Positions 1 to 64,000 of a stretch of 64,000 nt of DNA are shown one piece after another; positions within the stretch are counted from its first letter, which is position 1, and every line of letters starts with the position of its first letter. This stretch comes from Auanema rhodensis (Eukaryota; Animalia; Nematoda). Made by a program: the position numbers and the translations under genes. A model generated the notes under the pieces. That model had not been told where the DNA came from. It saw only the letters and a program-made list of their open reading frames with translations, and did no database searches. The stretch spans positions 16,616,001-16,680,000 of the forward strand of contig OZ059897.1 in NCBI GenBank assembly GCA_964057225.1. Reading direction: 5' to 3'.

Positions 1-163
1 ATTGGCGCAGTTGGTTAGCGCGTGGTACTTATAAGTATAAGTGATGCCGAGGTCAGCAGTTCGATCCTGCTATGGAGCAAAGTTTTGGATCTGGCTGACG
101 CCTTATCTTTCTTGGTATCTATGAAAAACAGATTGTTCAGAATGTTTTTTGATTGTGTCTATA

Positions 164-247
164 GCTCCATTGGCGCAGTTGGTTAGCGCGTGGTACTTAT
201 AAGTATAAGTGATGCCGAGGTCAGCAGTTCGATCCTGCTATGGAGCA
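164..247 (+). tRNA. tRNA-Ile (anticodon TAT/UAU) with 10-nt intron AGTATAAGTG; first complete copy, representative of the array
   Basis: Cloverleaf: acceptor GCTCCAT/ATGGAGC + discriminator A; D arm GCGC-AGTTGGTTA-GCGC; anticodon stem TGGTA/TGCCG with loop CT-TAT-A[intron]A; T arm AGCAG-TTCGATC-CTGCT. A and B boxes are present and a T4 run follows. The intron lies at the canonical 37/38 position and contains TATAAG, complementary to the anticodon loop. Confidence 0.96.
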
Positions 248-3200
248 AAGTTTTGGCTCTGGCTGGCGCCTAATGTTTTCTTGGTATCTATGAAAAACAG
301 ATTGTTCAGAATGTTTTTTGATTGTGTCTATAGCTCCATTGGCGCAGTTGGTTAGCGCGTGGTACTTATAAGTATAAGTGATGCCGAGGTCAGCAGTTCG
401 ATCCTGCTATGGAGCAAAGTTTTGGCTCTGGCTGGCGCCTTATGTTTTTTTGGTATCTATGAAAAACAGATTGTTCAGAATGTTTTTTGATTGGGTCTAT
501 AGCTCCATTGGCGCAGTTGGTTAGCGCGTGGTACTTATAAGTATAAGTGATGCCGAGGTCAGCAGTTCGATCCTGCTATGGAGCAAAAATTTGGCTCTGG
601 CTGGCGCCTAATGTTTTCTTGGTATCTATGAAAAACAGATTGTTCAGAATGTTTTTTGATTGTGTCTATAGCTCCATTGGCGCAGTTGGTTAGCGCGTGG
701 TACTTATAAGTATAAGTGATGCCGAGGTCAGCAGTTCGATCCTGCTATGGAGCAAAAATTTGGCTCTGGCTGGCGCCTTATGTTTTTTTGGTATCTATGA
801 AAAACAGATTGTTCAGAATGTTTTTTGATTGGGTCTATAGCTCCATTGGCGCAGTTGGTTAGCGCGTGGTACTTATAAGTATAAGTGATGCCGAGGTCAG
901 CAGTTCGATCCTGCTATGGAGCAAAAATTTGGCTCTGGCTGGCGCCTAATGTTTTCTTGGTATCTATGAAAAACAGATTGTTCAGAATGTTTTTTGATTG
1001 TGTCTATAGCTCCATTGGCGCAGTTGGTTAGCGCGTGGTACTTATAAGTATAAGTGATGCCGAGGTCAGCAGTTCGATCCTGCTATGGAGCAAAGTTTTG
1101 GATCTGGCTGACGCCTTATCTTTCTTGGTATCTATGAAAAACAGATTGTTCAGAATGTTTTTTGATTGTGTCTATAGCTCCATTGGCGCAGTTGGTTAGC
1201 GCGTGGTACTTATAAGTATAAGTGATGCCGAGGTCAGCAGTTCGATCCTGCTATGGAGCAAAGTTTTGGCTCTGGCTGGCGCCTAATGTTTTCTTGGTAT
1301 CTATGAAAAACAGATTGTTCAGAATGTTTTTTGATTGTGTCTATAGCTCCATTGCCGCAGTTGGTTAGCGCGTGGTACTTATAAGTATAAGTGATGCCGA
1401 GGTCAGCAGTTCGATCCTGCTATGGAGCAAAGTTTTGGCTCTGGCTGGCGCCTTATGTTTTTTTGGTATCTATGAAAAACAGATTGTTCAGAATGTTTTT
1501 TGATTGGGTCTATAGCTCCATTGGCGCAGTTGGTTAGCGCGTGGTACTTATAAGTATAAGTTATGCCGAGGTCAGCAGTTCGATCCTGCTATGGAGCAAA
1601 AATTTGGCTCTGGCTGGCGCCTAATGTTTTCTTGGTATCTATGAAAAACAGATTGTTCAGAATGTTTTTTGATTGTGTCTATAGCTCCATTGGCGCAGTT
1701 GGTTAGCGCGTGGTACTTATAAGTATAAGTGATGCCGAGGTCAGCAGTTCGATCCTGCTATGGAGCAAAGTTTTGGCTCTGGCTGGCGCCTAATGTTTTC
1801 TTGGTATCTATGAAAAACAGATTGTTCAGAATGTTTTTTGATTGTGTCTATAGCTCCATTGGCGCAGTTGGTTAGCGCGTGGTACTTATAAGTATAAGTG
1901 ATGCCGAGGTCAGCAGTTCGATCCTGCTATGGAGCAAAGTTTTGGCTCTGGCTGGCGCCTAATGTTTTCTTGGTATCTATGAAAAAACAGATTGTTCAGA
2001 ATGTTTTTTGATTGTGTCTATAGCTCCATTGGCGCAGTTGGTTAGCGCGTGGTACTTATAAGTATAAGTGATGCCGAGGTCAGCAGTTCGATCCTGCTAT
2101 GGAGCAAAGTTTTGGCTCTGGCTGGCGCCTAATGTTTTCTTGGTATCTATGAAAAAACAGATTGTTCAGAATGTTTTTCGATGGTGTCTATAGCTCCATT
2201 GGCGCAGTTGGTTAGCGCGTGGTACTTATAAGTATAAGTGATGCCGAGGTCAGCAGTTCGATCCTGCTATGGAGCAAAGTTTTGGCTCTGGCTGGCGCCT
2301 AATGTTTTCTTGGTATCTATGAAAAACAGATTGTTCAGAATGTTTTTTGATTGTGTCTATAGCTCCATTGGCGCAGTTGGTTAGCGCGTGGTACTTATAA
2401 GTATAAGTGATGCCGAGGTCAGCAGTTCGATCCTGCTATGGAGCAAAGTTTTGGCTCTGGCTGACGCCTAATGTTTTCTTGGTATCTATGAAAAACAGAT
2501 TGTTCAGAATGTTTTTTGATTGTGTCTATAGCTCCATTGCCGCAGTTGGTTAGCGCGTGGTACTTATAAGTATAAGTGATGCCGAGGTCAGCAGTTCGAT
2601 CCTGCTATGGAGCAAAGTTTTGGCTCTGGCTGGCGCCTTATGTTTTTTTGGTATCTATGAAAAACAGATTGTTCAGAATGTTTTTTGATTGGGTCTATAG
2701 CTCCATTGGCGCAGTTGGTTAGCGCGTGGTACTTATAAGTATAAGTTATGCCGAGGTCAGCAGTTCGATCCTGCTATGGAGCAAAAATTTGGCTCTGGCT
2801 GGCGCCTAATGTTTTCTTGGTATCTATGAAAAACAGATTGTTCAGAATGTTTTTTGATTGTGTCTATAGCTCCATTGGCGCAGTTGGTTAGCGCGTGGTA
2901 CTTATAAGTATAAGTGATGCCGACGTCAGCAGTTCGATCCTGCTATGGAGCAAAGTTTTGGCTCTGGCTGGCGCCTAATGTTTTCTTGGTATCTATGAAA
3001 AACAGATTGTTCAGAATGTTTTTTGATTGTGTCTATAGCTCCATTGGCGCAGTTGGTTAGCGCGTGGTACTTATAAGTATAAGTGATGCCGAGGTCAGCA
3101 GTTCGATCCTGCTATGGAGCAAAGTTTTGGCTCTGGCTGGCGCCTAATGTTTTCTTGGTATCTATGAAAAACAGATTGTTCAGAATGTTTTTTGATTGTG

Positions 3201-6200
3201 TCTATAGCTCCATTGGCGCAGTTGGTTAGCGCGTGGTACTTATAAGTATAAGTGATGCCGAGGTCAGCAGTTCGATCCTGCTATGGAGCAAAGTTTTGGC
3301 TCTGGCTGGCGCCTAATGTTTTCTTGGTATCTATGAAAAAACAGATTGTTCAGAATGTTTTTTGATTGTGTCTATAGCTCCATTGGCGCAGTTGGTTAGC
3401 GCGTGGTACTTATAAGTATAAGTGATGCCGAGGTCAGCAGTTCGATCCTGCTATGGAGCAAAGTTTTGGCTCTGGCTGGCGCCTAATGTTTTCTTGGTAT
3501 CTATGAAAAAACAGATTGTTCAGAATGTTTTTCGATGGTGTCTATAGCTCCATTGGCGCAGTTGGTTAGCGCGTGGTACTTATAAGTATAAGTGATGCCG
3601 AGGTCAGCAGTTCGATCCTGCTATGGAGCAAAGTTTTGGATCTGGCTGACGCCTTATCTTTCTTGGTATCTATGAAAAACAGATTGTTCAGAATGTTTTT
3701 TGATTGTGTCTATAGCTCCATTGGCGCAGTTGGTTAGCGCGTGGTACTTATAAGTATAAGTGATGCCGAGGTCAGCAGTTCGATCCTGCTATGGAGCAAA
3801 GTTTTGGCTCTGGCTGGCGCCTAATGTTTTCTTGGTATCTATGAAAAACAGATTGTTCAGAATGTTTTTTGATTGTGTCTATAGCTCCATTGGCGCAGTT
3901 GGTTAGCGCGTGGTACTTATAAGTATAAGTGATGCCGAGGTCAGCAGTTCGATCCTGCTATGGAGCAAAGTTTTGGCTCTGGCTGGCGCCTTATGTTTTG
4001 TTGGTATCTATGAAAAACAGATTGTTCAGAATGTTTTTTGATTGGGTCTATAGCTCCATTGGCGCAGTTGGTTAGCGCGTGGTACTTATAAGTATAAGTT
4101 ATGCCGAGGTCAGCAGTTCGATCCTGCTATGGAGCAAAAATTTGGCTCTGGCTGGCGCCTAATGTTTTCTTGGTATCTATGAAAAACAGATTGTTCAGAA
4201 TGTTTTTTGATTGTGTCTATAGCTCCATTGGCGCAGTTGGTTAGCGCGTGGTACTTATAAGTATAAGTGATGCCGAGGTCAGCAGTTCGATCCTGCTATG
4301 GAGCAAAGTTTTGGCTCTGGCTGGCGCCTAATGTTTTCTTGGTATCTATGAAAAAACAGATTGTTCAGAATGTTTTTCGATGGTGTCTATAGCTCCATTG
4401 GCGCAGTTGGTTAGCGCGTGGTACTTATAAGTATAAGTGATGCCGAGGTCAGCAGTTCGATCCTGCTATGGAGCAAAGTTTTGGATCTGGCTGACGCCTT
4501 ATCTTTCTTGGTATCTATGAAAAACAGATTGTTCAGAATGTTTTTTGATTGTGTCTATAGCTCCATTGGCGCAGTTGGTTTGCGCGTGGTACTTATAAGT
4601 ATAAGTGATGCCGAGGTCAGCAGTTCGATCCTGCTATGGAGCAAAGTTTTGGCTCTGGCTGGCGCCTAATGTTTTCTTGGTATCTATGAAAAACAGATTG
4701 TTCAGAATGTTTTTTGATTGTGTCTATAGCTCCATTGGCGCAGTTGGTTAGCGCGTGGTACTTATAAGTATAAGTGATGCCGAGGTCAGCAGTTCGATCC
4801 TGCTATGGAGCAAAGTTTTGGCTCTGGCTGGCGCCTAATGTTTTCTTGGTATCTATGAAAAACAGATTGTTCAGAATGTTTTTTGATTGTGTCTATAGCT
4901 CCATTGGCGCAGTTGGTTAGCGCGTGGTACTTATAAGTATAAGTGATGCCGAGGTCAGCAGTTCGATCCTGCTATGGAGCAAAGTTTTGGCTCTGGCTGG
5001 CGCCTAATGTTTTCTTGGTATCTATGAAAAACAGATTGTTCAGAATGTTTTTTGATTGTGTCTATAGCTCCATTGGCGCAGTTGGTTAGCGCGTGGTACT
5101 TATAAGTATAAGTGATGCCGAGGTCAGCAGTTCGATCCTGCTATGGAGCAAAGTTTTGGCTCTGGCTGGCGCCTAATGTTTTCTTGGTATCTATGAAAAA
5201 CAGATTGTTCAGAATGTTTTTTGATTGTGTCTATAGCTCCATTGGCGCAGTTGGTTAGCGCGTGGTACTTATAAGTATAAGTGATGCCGAGGTCAGCAGT
5301 TCGATCCTGCTATGGAGCAAAGTTTTGGCTCTGGCTGGCGCCTAATGTTTTCTTGGTATCTATGAAAAACAGATTGTTCAGAATGTTTTTTGATTGTGTC
5401 TATAGCTCCATTGGCGCAGTTGGTTAGCGCGTGGTACTTATAAGTATAAGTGATGCCGAGGTCAGCAGTTCGATCCTGCTATGGAGCAAAGTTTTGGCTC
5501 TGGCTGGCGCCTAATGTTTTCTTGGTATCTATGAAAAACAGATTGTTCAGAATGTTTTTTGATTGTGTCTATAGCTCCATTGGCGCAGTTGGTTAGCGCG
5601 TGGTACTTATAAGTATAAGTGATGCCGAGGTCAGCAGTTCGATCCTGCTATGGAGCAAAGTTTTGGCTCTGGCTGGCGCCTAATGTTTTCTTGGTATCTA
5701 TGAAAAACAGATTGTTCAGAATGTTTTTTGATTGTGTCTATAGCTCCATTGGCGCAGTTGGTTAGCGCGTGGTACTTATAAGTATAAGTGATGCCGAGGT
5801 CAGCAGTTCGATCCTGCTATGGAGCAAAGTTTTGGCTCTGGCTGGCGCCTAATGTTTTCTTGGTATCTATGAAAAACAGATTGTTCAGAATGTTTTTTGA
5901 TTGTGTCTATAGCTCCATTGGCGCAATTGGTTAGCGCGTGGTACTTATAAGTATAAGTGATGCCGAGGTCAGCAGTTCGATCCTGCTATGGAGCAAAGTT
6001 TTGGATCTGGCTGACGCCTAATGTTTTCTTGGTATCTATGAAAAAACAGATTGTTCAGAATGTTTTTTGATTGGGTCTTTAGCTCCATTGGCGCAGTTGG
6101 TTAGCGCGTGGTACTTATAAGTATAAGTGATGCCGAGGTCAGCAGTTCGATCCTGCTATGGAGCAAAGTTTTGGCTCTGGCTGGCGCCTAATGTTTTCTT

Positions 6201-6335
6201 GGTATCTATGAAAAAACATATTGTTCAGAATGTTTTTTGATTGGGTCTATAGCTCCATTGGCGCAGTTGGTTAGCGCGTGGTACTTATAAGTATAAGTGA
6301 TGCCGAGGTCAGCAGTTCGATCCTGCTATGGAGCA
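164..6335 (+). tRNA. 37 consecutive full-length intron-containing tRNA-Ile(UAU) genes (left block)
   Basis: (6422-164)/~169 = 37 units. The tRNA body is essentially invariant; point variants at 1355, 2540, 2924, 4581, 5926 and intron variants at 1562, 2747, 4100. Confidence 0.93.
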
Positions 6336-6421
6336 AAGTTTTGGCTCTGGCTGGCGCCTAATATTTTCTTGGTATCTATGAAAAAACAGATTGTTCAGAA
6401 TGTTTTTTGATTGGGTCTATA

Positions 6422-6469
6422 GCTCCATTGGCGCAGTTGGTTTGCGCGTGGTACTTATAAGTATAAGTG
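6422..6469 (+). pseudogene. 5' exon + complete intron of the interrupted tRNA-Ile(UAU) copy
   Basis: GCTCCATTGG...TATAAGTG followed directly by the element TIR at 6470. Carries a D-loop A>T variant at 6443. Confidence 0.93.
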
Positions 6470-6512
6470 CGTTACATATCGTTTCTTCCCGTCTTTTCAT
6501 GGTCGGAAGATA
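6470..6512 (+). repeat. Left 43-bp terminal inverted repeat CGTTACATATCGTTTCTTCCCGTCTTTTCATGGTCGGAAGATA
   Basis: Exact reverse complement of 10999-11041; the next base inward mismatches. Confidence 0.97.
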
Positions 6513-6527
6513 AAGAAAAATGGACAC

Positions 6528-9500
6528 ATGTTACCGTTTGTTCATATTGACATTGAAGGTAGAGGACTGTTAGCATTATGGGATTCTGGAGCTACGGTCT
6601 CATATATTCCGTTCTCCACATTGGCATATATTGGAAGACAATATTTTACAAAATATTCTAAATCTGCATCCACTGCAAATGGATCAGAGTTTCGCTTTGT
6701 GGGAAAATGCAAGTTAGATGTGGGTATAGCAGGTTACCAAGTGGAACACGAATTTTTAATATCTGAAGACAATGACTGTCCAGGACAAATGTTACTTGGT
6801 ACTGATTTTATGCGTACGTTGGAAGAAAGAGAGATATTTACTACATTAAAACTATGTAAAGGAAAGTTGATTGTTGGTAATATGGAAACACCCTTAGTAA
6901 AACCTGGTTGTTTTGCATATAAAACCACAACTAAAACAGTAAATATCATAAGTTTGTCCACAGTAACAGTTCCACCACATAGTACCTCCCACATATCTTT
7001 GCAAACAGGACCAGAATTAGATTTTGATCAATATGCTCTTTTAAAACCTAGCATAGGTCCTATCTCAATTCCAGATGCCGCCATAGGACCTTTTCCTATT
7101 ACTATGGTAGTATCAAACAATTCTTCAAAGCCAATTAAAATTAATAAAAATGACCACATTGGTTCAGGACTTATAGCATCTAAAGAAATTATGAACGATT
7201 ATGTTCCACCTGAAGCTGATTGGGAAGATAAGTTACCAACTTTTCCTCAGCATCTTTTGGATGATTTGAACTTCAATTCTTGCACTCTGTCCCATAAACT
7301 GAAGAAAAATCTGATTACAATCATTAAGGAAAACCAAACGGCATTTTTCAACCATGATCATAATATTGGTCTCTTTTGCGGACCAGTTGAACATGCCATT
7401 CCTATAAGATCCGATATGGATTTCCCAAAAAGTAGATCTTACAGAGTACCATTGGGTAAGCAAGAAGAAGTAGAACGGCAAGTGAAAGAAATGTTGTCGC
7501 AAGGTATAATCGAAAATTCGACGGCTACTTTCACTAGTCCAGTTGTTCTTGTGAAAAAGAAAGATAATTCTTTCCGGTTCGTAACTGACTTTAGAGCATT
7601 GAATAGTGTTACTAAGAAACAAACATACAGCATCCCACACATTCCTGATATCATAGACTTAGCGGCTGAAGCTCAGTTCTTTTCGAATTTTGATCTCATT
7701 TCTGGTTTCTTCCAAATACCGTTGAAACGCTCAGATAGACACCTAACTGCTTTTACCACTCCATCAGGTACCTATCAGTATTGCCGAATGCCTATGGGAT
7801 TGTGTGGAGCGCCACACACTTTTCAATCCGCAGTGCGATACTTGCAATCTCTTGTTAGATGCAAACTGTTTGTATATCTAGATGATTTGCTAATAATTTC
7901 GAACTCAGCTGATGAACATTTAAGAGATATACAAGAAGTGCTGAAAAAGGTCACTGAACTAGGGTTAAAAATTAAGTTATCTAAATGTTGCTTTGCAGCC
8001 ACTGAAGTAAAGTTTTTGGGTTTTGTAATAGGTAGAAATGGTGTTAAACCAGATCCTGCTAAGATACAGGCTGTTTCCGAATTTCCAAATCCAAGTACAG
8101 TTACGGCTGTCAGATCCTTTCTAGGTATGACTAACTATTTTCGACGGTTTATTCAAAATTATGCCGGAATAGCTGAGCCATTGTATAAGTTAACACATAA
8201 GGATACTCCTTTTGAGTGGAAATCGGAACATGCAGACGCATTTAAAACTTTAAAAACATTACTGTGTACTGCCCCTGTACTGAAACCTCCTAAAGCAGAC
8301 CAACCTTTTGTTATAGAAAGTGATGGCAGTATGATCGCTGTGGGAACAGTTTTATTGCAATCAGCAGAGAAAAATTCTCCATTACACCCGATTGCGTTTG
8401 CTAGTAGAAAGTTGACTCCAGCGGAACGGAAATATCCTCCTATTGAAGTTGAAGCACTCGGTTTAGTCTTTGCTCTTCAACAATTCCGTACCTATGTATT
8501 AGGAGTACCTACCACAGTTATCACAGATCACCGACCATTAACCAGTTTAATGTCGCGTAAAGATCTGATAGGTAGATTAGCCAAGTATCAACTAATGATA
8601 CAAGATTTCAACATAAAGATTGAATATCGTCCTGGCAAATTAAACAGTGTCTGTGATGCTCTCTCCAGGTATATAGGAAACGAAGCAAATGACAGTCGTC
8701 CTACTAAACCAAAGGACAAAGTAAAACCTGTTGATGCTTTTATTGCTCATATTACAACTATTTCTTCTATTGACCAACTAAATTGTGAAGAAATACGGAA
8801 AGTTCAAGCTGGAGTTCCCTGGATTCGCGAAGCACTTTCTCAAATTAATAATGATAACTGTCCGGCTAATATATCAGACCGGTATGAAGAACGAGAAGGC
8901 ATATTACATGCAAAACAAGCGAAAAATTATTTAAAACCATCTATTATTTTGCCTCGAAACGACAAAATAACTGATGTTGTCATCAAATTTTTTCACGAAG
9001 ATTCCAAAATTGGTGCACACCTAGGTATAAATAAAACTACTGATGCGATTCGACGACGATTCTTTTGGACTAATATGGTTCCACAAATAACTGAATTTAT
9101 TAATCGTTGTACAAAATGTGCAAGTAGGAAATCTAACCCACACCAATCGTATATTCAACCTATGGGAAGATTTGTTATACCCGAAAAGCCATTTGATCGT
9201 ATTCATGTAGATATACTAGGTCCTTTACCTCGCACTAATGATGGACATCGATACATCTTGAGTATTCAAGATGCTTTTAGTAAATGGGGAACAACTTGCC
9301 CATTAATAACACAAACGGCTACTGAAATCACAAAAGCGTTTGTAATTAGATTTGTTTTCATATATGGACCACCAATGAGTATGATAACCGATAATGGTAG
9401 TAGCTTTTTGTCATCTGAATTTCAAGCTATGTGTAAACAATTTGGAATTAAACACACTACTACGCTACCATATCATAAAAATGCTAATGGACAAGTTGAG

Positions 9501-10061
9501 AGACTTCATAGAACTTTGGAAGAAGCTCTCTCTTCATTCGTGAATGAACAACAAACTAACTGGGATATACACCTACCCAAAGTTATGTTTGCGATCAATA
9601 CGTTACCAAACTCATCAACATCTATTAGTCCATATGTTGTATTATTTGGTCGGGATGCAAGACTTCCTATTGACCATCAATTGCCTGGAAACAATCTTCA
9701 AACTGAAGAACCAGCCAATCCTACAGAAGATTTTGTCAATAGATCGCTAAAACAAAATGAAAGCACATCTAATATAGTGAAAGATAGAATTGAAACATGC
9801 ACAAAGAAGAATGAACAACGGTACAATACACGAAATAGAACACAAAATAAAGAAATTCAGGTTAATGACTTAGTTATGATAAAAGTGAATTCTACTCGAA
9901 ACAAACTAACACCTTCATTCGAAGGGCCTTATTTAGTTACAGCAGTTCAAAGATCTTTCGTCGTGGTTCAAACAGATAAAGGAAAAAGCAGAAGAGTACA
10001 CAAGGACTTCGTCAAACCTTACCAACGGACAACATCTATTCCGGTTATCACAATTTCTTGA
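6528..10061 (+). CDS. pol: Ty3/Gypsy Pol polyprotein: aspartic protease, dUTPase-like linker, reverse transcriptase, RNase H, DDE integrase with GPY/F module (1177 aa)
   Basis: Protease LWDSGA and MLLGTDF; RT SPVVLVKKKD, FRFVTDFRALN, FDLISGFFQI, MPMGL, YLDD; RNase H ESDGS, EVEAL, TDHRPL, CDALSR; integrase HHCC (H..H..CTKC), HVDILGP, TDNGSSF, NGQVER, FEGPY. PR-RT-RH-INT is the Gypsy domain order. No stops or frameshifts. Confidence 0.97.
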   Translation: MLPFVHIDIEGRGLLALWDSGATVSYIPFSTLAYIGRQYFTKYSKSASTANGSEFRFVGKCKLDVGIAGYQVEHEFLISEDNDCPGQMLLGTDFMRTLEEREIFTTLKLCKGKLIVGNMETPLVKPGCFAYKTTTKTVNIISLSTVTVPPHSTSHISLQTGPELDFDQYALLKPSIGPISIPDAAIGPFPITMVVSNNSSKPIKINKNDHIGSGLIASKEIMNDYVPPEADWEDKLPTFPQHLLDDLNFNSCTLSHKLKKNLITIIKENQTAFFNHDHNIGLFCGPVEHAIPIRSDMDFPKSRSYRVPLGKQEEVERQVKEMLSQGIIENSTATFTSPVVLVKKKDNSFRFVTDFRALNSVTKKQTYSIPHIPDIIDLAAEAQFFSNFDLISGFFQIPLKRSDRHLTAFTTPSGTYQYCRMPMGLCGAPHTFQSAVRYLQSLVRCKLFVYLDDLLIISNSADEHLRDIQEVLKKVTELGLKIKLSKCCFAATEVKFLGFVIGRNGVKPDPAKIQAVSEFPNPSTVTAVRSFLGMTNYFRRFIQNYAGIAEPLYKLTHKDTPFEWKSEHADAFKTLKTLLCTAPVLKPPKADQPFVIESDGSMIAVGTVLLQSAEKNSPLHPIAFASRKLTPAERKYPPIEVEALGLVFALQQFRTYVLGVPTTVITDHRPLTSLMSRKDLIGRLAKYQLMIQDFNIKIEYRPGKLNSVCDALSRYIGNEANDSRPTKPKDKVKPVDAFIAHITTISSIDQLNCEEIRKVQAGVPWIREALSQINNDNCPANISDRYEEREGILHAKQAKNYLKPSIILPRNDKITDVVIKFFHEDSKIGAHLGINKTTDAIRRRFFWTNMVPQITEFINRCTKCASRKSNPHQSYIQPMGRFVIPEKPFDRIHVDILGPLPRTNDGHRYILSIQDAFSKWGTTCPLITQTATEITKAFVIRFVFIYGPPMSMITDNGSSFLSSEFQAMCKQFGIKHTTTLPYHKNANGQVERLHRTLEEALSSFVNEQQTNWDIHLPKVMFAINTLPNSSTSISPYVVLFGRDARLPIDHQLPGNNLQTEEPANPTEDFVNRSLKQNESTSNIVKDRIETCTKKNEQRYNTRNRTQNKEIQVNDLVMIKVNSTRNKLTPSFEGPYLVTAVQRSFVVVQTDKGKSRRVHKDFVKPYQRTTSIPVITIS

Positions 10062-10648
10062 AGGTAGTTTTTTTAACAAAATCAAACTGTTGAATTTTTT
10101 ATTTTATTTTGTGCCATTTCTGATTGTAACACTTCTTTGTTGTTGATTGATTTTCTCTGAGAAGTCTGCTATTGTTTTACAAGGTTTTGTTTTATTACTC
10201 CAACTCTCATCGAGTAGATTTTTTTTTCAACATTCTCTTGTGAATCTTGCTATTTTTTTATGCTTAATCATTACTTGTATTCACCTTATGGACATTAGTC
10301 ATACGGGTTAAACGAGTTTTCATTTTTTTGTACAGAACGGGCTCGACCTATTCTCAGGGTAACACCGTACCTGTACAACTCAAGAAAATGAACGACTATA
10401 TCACAGTCGAATGGTTTAGAAGCAAAGCTCTCGTTTGCAAGCATTTCACTACTCAAGTGAATGAAATAGAATCTACTCGATACTACATTTCGAATTCAAC
10501 AAACTTGAAGAGACAATAGCTAAACTTTCAAATCGTATTGTATACATTTTTTTTTATCCACTACACCATGATTTTTTTTTCCAACATCCAACTATCTTAA
10601 AAAGTGAATTAATTTATTTTGTTTTTGAACGAGGACGTTCAACTTTTT

Positions 10649-10660
10649 AAGGTGGGCGGA
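10649..10660 (+). promoter_or_regulatory. Polypurine tract (plus-strand primer site) AAGGTGGGCGGA
   Basis: Preceded by CGAGGACG and a T5 tract and followed immediately by TGTCACA, the usual arrangement at the start of a Gypsy 3' LTR. Confidence 0.75.
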
Positions 10661-11041
10661 TGTCACATCTGCAAGCACATGGTAAACATGTGCGCGCTAT
10701 TCAAATAGCGGGAGCCTGAACAAGCCCCGCCTACAACATGGGACACACATGACACTCTTGCTTCTGGTCTAACCCAGATAGGTTGTCTTATAGTCATGTG
10801 AGTCTCATCTCTATATCATCTATATATATACTCTATTTAATACTTTATCATATCTCTTTATATTCTTTCTTAATGTAATTCTTATATTGTATTTTCTTGT
10901 TATCTGATAATGAATCCTTTTCTCTTTAAGTATTTGTCTTAATAAGGAAATCGAAGCGTTCGGGTCTGCCTACCTAAGGAACAAGGTAGAAGTACATATA
11001 TCTTCCGACCATGAAAAGACGGGAAGAAACGATATGTAACG
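10661..11041 (+). repeat. Single 3' LTR-like segment (381 bp), TGTCACAT...ATGTAACG
   Basis: Starts with TG directly after the PPT, has imperfect inverted ends and a TATA-like run near 10821, and ends at the TSD. There is no second direct copy in the window, so the LTR call rests on position and motifs. Confidence 0.7.
10999..11041 (-). repeat. Right 43-bp terminal inverted repeat TATCTTCCGACCATGAAAAGACGGGAAGAAACGATATGTAACG
   Basis: Exact reverse complement of 6470-6512. Confidence 0.97.
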
Positions 11042-11081
11042 AGTGATGCCGAGGTCAGCAGTTCGATCCTGCTATGGAGCA
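11042..11081 (+). pseudogene. Duplicated AGTG + 3' exon of the interrupted tRNA-Ile(UAU) copy
   Basis: AGTG-ATGCCGAGGTCAGCAGTTCGATCCTGCTATGGAGCA resumes the unit exactly. Confidence 0.93.
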
Positions 11082-11166
11082 AAGTTTTGGCTCTGGCTGG
11101 CGCCTAATGTTTTCTTGGTATCTATGAAAAACAGATTGTTCAGAATGTTTTTTGATTGTGTCTATA

Positions 11167-13455
11167 GCTCCATTGGCGCAGTTGGTTAGCGCGTGGTACT
11201 TATAAGTATAAGTGATGCCGAGGTCAGCAGTTCGATCCTGCTATGGAGCAAAGTTTTGGCTCTGGCTGGCGCCTAATGTTTTCTTGGTATCTATGAAAAA
11301 CAGATTGTTCAGAATGTTTTTTGATTGTGTGTATAGCTCCATTGGCGCAGTTGGTTAGCGCGTGGTACCTATAAGTATAAGTGATGCCGAGGTCAGCAGT
11401 TCGATCCTGCTATGGAGCAAAGTTTTGGCTCTGGCTGGCGCCTAATGTTTTCTTGGTATCTATGAAAAAACAGATTGTTCAGAATGTTTTTTGATTGGGT
11501 CTATAGCTCCATTGGCGCAGTTGGTTAGCGCGTGGTACTTATAAGTATAAGTGATGCCGAGGTCAGCAGTTCGATCCTGCTATGGAGCAAAGTTTTGGCT
11601 CTGGCTGGCGCCTAATGTTTTCTTGGTATCTATGAAAAAACAGATTGTTCAGAATGTTTTTTGATTGGGTCTATAGCTCCATTGGCGCAGTTGGTTAGCG
11701 CGTGGTACTTATAAGTATAAGTGATGCCGAGGTCAGCAGTTCGATCCTGCTATGGAGCAAAGTTTAGGCTCTGGCTGGCGCCTAATGTTTTCTTGGTATC
11801 TATGAAAAAACAGATTGTTCAGAATGTTTTTCGATGGTGTCTATAGCTCCATTGGCGCAGTTGGTTAGCGCGTGGTACTTATAAGTATAAGTGATGCCGA
11901 GGTCAGCAGTTCGATCCTGCTATGGAGCAAAGTTTTGGCTCTGGCTGGCGCCTTATGTTTTCTTGGTATCTATGAAAAACAGATTGTTCAGAATGTTTTT
12001 TGATTGTGTCTATAGCTCCATTGGCGCAGTTGGTTAGCGCGTGGTACTTATAAGTATAAGTGATGCCGAGGTCAGCAGTTCGATCCTGCTATGGAGCAAA
12101 GTTTTGGCTCTGGCTGATGCCTTATGTTTTCTTGGTATCTATGAAAAACAGATTGTTCAGAATGTTTTTTGATTGGGTCTATAGCTCCATTGGCGCAGTT
12201 GGTTAGCGCGTGGTACTTATAAGTATAAGTGATGCCGAGGTCAGCAGTTCGATCCTGCTATGGAGCAAAGTTTTGGCTCTGGCTGGCGCCTAATGTTTTC
12301 TTGGTATCTATGAAAAAACAGATTGTTCAGAATGTTTTTTGATTGGGTCTATAGCTCCATTGGCGCAGTTGGTTAGCGCGTGGTACTTATAAGTATAAGT
12401 GATGCCGAGGTGAGCAGTTCGATCCTGCTATGGAGCAAAAATTTGGCTCTGGCTGGCGCCTAATGTTTTCTTGGTATCTATGAAAAAACAGATTGTTCAG
12501 AATGTTTTTTGATTGTGTCTATAGCTCCATTGGCGCAGTTGGTTAGCGCGTGGTACTTATAAGTATAAGTGATGCCGAGGTCAGCAGTTCGATCCTGCTA
12601 TGGAGCAAAGTTTTGGCTCTGGCTGGCGCCTAATGTTTTCTTGGTATCTATGAAAAAACAGATTGTTCAGAATTTTTTTCGATGGTGTCTATAGCTCCAT
12701 TGGCGCAGTTGGTTAGCGCGTGGTACTTATAAGTATAAGTGATGCCGAGGTCAGCAGTTCGATCCTGCTATGGAGCAAAGTTTTGGATCTGGCTGACGCC
12801 TTATCTTTCTTGGTATCTATGAAAAACAGATTGTTCAGAATGTTTTTTGATTGTGTCTATAGCTCCATTGGCGCAGTTGGTTAGCGCGTGGTACTTATAA
12901 GTATAAGTGATGCCGAGGTCAGCAGTTCGATCCTGCTATGGAGCAAAGTTTTAGCTCCGTTCGGCGCCTAATGTTTTCTTGGTATCTATGAAAAAACAGA
13001 TTGTTCAGAATGTTTTTTGATTGTGTCTATAGCTCCATTGGCGCAGTTGGTTAGCGCGTGGTACTTATAAGTATAAGTGATGCCGAGGTCAGCAGTTCGA
13101 TCCTGCTATGGAGCAAAGTTTTGGCTCTGGCTGGCGCCTAATGTTTTCTTGGTATATATGAAAAAACAGATTGTTCAGAATGTTTTTCGATGGTGTCTAT
13201 AGCTCCATTGGCGCAGTTGTTTAGCGCGTGGTACTTATAAGTATAAGTGATGCCGAGGTCAGCAGTTCGATCCTGCTATGGAGCAAAGTTTTAGCTCCGT
13301 TCGGCGCCTAATGTTTTCTTGGTATCTATGAAAAAACAGATTGTTCAGAATGTTTTTTGATTGTGTCTATAGCTTCATTGGCGCAGTTGGTTAGCGCGTG
13401 GTACTTATAAGTATAAGTGATGCCGAGGTCAGCAGTTCGATCCTGCTATGGAGCA
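11167..13455 (+). tRNA. 14 consecutive full-length intron-containing tRNA-Ile(UAU) genes (right block)
   Basis: Starts at 11167 ... 13372 (13 periods). Point variants at 11369 (U33>C), 12412, 13220 and 13375. Confidence 0.93.
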
Positions 13456-13549
13456 AAGTTTTAGCTCCGTTCGGCGCCTAATGTTTTCTTGGGTAATTTT
13501 TTATCAAATGAAATTTTTTCTAAATTACCCTTAAAAACACTTTTTTAAG

Positions 13550-13927
13550 ATGGGATATTCGATTCTTCACAACAAGACAAGCCATCTTTCACTGTCTACC
13601 GAAATCATCACTAGTGGTGTGAAGCGAAGATTTCGATATACGGGATCGAGTGGCTCATTCAAAGGAGATAGTGGTGCCGGATGTTGGAACAAAAAGGGGC
13701 AATTAATAGGAATGCAAGTCGAGGTAGAAAAGGTGGGGCACACAAAAGATGACAAAGGACGAACTGCATCTCCTACATGCGGAGGTCGTTGTTGTATCGT
13801 CGCAGTCTATGATGTTCTCGTGGCGATTCGGGTAATATTAATTGTTATTTTCACTCAAACAATTTTTGGATTTTAGGATTTGTTGCCACCGGCCGACTCT
13901 GATGATGAATATGAATGGAACGAATGA
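13550..13927 (+). pseudogene. Last two exons (13550-13831, 13877-13927) of a trypsin/chymotrypsin-like serine protease gene; no 5' exons in the window
   Basis: Catalytic-Ser motif KGDSGAGCWNKKGQLIGM; acceptor TTTTAAG before 13550; 45-nt GT..TTTTAG intron at 13832-13876; final exon DLLPPADSDDEYEWNE*. The catalytic His/Asp region is not seen. Confidence 0.7.
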
Positions 13928-14093
13928 ATTTATTGATCTTCTTTATCGGTTGTTTCTCGCTGCTCATAAAATTTCTTTTTGTATTAAAACATTTTTCTCG
14001 GGTCACAAATTATTCTTTTTGATTTATTGAAAAATTCCCCTTTTTTTTCCTGTCGCGCTCTGAATTCTGTTTAAAAACATTATGTGTGAAATA

Positions 14094-15318
14094 TTATGTG
14101 GTTGCATTGTTCCCCTGCCCCCCCCCCCCACCCAACCCCTAAAATAGTAAAAAAAACATATTTAGCGAAAAGTTTTTATTTTTTTTAGTATTGTCCTTTC
14201 TTCTGGATCACTTTCTCCCATCTCTGTGTCAAACTTCTGATTCCTTTCCTGAAAAAAACTTTATTTTTTGATTCAAAAAAATTTTTAACAAAGCCTTCAA
14301 CTTCCTCAAAGTTTTTGAAATTTTCACCCCTCAAACTGTGTTCCATAGACCTAAACAGATGGAAATCTCAGCAATGAGGGCGAGCGTTGTCGTGCAACAA
14401 CGCTATACTTCTGTTCCTAAGCTCCTCTCGGGCTTCAATGTTAACACTGAGCCGTCTGAGTTGCTCAGAATAATGTTCTCCATCTATGGTTCTACCGTAA
14501 GGTAAAATCTCATAGAAGAGAACTCCGTTTTCGTTCCAGAAAACGGACAGAAGTGCCTTTTTGGCTGTTTGCGGGTTGGCCCTTGGGGTCATCGGAACCG
14601 ATTCTCCAGGGTTAACCCAATACTTAGCCCTGTTTGGGTTGGAGTAGAGAATCCACTTCTCATCTCCAGTTACCAAACTTTTGAAAAAACCCCTTTTTTG
14701 GCTCAATTTCAGAAGATCTTGAGCCAAAGAAACTCTTGACCTGAGATTACTCTCAGACAACAGATGTGGGGAAAATGGGGAGAGCTTCTGAATTTTCCCT
14801 ATTTTTTTCAACCGTCGAGAGACAGTTGCTTTGTGAACATTCAATTGGTTCCCGATTTGGAGTTGTGTAGCTCCAGGAGTGCAATCGAGAACCTTTTGAA
14901 GGTCACAGTTGCTGAATTTTTCAGCAGCGCCGGGTCTTGGACGATCTTGGAGATCGAACTGGCCAGCTCTAAAGCGGCTAAACCACTTCTTACATGTTGT
15001 ATACGATGGAGAAGAATCTCCGTAAACAACTTTCATTTTTCTGAAGGTTTCTTTGGCAGAGATTCCTTCATTAAAATGATGAAGAAGGGTGTAGCGCATA
15101 AGTGCAAAATCCATAACGAAAATGAGAAACAAAAAAACGTTCAAAGAAAAAATAGTTTTTTCAAATGTAAAGTTTTAAAATTTAAAATTTTTTTATTGTT
15201 ATTATATTTAAAAATATTCAAATTTTTAAATTTTGTATTTATTTTTTTTTAATTTTGTAAAATTAGCATAATATTTAATTTTTCTCAAGGGGGGCAGGGG
15301 AACAATGCAACCACCTAA
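14094..15318 (-). mobile_element. Mariner (Tc1/mariner, DD34D-type) DNA transposon, 1225 bp, internally deleted
   Basis: 30-bp TIRs TTA(T/G)GTGGTTGCATTGTTCCCCTGCCCCCC at 14094-14123 and 15289-15318 (1 mismatch); TA duplication at 14092-14093 and 15319-15320; transposase ORF inside. Confidence 0.95.
14185..15114 (-). pseudogene. Mariner transposase, inactivated by an internal deletion/in-frame stop
   Basis: MDFALMRY... with HTH region (KKWFSRFRAG, DRPRPG), LVTGDEKWILY and LHDNARPH, then TGA at 14368-14370, then in-frame DFHLFRSMEHSL...RWEKVIQKKGQY*. The YSPDLAP segment is missing. Confidence 0.92.
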
Positions 15319-15531
15319 TATAACACAAAAGCAAAGAAAATCAGTAAAGTGTCTCGCATGAAGATACCTCTAAAATCTTGATTTCCAATACTTCGACTAA
15401 AGCAAGGAGATCTAAATTTGTTAGGGCAGGCAGATCTTTCTCTAGTTTCATCATTTATTTAGCATTATTTTTTTTGACCGTTCCAGAGCATTTTTTTCGA
15501 CCATTTCGACAATTGGATTTCGACCACATTT

Positions 15532-15918
15532 TCAAGCCTTAAAAATGGCTGAAAAACGTGAAAATTGAGGATGAGCAGACCATGACTGAAACAAAATTTT
15601 TTTTTATTATCGTTGTCCAAAATTAATTTAACCTTAACTATAAAAAAAATAACTATATAAACATTAATTAAATTTTACTTGAAGATCTAGGGTACCGTCC
15701 AGTTCTTCTGGCACAGGCATTCCAATACTTTTCTCCAGTAATTCGGCATTCATTACTTAAAATTCATAATATAAAAATTATAAATACAAGAATATATATT
15801 GAAAAAAAAAGATATTCAAAATTTTCAATATTTTGAGATAAAAGTCTTAAAAATTTGAATGTCATACGCAATTACGCATTTTCGATAAAACGTGACATCT
15901 CGGCGTTACTTTTGCCAT
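15532..15918 (-). CDS. Putative 3-exon small protein (57 aa), unknown function
   Basis: Exons 15918-15876, 15755-15679 and 15585-15532 have GT..AG introns (TTTTAAG, TTTCAG acceptors) in compatible phases, giving MAKVTPRCHVLSKMLMNAELLEKSIGMPVPEELDGTLDLQSWSAHPQFSRFSAIFKA*. Exons are GC-richer than their flanks. No recognisable homology. Confidence 0.35.
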
Positions 15919-18900
15919 AACGATCGACAGCAGGGACCCTAAGTCGTCAGAAGATTGAGATAAACTTGAAAACAAAGAAAGCAACAAAAATATGAAAAAA
16001 ATTGGAACAATGCTCTAAGAAATAAAAATTAAGAATATGAGAAATAAGAGAATCATCTTTTCAGCTATTTATATATTAGTAACCATTATTATGTATATCA
16101 TACATATATATATATATATATATAGATATATATTATATATTTATATACATACATGAGAAGAAGGTAAACTTATATGAAAAGTACACGCATATATTGAATA
16201 TTTATTTAATATAATTTTTCAATTATTTAGATCCTTTCGTCTAGTTTCATGTTTTCTTCTCGTTTTTATTTCTGTCACAAAGTCGCAAATAAGCTATAGC
16301 ATGTTCGGAGTTTCGGTAAGATTGTTGATGTAAGCTATGAAATAAAATTTTTAGAAATAGAGGTATTTCCAAAGAATAAAAACGACCAATATCCTGAAAG
16401 ATATTACTCAGTATAGTTTCTGTGATGGTTTTATTAATACATTTTCTGTTAATTTCATCTTTAATTCATAATGAGTATCAAATTAGAACGTAAGATATAA
16501 GACACGTTTCTATGTCATTACCATCCCAGTTCTTACGAAATGATATTATTGTTAGAAATTATCCATTTTTTGAAATAAATTGCTCCAAAGAATAAGAATT
16601 TCACATTTTTTGTATTGTTTTGCATCAAAAACTTAGATAACACTATTTTTCAAAAATATTGTTATAAATCTATACATGTACTCCAATGGTAATCATTTTA
16701 TAGTGCTTTGCAAATTTTTTAAAGCTGAAAATCTAATAAGCGTAACTTTAAAAATATCTGCCAAAGTATGTCTTCCAATGTTTAGAAAGAAGAATTTAAA
16801 ATTTTTTTCATATGATGCAGCTGATGAACGCTCATCATCAGAAGTTGAAGTTATATATAGAATATCAAAAATTTATTAGCGTAAAGTATCATGCATCATT
16901 CCATATGCGCATCAATCTAGAGTTACATCTGTATTAATTCACCTAAATCTTGTATTTTTTTATTTTCTTCTCTCATTCTGTTCTCAAAAAAATTTGTTTA
17001 CAGATTAGCGATATAAGCAATTCCGATTTTAGAAACATTGCAGCACTTCCAGAGAAATAGCGTGTTTTTTTCCAGTAGAATTTATATTTTTTAGCATATT
17101 TTTGTTAAGAGAGTTCAAATAAAAAATGATGTCGATGTTGCTAGCTTATAACTATATATGATTATTACTCATATTGAACTTTATAATTTTAATATATTAA
17201 TAGAAATATATAAATATATATGTATCTAAATGTATTTATATTATATTATTAGCATATTTATTTTATTGCAAAATATTTATTTATTTCTGTTTCTTTATCT
17301 TCACTTTTGAGCTTTCTTTCCTTAAATTAATATAATTAATTTTCTTTACTGGAAGGTTATAAAACATATGTTTTCACTATAAAAAGAAAAAACATTTATG
17401 AATTAGCTTTTTCAATTCTAGGTATCACGTTCTTTCCTGAGCTACAATCTCTAGATGTTCGAAACTTCCTCTTACATCTGAAATAATATATTTTTTTAGT
17501 ACACAAATCTTCAATCGAATGTTCAGCTTTTGGCTGAATAATTTGGTTGCTTTTCTTTGAATCCTGATTTCTTTTTATCTTAATATTTCTCTTTCTCACT
17601 CTTAATTCACAATTCCATATACACACTCTTTCTCTTATTCCCTTTCACTTATCCCTCTCTCTTTAAATTATATTCCAATTTTAAAAATAGTTTCATCTGC
17701 CTTTAGGCTGTTTGTTCAAAAGAATAATAATATATATTTATAATGATATGTTTCAAATTCATTAAAAATCTTACTATGTTTCTATTCATCAAAGACAAAG
17801 TTCCTTCTCAGTTCTTTAGATCATTCACTAAGGTTTGTTTTTCATACATTTTTAAGAAAATAATACTCTGCACCATATTTCAATAAACACAAATGAGTAG
17901 AGTGGAAACTTCATTCCTATTTTAGCATTTGTACAAATTAATTACGTCACAAACGAGCTGAACAAGCAGTATTTAAAATTTCATTTTGAATGATGAAGAC
18001 AAAACTTTAAAAAAATTACTCAAATATCTACGAATAAGAATGAATTAGCTGGTCCATTTTCTCGTGAATATTGAAAAGAAGCTACTGATGAGTGTTGCAA
18101 GTGATTCTAAATTTTGTCGAACGAAGATGTCTAGGCTACTTGCCTTACTTCATTTTCTCTTATATTCATCAGAAGTACTTAAAAATAATTATAGATAGTA
18201 TTATTATATTTTATATTATTTCTTTTAAATGTAATAATATAAATACATTATTAAGTGCTATATATATATATATATATGTACAGGATATAATATTATTTTG
18301 TTGGAATGTTTGAAATTCGTTATTAAATAATTCTTGAAATTGAAGAAAATTTATAAGTAATACTTTTTCCTGGAAACAGATTTGAAAGCAACCAGTCTTA
18401 TTCACGCAATTTCTTGAAATGATTTCGAACTACGTTCGTGTCAACGTGAGCGTTTAAACTTACAGCTTAACATCTCAATTCAGACGTAAAATATTAGAAC
18501 AAACAAGGACAAAATTAGACTGCTTATAATTAAAAACAAATTATATTTTAATTTGATTATATGAAGTAATATTTAGTTTTTTTTGTAAATGTTTTGTTAA
18601 TGTTTGAATATTTAAAGTCGATCAATGAAAGATAAAAGCTTTGCAGAAGTAAGTAAAAGCATAAGATGCTTCCAGGCAGATTTATTGAATGTTTTTCTAT
18701 AATATCGGAAGCAAATGACTTCGCACTTTTTAAATCTAAAACTTTCTTTTTTTTTCTGTATTGCCATATGTACCTCTTTTAATACCTTCCTTACTTTTGC
18801 TATGTATTTCGTATCTCCCTCTTAGTCTCTTTTTCTCTCTCCTTATGTTCATATTTATTTCTTCACTAAAACTTCATCTCATCGTTTCCTACAATTTTCA

Positions 18901-21900
18901 TAGTAATCTTGTGTACGAAGTAATGTGAATAAACATGTTTCAAGACATCAACACCCATTTTTAGTATTAAGTGGGTGAAGTGAAAAAAAAAGAAAAGAAA
19001 AACATACATATGATGATATCCATTCATAATTTTTTTTATATATTCTATCTATCTTTTCTTTTTTCAAGAACAAGTCATGTACCCATTTTCTCCACCCTCA
19101 TCTTTATCCTACTATGTTATACTCCTATATCTAGACATGTATATGTATGTATCTCTGTATTTCATTCTTTCTTTTCAGTATTTCACCAATTTCTCGTTAT
19201 CTTTTTCTCTCTGTATTTCATATTTCTCTCTTTAAGTTTACCCTTTTATCTCCTTCTCTTCCAGGAAGTTAAGGATCTCTGTTCGTGCTATGTCTTTCTC
19301 TTAGAAATTCATATGTAATGCTTTTGCATTTGTGATTGACTCATTCTGATCTGTCAACACTTGGAAATATTTGGCTTGTAGATATTACATATCATAGAGT
19401 TGAGGTACCCCATCTTACCATTACATACTTAGAGTTTTTAAAAACTTTTTTTTTTAAAGTTCGTCTCAAAGCATTTGTTTGGAACTGCTTTTATAGAGAC
19501 CGATAATAAAACTTTGTTTCTCCATTTTGAACCTTCTAGTTATTTCACATGTTTATTCTTGGCTTTATAATCAGTTTAAAGATGGAACAGCTGAAGACGC
19601 TATGTGGACAGCTTAACCAAAAGAAAAGTAATAAAACAAAATCCAAAAATGATTTTTTCTGACAAAACCTTCAACATATTCTTCGTCCCAATGCTGCGTT
19701 GCAACATTCTTAATAGTTTTGTCTCTATGCTCTTCTTGATACTTCGGTGTGACGTAATCTAAAGATTAGAACATTGTTCAGTCTTTGCAAATTTTGCTCT
19801 TAACTTAAGTTGAATCTCAAGTTCAAATGAGTTGCATGGAAGTGTCGAGTGTCTTTCATTCATCACCGTATTTCAACCTTTTCTCATTTAACTATTATCT
19901 TCTTAAATGTTGCTGCTATCTTGTTCATTCTGAAATTTCTTTTTTCAGTTTTTAACTTGCAATATATTCAAATACTATTTATGTTATCTCTTTCTCTCTT
20001 ATTTTTTTCTTTCTCTCTCTATCTTATTCACCATTTTTTCTTTTTTTAGCTTATTCTCGTCTTCATCATATGCCCTCTCATACTGCATATCTGGTAGTAT
20101 ATAAAGATGGACCTGAAAAATTGCTCATGTCAGTTAGACGGGATTTATATGTTTTCTTTTTTCCCTCAAGCAAAATATCACAATCAGCCTCATCACCCGT
20201 TACATCAACAACCCCAATTTCACAATCCCCCCTTCACCAGTTAAAGCTTCAGCAGTTAAATAAAAGTGCTGATTGTTGTCAGTTCATACATACATATATT
20301 GCTAGTTACCAGATAGCAAGCAAAGGAAGGCGGATGAAAACGAAAGAAAAATGGAGAAAGGAAGGAATGTTCAAGCAAAAACTATTATGTCAGCTACAAG
20401 CCTGCTGTCTTGCTCGTGCTTTTTAAATTTCAACGTGTCTTCTGCTGGAAAAAAACGCCTAAATTACAAAACAGAGAGCACGGCAGCTTACAAATTTCCT
20501 CATTTCATTGGACTACTGGTGGCCTACAGATATTCTTGGAATCACTCCTATTCAACCCATTACTTCTGTTTTCCTCTTAATCTTTCGTTTCGGTTATCAT
20601 ATTTTCATGTCTCTTTTCTATCTATTAATCTTATTCCCCCTACGCTTTTCAACATTTTGTCATCCTCATGGTATCCAGTATATATTGAATTTCTGAGATT
20701 TTTTTCTGTCTTTGTGAAGTATTTGGTTTAAATTCATCACACTTTTTGATCAAAAATGATATTTTCAATGAAAATGTTTATATACTATATAATATATAAA
20801 GCAAACATAAATTTTCTATAGTCAATCAGGTTACAACACATTTGCATCAATACTAACACATCTCATTTTTTTCAAATATATTGTAATATATCTTCTATCC
20901 ACATGCACAATATATAATTTTTCTTCATTCTTAGAATTTAAAACAAAATTTTTTTTTCTAAAATAGTTAAATTATTTGAAAAATCATCTGGTTAACCATC
21001 TGTGTGCTGTGTTAAATGCTTGTAACAAAAAATTGTTTAGATCCTCATGAAACATTTTGTTCTTCGTATCATATTTCAAACATATTTTTTCAATTATTAA
21101 CTATTTTTATCAGCTGTTTTTTTCTAATTCATGTTTGAAACAGTAGTCTATTGTGTTTTCAAATCTGAACTGCAGGAAATTGTTTCCCGTAATTCGTCAT
21201 CACTTGTCTAAAGTTAATTTTAATTATTTTGTTTCAGTCTTTTTTTTTACAAATGCACAAATCTTTAAGGATGGAGTTCTTTAAAAAAAAAGAAAAAAGT
21301 ATCCAAAGATATTTGTTGTATTCTACTTTTGTCTATATTTGCAATTCCCATAAAAACTTGTTTCACTTTTCAACTTTCTATCGGATATTTGCAATAAATA
21401 TTGAAGTTTGATCACTCTAATTTGACTTTAAATTGTTTTTTTCTTTTTTTGAGTAATTTTTTGGTTTAATTTTTTATTTAAAACATACTGATTTTAAAAA
21501 TTAATTCCTTTTTAACAAAATATTCATATTATAGTCTTTTTACTTGTATGAATTGATTACAATATATGATAACAGTGACATTTATTCAAATCTATTCTAT
21601 ATTTCTCTGGAGGGATTTCTTTTTTTTTCTGACAAACTTGTAATCAGAGTTTCAATTGTCGGAAGATGATGTTAAAAATCTAAATCCAAAACTTTTATAC
21701 AATAACTGACGAGTTGACGAACTGACGATGAGGATGTGCTCCCAGCATTTTTTTCAATAGCAAAGGAAAACTGGCCGAACAGAATTCAGAATTGAAAACA
21801 AGAAGTTCGTCAAACCAACTTTCCACTCTATTTCCAAACTTTCCGTTTATGTTTTTTCACTAGTTTTTCTTGTTAACATCTTTTTTTTTCTTTTCGGAAT

Positions 21901-22677
21901 ATGTAGAGTAAAAGTTAAATTCCTTTTCACCAACATGCTGACTGCTGGTTAGTCAGTTTGTCATATAGTATACTATAAGTTTTTGGTTGAATCCAGCTAA
22001 TTTTAAATAACTGTATATATATATACATGTATTTTATATAAATTATATATATACTATATATACTATATATATAATTAATAAATCAATATTTCATATTATT
22101 AATATAGTCAAAGAATTGATCACCTGCTTTGTTAAAATAATCAAGGCATGTTGGTGTTCAAACCTCATGTTGTTTACCTCTGAATATTTCGTTCAAAATT
22201 TCATTTCTTGTCAGTTTAAAATCCAGAAAAAAACTTAAGTTTTTTCATGTAACGGATTGGTGATGTCATCAGCCGTCAAAAGAAAAATAATTTCAATGAT
22301 TTAGAATATCTTTTTAGTTTTCTTTTTGCAAATTATAGTAAACGATAAGATAGTTTTATGGATGAATAGTTGACGTTTGTCTTAATCATTCGGAGCTTTG
22401 TTTCAAAGAATTTTGTTGATGAAAGTTCAATTTACTCTGATTACATTCAAAACAAGATGTGCTTTGTTTTAAAAATGACAGAAAATATACTTACAACTTA
22501 ATGTATGTAACTTTCCCAACAATTTCTTATAATTGTAATTTTATTATTATTATTATCTTCATTCTTTGATTAACTTATAATTTTCATTGTAATATATATT
22601 TATAAATATATGTTTCTGTATAAATTTATTCAGATTATATACTTAACCATCCCAATACTAACTATTTGATTCTAAAA

Positions 22678-23148
22678 ATGGCATTTGGAGGATTATTAGA
22701 TGGATTTTTAAATGAAAAAAGTATTGATGATCATGGTCCAAAACGACATGAGCTACATCATCCACGACGAAGCTTAACTGTCAATTCCGTTTTCACAGCA
22801 CAGGTAATTCAGTTGATTTATAATGATTTTTCTTCTTACTTACTAAAAATTTTCTTGCTCAAAAACATTTTTTGAAACATTCAAATTGAAAAAAATTTAA
22901 TACTTTTGCAAGCAAGTTAGCTTTTCAATCGTCAACTCTGATAAACATAACATGTTTGACAAATCATGTCAAACAAGAACTTTAATTTATACTGCACATA
23001 TTCATATAACATATTCTATATAAATATATTTATACTTACTTATTTATAATTTAGGATGATGGTCCTGATAAAGCAGTTATGAAGAAACTAAGTTATGCAG
23101 GCCCACCTCGACCCAAATATTCACTTCCAGCAATGATGATGCCATCAC
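22678..23148 (+). CDS. Distal first coding exons (22678-22803, 23055-23148): MAFGGLLDGFLNEKSIDDHGPKRHELHHPRRSLTVNSVFTAQ / DDGPDKAVMKKLSYAGPPRPKYSLPAMMMPS
   Basis: ATTCAG acceptor upstream, AAAATG start, CAG|GTAATT donor, TTTAG acceptor, phase-1 C|GTATGT donor. Confidence 0.75.
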
Positions 23149-26100
23149 GTATGTTTTGATTTAAATATTATTTGGGGGAAATATGTATAATTATAATTAT
23201 AAATATGAAACAAAAAAAATATAAAATCATTATTCTTGGCTGTGTCACCACCACAAGGTTTGTTTAATCTTATTAAAAAATGAAAATAAACTTGAGCATA
23301 ACAAGGGAACAACACATCATCTTATAAGTCTAAGCACATAAATACATACATACATGCATACATATAAACATAATAAGCTTTTATATATAAATATATTTTA
23401 AATTATTAACTAATTATTCTGAATTTGCTTAATTCTATCAGCTTAAATATACTATATTCATAATAAATAACTATAAATTACATCCTAGATTAGATTATTG
23501 AAAATGAATTTCTATCTATTTGAGATATTTTTTGACTGACAATTTCTTTTCTCACATTGTTGTTGGTTGGAACTACTTATTATAAACTGTGTGTGGATTA
23601 CGTTCGATGGCTAAACAATCATTTTTCTTTTAAGAAAAATGTTTTTTTTTAGTAAAAAGAATTAAAAAACCTTCTTTCCGTATGTTCATCTTTTATTTTC
23701 TTTTCAAATCTTAAAGCTTTATTGATTTCACTTTTTTTTTAAATTTTCATCAAATCTTTATTTCTTAAATAATATGATTAGTTAAGAAAATTCTAAATTT
23801 TATGAATTATTTTTTGATAATATTTATTTTAAAATAATTTATTGTTTATACAATAAAGTTTTATAATCAAAAAGAAAAAAAAAGTTATTGTATCAGTAAG
23901 CAATTTGCAATGAAGATACAACTAACAAGCTCAAAACATAAGCTTTAAAGTTGTTCTTTCAATTTTGTCTTCTTTACTTGGTTCTATGAGCATCTATGCT
24001 GATTTCTTCCTCTTAGTGCCTCCTTTTCAGTAATCCTCCAGCTTTTTCATGTTCTTGTTCTACTCAAGATCTTGTTATTCTTCATTTCCTTTTGATTCAG
24101 AAAAATGAAAAACTGAGATTTGTCGTTCAGAATGTTTTCATAATGAAACAGACTTTTTCAAAGTTTATTTTTGCTTTTCATTTCATCCCTACACGTCCCA
24201 CATATTTCCTAAAAGTTTTTGATTCATTAGGAACTTTTAGTACTTTGCAAAAAGATTTTTTTAAAATTTAAACTGAAAACTCATGAAAAAAAGAAATTGT
24301 TCATTGAACTCACATAAAATTTCTGAAAACTTTTGGAACAAAACGACTAAAATGTAATTCTTTTGTTTATTCGACATGGTTCTTCATCACCAACATCTTC
24401 ATCGTCCTTCTACATTCTCCCCCATCTTCCTTCCAACCATCTGTTTTCTTCATTTTTACTATCCAAGAATTCTGATCTAGTCGGTTGACCACATAATAAA
24501 TTTTTTTTATTCTATTTCATTCTTTATTATGCCCTTTTCAATTTAAGATTCGAATAACGCTTCGAACCTCGAATCGCAATTGTGATATTGGTTGTTGGTG
24601 GAAGTTGTTAGAGATGGGTATAGTAAGGAGTAGAGAAAGAGAGACTAGACTAACTTTAGATGAAAATGATAGAAAGAAGAGTAAAACATTTTGAAAAAGC
24701 TGAAGTGACTACCAGAAACGGACAGCAAGGCGTCGGATCGACCTCGTCATTTTTTTTCTATAAAACAAAGATGCTCTTCGAACTGACAAGCAGATGATGG
24801 TTGCCAATTTGACTTGTGGATGAGGAACTTTTCCGGATGTCAAGTCATTGATCCATGCGTTTTCCCAATTGCATCCATTTTCACTAATCAACTAGTTCAT
24901 CATTCCATTTTTTTCAAAAAAAATTTTCGAGTCTTCAAACAATATGTTAGAATTTGAATAATATTTGAAAATTTATAAAATATTAAATGTTGTTGAAGGA
25001 ATGATCAATCTTATATCGATCATGTAATTTCTTTTTTTTGTTTCGTATATCACATAAAGAAAATAAAAAAAAATAATTTTGTTATTGCTAAGGAAACACA
25101 TAATCATATTCCCCTTCGTCTCTTTGTTTTAAAATTTTTTTATAAATCTTTTCACTACATCTTATTGAACTTATCATTAACTGCTACAGGATTTGAATGA
25201 AATAGATGAAGCTTTAAATGTAATTTTGGTTTTTGAATTAGTTTATTTTAATTAATCTTTGTCTTTCTTTCACTTATAAGGTTTTAAGGTTTTAATCTTT
25301 GAATTTAAAATTATTTTATGTATCCTTAAGCACAAACCTTAGCTCATAAATTGCTTTTTGTTTCTGAAAAATGTTCGATCAAAAATCTAAGAACTATTAG
25401 AAGTACAAAAAGAAATAAAATTCAAAAAATTACTGTAAATTTCTTTTTAAACTTTTTATAACTTTTTAACTTCATCTTTTGCTTTAAAGCTTAAAATAGA
25501 TTGTAATAATGACCCAAAACAATCTCATCTGACCTGTGATGATTTATGAGGCAAGATTACTCTAACCCGACTTAGTGGTTTCTCTATCGACCTTTTAGCA
25601 ACTTAACAGAAATTTTGCTCGTAAAGCATTAGCTTTTGAGTTTCTTAATGAACTGTCTAATTACTTATCATAAACTTCTTCCTTTTCTATATGCTATATC
25701 ACACACTAGTCGATGTGTCCATGCTGAATCCCAAAGGCTTAACATCAATTTGGTCCGAAAACCGTAAATTCAGTTTGTTGTCCAAAATTAGAATCTTCTT
25801 CATTCTTTTTTTTCTTGGAAACAAAATCAGTAATTGAACGTTCACTTCCACTTCTTCTTTCCTACCACCTCCTCACATCATCTCTCTTCATCTTCCTTTT
25901 CGTACTAACGCTCTCTTTACTGGCCTCACACTCTCAAATACATTTTTAAGCTTCAGCAACTTAATTTTAATGACGTCTTCTTCTTTTGTTTTGGTCAGCT
26001 TTACAATAAATTGAAAAATACTTTTTCTTTCTTTTAATTAGAAATCGCTTCTTATTCTTCAGTTTCATCATCCCTTCTCTTCATCTTCTCGTGTTGTTCG

Positions 26101-27214
26101 TGTAGTATTTAACATCATTTTGACCTTCTAATCCTATGTTATATAACTGTTATAAGTTTATTTCATTTCCTCATTTTTTTGCTCTTCAAAAGTGTATTCA
26201 TTTCTTATAGTTCATATAGAGGTGATAATAAAATTCTTTTCATTCACCCCTTAAAGGACATTCATTTTGCAATATTCTTATATTTATATCCGGTATTCAT
26301 AAAATATATATTTTTTATTTTTTTTCACGATGGCTACAAGCAAAACGTGTAAACGGAAAGTCCAAATAACGGATAATAGCTTTGAATAGGCGGAAGAGGT
26401 GTGGGGGTTTTAACCATTTTCTCAACACGGAACACCTTTCTTCTAATGAATTTTCCTTGTTTAAGAGGTTGTGAATTCATATTTTGTTCTTCACGGGTAC
26501 ACATTTGAGAATAATATATACAATTGATGTTAGGAGTAAACATAACACAAAAAAAAAACATTTTTTTGTTGGAAAAAAAATATTTTTGACCGTTTTTTCT
26601 CTAATGTTTCAATTCAATTCGTAAATTTACATTTTTTGCAGATTTTTTATTTGATTTCTTATTATTCAAATATATTGTTATATTTTTTTATAATTAACAT
26701 TAATTCATACTGTATATTTCTATGATTTCTTATATATTTTGCCATTTTTGTAACATTTCTTTCTAATTTTTTTAAGAAAAGAAAAATTTTTTATGTACAT
26801 GCATCGGGAATAAACTAAATATTCCGTTTCTTCTCTTGTCTTGTCTATCAAAAAAAAATGACTGAAATTTATCCAGTTCATCAACAATTTTCTTTAAAAA
26901 TAAAATAAAAACAAAAAAGTTTTTTCCCTTCTTTCGATCTTTTTTTTGTTTTCAACTGGTTCATTTTTTCCTTGAAATGTTTTGATTGACATGAATATTT
27001 CCCCTTTTTCTCTGATGGCCATTGGCTTGTTCTTTGTGAATGCCCATTTATAACAGCCACTAGACTCTAGCTTTGGCGATTGCCGTTCTTACTTTCTTTC
27101 CTTATTATACCTAGAATATGAATATCATGATAGAGATGGATTGAGATCTGGTGTAGTAATAATGATAGAGAGTGAGTGAGAGAGAAAGAGAGGAAGAGAG
27201 AGAGAAAGAGAGAG

Positions 27215-27259
<45 letters not shown>

Positions 27260-30200
27260 ATGGAGAAGGGAGGAAAAGAGAGGAACAGGAAGGAGAAGTC
27301 AAATCCAAAAAAAATCTTAAAGATAATATGCTAACCCCTAGAATTAGTAAAGTTGCCCTTTTTTTAAAACTATTTTTCACATATTTCCAAATTGTAGTAT
27401 TCTTCATTAAATCAGAAAAAAAAAATTAAAAATCATCCACTATAGCCATCATAAGCCTTTTTCGGAACTGCCTTAAGAGACAATTTTTTCAATTAAAAAA
27501 TTTAGTTTTTCAATCTAAATGTTTAAAATATTTTTGTGTTTAATTCTAATTCCTGTTCTTTCATCATCAACAATTTTACAAAAACTGACGTAAACCCACG
27601 TGAACGTGACGTCAAATATTAGCTTATAACCTTAGATTAATAAATTAAAATTTAAATAGAACGGTTGTATATTATATATTTATAATATTATATATATATA
27701 TATATATATAAAATCTGTATGAATATTATCCCTTTTATCTTTAATTTATTTTACCAAATATTATCATTGATCTGCTCCAAAAATTTGTCTCATAAATTCA
27801 TTATAAATACTTTCTTATTCTAATTTTATTCAATTTTACTACAAATTCTTCTATATTCAGAATAAATATTCCATAGATATGAAGCTACTTTTATAATATT
27901 TTTTCTTTTTTTTTTGATTTTCGATGTTAATAATGAAAGTATTCTTAAACATATATATGGAAAAATTTTTTATTATTATGCTATTTCAAATTATCATTTT
28001 CATTGCTCCTCTTAAGTACTTATGATTTGAACGTCATCATAATGCTGTATACTCCCATTAACATTAAACTAACTCGGATTGAATATTCTGTTGTTTTTTA
28101 AATTTTTAGTATTTATAAATTATCTTTTTTCTTTTTTTTTTTCTTGATCAAAGTTAATAATTTCTATTTTTTCTTGAAATGAAACAACATTCATATAATA
28201 ACCATGGAACAATTTTGCAATTCCTTCTTAGTATTGAATGAAGTTTAGATAGCAACCCACACGTTCTTATAAGGATATAGATTTTGTGAAGAATCAAATA
28301 TCTATTTTGCAGTTGTTTTTTCATTTTTTGTGACTATTTGCAAAGGGAAATGAAAAAATGCGTTTTGAGTGCAACAATTTGCTGATTATCAAGCTGTTTG
28401 TATCAAGCTTCAAATTATATGGACTCTCACTACTTAATTGAATAGTTTGTTTTTTTTTAATTTTTTTCTTTTTCTATCTTCTTTTAAAAAAAAAATAACA
28501 ATTAGTCTTTTTGATGTTTTTGGTAAAATAAATGTTTTCAAACACATTATTCCATTTGTTCAAAGAGCTTAATGACAACGAATCCGCCATTTTTAGCCAG
28601 TTGCTGCTTTTCTTCTTTTCTTCGGCTTCTTCCATCTTCAGTTTTTTTTGCTCTTTTTCTTTCAATACGTTGTCATCGTCGCCCTTCCTACTATTCCTTC
28701 CATCCGTCGTCTTGGAAGGCAATGACTCGATGGCCATCGCAAGGCTGTCATTGGGCTTTTCCAATCCTCTACCTCAATTGAATACTCTCTTCTTTCTCGG
28801 TCATCTTTTCAACTCATTTACTCTTTAAATATCCTTTTTCTTCAATTTTTCATTCTTCCTATAGTTTCGTTTATAATTTCTTCCGACGTTTCCATTTTTA
28901 CTTTTAACCATATCTAATACTTTCTCTCCATTTTTTCAATTTCTTATCCTTTCTCCACACTAACTAAACCCAATTGGAAGCATTTCTTAAGTTAGTTTTG
29001 TGAAATAAGCCCTCTTTCTCCACCATATGCTTCTTTTCATTCTACCATATGTATTTCGTTTTTTATATAATTTTATTAAAATTAAAGTTTATTCAAAATG
29101 TTTCATTTTAACTTTTACTCGTTTCATAATCGAATAGCTTTCAAAAAAAAAGAAAAAGAGAGAAAGTATTTGATTGCAAACTAACAAGATATTCTATTGC
29201 GAAAAAAAAAACTTTTTATTTCAAAATCTTTCTTCATGTTGTAGTTGTACCTTTCAAGATATTTCCGTTTTCCTGTTTTTATCTGCACCTCCTCCTATTA
29301 TCTTTCGTTTCGTGCCACAGCATCATATCAACTCAATCTAAACTTTTTTTTTTGGAAAGAAAAATGATTTTAATTTTCATTTGAATATTCTAGAACTACA
29401 TTCTACTTAATTTTCATTTTCTTTTTTTAAATCTTTAATATAAACGAAGAAAGATCAATAATGGTACTTGGTCATTTTTATCAATTTTGTTGAATTTAAC
29501 TTTTGAATTGATATTTTTCTATTTTATTTTATCAATTTATTTATTATAATTTTACACAATTTTTATTTTATGAGGCATTTTTATAATATAATTTATAATT
29601 ATTACATATAGTTACATGTATCCATAACAATCAAATTAACATTTTACCTATATGTTCTTTGTATTTCTCTTATAATACTATCATTTCATTTTCTATATCA
29701 TATTCAATAAATTTATAAAAATAAATTTATTTTTTGATTTTTAATTTTCATTAAAATTGTTGAAACATTTGAACTTTTGTTTTAACTTTTATTCAATTTT
29801 TCAAGTTAATTATAAAATATTTTATACTTATATCACATTTTTTGAACTTTAATTTCATCATTAAGAATGAAATATATTTTTAAAATATATTGTTTCAATT
29901 ATTTTTTTGTGAAAAAATTCTTTGTTTCAAGTCTTAAGATATTTTGAAATACTATGCATTCGACGAGAAGAAACAATTCGTTTAAAAAATTCTTGAAATT
30001 CAAATAATTAAAAAAAAAGAATTTAAAACACTTTTATTTAATTATTTATATAAAAATTAAAAGTTTAATAACCTTGCTCTTTACACAATATTTTCATCTA
30101 ATTGAGTTTTAATTGTGTTAAATAGTTTTTTATTTATTTTAACTTTGAGTACTACTAGAATTTGAGAGAGATAGAAAAAAAAGTTGTATGTGGATGTTAA

Positions 30201-33200
30201 AGCTATAGAACAGTTGTGTTTTTTAACAAAAAAAAAAGAAAATTAAGATAGTTAGTTCAAAAGATTCACAATGATATATACACATGTTGTATAATTATGT
30301 TGTAATAAAGAGGGGAAAAATACTTTTTTTTTCTTTTTTTAGTTTATTAATTATAGTATAAATATACTTTTCATAATGTCCTGAAGTTTCATTTCGTCTT
30401 TCACTCCTTCATTTTCTCATTTATTTTCTTTATGGAACTTGAGGGAGGTTATGAGAATGCTTTTGTTCTTATTCAAGTTTATGTTTTAACTTCCTTCCGC
30501 ACTCCTTCTTCCTTATACCACCCCTCACAAACTCTTCCTATTCTCAAGTTTGCAACATCGTTTTATAACCTTTTTTTCCATCTTATCATCCAACTTTTAT
30601 AAAGCTTAATTCAGTCATAGTGGTAGCTTTTGAATTCTAATTCAGCCCGAGGCTACATCCTCCGTTTTTGCCATCAACTATGGCTCTTTCTTCTTTTTCT
30701 TCATCACAATCATCATCATCATCATTTTCGTTTTCTTCTCTTCTCTTCCTCTTTTCGAAAGATGAAAAGATTTGCAAACATGCACACATGTATTTTGAAC
30801 ATTATTTTTCCATTTATAAACTTATATGAACTTCAAACTTTTAAATTGAGTTGAATATATAACTTGAATGACGACATAATTTATACTATAACAATATTTT
30901 ATATGTTTATTTAACTATTATAATAATATTAAATGAGAAAAAATATAAAATAAAGAAACAAGTATATTGCATATCTAATTGTTATTATACTATAGATAGA
31001 TAGAGAAGGTGGATAAAAGGAAATATAGATAAAAAAGAAAAAAATAAGGATATACTTCTATACGAAAAGTATTTCCTGAAAAATTGTGTGTGTGTGTGTG
31101 TGTGTGTATGGAAGCGCGTGACCATCTGCCCCCAAGGCAAACTATTTTGCAGCATGTCCTCCCAACTCTAATTCAGTACTGCTGCCATCACCCTTCCACC
31201 ACTCTCTTTACTTCCCTCAATGGCATATCTTGTATGCTTTATCTCTCTTTCCTCTCATATGATTCTCCTTTCTCACTACTTTCCGCAATCTCTCCTTGTT
31301 ATATCTCTCGGTCATTTTCTGTTTTCACTCTTTATACTTTATTCTCTCGTTTTCTCTACAAATTTGTTTTATCTCAGCCTGTTCTTCAATCTCGATCTTA
31401 CTCTCTTACATATTAGTAAATTACCAGATTTTCGCTCCTTTCACCAACTTTTTATCCAAAAACAGCAAGACAAATAAGGAGAATTGTAAGCTTATTCAAC
31501 ATATCTTCACCACTAAAACTATTTTCAATCATAAAAAATCCATTAATATGTATATATTAATTGTATATATTCAATTTTTATTATTAATCTTTGTAACTAT
31601 TAACTATAGGATATTCTAAACTGTATTATTATATTTATAAATCATATATCTAACTATTAATTTATCTATTACTTACATATAATTAATTTATTTTTCAACA
31701 TTTTTGTAAATTTGTTCCGCTTTCATTATGAAAAATGCAACCAATTATCTGATATTTTTCATTTAAAATGAGTATATATTTAGTTGATTCTAGTATATAA
31801 TCTAGAAATATAATACATCTATCTATCTATCTATGTATATTCATTAAAACATGATTTATACTAATTTTGTATTATTGACAACAAATTATTTATTTCATTC
31901 ATTTCATTTTTCACTTCATTAATTCAATTATTTTTAAAAAGAAATGCAAAATATATATTAAATATATACATATGTATGTATGTACATATCTTAATTAACA
32001 ATATTTCTTCCTGATATATCACTTTTAAGATTATGCTTCCACTCAATTTCAATTTTATATTTTTTTAACGGAAACTATTGATTTATTTGGGAAAAAAACC
32101 CTAGATAAGCATGCTCATGACATGATAATTTGCATGTTTGTTTCATTTATTCAAGCTTTGTTCGCTTTTTGTTATTTTTATTTGAAACTTACTCTACGTC
32201 TCTTCACAAAACTCTTCAAAAAAAAAGATTTTATAGTATATTATTGATACAGTTAGTTTAACATATAAGTTTTCTATCTATCTGTCTATACATTTATTCT
32301 ATTAATACAAGAAATATATATATTTAACCTATTCATTACTATATATTCAACTATATTCTTAAAAATTATAAAGTTATTTTTTAAATTTTTTTTATACAAA
32401 ATAGTATATAAATTCTTTAAATATTTAACTATTATATGTATTTTCATAGAACTCTATGTAATTAATAGGTTTTTTTCCTAAAAAAACGGTAGAAAAATGA
32501 TTTTGTTTTCTGCTTCATCTGTTTATTGCACTTTTATTTCATTTATATAGACTTTCTGTTAAAATGAACAATTTTTATAACAAAACTTTTTTCATTTAAA
32601 ATTCGTATATGATCATTTGTGCATAATAACTTCTTTACTTTGGATTATTTCTCAAATAACCACAACCGGAGACCTGAGCATGTCGATCTTAGCTATTCCA
32701 TCTAAGCCTCAAACACTCTTCAGGGAAGGCAGCTATCTCTCTCACATACTCTTATCCATTTACCGGCTGAATTCCCTTCATGTTATGGTCAACGAATATG
32801 TCTGAAACATTTCGAAAATTCGTTTCAATCAAACAACATAAATCATATATTTTTTCCCTTTTTCACGCTGCCATAGTACTTTCAAGCTATTAACCTTTCA
32901 AACTTTTTTTTGTTTTACAATTGAAAAAACTTCTTCGTCTTTCTCGGAAAAACTTTATGAAGTGGAACGACAATTCGGTTTCCGTTTTCACTCTTACTCT
33001 TACTTCCTCCCCTCCCTCTATCTATATCTCTTTAGTCTTTTGAAAATTTTAACTGCTTTAGTTAATAATTTTCTTGAACATTTTGACCGCACTAGTCCAT
33101 AATTTTCTTAATTTGTTAGTTCAATTTTGAAAAGTTAAAAACTCATGAATGATTCTAAGAAAATTATTGTCGCTCTTTCTATTTCTTCCAAGAATTTTCT

Positions 33201-36200
33201 CTAATTTGTTCATTTTTAACAACGTTAGCTTTTCATCTAGTTATTTGTTATCTGTATATACATATGTAAGTACATATCTATAGATATATGTATGTATCTA
33301 TACAGATGAACAACATGGATTATCAGTTTTTAATTTTCCTCATTGCAATTATTCTTCTGTAGCCCTTTAGGCTATGTTTTCCACCAGTCATCTGATGTCC
33401 TTCTACCTACAACTCCAGAAACATATTCTAAACATCTGTTTCATTCATTCTTTCCAGAACCAAAACATCTGACATCATCATGATCGTTTAATCATCCATG
33501 TTTCTTCACTTTTCTCTTTTCATTTTTCATTTTCTTTCAAATGTTTCTTCATTTTTCGAGGGTCACCAGCTTACCTAGGTTATCATTTTTTGTATTGACC
33601 GAATGTTGTCTCAAACCCAAAGCCCTCAGCTGATTCCGATCTCATTTTCCTCTTGAAATTCTCTTCTTCCACTTTTCTTCTTTTCATCTCTCCATATTTC
33701 AAATCGTTTCCCTTACCTCTTCCTCATTTTCTCCTCTACTTTCCCTCTTTCTCTCTTATTCTGCTCCTCTTTGTGTACTTAGTTGTTCAATGACATCGAT
33801 GCCTTTGCCTATTTTTCTATTGGTTTTTCGCCTCGAATTTCATAGATCCTTTGCTGTATGTCTTCCAGTTTTATTGTCGGTATTTCTCCCAGACAATCAT
33901 TAATATTTTAATGAAAAAACTCTTTTTCCTTTTTGAGTATCCAACAGTCAATTGGTTCAGATCAAATATCAATTTTAATTAAATTTTATTTGACAATCCT
34001 ATGATTCTTGATTATATTTCTTTGTAATATGACCACTAATGCTCATTTCGGAACATTTTTTTCAGAACAAAATTCTTTTTTTTATATTATTTCTCTCAAA
34101 ATCTTAATGTAAACACTCATTTATTTCTTGGAAATATCTATAATTCAAATAAGTTTTTTTCTTCCAATTCCTCTTCCAACTTTGACTTTATTTAACGAAA
34201 CAAGAGAATCGTTTATAACATAACAAGTGAATAAGGCAAAGAAATAATAAGATAAAATGAGTTTGATGACAGGAAAGAGGTTAAGTTCAAGCTTAAGATC
34301 ATAAAAGTACTCACAAAAGACGAAAAAAGAAAGTAGTCAGTGGACTTGAGTTCAACTCCATTCCAATAAAAATTGTTAAGAAACCCCTTCCGTCTCTGCT
34401 TAGCATCGTCGTCGTCATTTCCGGTCTCATGAATTAAGACAAAAGATTGTAAAAAGACCTCCGAGTTCTTTAGTCTCAGCTTCAAAACTTACAAGCAGCA
34501 TGCTCGTCATCTTTTCCTGTTTTCTGACCTTATAGTGTTGCTATTCTGCTTAATTTTTAGTTGACTAAAGTAACTCATCAGTATACACATAGGTTAAGTA
34601 TTATAATTAATTCTTTCGCTTTTCAGTCGTTTTTCTGTAAAAGTTTCACTATTCATAGTATAGAATGTCCTCTATTACCTTTCTATTTACATCTATATAT
34701 TATTATTCTACTTCTACTATTCTAAACTATGCTTAAATCACAAATCTCTCTATGTTGATCTTCGATGATTTGCTGACTTTCCCAAAAAAAGTCGAAAAGA
34801 CGAAATCCCTTTGGGATCATCAAAAACCGACAAGTGCTCCATTACCCGCCTGTTTTTCAAATTGAAACACCATCTAATCTGATTGTTCTGTAGAAAATTG
34901 ACTTATAAACAAACTGAATAGTTGAGAAATCTTTGAAATATTCAGTCGTTATGGTTTATGAGTCAGAAATATATATACTATTTATGACAATAAATGCTGT
35001 TTTTTCTTTATTCCATAGATAAGCTATACTATATGTTATTTTGTGAATTCTTATCGAGCTAACAGATAGTTATGCACTTCAAAATAATATTTTTTTGTTC
35101 TTAAAACTATCTTTTTCTTTTTTTTTTCTATTTTTATTAGAATTTTGACAAATAATTAATTTTATTTAAATGTTTATTAAACAAATGAACTTTTTATTTG
35201 ATTTTATCAATACAATTCATCTTAATTTTTCTTATAACGTGTGTCATGTTTGAATTTTCATCAGCTATGAAGAAAGATATCCTTGAGTACACATTTAGTA
35301 TAATATTACTATTATATATAAATATATAAAATAATTATAAAAATTATAATGAGAGAGAGAGAGAGAGAAGATTTTTTTTTATTAATAGAAAGTTTTAATA
35401 GAATATCTTAATGCATATCTATCTATATCTATATATAATATGTATATATACATATATGTATAATGTATGTATACGTAGTTAACATATTGCATTAAGATTT
35501 GTCTTTTAGTTTGATTTTTCCATTTAAATCTAATTCAATTGTTTCACCATATATGATGTAATTATTACGAAAGCTTTAAATCTCATCTTTCAACTAAAAT
35601 CTTCTCTCTCTCCATCTCTCTCTCAATCTCTTTTACCTCTTTCTCTCTCTCTCCCTTTATCTCTCTTTCAATTTATATGTTTCTTTCTCTTAAAGTATTT
35701 TTTATTGAATTTTACTTGCTGAATATCTTCCTTCTTCTTCAATATTCTCATTTTTATTCTTTTTCTTTAGTTTTTGATACCAAATAAGTCCAATCTAAAA
35801 GTAATATTATTATTATTTATTATACTTTCATCTAGGTAATCTTCTTCTAAAAGTTAATTGCCAAAATATTTTTATATGATTTGTCTGATATCCTCGTCAT
35901 ACTCATTGGTTACATATTTCGAAGTTTCTTCCATCTCAAAGTTTTTCTAATAAAATTTTTTTGTGAGGATTAAACCATATGAGTGAAGAATTTCTTTTTT
36001 CCCTCGAATATCTCATTGCATTTTTCAATTCCTTTTGTAGAAAAAGAAGTTTATATAATTTATTTCATAAATACTTTCAATATACTTTTTGGATTTAGTA
36101 AAAGATTGAAGATTGTCATCTTCTTTTTCATTTTCATTTACTTTTGATATTCTATTTTCAATTTTTTTTGTATTTAAATTAAAAATGTAAATGATATTTA

Positions 36201-39200
36201 TATTATTAACTATATTCTAATATTATTTATTATTATTATTACTATATACCCATATATATATATATTTATAAATAATCTAAATCAAAAGAAGTTCACTCAA
36301 CTATTAAACTTATTATGTACTTTCATTATTCAAATGTATTATTCTTTAATAATTATTTATATGAGAAACTGTTACCAAATATGACCTTAATTATTGCATA
36401 AACTATTTGTATATTTAAGCATTATTCTAAAACTTTTTTTTCTTCTTTTCAAAAGTAAAGATGAATTTTCATCTTCTATTATTTCAATTTTTGTAATAAT
36501 CTCATCTTATATATGAAATTTTTAAATTAATATTCAAATATTATTTTTTAACAAAAAAAAAACAACAAAATCATTCATATATGGATATTTAAACTTTTAC
36601 ATTTTCATATAGTTCAGTATTATTGACCTTTTATTGCAGTAATTTTTGCAAAAAATAATACATAGAAACCTTATTTTCAAAAAAAAAATGTTTTCTATTT
36701 CTTTTACTTTTATTTTGTTTCCAAAATTGACCTGATTCACATAGCTTAAGCTAATTTTCTTTATATATGAGATATTCTATCGTATAAATTAGATTTATTA
36801 TATATCAATTCATATATAGTTAGTCAGCGAAAAGCTCACAAATATCTTTTTCTTCTTTTTATTCATAAAAAGGAAAAAAATGAACTCGCAAAAGCTTCTT
36901 GATTTGGAACAGTTTACTTATCTTCTTTATTCCTTTCCTTTCGTTCTTTTTTCAATTTTACTTTCACAAAAAAAAGAAGAAGAAGAAAAGTTTTTTTCTG
37001 GACAGAAGTAGCCCATTCATCATAAGTTTCATCTTAGTTCCAACTTTCTTTTCAAATCAAAAATAATTTTTTAGCACCTTCAGATTATGCAAGCTTTCAA
37101 ATATTTCTTTTTCAAAAATTCATATATTTCTTAGACAAATTTCAACTATAGAATAGCTTTCGTCGGCCCAGCAACCATGAACTGAGGTCATAAGGTTTTC
37201 GTTGTTTATACAGCTTATTTAGAAAACGATTTCTATAAGACGAAAAAAAGGAGGGCGATACTAGAATGATTTAAAGAAATATATATATACATACATGTAT
37301 ATTGAGTTAAAAAAATACTTTTATGGAATATTAAAGAATTTTTTATAAAAAAAAATAAAATTATAGTTTTTCTTAATTATAATTCTTATTATACGAATGC
37401 TGATGAAAGTTTAAAATTTATTTTTTAAACTCTTATTCATGTAAAATGGAAAATGAATGAGTAACTCCCTTATTTTTCTATCACTTTTGTTAAAGAAACT
37501 TGATTAAATGCCTCAAAAAAACAATCTTTTATGAATTTTATATTAAAAATCTTGATTAATACTCAAATAAATTTTCTAGATCTTATATCTTTTTCAATCC
37601 TACACCGAAACATATTATTTTTTTTTTGAATAAAATGAAAAAAATTACAGAAAAGTGAATAATTGCTTCAGAAATGTAGATGTAACATTAATAAATACAT
37701 ACATACATATGTATATATCTAGGTACATATTGTATTTAATTTTTTTCTTTTTTTTTTCAAAAATTATTTGTTCATTTCATCGTTTTTTCATTTCTTTATC
37801 TCTTTTCAACATTTTGTTCATTAACTATTATCATAGCTAAGTATATCGAAACAAGTTTTTTTTGTGCAAATTTCATAAGCTACTTGATCTTGCAGAATCG
37901 GAGGCTTTTGCTTAAAACCCATTTATTCATGAATTCCCTAGGCTTATTTCTACTAAACCATAAGTTTAACTTTAACAAAAAAATTTTCAAATCACAACTG
38001 GATCATGTACTTTACATAAAATTTTAAAATTTGTTCTGATTATCATCAATATATTTTATAAAAAAAAACATATTTTTATAGTTATAAATGTGTTTTCAAA
38101 CTTAAAAGTTCAATTTAATATTTCTCATAAGATTTTGATTACAAATTGACTAGAAAACTTTGACTAGTTATTATTAATGTCTGAGTTTTAAGCTTTATAG
38201 GAAGATCATGTCTAAAGTATAAGAAATAACTTTCAAGTAATAGTAGAACTTAAGGATATCGTAGTCATGTAGGTCATAGTCATCAATTCAAATGAAAGTG
38301 GAAATCCTAACGTTAGAGCTTGTGATTGAAACCAATTTTCATGGAATTGCCAACACAAATATAATATTTTATCTTTTTTTTTTCTTTCTCTCTTAGTAAT
38401 ATTCTCGAAATATCTTCAAATTTTTCTTTTAGTTAATTCTATGATCTTCATAGTTTAAGTAAATAATTTCTACGTGAACGACCATGATAAGTATTACTCT
38501 ATCGATGAATATCAAACAGAATTCTAAATATTTTCATGTCAGTTGCGTGATTTCTTATGTTTTATCAACGAAAAAATATATTATTTCCATATAGCTACTA
38601 TGCCGAAAATCACGACAGAATTCGGTATTAACGTCATTCGTCTCCAAAAATCTATTTTTCTCATATGATTATATTCCCATATTCTTTACTTTCTTCTTTT
38701 TTTTTGCAATTTGCAACATTATGTCATTTATATGTGTATAATGAAAAGATGTGTAGGAGTCTCATCTTTAGATTTCAAAATTTTCACAAGAAAACTTATG
38801 ATCATATTCATTATATGTATATTGACATTATAAAACATTTCATTCGACTCATTCCTCTTCTTCTTCTTCTTCATCATCTACTTCATCTTCTTCGTCTACT
38901 TCAACTCTGTCTTCTTCTCATTCTTTTATTTTTCAAAATTCGAATTTTTTGAATAAAAAATAAAATATTTTTCAATTTTTTGACCTTTTCTTTACAAATA
39001 ATCCTTATATGATATCTATAATAACATCTAAAGTTGCAAAAAAAATTATTTGATTTTTGAAATTCTAAATTCAATTTCATCGTTATATTTCCATTTTTAT
39101 TCATAACATGTCTTTGCTTCAAGAACAGTTTATTGTAACTGACCTCACTTACTAACCCTGTTCACATCTTCATACAACTTGTAAGATTCTTCTTTCTGTT

Positions 39201-42200
39201 AATTTTTCCGATTTTCTTTTGTAATTTTCTTGTAAAATCTTTAATTTACTTTGTTCAGTTTTAAATGTGGGGGCATAAGGAGAAGCCAGAGAGTCTGCTT
39301 CTTCGGAGCCATTTCTCTCCTATGGGGGGTCTTATGCACCATCATCCACAACATGATCTCTACCGTAATCTTCATACAACATCACGTCCTAATGTATTAT
39401 GGAAAGGTGACACAGCCAGGAAAAAGCGTTTTGGTATGTTTAAAATATAAAAATAAATAAATAAAAATATATAAATGTTGATAACATTATTATAATTAGT
39501 AAAAATTATAAACTATATAAGGTTATTAATTTTGATAAACAAGTTCAAATACAAACTATCATTACTCCGTTTGAAAACATTAAATTCTTTTTTTTTTTGA
39601 ATTTTTATTTAAAAAAATAATTTATTTACAATATTTTACAATAATCAAAATTGCAAAAAAAAAATTATAATAAACAAATGATTATATATGTATATATAGT
39701 ATACATACTTATACATATATGTATGTATGTATAGATAGTTGAAATTAATTTTTAAAATATCAATCTATGATTATTAATTTGTGAATAAGTTAGGTTAGTT
39801 GAGAATTTCAATCAACATACATCATATTTCAACTTTATACAACGAACATCAAAATGTTATAAACGTGTTGATCACATATCTAACTAATGAAATCTTTAAT
39901 CCGTTATCTTCTTAAGATCAACGATTTTTGAATAATATTTTTCATATTTTTTAAAATTTTTCTTACGGTGACAATGAAAAAGTGTAAAAGAGTAACCGTA
40001 TATCTCTTTTTTAAAAATAAAAAATTTAAACTTAAAATATTAATTAAAATATTATATAATATGTTTTTTTATATTTAAAAAAATATAAATAATTATAGTT
40101 AAAATACATAAACATATAATAACATTTGTTTTTAATTTTCTAATAAAAACTTCTATTCAATGTTATCATTAACTGCTTTTAAAAAAATGTTGTTAAGAGT
40201 TTTGGTTGAATAATTTAGAAGATAACATGAAAAAGAAACAAATCTAATCATTGAAGCTGAAAAAGTTTTTTTTTGCAAACTGCTACTACAGCTAAAACTT
40301 AAAAATTAGATAATTAGTAATTGAAGAATTGAAATAAGGTTAAGAAAATAATATTCTAGATTCACCTAAAAGTTTTTTTTCTTCAAGTTCATATAAACTG
40401 AACTATTTTACAACTAAAAAATACGGAAAAAGAATAAGTAAAGTTAAATTTGCATAGAAAATAATGTTCTGCTTAGTTTAAGTTTTTTTTAAAAAAACGT
40501 ATGACAACTTTGATGTTCTAAAAGAAAGTATAAAACATTGTGAATATTTTTTTCTTTTTAACTTTTAACCTTGTACTTATACAAATAGTTTCAGAGAATT
40601 ATTGAATTATTTGAAATTTCATAAATTAACTTTTTTTTTTCCTCGAAAACATTTTCGAAGGAAGAAACTCGAAACTTACTTACACTATAATATATAGTTT
40701 AAGATTTCTCTTTGCGTTTGTATTAAGTTTTCCGTAAATAATTGCAGGAAATCTAATTTTAAGTTTAAAATGTCAACTAACTGTACCTACCACTTCAAAA
40801 GAGCTTATCTCTCTCTTAACTTTCAATACTATCTTTCTATTTCTCTGCCACTAAAATAACTGCAGAAAAGTCTCTGCCAAACACTGTTTCATCCTCTTCA
40901 CATGTTCCCATGTTCCCCTTTCATTACCCTTCTACACAAAACATTTAATTTTTCTTTTTAAAACTTATTGATTTTCAAAGTTTTAAGTCATCCAAAACAA
41001 TCATTTAGTTGATATGATTCTTAAGTAAATCATCGTATACATGTACTATTATCTTTCCCTTTCTCGTAAGAGATAATCATAAAACCCTTTTAAAGCAAAA
41101 TGACAAAACTTCAAAATAGAAGACAGCCTGTCTTATCCTGTCAATGATTTCACTATATTTCTCTGTTAAAATCAAAAAAATTTAACTTTATTTTTCTTCT
41201 TTTACTTGTTTTCCCCTCCCTTTTTTGAATTTTAGTTTGAGATAGAATAGTCAAGTTTTCTAATTCTCAAATACATACATACGAATGTATGTATGCACAT
41301 ATGACAATCACATCTTATTAAATTGTGAAGTTGTCATTTGAATTTTCTGAAAAAAAGGTTTATTTCGACCAACATTTTTCCAAATTTATGTTCTTGCAAG
41401 CGAATGACTAATTTTCTCATTAATTACTTGAAAGGGTATTCGGAAAAATCCAAGTTTTATGTTGTAAAGTCTGAAAGACGTTAAGCTAGAGATAGAAATT
41501 TTGCAATGAAAGTTCAACATCTCAAGATACGTGCCAGGAGGATATAATGAGTTTTTACAAATTCATCATTTGCACGTTTGAACATGACTCTCATTTTTTT
41601 CTCAAACTTCCAAAACATTGAAAACTGCTATTGTACTTCATATTTTAGAAAAAAAATAGTTTTCTTCCTCAATTTATTAAAGGAAATCGAATATCTTCGT
41701 TTTTTGTTTTATAATATTTATGAAAATATCGTATTTCAATGCTGAATTTCAACTTATTAAGTTTTATAATATAACTTTTAGTTATAATAATAATAATAAG
41801 TAATAAATATTAAAATAAACTATATATGATATAAATCAATTGATTTAATATATTTTTCTTTTTAAAATAGGTTTCTCTTTAAAATAAGAAAGAAAATTGC
41901 TGATTGACATGCATATTCATGCTTACCATATATTAGTTTTTAATTTTGCAAACAAGAATATCCTTCATATTTCTTAAAACATTTTCCTTTTTTTGCTTTC
42001 TTATTGCTAAAACCTTTGGGAATTGTTCTTCGGGTTTTTGATAAGTTTTTTCCAAATGCGAAAGTTCAGGTTTTTGAATAAGATTAATGAAAACAAGAAA
42101 CAAACTATTTTCTTTTTTTTCTTTGAGGCATTTCATTTCTCAAAGATTGAAACTTCCCCCGAGGACATACATAGAGAAAGATAGAATGTTTAATCAAGAG

Positions 42201-45200
42201 AATTCGACGAAAGAAGAAGATAGTAAGGCATGTTCAGTAGACTAAGAATAGTCTATAAGATAAGCAAAGAAAGAGAGAAAGAAAGAAAAGAAACATTGTA
42301 AAAAGAGGGTAAATCAGATAGTTTTTATCAGAAAAAATGCTAAAAGCTATCTCTTGAGAGTTGTACCAAATGATATTTTTAAACAATTCAAGTTATGAAT
42401 TTTCATGAAAGGAATTCATCTTCATCTTTTTCATATTCCATTTTCTTATGCTATCGTTGATGGCATCTTTGATGTCTCAAAAACGTTCATTTTTCATCTT
42501 TTTTTTCTATTTCTTTTAATTTTTTTTGCAAATATAACTCTTTCCAGCCCACCATGAATACATTTAATTTTTTTTTAATTTTAACAAAAAAAAAATAAAT
42601 AAATTATAAAAATATATATTGAATAGATAATAGATGTATCATAATGATTGATGGATATGAATCAAAATTATTATGGTTCAAAGATTTTAAAACTGTTGCT
42701 TTCAAATTTCCTATTATTCATATGATGATGATGATGATGATGATAGTTTTTTCTCGATCTCTATCTATCATTCTATTTCTTTTTTCATTTTGCAACAAGT
42801 AAATTTCCCTCATCAATTGAAAACTTTTGCTGTAACTCATAAACAAAAAAAAATCTATTTCAAATAACTATGTAAGAAGAAAATCATAATATTTATATTA
42901 AAATATTCTGTTTTTTTGCCTTTTTTAGTTATGATTTAAACAAAAAGAAAAGTTTTTAACCTAACAACAATACGAGTTGACATAGAGATGTCTTTGTTCT
43001 TCTAGCAATAGAAATATCAGACTTTTCATTCAGACAGAAAGATGAGTATGAAGTAGTCGCCGACCCCTCGATTGAACAAAAAAAACATTTCTGTTCAACT
43101 TTTCAGAACCAAGTTTGTTGTCCTGAAAGAGTTTGAATCGGATGTTTCCTTCCAACTATCAGAACTATTAATGACATGACGTAGATTGTCATAAAAGCTA
43201 TTCTTAGAGCAATATGTTGGTAGTTGATGCTAAAGCCTACCGGTGTCATTTGTAATACTTGTGCATGATACAAGTAGATGTCAGAAACACCTGTGATACG
43301 GCTTCCTTCTCTCAAGTTCTCATGCTCATCCGTTCCGTTTGTCTGTTGTTTAGCTTCATTTCTTATCTACTTCCCTGTATCAAGAAGACATAAGATCTTT
43401 CAGTAAACATAGGAAAAAGATTTATAATAAGTATTATTAGAAATTAAGAAATAATAACATTAAACATTTGTTTAATTGAGGTTTGATCAAACTGTTTATC
43501 AACAATCAGCTGTTTCAAAGAAGTTTGATCAAACTGTTTATCAGCTTGTTAACTATAATTCAGTAAAAAAATTTGCAACGTTCTGATACATGTATTGAAG
43601 AATTTTCAATATTCATCCATCTTTTTTTTGATTTTCATTATAATTCTTTCGTTTTTTTTGTTTTTTTTTAAACCAAATAGATATTTGATGCTTTCAAAAA
43701 TATTTTTAAAGGTTTTGAATTTTATGAAGATAAATGGACTATCGGTAAAGACTAGATAAAGTTGGCAAACAATATAAAAAAAAACTTTTTTTTTAATGAT
43801 ATACATACCTTTTCCATATACATTCGTCAACTAACTTCAACTTTCATTTCGAAACAATGTTTTTAGTTTGAAAAAAATGGGTTGTGAACGTAAATTGACA
43901 AACAATTAGATACTAACTAGCATAAAATAAGTTTTCAACGTTCTTTTTGGAAATAAATTTCTGTTTAAATAGAAAAAAAGTTATTTTATACATGTTTATA
44001 AGTAAATACGTAACAGAAATTACATCTTTCTAGCTTCTTTCTTACAACACTTCAAGAGTTTCTACATATAAACACTTTCTAAATTGTTAAAAAAATGAAA
44101 AAAAAGGAAAACATCCTTCTTTTCTGACAAATTACAGGAAAAATTGGATTTTTCTTTTTCATGACCAATGGTCTTCTCTCATGCTCCGAGACTTATGCTG
44201 AGAAAAAGTTTTGGAGCGAAACATATACATTCCAACATACATACATGTCCATTCCTGCTATAAAATGATGAGAATAGTCGTTTTCAATCGAAAGATTCAT
44301 AAAAAATGCTCAGAAGGAACCTAAAGTTGAAAGTTTATCTTCAACAAATCTTTTCTTTGAAGTAAACACTTTAGAGCAAATTCTTAAGTTGGATAAAGAG
44401 AATGAGAAACAATGATAGGGCAAAAGATCCATTCAACAGCAGAATAACATTAAAAGAAAACTGGCAGATTGTAAATGAAAAAGTTTTCAAATTTTCAAAT
44501 AAGAAAATTGAATCTAATATCTTTAGAAAGTTCAAGAATATTCTGCTGCTATGAAGTTCAATGTCCTTTAATACTATACTACAGCACTCTCTTAAAGCTC
44601 ACTTAAGAGATTATAAATTTTAAATTGAACTTTTGGTAATTTTAAATCCTTCAATTCTGTTTTCAGAATTTAAAACAGAATCGAATTTTTCTGTATTTTT
44701 TTCTGCAAATAAGGTAAATTGTTTATTTAGATGAAGAAGATGAAATATATTTGAAAAACAACTTTAAGCTTGAAGTTTTTTTTTAAAAATTCCATTCAAG
44801 TATTTTAAAATAAATTTAATCCATTTTCTTCATCAAACTAAATATCTTAAATATCTCAAATAAATTACTCAAAATATATGAAAAAAGACAAAAAAATGTT
44901 TTATTTTTGAAATTATTTTCAAGTTAATTCAAGTAAAATCTTATATTTATCTGAATATTTGTCACATTCTTATCATTGATATCTATCTATTGATATGTAT
45001 ATCATACTTTCATAGTTCATTTGTTGTTTGTAACATAGGAAGATGAAGAAGAAGAGACAATCTAAGCATATCATAACAATCAAGATATTGCCATTTATGT
45101 TGATTGCTTCTCGATTTCAGAATAATTGAGGAAAGCTAGAATGATCTTCTGCTTTCATCACCTTCATCGGAATTGTCATCTATCTCTCCATCTTTGTTTT

Positions 45201-47686
45201 CTTCTTTACTTCCTCATAATTCTTTGAAATATTACCTAAAAAATATTTTTAGCTTTCTATTTTAATTTCCAGAATATTTTTTTATTTTTTATTAAAAAAA
45301 AGCTGAAAAGATATGAAGATTGATCATTTTTACTCGTCATACGGGATAAAACTCTTCTAATTTTTGAACTCTTCATTTCATTTTCTAAGAGAAACCAACA
45401 GCATAATGACGAAACAAACGACCGACAGACAGCTCCACCCCTTCCTCTTGGTCTTCGGGAGCCACGCCTCCTTCTGCTGATATCTTTGACTTTCATAGTT
45501 TGAAAGAAGTCCACGGCACTCCATTTTCGTTTTCATTTGATCCTCCTGAGCTGTCGGTAGAAAAGGATTTTAATGAATGGAATGTATTGTTATTATTCCT
45601 ATTACAACTAATTTTTTTTGTTTCTTTTCATTATTTTTCACTTATATTACATCATAATACAATCAGATTTCAATATGAATGAAATATCTGATTATTTATT
45701 CACAAGAACTTTGATATAAGGAAGAATAATCTCTTAATTTCATATAAGCATTCATCCCACCCTTATTCTTCGTCGGCTTCTAGTTGTATCATCCATTTTT
45801 ATGATTATCGCTCTGAACTAAGCTAATCAAGTTCCGTTCTAATTTTTTATTTTTTGTTCCGTATGAAGGAAAAAAATCTTTTTTGAGTTACTTTCCAGAA
45901 TAAATTAGAACGAAACAACTTCTTTTTTCAGAAAGTTTGACTTTTTCCTTTACTCTGTTCCTCCGACTTTAGTTCCATTTCCCTTTCAACTGATGACAAT
46001 ATTACTAACTGTCAGAAATGTATACAAACGACTGAATGAAATTATATTTTTGGAGTTTTTTATTTTTTTCGAATAAATATTCTGAAAATATAATTTTCAT
46101 ATTAGGACCAGACTAGTAGTTTGTCTAGTGTGAGTCGTCTAGTATGCTATAAGTGAAGCTAACAGCTATGCTTGTGATATCGACCAAATTTTTATTAAAT
46201 TATATATTTTAAAAGAAAAAAAAACGAAAGACAAATGATCTTTCTAATATTTTTTGTTATAATTCTAATAGTCTTCGTTTTTCTTTTTGTATAGAAAAAG
46301 GATAATATATATATATAAGACAGAACGATGAATTTGTCATCCATGATGAAGTCGTTTGTCTTTTCCTTTTTTTGTTTTTTTTTTCGTTGAAGGATACATC
46401 AATTCAAAGCGATTGTTTACTTGTTTACTGATTTGTTCTTTCTATAAACAAAATGTCTTGTCCACTGAAAAAATATCTTGTAATAATGGCCATTTCACTT
46501 AATCCCCCCTACCCCATCCCCTCTACAATCACCCTTCACTTGCTCTCTTTCTCTCTTTGTTATTCTCATCTCTCTTCAATACCTCTATCTTTCTATCATA
46601 CAATCATTGGCACAAGCTGTCTTCCTACCAACAAGCATAACCACTATTTCTCTTTCTATCTCCCTCACTCTTTATTTCATCTAACACTTTCCCTCTCTCT
46701 GTCTCTCACTATATTTTCTCTGTCTCATGTTTTTCTCTAGCAAGGCTCTCCACCCATCCAACTCCACCCAGAGCCTGACCCCACTCTCTAGTTTTCTATT
46801 TTCTATATAAAGTGTCTTTCCTTTTTTTTTGTTCATCTTCTTATTCTTTTTCATCATATTCATAATTATTTTATAAATTAAAATAATTATAAACTATTCT
46901 ATATATTTATTATGAAAATTATTTTTTATTTTATTGGACTTTTTCATTTTCTCCTCCTCATTGTATTCACAAAAAACTTTTTTTTTTTGGAGAAATGTTC
47001 AGCGGTAACATGGGTGTTGTCAACGATTACTTAATGTTCCGATTGTTGATAGATGATGTGGATCGCAAGAATCACAAAAGATATAGAAATAGTCTTTGTG
47101 TTCCTCGTTCCTCAGTTGGTGATATACATGGTAATGATAATCATATAAATTATATATTTTTTTGAATAAAATACAAAAAAACAAAAAAAAACATAAACTT
47201 ACTTCAAAAATATGTTTCAACATTCAAACAAAATACATAGTAACATGTACATATAGTTATATATACACAATAAACTTTTATTTTTCACAAATTTAACAGA
47301 AAACTAAAGAAAAAGGAGTATAATAGGCTGTTAGCTTCATTTCATGAGGGCTACTTCAACTTCTTATATTTTCATTTTTTTCTTTTTCAGAACCTTTTTG
47401 TTCTCCAATTGTTCCACACGTTCCAATTCGACAACGACTTTCAACACGACGTTGCACTAGCGGTTTGTTTTTCTTTTCCTTTTCAAGTAAAAAAACAGAA
47501 ATACTGTCTCTTTTCAATAGTTTGAAGTGACAAAGGTTTAGTTGATCATTTATTATTTTTGTGTTTATTTTGTTTTATTTTTTCTATTTATTATTAGTTT
47601 TTAGAAACTAATAAATGATAATTTCAAAACAAAAACTTATTTTAATTTAAAAAAAGAGAAGATTAAATGATTAATATTAAAATAAT

Positions 47687-47717
<31 letters not shown>

Positions 47718-50700
47718 TATATGTATATGGAAAAGTAAACTAAAATTCTTTTTTTTTGCTATTCAAATAAATGATATATTCTAAGAAAGTTTGCGCCTTT
47801 CTAGAAAAAGAAAATTAATGTGAAAACTCTATTAGAATTCATCTTTCATTTTTGAAAGCCTCTTTTCTAAAAGAAGAATTAAAAGATCCATTGATATTTT
47901 GTATAGAATGAAATACAATTTTCAAAGATATTCTGACCTATTCCTTTAGCAAATTTCCCGGCTTTTGCAGTTCAGCTAATGGTGCGACAAAAAAAAATTC
48001 CTCATTTAAAGCTTGTTAAGCTGTATTGGCTGAATTGATAGGATGGTTTTGCACAATTACACATTTGTTTCTGAGATCAAAAAATCAAAAAAGCCTTTCA
48101 AGTTTGTGATACTGAAGTTCAAGTGAGCAAGTAATAAAACTTTTCATTTCCTACGGGTACTATTCAAAGCTGACCCTAGAGGCTTACTTGCATGCTAGCT
48201 TAGATATGCATACAAAGGTTTGGCGAGATATATGAAACGAAATCAACATCAACTTGATATTATTAAAAAATATTTTTATTTTATAATATATATACATAGT
48301 ATATATATAAATGAAATCTTTAATTTCTTATAAATTAAGTCTTTAGTATTTGATGTTCTCTGATCATTTAGAGGAATTACATGATGATGATGCTGCTGAT
48401 GATGAGCATCTGGATTACATGGGTGGTAAAGATCTACCCACTTGTTACATGCTTTCTGATCCATTCTTACGTTTTTCTTTTAAAATGCTTTGAAAAACCT
48501 ATTCAACATTTTTAAAATTGTGGATATGTTTCAAAGAAATGGAGTTCAAACCTCTTCTCACTTATTTTCCCAGCTAAATTGGTATAACTTGAGTAGTTAG
48601 AGGGAAAGAGAAAGAGTGCAATGCAAACTTGGGTTTTGAACTTTGAATATGCGAGGGAGGACAGAAGGTAGACATCGAGATAATTTTCCAAGAGTGTTAT
48701 CCACATCTTGAATGTTTTATATTTAGAATATATTTCTGTGTCTATGTCTTCTGTTTGAGACGACCTTTGTATCGTTTCCCCCTCTCATTGGGTCTTATTG
48801 TTTTCAAAGCCTGTTTGTTCTATTCAGCTTCATTTCACATAGTGATCTTCGAGCTTGAACATTATGTTAAAACTTTCTTAGTATAAGTTCACTATTCTTT
48901 TGAAAACTGAAGCTGTCTACAAATAGTTTTCAGTTTAGCTGATTCTGACAAGGCTTTCATCTATTTTACGTCAATTAGAATAGAAATGATCATAAATTGA
49001 GAAAATTCATTTACAATGATGAAAAAGGTTCAAAGAGAATCACACTAACACCTTTAGAGGAACATGTCATTTACCAATTTCAATGACATCAAGTTCCTTG
49101 CAACAAAAATTTTTCTGAAAATTCATTCCATTAAGACGCAACAAAAAATTTTTAGTTCCTATTCCATTAAATTTGAAAAAATAAAAAAAAATTTCAGTAG
49201 ATGTATCTGATGATGCTATGGCCGCTCAAAATTGTTGCGGAAATTCGGTATATGGCATGCCAAGACGACGCCGAATGAGCTTGTTGCAAACCCTTCGTCA
49301 ACAAAATCGAGCTTTAGCTGATAGTGGTTTGGATATTCATCGTCCTCGAACAGATAGTGAAAGCACAATTCGAGGTATATCCATGACAACGAACTGAAGT
49401 TCAAAAATGATATTCAGATGCTTCATCGCCACCTGGTAAAGGATCGCCACCGTTGTCTCCAACAAAGAAGACATTCTCAACTCTTAAAGCTAAGTAAGTG
49501 ACCTTAAGTACAATATATTCTGTGTTGAATGTCTGAGTAAAACCCTGTTTACACACAGATAAGACTGATTTTTAATTCGTAGTTCTTTGAAATTGGTGGA
49601 AAGAAAAAATTCCCTTTTCCATGCTTTAAGAGCCAAGCTTAAGTTCGAACTATTCAACTTTTCACAAACATTTCTCTCGTCATTTTCGGATATGCTTTTA
49701 AAAGAAAATAGGAAATCTTATCTGTATCTATGATTTTTGATGTTGTAAATCTAATAGTATAGCTTCCTTAAATAGTTAAAGCAAATGAAGAAAGATTGAC
49801 ATGCATCTATCTATTCATCACCCTCGTTCTCCCACTTTTCAAAAATTCCAAAAACCCAAATACAACATGCTTTAAGCCAACTTGCCAGCCTGCCAGAATT
49901 ACATGCGTACGACTCTTCGTCGTTGTCAAAGCTATATATGGAAATAAAACTATGAAAATTTCTTATATTTCCCATGTGAAATCTGAAGAGAATAAAAGAA
50001 TTTTAAGAAATAGAACATCAAAAATCTTTTTATAACAAAAATTTGCATTTCTATCTGTTTGTCCTATATGTTCTTCGTACTTCAAGGCAGGGCAGCCTCT
50101 CCATCTTCGACTTCATAGATTTGACCCTATTCTCTCAGTACTTCATATGACATCTCATTCTTCTTCATATATGTACCCTTAGAACAGAACTTTGATGTTA
50201 CTACCAATGTATCTATCTGAAGAAAATGAGCAAAATGGAAAAGAGCAAGATCAAAGTAAATTTGGTTCAAAAATTTGAGTTCCGACGAAAAATCAAAGTT
50301 CATCCCATGTTAAATTATTCCGTTTTTAGCTTTCGTTTATTTAATTAAATGATTTCGAATTATTTTAAAAAATAAATTTTATTCTCATCATTCGATTCTT
50401 TAATAAAATTTCTTTTCAGACTATTCGGAAAACGAGAGAAACGTTCGGAATCCCGCTCAACAGCCACAGTTTATCAGAGTTCAGGAGATTATTCGCAATC
50501 ATGTGATTTGATTAATGGTAAGTTTAGAAGGAAATCATTTTAATTAATAATAATTAATTATTCTAAAAATATAAATAAAATTATAAAATTAATTTTTATA
50601 TTTATTTAATAAATAAAAAATAGATGTTAAAGTGATATGTACATCTAATACATATACATATGTATATAAGTAAACATATTAGTTTACAAAAATCTTAATT

Positions 50701-53700
50701 AGATATTTGAGAATGAAAATTGAAACTAACTTATTCAGATTTTCTATTGCTTCTAAATCTTTTTACTAATTTAACTTTTAGTTATTGAACAGAAGAAGGA
50801 TTTTTATGTATTTTTTTCATTTTTTTTCAAAAAATGTTTATTTTTAAAAAAAAAATGAATTTTCTTCTGCTCATGACACATACATAGACAAAAAAAATTT
50901 TTTTTTGTAATAAAATTTGTTGTCTTGAATATAAATAGAATGAAAATACATAATTATAATGAAAATAAAAGAAAATTAAAAAAGAAAATTCGACATTTTT
51001 TGGGTCTCAGCGGGATTTGTCTTGGTTTTAGATATATGTATTTATATCAAGAAATCAAAAAAAAAAGGGAAATATGAAAATCTTTCTGATTTTCTCTTAT
51101 CAATCCTTAGGACATTAAGGAAATTTATTTAAGTCTATATTAGACTATATATCACTTAAAAGACTTTATTTGGTCTTTTGAACCTTCTATTCATTCTCAA
51201 TCTATGATTTTCGTCTATTTTTGAAAAAAAAAGTTTGTCTTTGAGTCAGATTTATTCACTGAAATTACTGGTCCTTAAATGGATATAATTGACTGCAGTT
51301 TTCCGTTTTCTCTTTTTACCAAGAAATTGAGTCATCGATCTGACAAGAAGTCAAAAACTAAAAAAAACTTTAGTCAACTAGTTATCTATCCAACAAACAT
51401 ACTTCTATGTATAGATATTCTTAAGAAGAAGAGAAATAGAAGGCAGGAAGTAATGTATCCGAACAGGAAAATCAGAAAAAAATATTTCGGACATTGAAAT
51501 GTCTTTTGTGAGTGAATGAATATGTGTAGCATATCATTCATTCTTCTTTCTCTCTATAAATCTCTTTATATTTCTTTTTTTTTATTTTTACATTGTCCTT
51601 ATATATTAATTTTAGTAGTCAGTAGTTCAGTATTTCCTATTCTATTTTTTTTTATTTCAATATAGTGAGTTCCGTATATGAACGTCATCAGTAAAATTGA
51701 TGATAGAAATTCAAAATCTAATGGAAACTGATTTTTCTTTGAATAAGCATTAGATTAGATGAATTCACGTTTCATATAAATTTCATTTTTACTTAACATT
51801 TTGATTATCAAAGTACTTTTTCTATACATTATTTATATTGAAAAATCAATCTGAATAGAAAAGATGGAAGAGAATGAGGGACTGAATAAGGGAGAGAGAA
51901 GAAGTTCAGTTCAATAGAATTCTCGTAAAACAATTGTACTCTCTTCATCATAAAACTATTTTGTACTTGTTATATTGAGTGCAGAATATGAAAATATTTA
52001 ACAAAAAAACATCTTAAAAGTAAATGTAATACAGTTATATTAAATATATATTTTTATAATAAAAAGGATATGAAAAAGATAAAAAAAAAGAGAAAATTAT
52101 GTAAAACATATTCATTTCGAATATTTCAGGTGTAAGATCAAGAAAATCACCTTCAACTACTAATGATAGTGGACGCGGAAGTCAGGGACATTTGGAAGAT
52201 CGCATAGAAACTGCTATTGCTGTCATAGAAAGGCCTTCAAATAGAGATGATTTAATCCATTTACATGAAATTTCAAGTAGAAAGAATACTTATCGTCAAC
52301 CAATTCGAACATGTAAGTCTAATGTTATAAATTATTTTATTTTTAATTTATTAAATTGAAATATATACGTATGTTTATATAAAATATTCATATAGTACAT
52401 TGATATCAAAACCATATATTTATTTTATTTTATAAATAAAAAATATTTTTTATAGTCTAACTATATAAATATAATTTATTTTTTATTTTAGTATCATGTC
52501 CGGATTTATCCACTCTTCATATATCTGTTGTGCCAGTTGATTATGCACCAACTTCTCGAGCACCATTGGTGGAATCTGAATCAGAAGAAGAGGGTGTCAG
52601 CTTATTGGAGAGAAATATCAGTCCTACAGCAGGTTTGTTTGTTTTTTCATATAAATAATATAATTATTTTATAGTTTATTTTGTAATTATCTAGAAAAAT
52701 AAATAAAATTATTTATAATTATTGTTACTGACAAATATTTTATTTATTCAAATTTTAGGTTCTGATTATCTGTTGGAACGTCGAATGATGCGAAAACAAT
52801 TGGAATCCGAACAACGACGACAGGCAATGGCAATGTAAATCGCCCTCAGAAATATAAATATATATATACATATATACATAATAATAATAATTTTATTAAT
52901 TATATATAATATTATATGATCTACCGTAATCCCAAGACATTATTCCAGATTTTTACAGAGTTCACCTGATCTCTCATCACTCAATCTTACTCTTTCTTAT
53001 CATTTTTAACTAAAACAAAATATGCTTTAATTGAGAAAAAAAGATATATAAAGAGAAAATTCTAGATATACAAGTGGCTGACAATATTAGTTACCGGTTA
53101 ATTATATATATATTTACATATAAATATATATGTATAATTTTATATGGAAGAAATAAAAAAAAAAGAAATGAAATATAAAATATTTCTAATTCCATCATCT
53201 ATCTTTATCTTTTATTCTTCTTCATTTATTTTTTTGTTATTTTTTTTCAATTTTATTCAAAATAAATAAAGACTCGCTTTATGTTGAGTATACCTACCTA
53301 CCTACATGTGTCAGATTGAAAAAAAATATATTTAACTGGCATTGTCGTCATAGTAACGTTAAGTGAAAAAAAGAAATTATTTATTTGTTTATTTAATATT
53401 AATAGATAATAATCATAATTAAAGTTATTTAATTGTCAACAAAATTATTTAATAGTTTGAATATATTAGAATTCTATATTGAATTCTGTTTTGAGGTTTT
53501 TTGCATGTAATTTTTAATAAAAGCTTAATAACTTATAAAGGTATAACGGGTATGTAAAAAATTAGATGAAGATGAATGAATGAAAAAAAAAGATTTTGTT
53601 TCATGTATCAAGAAAATCTTTTTTTTGGATTTTTTTTATAATTAATGAATATATATATATATATACTAATTAATTTTATTAAATTTATAATTAAAATATT

Positions 53701-56700
53701 AAATATTAATAAGCATATTTAATAAATTTCCGATGAAAAACTAAATATAAACATTATTATTTTGAATGTGGATCACGGTAGTATTATATTAATATTAAAT
53801 ATAAATTTTATTATTATTATTATATTTTTTTAAAAATAAAATATTAAATAATTAATATTTTTATTTATTTAATAAATTTATTTGAATTGTTCAGGTCTGA
53901 TTGTTTGGAAGAAGCAGAAGAATGTGAAGAAATTCGTCAACTTTATAATGAAGAAGAAAGTATTAGCAGGGTTATATCAGCTTTATCTAATAGGTTTGAA
54001 CTTTCTTTTATTAAAATTTTAAGAAAAAAATGATTAAATAAGGGGTTTGATTATTCATAATAAATCTGAAATGGATCTATAAATACCAAATTAAACGTCG
54101 TTAAAATTTTATTATATGTACATAATATTTGAGAATTAATTAAGTTTTTTTAAGAATTTTATTAACAATCATAATATTTTATTAAAATTTTTTGTAGTTA
54201 CCTATAAATGAATGAGAAAAAGTTGTGAAAGTTGTATTATTAAGGATGAATCGTTGCTGAGAAAATTAAAATACAATTTAGATTTTATTTTTAAAAATTC
54301 AATTTAATAATCTCAAAATATATTTATAATAATATTTTTAATTAAATATAAAAATTAAAAATAAAACATTTTCAAGCAAAAAAAAAGAAAGTTTTAAACA
54401 AAAAATAAGAAATAATGTAATAAGTTAAGTAAATAATTAGAAAGTTCAACAGTGGTATTATAGATAGAGATAGGACGAATGTTATAGATATTGTAAAGAA
54501 TACAAAGAATCAAACAACTAGAAAACGTCACTTTATTTGAAAAATATATGTTGAATGTGTGAAGTAAGTGAGAATATAAAGGGATAGAAAGATAAAGAGA
54601 AAATAAGGAAAAAATGTTAAAGAATTTAGAAAAATAGAAAGAAAGATAAAGAGAGTATAAGTAAGAGGGATAAATGTTTCAAATAGAATAGTGTGATAGA
54701 ATAAGAGAAGATATACGATGATGATGATGATGATGTTAAAGCATGAAGTATATGTATATACGGTTGTCTATTTATTTAAATTGACATATCCACTTAAAAA
54801 TCTTAAAATTCTTTTTTTTTCAATTTGTTTGTTGTAGATCGGAGCAGACGGAAGACTTGGCCGATTTCGATGACAACATTTCAACGATCATTCTTGATCA
54901 CTTTCTTCCTTTATCTAGAAGCAGTAGTGAGTATTATAATTTTTTTATTCAATTTCCTTATTTTTAGAAAGAAAATTTAAAAATTATTTTAATAAAAGTA
55001 AAAATTTAAAAAAAAAAGAAAGTTAAATTACTAAATGTTTTCAAATTTTATTTCAAATTTTTGGTAAAATTTATATTTTACATATAATAGAAATATAAGT
55101 ACGTTTGTACAATTAGATTTCCATTTTTTGTCATAAAATACTAATTCAAATATGAAATTCAATTCAAATCAGCATTATATTCTCTAAATACACATGTGAA
55201 ACATAAAAAATATTTAATAAATATTAAATATTCTATGAACATCAATATGTGGTCCCTATGATTATTGATTATATTTTGAATATATTATATATACATATAT
55301 AGAATATAGTTAAATGATGAAAATAAGAGTAAGATGATATGTTTGTGGTGAAATATGGAAATTTTTATATAAAATTACAAGATTTACATGATGAGTTTCA
55401 CATATCAGTCATCTCAATCTTATATTTCCCAATTAGCGTACATAAATTTAAATTTTTGCTTAAATATCTTTGCCTCAAACGTCAAAATTTCTTCTTTTTT
55501 TCACAATTTTTCCATATTTTTCTTATAATTTTAATAATTATAATAATAATTTAGTAAATATATACATATGTATGTACATGTATGTATAAAACATTTTATA
55601 ATTAATTTATTTAAATAACAACCGCTCATTTCTTTCTTAAAAATAAAAATGATTACGTGTTGAAATCACGTAAACATTGTAACATCTTTTATTTAAATGT
55701 TATAAATATAAAGACAATAAAAACAATTAAAATACTTTAAGAACCATTTTAATTTATTTGAATAACATTAAATAGTTTGTTATATACTAAACAAAAATGT
55801 TTTGTTTTGTTTATATTTCATACTTTATAACAATTGTATTCCCTTTTTCCTAGTAAAGTTATTTAAAATTTCGAGAGATAAGCTGAGATACGTATTTCAA
55901 TCTTCAGTTGTTAACTAGTTAAATTACTCTTTAAAATGAGCAAAAAAGGGAAAAAAGAAAGAATTGAAATAAAAATGATAGTTAAATGCTTTTTACGTTA
56001 TTTTAACCATATACATTGAATTGAACGTTATGTTTATTCGAGATTTAGGATAAAGAAAAAGTTGAAAAAAGCTGCAACTTCTGTCACTTATTCAATATTT
56101 CATATCATATTTCTTTTTTTTTTCTCAATAAAAATGAAAAGCAATTAATATTTTGAATATTCCCTAGAAAATTATAAAGTTTTCAATTTTTGTTTAATCT
56201 TAATTTATATTTCAGAACTTGACTATAATTTTGATAACGATAGTTCATTATCTTCGGAATTATCTCTCAGCTTACACTTACACGACGACAACACAACGGA
56301 ATCAGAATTGAAGTTAGTTTAAAGAAAAAAAGTTTTTTTTTGTAAAACAATATTCAAAATAGCATTGAAAGTGAAACAAATATATTTACTTTTTTGAAAA
56401 TTTGAGTAAACTTACAGCTCTAGCTCTAGCTAGATCTAGCTTAATACCCTCATCTGTCTTCTTTGAGAGAGACTATTAGCAAAAAATAATTGTCAAATGT
56501 CTATAATCTAGATAAATGTATGATTATTAGAAATCTTTTAAGAAATATCTTTTTGAAGAACTTATTTTAAAAAGAAAAAAATTTCTTTTTCTTCTCTTTT
56601 TTTTTAAATATATCTTTAATTTTTAATAAATATATGTATATTGAATTTTAATTAAAAATAATATATTTTCCTTATTTCTTTCAAAAACTTTCAAAATTTT

Positions 56701-59700
56701 GAATTGTTTTTACCATTTAGTATATATAGAACATAGTTTACTCCGTAATCTAATTGTATCTGATGTATTTGAAAAAAGATTTGTATAGAAGAACTAATAT
56801 AATTTTTCGTTAAAATTTGACCGTTGAGAATCAAACAATATAATTTTTTTTTTGAATAAAATAGAAAGATAAAGATATTATATATTTAAATTGACGTTGA
56901 AGAACATGCCTATCCCATTTGAAAAGAGGTCTAAATTCAAAATGAAATCACCAGCAAAGGATATGAAGTAGAAGAAGATGAAGAAAAGTCGCCGTATTTC
57001 ATCTTCTTCTATCTATCTTCATCATATTCTAGCAGCTCATCTAATCACTTACAAACTTGAAGATACTGCTGTGAGACCCGGGTATTTCTTGTTTTGGAGA
57101 TGTTTTATTATTTTATTTCTTTTCTTTATTTTGCTTTTTTTCTTGTCGTCTTTGTCGTTTTCAATAACTACATTTGATATCCATATCTTCTTTATTCTAA
57201 AAGAAGAAAAAGAAGAATATACTATATGTATATACATATAACATATGTTATAATAAAAAATAATAATAATAATAAACACAATAAAAGATTATTAATATAA
57301 TTATATATATATATATATATATATACTATATATATGTATATATCTGATTTTTAGAATAAAAAAAAACTAAAAGAACTACAATTATTTTATTTTATTAAAT
57401 ATATTTATTATTTTAAGAACGGGAATATCTGTACAAACAGACTTATCTCTGCTTAACGTTGAAGAAGAAGTTGCTGAGTATTTTGCTAAAATTAATGACG
57501 GACAACCTATATCACTTGAGGTAAATTTATAATATAAAAATATATAATAGTATACGTAGTTCTTATATATAATACTAAAATTAAAATATAATTGATCTTA
57601 TATTATAAATAATTCCTTTAAACTACATGTAATAGTCAATCAAATTAAATCGGATTTTATTGGATATTCTCTAATTTTCTAACTTTAACTGCAATTATTT
57701 AATTGTCTTTCTTCAAAGATCATTTAAATACTGTATTACTTACATATCCTTCCTTACATTTCCTTGTGTCACACACTTTCCTCTTAGCTTCATCTCATCC
57801 ATTTACTTCTATACATTCACATAAACATTTACTAAATTTATTGTAAATTCTTTAACTTAAAACTATTAAAATTTATTTTGAAATAACTAAAAAATTTTCT
57901 TTTTGAAATGTTTTACTTTATAAGAAATCGAATATATTCTAGTATTTTCGTTCCTATATAAAAACTTATAAGTTGCTTTGACATCATTCCATTCTGCAAA
58001 AAAAAGGAAAAAGAAACTAATTCGCAATGCCTTTTCAGATATTTTTGAAGATTTTTTTAATTGTCAAGCAACATGCTTAGTTCATGCTTATTCAGTCTTT
58101 TTCTTTTGCTGTTTTTCTCGGCTCTCAACACATTCCGTTTAGGACAGAGGAATTGACTACAATTCGCTTTTTGAATCTTTTCGTTTACTCATTTTTCAAT
58201 AAAACTTTCAAACATTCCCTATACAACAATGGTTTTAACTATTTTCTTATTCAAAAATAGTAAAACTTTAAGATTGAAAACGAAAAAGATTGCTTTTAAA
58301 CGTTTCATAAAACTTTTTAATTAAATAAATATTTTTTTTATTAATTTTAAATTAAAAAATACATTGAAATATGAAATAATTCTGAATGTAATTTTTTTGT
58401 CTTCAAAAAAATCTAAATCAATCAGGACATATTCATATTCATACATCCGTCAGATGACGGAGCTTGTCTACTAGAGTAGCCATAGCAAATTTTTTCATAA
58501 GGAAATACCTAGCTTTTCATTCTTGCTACTCAAAATGCAACTGCCCAACAGAATTTTTGATAAAATATTTGTAAAAATTATACTTTTCTATTCTTATTTC
58601 TTATTTTTTTTCTAATATATGAGTACTTTTTCTACTTTTATTACAAATTTTTGAAAGAAATATTTATATTTTTTCAATTTCTGATGAAAATTTGAAAAAT
58701 AATTTCTGAATCTAAACGCAAGATGAAATGCGTGAAAATGAAGATTTAAAAGACAATAGTAATGAGATATAGAGAGGTACGGATGGTGATTCCATGCTCA
58801 ATTTCCTTTGATGTTTTTGAGCATAGGCGTTAGCATCGTCAACAACGACCTCAGTTCATCTTGTGCCATTTTTTTTCTTTTTTTGCCTCTTCTCCATTAT
58901 CTTCATTGCCGTTGTTCCAGCGTTCGAGCATCCCTCTTCTTCATCTCTTAGTTCTTTTTACGTTGAAAGACCTCTTTTTATAAGAAAAATATTGAAGAAA
59001 CAAAGAGAGCTTATAAAAGAAAAAAAAAGTGAACATATAGTAGTAGGTATATAAGAGGTTTAGAGAGAAATAGAGTATGTAAGTGAGATGATGTATAAAG
59101 CATATGAAGGAATAAGAGGGAGAATATACATATACACCATATATATGAAAAAAAAAGAAAAGATGAAGATTCTTCTTACGAGTGTTAAGCCATCTTATTC
59201 GTTGAACTCACAATACATCACTTTTTTCACGCAATGCTGACCTCGTGTCTTCACAATAATTCCCATTCTCCGTATAATTTCTCTAGAAAAAAAAAATTAT
59301 TTTGTCTTCCGTACGGATCATCAGAGATATTCGGCGTATTTTGATTCATTTGCCAGTGTTTTTCTTCTCAAATTCATGACATTTATATACGTTAGTTACT
59401 AAATTTGAGAATATTTATTATATAACTATATCATATAGTTAACTATTTAATTTCTATTACATGTATTCATATTTGAGATGAGGTTTTTTTCCTTTTTTTT
59501 TATATTTCTGCATCATTTTTTATTTTTTTAACGAAAATAGAGAAAATTCAACTATGAAACCTTTTAATCCCATCTTCTTACTATTGCTTTTTAAGCTATT
59601 ACTTTACTTAAGCTTCTGAAGGTTGCTGCCAAAACTTTTTAGAATATAAGTATTTTATGAAAAGAAAACTTTTTCTTTGATTATTTATCTTTTTGTTGTT

Positions 59701-62700
59701 TTTCATCAAAACATTTTTATTTTTTTTATTACAAAAGTTTTATTTTTCAACCATAGGTAATACTACCTATGTTTTGAAATATACTATGTATAGTAACACA
59801 AACATCTTCTATAACTTACAACTTAAAACCTTATTACAAACTTTTTCATGAAAGAAAAAAAACTTATTTTTTGAATAAATGTTATGAAAAGGAAAACATT
59901 AAAACGTTTACAATGTTATTATAAACATCTAAGGAAGGGCATGACCTCAATGTTAAAATACATTTGAAGCTAAATCAAGGATTGAGACTCAATTCTTTGG
60001 CTGTATATACATACATCATGCTTTTCTCGCTCACATGTCTCATTCGCATTTCTTCAAAACTTTTTCAAAATTGCTTCATGTGTCGAATTTCAATTTGAAA
60101 TTCTGCTGTTCTCTGTCCATCACGCTCAAAGGCTGACCTGAGGTTAATGAAAATCAGTTTCGGCTAGGAAATTCTTCATTCGCTCCTGTCTCCCTCACTC
60201 CATTCAACTCGTCTATCACTCTCATCTACAGCGATTTTAAGATGAGCAACTTGAAAGCTTGGAAAAGAAGAAGGAAAAAATTTCTCTTTCTCAGTCTAAG
60301 AATGACTTGAATTGGCTCCATTCAGTAGAAGTGTGAGTTTACTGACAAATGTAGCTAATAGAGAAGAAATTTGTTCCTTCTCAACCCCCCATCCCTTCTT
60401 CTCTTTCTCTCTCTCTCTCTCTATCTCTCTTTCTCTCATTATTTTGCTTTTGCTCCTTTTGAGACCCCTTTATCTCATCGCCTATCCCTAATTCTCTTCA
60501 TATACTTAATATTGTTGAAGAATAATATTTCTAAGTATAACCCCAGATGGTAAAGCCGATGTACTTCATCTTTTCAAGAAAAACGAATTTTCGAATATTT
60601 CTCTCATTTTTCGAATTTCAAATTTAAGAATAACAAACGATTTTTGATGACAATTTCTGAAAAAAATTTCATTTTCAAAAGGAAATCTTCAATGTTGTGA
60701 AATTGAAATGTTTCTTCTCAATATATTCAAAACAGAAAGTTTATTTGTAATCTGAGCATCAGCATGAAGATTCAGATTTCAATCAAATCTTCCTTCTTTG
60801 ACGTAGTTGAATGTTATGGATGAATGTTCCAGTTCCACACTATTTCACCTCATCATCATTATTCAACTTTCTTTCTTTTTGTTCTCCTTCTTCTTATTCA
60901 AGAACATCTTCATATATTTTCTTCTTCAATCAACATCATACATCTGTATTCATGCTCATCATTTCTGCCTCCAATTTCAACATTTTCTTTAAACTTTTCT
61001 CTTAAATTTACATTATCTATCGTTCGTTATCTTGCCATTTCCCTGTGGATTCCAAATAAGCTCATTGCTCGTCATTCGAAATGACCTGCTTGAAAACATG
61101 CGAAAATCCGATAAGATATACACAAATTTTCTCAAAAGTTGTATGGACCTCTTCCACTATTTTCCACATTTTTCCCAGATTTTTCAAAAAGTTTTAAATT
61201 CTATTTCGTACTCTCCAAACTCATTTTCGAACTTGATCATATTTCCCATATATTCTGAGTCAGTTCTGCATGCAAGGTGATTTGATTGAGTAATGCAATG
61301 TAGATGGTCTTTAATCAAATTGTCCTTTTCTCTATCAAAAGAAAAAAAAAGAAATATTCCTGAACTATTATATAAAATATTTTTTATTATAAAACATTAA
61401 AGTTTTATGATATTACTAACTATAATAAGTTTTTATAAATTAATTTTATATTTATTTAAATATGATCTTATGTATATATAGTATACATATATCCATATAT
61501 GTACATGTATGTATGTATATCTATCTATTTACAATTTCATTTTATGTTTTAAATATTCAAATAAGAAAAGAAAAGCCTTTAAAATAAAATTAAGAGGTGG
61601 CAAACTGATGAGAGAAATGAGAATGTGAGTGTGAAAGTAAAAGTAAAATTGGAATGGATAGAAGAAGGTCTTTTATCGGTCGGAACTAATTTGGAAAAAT
61701 AGTTGGTTCGTCCTTTGACATCTGTCCATCTACATGTCCTTTTCTTTTCTTCTTTTTTGCCTCCGCTTCTTCCAATTTCGAGCAGTTCTTGAGTGCTTTC
61801 AGACTAAAATTGTCATTTAATTGTCGAAAACGGCAGAAAAGTAACTGTGGTGATCAAAAAATATTTAATAGGATACTTTATCACTTTGCTTTTCTCAAAA
61901 GTCTATCTTCTCTGTTACAACTTGTACTATAATATTATTTTTTTTCATCTTTTCAATTTATATATAGCTACATATATATATATATAACATGTTATACTAA
62001 TTGTGTTCTTTTCAATACTTTTTTATTCAAAATTAGAAAAAAGTTTTAAATAAACAGGATGCCATCTCTGGATGACTCAACTGTAGCAGCATTTTGGTGG
62101 CGTCAAAAGCGACATCCTAGGGTTTTTCATGTTAGAACTCCATCACCAAGAAGTCATTCGTATGATAGTCCACATAGGGTATTATACAAAATAAATATTT
62201 AATTAAAAACTAAAAAACTTAAAAATATAATAAATAAAAAAATTATTTTAACTTAAAATTCATTAACTGCATATTTCAGGGTATGAATTTCATTGCTAAA
62301 CATTTTTTTGAATACCAATCATTTCAAAATCTTCCACATAAAGCTGTTCAACTTCACAAAACGGTGAGTTTTTATTATAAAATTTATTTATATTTCAAAT
62401 TATTCTATTATAAACTCGTATGTTGGAATAATTTGTCAATTTTTAGCCACCACAGCAAGCTGGAACAGATCCTTCTATGGGATGGGCACCAAAGAATATG
62501 AATAGAGCCGGAAAAAACCAGCCAGCTCCAGCTTCAAGAGCTAATAGAATTCACAGGTAAATTTAAATATAAATTACTTTTAATATAAATATATAATTAT
62601 ATTTTTAATCTTTTCTTAAAAATACTTTGTTTGAAGAGATCCAAGACCGCAAGGTACAAAGCATGGACGAGCTGGAAAGCATGAGCATAGGGATTGGGGA

Positions 62701-63795
62701 GAAAAACACGGAGGTAAATAGAAATTTTTATAATATTTTAAAAATTAATCATAATGAACTTATTTTGTTCTTAATCATAATATTTAATAATAACAATATT
62801 ATTATTATAATGAAGAAATATTTAATATTTGTTTTGCAGAATTAAGAGATGAAAAGGTTGCTCCTCATAAAGATGCTTGGACAAAATTCTTATCAAATGA
62901 AGATCATGGGCAAAGAACTGTATTTGAATGTGAATTTGAAGATAGAATATTAGCTGTAAGCTTACATCAAGAAAATAATATTTTCTAATTTTTTTATTTT
63001 AAAGACTGAAGATGAAACATATCCTGAACGTATAGCTAGGTTAAGTCCTGAAGAAAACTTAGATTTTCATATGGCATATAATGCTAATAAGGTAAATCCT
63101 TTTCTATAAAATTTCAAATATTTTTAAATTTTCTTTGTAATAATATTTATTTTTTAGAGTTCTTGTGATAGTGAATGTGAACTATTAACTATATTAACAT
63201 ATGCATCAACAGTACAATTTGTAACAGCAACAGTTAAAAAAGCTAAATGTCTTCCTTATAATAATGGTAAATATTTTAAAAAATAAATAATTTTTCTTAT
63301 TTAAATTTATTTATTTAAGCTCCATTTGCTCGAATAATGTTATTTGATGGAAGACGATTAGTTGAACAAAAACAAACAACTGTAAATCCAGCTGTTCGTC
63401 ATAAATCATCAATGGAGTAAGTATTAATTATAAATTTTTCTTCTATTAAAATCTTTTTTTTCTTAGATCCTCATCTAAACCATCATCATCTTCTGTTTCA
63501 TCTTCATTATCATCTTCATCTGGTGATGCATCTTTCTCAGAATCATTCTTATTCCACATAACACCTGATAAATTAGATAAGTGCCATATAGTTATTGAGG
63601 TTAGTTATAATATTATTTATAACTTATTTATATTTTATTTAGATGTTCGATCATGAAGACAACGGACAAGCCACTTCCGTTGGTCATTGTGTTCTAGGAC
63701 GTCTAGGTCAAGGAACAGGACAAGCTCATTGGGTTCATATGCTGAAAAAACACGGATTGCCGGTGTGTATGTGGCATAAAATTGGAATCAATTAG
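22678..63795 (+). CDS. Large multi-exon gene (~798 aa): long low-complexity N-terminal region with a C-terminal synaptotagmin C2B-like domain
   Basis: Phase-compatible GT-AG exons: 22678-22803, 23055-23148, 47391-47462, 49198-49374, 49418-49493, 50420-50517, 52130-52312, 52492-52632, 52759-52834, 53895-53993, 54838-54926, 56216-56312, 57418-57520, 62280-62363, 62447-62556, 62637-62713, 62840-62955, 63005-63091, 63158-63266, 63320-63416, 63467-63599, 63643-63795. Total 2397 nt with no internal stop. The joins across the long introns (23149-47390, 57521-62279) are inferred from phase only, so this could be two genes. Confidence 0.65.
27167..27258. repeat. (GA)n microsatellite
   Basis: Long imperfect GAGAGA run. 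Confidence 0.9.
31085..31107. repeat. (TG)n microsatellite
   Basis: About 11 TG units. Confidence 0.9.
39265..39433 (+). CDS. Probable alternative first coding exon MWGHKEKPESLLLRSHFSPMGGLMHHHPQHDLYRNLHTTSRPNVLWKGDTARKKRF
   Basis: GTTCAG acceptor 6 nt before the ATG; GC-richer island; phase-1 G|GTATGT donor compatible with exon 47391. Confidence 0.65.
47391..57520 (+). CDS. Central block of 11 coding exons (Ser/Arg/acidic-rich, probably disordered)
   Basis: Continuous open frame across canonical splice sites, e.g. PFCSPIVPHVPIRQRLSTRRCTS / VDVSDDAMAAQNCC...DSESTIR / DASSPPGKGSPPLSPTKKTFSTLKAK / LFGKREKRSESRS... / ...YRQPIRTLSCPDLSTL... Confidence 0.8.
62059..62178 (+). CDS. Probable internal alternative first exon MPSLDDSTVAAFWWRQKRHPRVFHVRTPSPRSHSYDSPHR
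   Basis: ACAG acceptor 1 nt before the ATG; phase-0 GT donor compatible with exon 62280. Not in phase with exon 57418-57520. Confidence 0.55.
62280..63795 (+). CDS. 3' block of 9 exons including a synaptotagmin C2B-like domain (63158-63795)
   Basis: CELLTILTYASTVQFVTATVKKAKCL...PFARIMLFDGRRLVEQKQTTV...FSESFLFHITPDKLDKCHIVIEMFDHE...VGHCVLGRLGQGTGQAHWVHMLKKHGLPVCMWHKI* follows the C2B pattern, including the terminal HW..ML....P...WH motif. Confidence 0.88.
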
Positions 63796-64000
63796 GCTTT
63801 TATCCTGTACCTTCACTTTAGATTTTCTAAAATTCATTGTTAAAAAAGAAAAATAATGATATAATCATCATATTCTCATCCATATGTGGAATAGGAAATA
63901 TTCAAGAAGAGGATATGCTATTCATTTGAAAAGCAAATCATCTTCATCATTGATTTTCTTTTTTACTGTCATGTATTGATCTCTTATACTATTATATTTT

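Follow-up and report, generated by a model that had tools for sequence, protein, structure and literature searches.

DIRS elements encode a tyrosine recombinase, contain an internal complementary region and make no target-site duplication (TSD). Ginger transposons have an integrase-like transposase without reverse transcriptase (RT) or RNase H (RH) and end in TGTNR termini, and Ginger1 targets CCGG/CCGT (PMC2836005). Nematode genomes harbor non-canonical endogenous retroviruses (ERVs), members of Ty3/gypsy (Metaviridae) with the gene order gag-env-pol (Sacco et al. 2022, J Gen Virol 103:001739, as represented in PMC13524379). LTR retroelements also give rise to faulty products: aberrant truncated or inverted LTR-retrotransposon cDNAs have been documented in virus-like particles, and template switching or autointegration accounts for defective cDNAs in Arabidopsis virus-like particles and for the Ty1 "suicide" products (PMC7197481).

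We analyzed an element within a 64-kb stretch of DNA (the whole of which we call the window) that resembles each of these systems in part. We read it, with a probability of roughly 0.7, as a defective DNA copy, truncated at its 5' end, of a Ty3/gypsy ERV of the nematode gag-env-pol type, with a second U5 end; a one-off faulty copy of this kind is the most likely explanation, not a new class of element. Because its membership in that lineage is read from Pol and the LTR terminus only, we file it as a truncated derivative. The features of the element and of its insertion site are as follows.

1-13455, + strand: tandem array of intron-bearing tRNA-Ile(UAU) genes, period 169-170 bp
6422-11081, + strand: split tRNA-Ile(UAU) gene, with gene positions 1-48 at 6422-6469 and 45-84 at 11042-11081
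6466-6469 (left) and 11042-11045 (right): the two TSD copies, AGTG, 4 bp
6470-6512, + strand: left terminal inverted repeat (TIR), repeating in inverse orientation the final 43 bp (U5 end) of the 3' LTR
6513-6527, + strand: leader of 15 bp between the left TIR and the pol ATG
6528-10061, + strand: intact, uninterrupted pol ORF, 1177 aa
6543-6815, + strand: protease domain, within the pol ORF
7551-8030, + strand: RT domain, within the pol ORF
8217-8609, + strand: RNase H domain, within the pol ORF
8964-9134, + strand: integrase zinc finger, within the pol ORF
9183-9476, + strand: integrase core, within the pol ORF
10062-10648, + strand: non-coding spacer from the pol stop to the polypurine tract
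10649-10660, + strand: putative polypurine tract abutting the LTR start, assigned by analogy with relatives
10661-11041, + strand: putative 3' LTR, 381 bp, TGTCAC...GTAACG, its start inferred and its end set by the TSD
10999-11041, + strand: right TIR, formed by the 3' LTR's own U5 terminus

A preliminary description of this DNA had reported perfect 43-bp TIRs, an intact 4-bp TSD, an uninterrupted protease-RT-RNase H-integrase ORF that starts only 15 bp from the left TIR, and no gag, all of which our analysis bears out. The two arms are 43 nt long and 100% complementary (6470-6512 against 10999-11041), the repeat ends abruptly at 43 nt, and a search of the whole window at up to 3 mismatches matches just these two arms, where the shuffle expectation is 0 (100 shuffles). 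AGTG lies on both sides, and all five Pol domains are found. The left end of the element is 58 bp from the pol ATG, and tblastn with a relative's sequences finds no gag or env similarity across the whole window (best E = 4.8). The same description placed TIRs where two LTRs would be. This stands insofar as no direct repeat flanks the pol ORF, the ends having just the 43-bp inverted repeat in common, but the element keeps, after a putative polypurine tract, one LTR-like 3' end whose tip constitutes the TIR: the right end of the element reads ...ATGTAACG, followed by the 4-bp TSD, with a purine tract and TGTCAC 381 bp upstream. The spacer at 10062-10648 has no similarity to relatives, the 3' 940 bp of the element contain short ORFs only (none above 63 codons), there is no internal copy of the termini in the element, and the lineage-type primer-binding site TGGAGGTYC is absent from the window.

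The host array comprises 51 intact units and one disrupted unit, and at least 52 units in all, since it passes the left edge of the window. Set individually against an intact array unit, the left flank corresponds to positions 1-48 and the right flank to positions 45-170; the flanks thus share positions 45-48, and exactly 4 bp were duplicated. Within this large tRNA-Ile(UAU) array, the element entered precisely at the 3' boundary of the 10-nt tRNA intron, the last 4 nt of which formed the target. Targeting of tRNA genes was considered and set aside: no tRNA gene lies within 10 kb of the Diploscapter relative. The host tRNA-Ile was considered as the reverse-transcription primer of the lineage and rejected, as the primer-binding sites of relatives (TGGAGGT...) mismatch its 3' end. 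Eight further ORFs in the window have a mariner transposase as their sole match. Going by the relatives of Pol, the host is probably a rhabditid.

The order of Pfam domains in Pol (RVT_1, RT_RNaseH_2, RT_RNaseH, Integrase_H2C2, rve) is the protease-RT-RNase H-integrase order of Ty3/gypsy, and the best match among solved structures is Ty3 Gag-Pol (PDB 7q5b, E = 3e-109). Over the whole protein, Pol is 42-55% identical to nematode gag-env-pol Ty3/gypsy ERVs, and it aligns end to end with one Diploscapter Pol without interruption. RT fragments reach 67-75% identity to nematode elements, the best, for RT-RH alone, being short Auanema fragments. Across the protein searches, identity was at most 55% for whole Pol and at most 75% for RT-RH alone, the protease end alone gave no match, and an exact-protein look-up of the window Pol returned no record. 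The Pol to which the integrase belongs has its closest kin, on sequence comparison, among nematode ERVs, and adds a young and apparently intact member to their lineage. The intact pol and the perfect repeats indicate that the element is young, and speak to its youth only.

Relatives with readable structure are ordinary proviruses. In Diploscapter (L001) the order is LTR (424 bp)-gag-env/pol-LTR with a 4-bp TSD, GCGG; the LTR reads TGTGCC...CGTAACG, its 3' LTR comes after a polypurine tract, and its 5' LTR is followed by a primer-binding site (TGGAGGT...). In C. brenneri (L002) the LTRs end in ...GTTACG, the primer-binding site is of the L001 type and the TSD is again 4 bp. These are the two relatives with readable ends, and both have two LTRs. 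All relatives with a readable neighborhood have gag and/or env upstream of the protease, including L004/L005, L006 and L007, and an env resembling glycoprotein B and Monjiviricetes fusion proteins is found in P0001, P0003-P0005 and L004-L006, lying upstream of pol in the closest relatives. A contig from another organism that looked pol-only (L003) opens 193 nt upstream of its gene, contains no repeats and was set aside as of no use as evidence. The window element and L001 have in common the purine tract, the TGT-starting LTR, the ...GTAACG end and the 4-bp TSD, and the body of the window element is collinear with the 3' two-thirds of the ordinary gag-env-pol relatives.

The start of the reading frame also points to a longer parent. 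In seven env-pol polyproteins it aligns with the opening residues of the protease, just past their hydrophobic anchor, which makes the body of the element the 3' part of such a parent. The ATG of pol falls at residue -1, where the seven relatives have other residues. The leader at 6513-6527 is in frame with pol, and the frame stays open upstream, through the left TIR and into the host flank, whereas the first ATG of the element, at 6520, is out of frame and opens a 17-codon upstream ORF; both the out-of-frame first ATG and the frame open into the flank are expected of a cut through a longer coding region. The junction is purine-rich (18/21), in a stretch that is partly the TIR itself. A central polypurine tract, in the form of a copy of the 3' polypurine tract and LTR start at the truncation point, was considered and rejected, its alignment score of 7 lying under the 95th percentile of the null.

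Set against the known systems, the element is like the nematode gag-env-pol ERVs in its Pol (42-55% identical to Diploscapter, Auanema, Heterorhabditis and Caenorhabditis members), its PR-RT-RH-IN order, similar U5 end, putative polypurine tract with TGT-starting LTR and 4-bp TSD, and unlike them in having no 5' LTR, primer-binding site, gag or glycoprotein-B-like env, with an inverted 43-bp U5 tip instead. Among the wider traits of Ty3/gypsy (Metaviridae), the order of Pol domains and the short TSD are present, and two direct LTRs and gag are absent. It shares with DIRS elements an RT between inverted terminal repeats but differs in its DDE integrase (rve core, H2C2 zinc finger), its 4-bp TSD, the absence of a recombinase domain and the absence of an internal complement of the ends. 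With Ginger1 and Ginger2 (PMC2836005) it has in common a Gypsy-type integrase, a TSD of 4 bp and TIRs some tens of bp long, whereas the RT and RNase H, CGTTAC termini, AGTG target, full Pol, polypurine tract and LTR are not features of Ginger. Like the defective LTR-retroelement cDNAs (PMC7197481), it combines a single LTR, joined directly to a truncated body, with an inverted end sequence, and would likewise be a by-product of normal replication. The autointegration products described there are circles with a junction between an LTR end and an internal site, unlike the window element, which is linear, has two U5 ends and is chromosomally integrated with a TSD, and we were unable to arrive at its structure from such circles. 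Deletion-circle and inversion-circle topologies worked by hand never put the inverted 43-bp U5 tip beside the pol leader, and autointegration was rejected as the direct source.

An integration-competent aberrant cDNA, which the preliminary description had offered as one of two readings, fits these observations: the right end is a normal U5 and the left end its inverted copy, the body is collinear with ordinary relatives, and the readable relatives carry gag and/or env. The copy would span a few codons upstream of the protease, the protease itself, RT, RNase H, integrase, the spacer, the polypurine tract and the full 3' LTR. It would lack gag and env as well as the 5' LTR and primer-binding site, in whose place the final 43 bp of the LTR stand inverted. 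A minus-strand template switch is, we infer, the most likely way in which the second U5 end arose: the growing minus strand would have left its RNA template near the env/pol boundary and copied the still single-stranded 5' end of its own or a co-packaged minus-strand DNA. With an inverted U5 copy at the left and U5 at the right, the same U5 integrase-recognition end stands at both termini, so that integrase, either the element's own or that of a full-length sibling, could link the two of them to the chromosome in a single concerted step, and such joining would leave the 4-bp duplication usual for the lineage. Having no promoter-bearing 5' LTR, R, primer-binding site or gag, the element should be incapable of a further round of reverse transcription.

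Two observations sit uneasily with an aberrant cDNA. A truncation only a few codons from the protease N terminus, with an ATG at -1, is a notable coincidence for a random break, and copying from a tRNA-primed minus strand should leave primer-binding-site bases outside the left end, where none are present.

The left repeat was also considered as a pre-existing feature of the lineage near the env/pol boundary, akin to the internal complement of DIRS elements. Inverted U5 copies sought inside L001 and L002 score at null level, and this candidate was rejected.

A one-off origin could also have drawn its second U5 end from a second DNA molecule, in that the U5 ends of two cDNAs, one of them a short fragment, were integrated and their free ends joined by the host. 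Two separate donor ends are routinely integrated in concert in in vitro integrase assays, no homology is visible across the 43-bp junction, where the repeat ends sharply, and the lack of primer-binding-site bases outside the left end would be accommodated. This course requires two molecules to share one integration complex, one of which must have shed about 5 kb while the other was reduced to a 43-bp remnant. The sequence offers nothing to tell this course from a template switch; we regard it as improbable.

The other reading in the preliminary description was a new class of TIR-bounded retroelement between Gypsy and Ginger, for which we find no positive support. A genuine family of gag-less Pol elements, derived from Gypsy and bounded by two identical U5 ends that integrase reads, would propagate as DNA or with the help of full-length siblings, and could be a first step towards Ginger1-like transposons. 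Perfect TIRs, a clean 4-bp TSD, intact catalytic domains and an ORF that opens with an ATG exactly at the protease boundary would suit such a family, and the "reverse evolution" of Ginger1 from a Gypsy element has been raised (PMC2836005). The element is, however, present once in the 64-kb window, no relative exceeds 75% identity in the collections searched, and metagenome contigs scanned with 29 nt of the TIR yielded 0 matches. The relatives with readable context are all ordinary, with no internal inverted U5 copy in L001 or L002, and the complete LTR and polypurine tract have been kept, needlessly for a DNA-borne element. Furthermore, the upstream ATG lies out of frame before pol, and the RNA of the element would have no 5' R, primer-binding site or gag. 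We also know of no retroviral-type integrase that excises integrated DNA. A true TIR-bounded family is thus unlikely, and it is very unlikely that the element is a founder or member of a gag-less TIR-bounded Pol family whose U5 ends are handled by its own integrase, a living case of the Gypsy-to-Ginger1 "reverse evolution" (PMC2836005) with a possible preference for tRNA genes.

Finally, although the tRNA array around the insertion is highly repetitive and hard to assemble, an assembly artefact (a misjoin at the left) or a deletion or inversion of a full-length provirus after insertion is highly improbable, given that the array carries on in register on either side, with an overlap of exactly 4 bp between the flanks, that the TIR arms are identical and the element is found nowhere else in the window, and that a later rearrangement would not bring an inverted U5 tip directly up to the left TSD copy.

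For annotation, the locus is a warning that a "Pol between TIRs with a TSD" may be a truncated provirus, and that calling such a unit a new class demands copy-number evidence. If it is a one-off, the element is a clean natural record of an integrase accepting a DNA with two U5 ends and making the normal 4-bp duplication, an event otherwise seen mostly in vitro or in virus-like-particle DNA. It would further show that one replication error is enough to convert an LTR retroelement to a form that is bounded by TIRs and encodes an integrase, as the Gypsy-to-Ginger hypothesis requires of its starting material.

The element at window 6470-11041 appears, from its ends and coding sequence, to be a 5'-truncated copy of a nematode endogenous retrovirus (ERV) with a single LTR and a U5 end at each side. 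Its perfect 43-bp inverted repeat encloses a single uninterrupted ORF encoding, in order, an aspartic protease, reverse transcriptase (RT), RNase H (RH), an H2C2 zinc finger, and an integrase core, and the pol ATG lies 15 bp inward from the left arm. With up to three mismatches allowed, the arm has only two matches in the 64 kb (none expected by chance), and AGTG borders both ends of the element. No 5' LTR, lineage-type primer-binding site, gag, or env was found in the whole window. The terminal inverted repeats (TIRs), 4-bp target-site duplication (TSD), intact ORF, 15-bp spacing, and missing 5' LTR and gag of the preliminary description were thus all recovered, confirming its factual statements; the feature is genuine and was described well.

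Features of the element and its surroundings (window coordinates)
1-13455: tandem tRNA-Ile(UAU) array
6466-6469: left AGTG copy, from flank comparison with an intact unit
6470-6512: left arm of the inverted repeat
6528-10061 (+): pol ORF, 1177 aa
10649-10660: purine tract, followed by TGTCAC, 381 bp upstream of the element's right end
10661-11041: putative 3' LTR, its end fixed by the TSD and its start inferred
10999-11041: right arm of the inverted repeat
11042-11045: right AGTG copy, from the same comparison
14085-15327: mariner-like DNA transposon, ORF on the minus strand

The host array has a period of 169-170 bp, comprises at least 52 near-identical units, and extends past the window's left edge. 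Every unit bears a tRNA-Ile(UAU) gene (mature length 74 nt) whose 10-nt intron occupies the canonical position 37/38; ARAGORN identifies 51 intact genes, and one more is split by the element. An array this large for one isoacceptor is unusual in itself. We aligned each flank on its own to an intact unit: 6422-6469, on the left, corresponds to unit positions 1-48, and the sequence from 11042 onward, on the right, to positions 45-170. The array thus keeps its phase on both sides of the element, with a duplication of exactly 4 nt, the final four of the tRNA intron, located at its 3' splice junction. This pattern reads as the outcome of staggered-cut integration, and the in-phase flanks and 4-base duplication argue against misassembly or later rearrangement. 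The 5' half of the disrupted gene has one base difference from the intact units, in the D-arm region (47/48 identical, alignment score 46), which is an older variant or else arose after the gene was disabled. No tRNA gene lies near the Diploscapter relative.

Just past the array end, the mariner-like transposon has 39-bp TIRs (92% complementary) and a 258-aa ORF with Mos1-type HTH and Transposase_1 domains; it is probably defective, the ORF being shorter than a full mariner transposase. Window 16000-64000 is very AT-rich (20-33% G+C; about 25% for the window outside the tRNA array), with no ORF longer than 126 codons, no tandem repeats scoring 200 or more, and no host gene identified.

Over the whole Pol, the nearest proteins are 42-55% identical and belong to Diploscapter pachys, Heterorhabditis, Auanema, and several Caenorhabditis species, all nematodes; an RT-RH-only query gave short Auanema fragments as top matches (67-75% identity), and the best solved-structure match of Pol is Ty3 Gag-Pol (7q5b, E = 3e-109). 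In the closest relatives, a glycoprotein-B/Monjiviricetes-fusion-like domain is fused to Pol or precedes it. The lineage is known in the literature as non-canonical nematode ERVs of order gag-env-pol (Sacco et al. 2022, as far as described in PMC13524379). Judged by sequence, the window Pol belongs to it. Every relative with a readable neighborhood carries gag and/or env upstream of the protease, and no inverted U5 copy was found inside the relatives, L001 and L002 scoring at null level. The L003 contig, which begins 193 nt ahead of its gene and has no repeats, did not contribute to this comparison.

Architecture of relatives
L001 (Diploscapter): LTRs at 6259-6682 and 16003-16426 (424 bp each, 98.6% identical); gag and env
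L004 and L005: env in its own ORF, whose end is 28 nt upstream of the pol ATG
L006: gag, env, pol
L007: gag-like, then pol

The Diploscapter locus looks like a textbook element, with a gag-like ORF followed by an env-pol ORF, a primer-binding site (TGGAGGT...) after the 5' LTR, a purine tract adjoining the 3' LTR, LTRs running from TGTGCC to CGTAACG, and a 4-bp TSD (GCGG). In the C. brenneri locus (L002), two LTRs ending GTTACG (one carries a single interruption) accompany a primer-binding site of the same type and a 4-bp TSD. The window element ends ...ATGTAACG, followed by the TSD; this sequence, with the purine tract and TGTCAC, matches the relatives' layout, and we therefore read 10661-11041 as an apparently ordinary 3' LTR. 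The right arm would then be the tip of its U5, and the left arm an inverted copy of that tip. LTRs of the lineage start with TG yet end in ...ACG rather than the usual ...CA (L001 6682 and 16426; L002 5667 and 14270; window 11041), and the integrase-recognized 3' terminus appears non-canonical in all three species.

At the other end, window residue 2 aligns in seven relatives to a site far inside a longer protein, hundreds of residues from its start and right after a hydrophobic segment resembling the env anchor, so the window ORF starts at the protease start of a longer parent. The pol frame is open upstream of the ATG across both leader and TIR and continues so into the tRNA flank, and the element's first ATG (6520) is out of frame with pol, opening a 17-codon ORF; the 5' region resembles a cut through coding sequence rather than a tuned 5' UTR. 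In the closest relatives (L001 10001-15781, L006, and proteins P0003-P0007), a glycoprotein-B-like env and Pol form one continuous ORF with the protease directly after the env membrane anchor.

By its Pol and LTR terminus the element derives from nematode gag-env-pol Ty3/gypsy ERVs, but it lacks the second LTR, gag, primer-binding site, and env of a complete member. The earlier suggestion of an integration-competent aberrant cDNA is supported. What is firm is that a linear DNA carrying identical integrase-recognition ends on either side entered the chromosome by a single concerted reaction, producing a 4-bp duplication of the lineage's usual size. We favor a switch during reverse transcription as the source of the second U5 end: the minus strand would have come off close to the env/pol boundary, and its 3' end would then have gained its last 43 nt by copying the single-stranded 5' end of a minus-strand DNA. 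A possible though less likely alternative, integration of two molecules followed by host end-joining, would yield the identical product. Lacking a 5' LTR, R, primer-binding site, and gag, the truncated copy is expected to be incapable of further retrotransposition, and its intact pol and identical arms mean only that it is recent.

The other earlier suggestion, a new class of TIR-bounded retroelement, is not supported. In favor of a real TIR-bounded family, the truncation falls a few codons at most from the N-terminus of the protease, with an ATG exactly at position -1, where relatives show A, S, T, Q, or H; in the L004 lineage pol has its own ORF, which makes a parental ATG conceivable, although the coincidence must still be explained. 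Protein look-up found no record of the exact window Pol, no protein in the searched collection exceeded 75% identity, whether the query was the complete Pol, the RT-RH part, or the protease end, and the TIR was not found in metagenome contigs. This coincidence, with copy-number searches conducted outside the source genome, leaves such a family about one chance in ten or slightly less. The structure could not be derived from autointegration circles, the best-documented aberrant forms (PMC7197481). Ginger is excluded by the presence of RT and RNase H and by differing termini and target (PMC2836005), and DIRS by the DDE integrase, the TSD, and the absence of an internal complementary region in the element.

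The element illustrates how a single error can leave a Gypsy derivative with Ginger-like ends; it is a tidy natural example and a caveat for annotation, with a small chance of being more.

What the first reader, a model, noticed from the sequence alone, without database searches (positions are those of the whole stretch)
10649..11041. The left TIR is an inverted copy of the U5 end of the single LTR: a copy-back / panhandle architecture
Seen: CGAGGACG-T5-PPT-TGTCACA marks an LTR start at 10661, and the last 43 bp of that segment reappear inverted at the element's 5' end. Inference: both integrated ends are U5-type att sites, and the U3 end was not used. This would arise if a 43-nt minus-strand strong-stop DNA primed plus-strand synthesis at the start of pol, or if RT copied back onto its own nascent strand as in copy-back defective viral genomes. 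A full-length transcript would fold into a 43-bp panhandle that might allow tRNA-independent priming, which would fit the lack of a PBS.
Basis: partly seen in the sequence, partly recalled or inferred. Interest (0 to 1): 0.8.

Follow-up and report, generated by a model that had tools for sequence, protein, structure and literature searches.

The report
Retrotransposon copy with two right ends
A retrovirus-like jumping gene, likely of a roundworm, left a shortened copy whose two ends are both the right-hand tip of its terminal repeat; it is likely a one-off copying error that the element's own integrase still inserted, not a new self-priming element.

Summary
Observation confirmed. A 4,572-bp insert (6470-11041) sits in the intron of one tRNA-Ile(TAT) gene of a tandem array, inside a 4-bp duplication (AGTG). 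It holds an intact PR-RT-RH-IN frame, a PPT and one LTR, and its first 43 bp are a perfect inverted copy of its last 43. Contigs of related runs fix the family LTR at exactly 10661-11041 (TG...CG), show a tRNA-Gln PBS directly behind it and a 4-bp duplication at an ordinary insertion. The parent is likely a nematode gag-env-pol Ty3/gypsy element. Not supported: tRNA-independent panhandle priming (the family has a PBS, the right arm lies behind the poly(A)-like signals, no second copy was listed in 7 runs) and annealing-driven mispriming (1 nt shared at the junction). Best mechanism: reverse-transcriptase copy-back at an A-rich site that also bounds the family's pol-deleted derivative, in a copy whose PPT G-run is interrupted. 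Main rival: two cDNAs integrated by their U5 ends and joined by host repair. The scan noted inverted-end gypsy copies before in three other genomes.

The parts
6422..6469 (+). 5' exon and 10-nt intron of the interrupted host tRNA-Ile(TAT) gene; the insert lies at the intron's 3' end, both exons are whole
   Evidence: ARAGORN on neighbouring units: tRNA-Ile(tat), 10-nt intron; positions by unit register
6466..6469 (+). left copy of the 4-bp target-site duplication AGTG
   Evidence: empty units read ...TATAAGTGATGCC (47 of 49 sites counted; one is a downstream variant, one is this insertion)
6470..6512 (-). left arm: inverted copy of the last 43 bp of the LTR (U5 end facing outward)
   Evidence: 43/43 complementary to 10999-11041
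6512..6517 (+). junction of inverted U5 and pol; 6512 is the single base shared by both sides; 6512-6517 are the surviving part of an 8-nt repeat (other copy 9801-9808) that bounds the family's pol-deleted derivative
   Evidence: contigs of X1, X2, X6 align from 6512 with 24 other letters before; the same letters lead into 9801 in X2, X6, X9
6528..10061 (+). intact pol frame PR-RT-RNase H-integrase; open from 6423, first in-frame ATG at 6528 at the protease start; no gag, no env
10630..10648 (+). CGAGGACG motif and T5 run ahead of the PPT
10649..10660 (+). polypurine tract; its G-run is interrupted by C at 10657 (position -4 from the LTR start), a difference from the copies in all 7 runs laid
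   Evidence: (table 3)
10661..11041 (+). single 381-bp LTR, TG...CG; TATA-like run at 10821, poly(A)-like hexamers at 10909 and 10941
   Evidence: loose ends at both limits; motifs
10993..11038 (+). predicted U5 hairpin; the copy-back point lies in its basal stem
   Evidence: RNA fold z -2.29 (5 of 200 shuffles as good); as DNA not significant
10999..11041 (+). right arm: natural U5 end of the LTR
   Evidence: followed by the PBS in X2, X8, X11
11042..11045 (+). right copy of the target-site duplication AGTG
11046..11081 (+). 3' exon of the interrupted tRNA-Ile gene

Best explanation
The insert is a truncated Ty3/gypsy copy bounded by two U5 ends inside a 4-bp duplication, likely made by one reverse-transcription error and likely inserted by the family's own integrase. 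Inferred steps: minus-strand DNA, primed normally by tRNA-Gln, was copied through the LTR and pol, stalled on the A-rich tract at the env/protease boundary (6512) and switched, with 1 nt of pairing, onto the U5 part of its own (or the co-packaged) minus strand, copying 43 nt back to the primer junction. That leaves a plus-sense U5 end on the left, to which a second tRNA-primed strong-stop DNA can anneal and prime the whole plus strand, so no PPT priming, second strand transfer or U3 end is needed; the interrupted PPT G-run would favour this route. Both ends then carry the family's att word (U3 TGTCACA; U5 read inward CGTTACA) and integrate as a pair. The product lacks a 5' promoter, PBS, gag and env and is most likely a dead end.
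For: Shown: LTR limits 10661 and 11041 and a PBS behind 11041; PBS is the complement of the tRNA-Gln 3' end and the usual primer of nematode GAG-ENV-POL elements, abutting the LTR (8 of 15 rows seen); nearest proteins are nematode env-before-protease polyproteins, 40-55% identical; 4-bp duplication here and, by matching flanks, at an ordinary insertion (AGCG). For RT rather than host repair: (i) the junction falls inside the 8-nt repeat at which the family's pol-deleted derivative is joined, about 9 of some 11,000 positions, noticed after the fact; (ii) the PPT differs from 7 of 7 runs at position -4, a position whose substitution lowers plus-strand priming in HIV-1 (PMC1802577 abstract; PMC13332604 passages): a weak PPT hinders the double-stranded U5 end that the two-cDNA rival needs but not copy-back; (iii) difference counts imply one unlisted variant within 11012-11041 in the six runs whose listed contigs reach the LTR end, which both arms must share (inferred); (iv) one switch explains everything, the rivals need two trimmings or two insertions.
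Against: Only 1 nt of homology at the switch, which is also the signature of nematode polymerase-theta joining (PMC5068794 passages). One junction cannot show the enzyme. The PPT change may be a donor-lineage or later mutation: the copy also differs from all runs laid at 10752 and 10768 and at five or more pol sites, and single G-tract changes in HIV often leave replication working. The hairpin that might release nascent DNA is not significant as DNA. env was not seen directly in this family: only 24 letters upstream of 6512 were shown. No run reproduced the window's junctions, so they rest on the assembly alone.
Confidence: 0.5

Rival explanations
1. Two-cDNA integration: an intasome paired the U5 ends of two different (unfinished) cDNAs, inserted them back to back with a 4-bp stagger, and host end joining fused the inner free ends after trimming one to 43 bp and the other to the start of pol.
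For: Exact U5 termini and a family-length duplication; 1-nt homology is the polymerase-theta signature in C. elegans; host enzymes finish half-integrated HIV DNA with losses or insertions of viral sequence (PMC5041404 passages). An earlier scan note reached a similar idea for another genome (e1-8625059; unchecked).
Against: Needs two independent trimmings; does not explain why the break sits in the repeat used by the pol-deleted derivative; needs PPT priming to make double-stranded U5 ends, and this copy's PPT is interrupted.
Confidence: 0.27
2. Two ordinary insertions in opposite orientation at the same base of two different tRNA units, followed by a deletion between them; in a tandem array this mimics a single target-site duplication.
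For: The array makes the duplication ambiguous; long inverted repeats are deletion-prone (general knowledge); 1-nt junction fits host repair; both duplications seen read AGYG.
Against: Needs two hits on one base of a 169-bp unit; no contig joined the LTR to the tRNA in 4 of 4 runs (depth 0 at 11054-11066) and the other insertion site seen does not match the tRNA unit by eye; a local unit variant lies on both sides of the insert and not in the units read further left (weak, five double units not resolved); both arms appear to share a variant absent from the dominant copies.
Confidence: 0.08
3. A 43-nt minus strong-stop DNA annealed to the start of pol and primed plus-strand synthesis there.
For: Gives the same structure; U5 hairpin could stall RT near 43 nt.
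Against: No pairing at the site beyond 1 nt; an exact 8-nt site for that 3' end exists at 7223 and was not used.
Confidence: 0.07
4. A self-propagating panhandle element that primes without tRNA, or a pol-only helper module kept by selection.
For: Intact 1,177-aa pol frame with its own ATG at the protease start; perfect arms; breakpoint complementary to the pol-deleted derivative.
Against: No second copy listed in 7 of 15 runs laid (tables partly cut; contigs drop rare forms); no U3 at the 5' end; right arm behind the poly(A)-like signals; 3 of the 5 listed pol differences private to this copy fall on codon positions 1-2, against 5 of the other 21 listed, as expected without selection (small numbers).
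Confidence: 0.04
5. Assembly chimera, or a separate TIR DNA transposon that captured pol.
For: No run reproduced the junctions; terminal inverted repeats with a 4-bp duplication resemble some DNA transposons.
Against: An inverted chimera would continue into the inverted right flank, but the left flank is the forward tRNA half; the 43 bp are the family's U5, followed by a PBS; no other copy of the repeat in the 64 kb.
Confidence: 0.04

Closest known systems
Nematode GAG-ENV-POL Ty3/gypsy elements with HSV/gB-type env (errantiviruses of PMC13524379; 'NERV' of Sacco et al. 2022, seen only as cited there, name recalled)
   Same: pol order and 40-55% protein identity to env-before-protease polyproteins; tRNA-Gln PBS abutting the LTR; LTR length 381 bp within the 173-424 bp of the 8 Gln rows seen
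   Different: this copy has lost the 5' LTR, PBS, gag and env and starts with an inverted U5 end; the family LTR ends in CG, not CA
Complex LTR-retrotransposon insertions from RT template switching (PMC1950507; abstract and Results read)
   Same: abnormal cDNA made during reverse transcription, inserted in one event inside one target duplication
   Different: those are direct multimers switched at homologous R regions with normal U3 and U5 outer ends; here the switch is inverted, non-homologous and gives two U5 ends
Aberrant HIV-1 proviruses with one host-joined end (PMC5041404; passages)
   Same: altered provirus structure with host repair as a possible step
   Different: there the aberrant end lacks an exact att end and the host DNA is rearranged; here both ends are exact att ends with a normal-length duplication
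Copy-back defective viral genomes (recalled)
   Same: complementary termini both derived from one genome end, short or no homology at the switch
   Different: DNA intermediate fixed by integration; no sign of helper-dependent amplification
Ginger-type integrase DNA transposons and DIRS elements (recalled)
   Same: terminal inverted repeats; Ginger has a gypsy-like integrase and 4-bp duplications
   Different: keeps PR, RT, RNase H, PPT and a whole LTR; repeats are U5; no tyrosine recombinase; single copy

Membership tests
Nematode GAG-ENV-POL Ty3/gypsy element | pol order PR-RT-RNase H-integrase | tested here: met
   Pfam domains in that order
Nematode GAG-ENV-POL Ty3/gypsy element | gB-type env between gag and protease | tested here: inconclusive
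   present ahead of the protease or RT in 5 of 5 nearest relatives scanned; absent from the window copy; for its own family only 24 letters upstream of the break were shown
Nematode GAG-ENV-POL Ty3/gypsy element | tRNA PBS directly behind the 5' LTR (Gln in the Caenorhabditis rows) | tested here: met
   met for the family (X2, X8, X11); the window copy has lost it
Nematode GAG-ENV-POL Ty3/gypsy element | two direct LTRs around the coding region | tested here: not met
   one LTR plus an inverted 43-bp U5 end: the copy is a defective derivative, not an intact member
Ty3/gypsy LTR retrotransposons | short target-site duplication made by integrase | tested here: met
   AGTG here; AGCG inferred from matching flanks on separate contigs
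Ty3/gypsy LTR retrotransposons | TG...CA termini | tested here: not met
   family LTR is TG...CG, next to the PBS and next to a genomic flank; one diverged copy reads ...TGTAACT
TIR DNA transposon (Ginger-like or non-autonomous carrier) | repeats independent of an LTR and found around other cargo or copies | tested here: not met
   the 43 bp are the LTR's U5 end; no other copy in the window or in metagenome contigs (0 matches)
DIRS-type inverted-repeat retrotransposon | tyrosine recombinase in place of integrase, no duplication | tested here: not met
   rve integrase present, no recombinase family hit; 4-bp duplication
Copy-back defective genome | complementary termini copied from one end | tested here: met
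Copy-back defective genome | made by the polymerase switching to its nascent strand | tested here: inconclusive
   junction position and PPT favour it, 1-nt homology does not decide
Copy-back defective genome | amplified with a helper | tested here: inconclusive
   no second copy listed in 7 runs, tables partly cut; host genome not held

The most novel reading that the evidence does not exclude
One copy-back step turned an envelope-bearing LTR retrotransposon into a unit with terminal inverted repeats that are both integrase sites around an intact pol with its own start codon, cut at the very site where the family's pol-deleted derivative is joined. If such units are copied again, or supply Pol to the pol-deleted copies, this would be a retroelement splitting into complementary gag-env and pol modules and a caught-in-the-act route from LTR element to inverted-repeat integrase transposon.
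Probability: 0.04. Interest if true: 0.75.

Novelty: new variant of a known kind. Interest (0 to 1): 0.33.

Why it matters
As it stands it is a clean natural record that a gypsy integrase can likely insert DNA by two U5 ends, both ending in CG instead of CA, and that copy-back-like products reach the germ line. The interrupted PPT gives a testable reason why the U3 end was skipped. It also warns annotators: such copies look like TIR DNA transposons carrying pol. It would matter far more if the unit were shown to move again, because it would link LTR elements to inverted-repeat integrase transposons; nothing here shows that.

Tried and rejected
Host genome not held, so copy number there is untested. 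Exact search of metagenome contigs for 23 nt of the repeat: 0 matches. Protein search of metagenome contigs gave one 31%-identical gypsy locus, L001, with no inverted repeat of 25 bp or more; viral contigs gave none of 83 candidates. No RNA holder on record was listed; X11 is only guessed to be RNA, and its uncovered stretch 10873-10956 was not interpreted. Sacco et al. 2022 is not held (searches did not find it). Searches for printed cases of inverted-LTR or two-U5 insertions returned none that matched by title or abstract start; the library lacks most subscription papers, so this is no proof of absence. DNA folding of the arm was no better than shuffles; the RNA at the pol start is unstructured relative to shuffles. 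The purine run at 6512 is not exceptional (9 nt; three longer and five equal runs among 23), so an internal-PPT explanation was dropped. ARAGORN without introns, or on several units with long introns allowed, misnamed the tRNA; one search resolved it. Array-variant analysis left five double units unresolved. Rejected: DNA-transposon capture, DIRS, simple inverted chimera, splice-derived junction (no AG acceptor context by eye).

Full report
What is in the window. Positions 1-13,480 are a tandem array of 168-170-bp units, each with an intron-bearing tRNA-Ile(TAT) gene; 51 whole genes were called, 50 as Ile and one variant as Tyr. One further unit is interrupted by 4,572 bp (6470-11041). The flanks read AGTG on both sides, the last four bases of the 10-nt intron, so the insert carries a 4-bp duplication and leaves both exons whole. 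The insert begins and ends with a perfect 43-bp inverted repeat that extends in neither direction; 200 shuffles gave at most 20 bp. Inside lies one open frame (6423-10061) with protease, RT, RNase H and integrase in gypsy order and a first in-frame ATG at 6528, then about 600 bp of AT-rich sequence, CGAGGACG, T5, a 12-nt purine-rich tract and TGTCACA at 10661.

Family. The nearest proteins come from Auanema, Caenorhabditis, Diploscapter and Heterorhabditis and are 40-55% identical over the alignment. All 5 that I scanned carry a gB-like fusion domain upstream of the protease or RT and 258-1,295 residues ahead of the protease motif where the window frame has 36. PMC13524379 (passages) states that nematode env-bearing gypsy elements are arranged GAG-ENV-POL. 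In its supplementary table I saw 15 of the 36 Chromadorea rows: 8 have a Gln PBS starting at the LTR end, 1 another tRNA, 6 none; LTRs of the 8 are 173-424 bp. Two earlier notes on this genome also call the host a nematode (unchecked). The window copy thus starts a few codons before the protease and has lost everything upstream.

The host genome is not held, but 15 public runs of five organisms hold 26-81% of the element's words; I laid 7 of them (X6 twice). Foreign sequence begins exactly before 10661 in X6 (2 contigs) and X3 (1), so the LTR starts there. Behind 11041, X2, X8 and X11 continue with a TGG-starting stretch whose first 13 letters stand in a published reverse primer for tRNA-Gln (PMC7744096, one passage) and match the Gln PBS of two Caenorhabditis rows. 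X3 and X6 continue instead into a genomic flank starting AGCG, and the X3 flank before 10661 ends in AGCG: an ordinary insertion with a 4-bp duplication, inferred from two separate contigs. So the LTR is 381 bp, TG...CG, the 43 bp are its true U5 end, and the CG end is integrated in normal copies too. One diverged copy ends ...TGTAACT. U3 (TGTCACA) and U5 read inward (CGTTACA) share five of seven bases, so a U5-U5 pair is a plausible integrase substrate. The DNA-transposon alternative is refuted.

The junction. In X1, X2 and X6 pol continues upstream of 6512 with 24 other letters, which by eye keep the frame and resemble the relatives' linker before the protease. The inverted arm ends at 6512 and these contigs begin at 6512: one shared base, and no similarity beyond it. 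The predicted microhomology is absent, and an exact 8-nt match for the arm's 3' end at 7223 was not used, which speaks against priming by annealing. The same upstream letters also lead into 9801 in X2, X6 and X9, through an 8-nt repeat: the family has a pol-deleted derivative, and depth rises beyond 9860 in all four runs (depth is no copy number). The window's junction falls inside the left copy of that repeat. This was noticed after the fact, but about 9 positions in some 11,000 is a small target, and it suggests a site where RT stalls or transfers.

Why U3 was skipped. At 10657, position -4 of the PPT, the window has C within the G-run and differs from the contigs of 7 of 7 runs at full depth. 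In HIV-1, substitution at -4 lowers plus-strand priming (PMC1802577, abstract), and G-tract changes shift or abolish priming and alter the U3 end, though single changes are often tolerated (PMC13332604, passages). Against over-reading: the copy also differs from all runs laid at 10752 and 10768 and at five or more pol sites, so this may be one of several private changes. Counting each contig's differences against the listed rows leaves one unlisted difference, which must lie within 11012-11041, in the six runs whose listed contigs reach the LTR end (X1, X2, X3, X6, X8, X11; inferred; one search hid 34 rows). Both arms are identical, so they share it and descend from one template or one donor lineage.

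Mechanism. Best supported (0.5): tRNA-Gln-primed minus strand stalls at 6512, switches to the U5 part of a minus strand and copies 43 nt back to the primer junction; a second strong-stop DNA anneals to this plus-sense U5 and primes the whole plus strand; integrase pairs the two U5 ends. Shown are the structure, the ends, the PBS and the duplication; the enzyme and order of steps are inferred. Rival (0.27): U5 ends of two cDNAs integrated together and joined by host repair; single-nucleotide homology is the polymerase-theta signature in C. elegans (PMC5068794, passages) and host joining of viral ends is known for HIV (PMC5041404, passages). Rival (0.08): two opposite insertions in different array units and a deletion, which a tandem array would disguise; but no contig joined the LTR to the tRNA in the 4 runs, and unit variants look continuous across the insert (weak). 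Together, a two-U5 product formed before or at integration has about 0.85.

Panhandle priming. Not supported. The family primes with tRNA; the missing PBS is a consequence of the truncation; there is no U3 at the 5' end; poly(A)-like hexamers at 10909 and 10941 put the right arm in U5, outside a normal mRNA end (site not mapped). No contig with the U5-pol junction was listed in the 7 runs, but hid 45 loose-end rows and 405 pieces, hid 1 and 32, and contigs drop rare forms. Of 26 listed pol differences 18 are at third codon positions; of the 5 private to this copy only 2, a weak hint that it is not under selection.

Comparison and novelty. RT template switching is a described source of complex LTR insertions inside one duplication (PMC1950507, abstract and Results), but as direct multimers. 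Four searches found no printed two-U5 case in the held library, which lacks most subscription journals; Sacco et al. 2022 could not be read and may describe this clade's termini. The scan has three unchecked notes on inverted-end gypsy copies in other genomes, seen after I had written down my reading. Verdict: real, correctly described, a new variant of a known kind of defective insertion; most likely dead. Interest 0.33.

Noticed in passing
window 1-13480: Tandem array of at least 52 intron-bearing tRNA-Ile(TAT) genes (51 whole plus the interrupted one), 168-170-bp unit, running off the window's left end, for a usually rare anticodon.
   Followed up: partly
window 6510-6517 and 9801-9808 (run contigs X2, X6, X9): The family has a pol-deleted derivative joined through an 8-nt repeat; in X2 it carries a further 40-bp gap (9820-9859) and is at higher depth than pol.
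   Followed up: partly
window 10661-11041: Family LTR has non-canonical TG...CG termini; a diverged copy in X3 appears to end in CT. Both duplications seen read AGYG.
   Followed up: partly
window 6460-6469 / 11042-11045: The insert lies wholly inside the tRNA intron, so both exons are intact; a T4 run in the left arm would likely stop Pol III.
   Followed up: no
window 11336-11419: One array unit has a changed anticodon loop and is called tRNA-Tyr(ATA) by ARAGORN; likely a mutated Ile copy.
   Followed up: no
window about 14095-15330: Mariner-type element on the minus strand with inverted ends of about 28 bp and a 268-aa frame (PF01359, PF17906) right after the array.
   Followed up: partly
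window 16094-18289: AT-rich 61-nt inverted arms at 77% identity; low complexity, may be chance.
   Followed up: no
L001:1-10228: Metagenome contig with a distant gypsy pol (31%) and a direct repeat at 5,340-bp spacing, possibly a tandem copy or assembly duplication.
   Followed up: no
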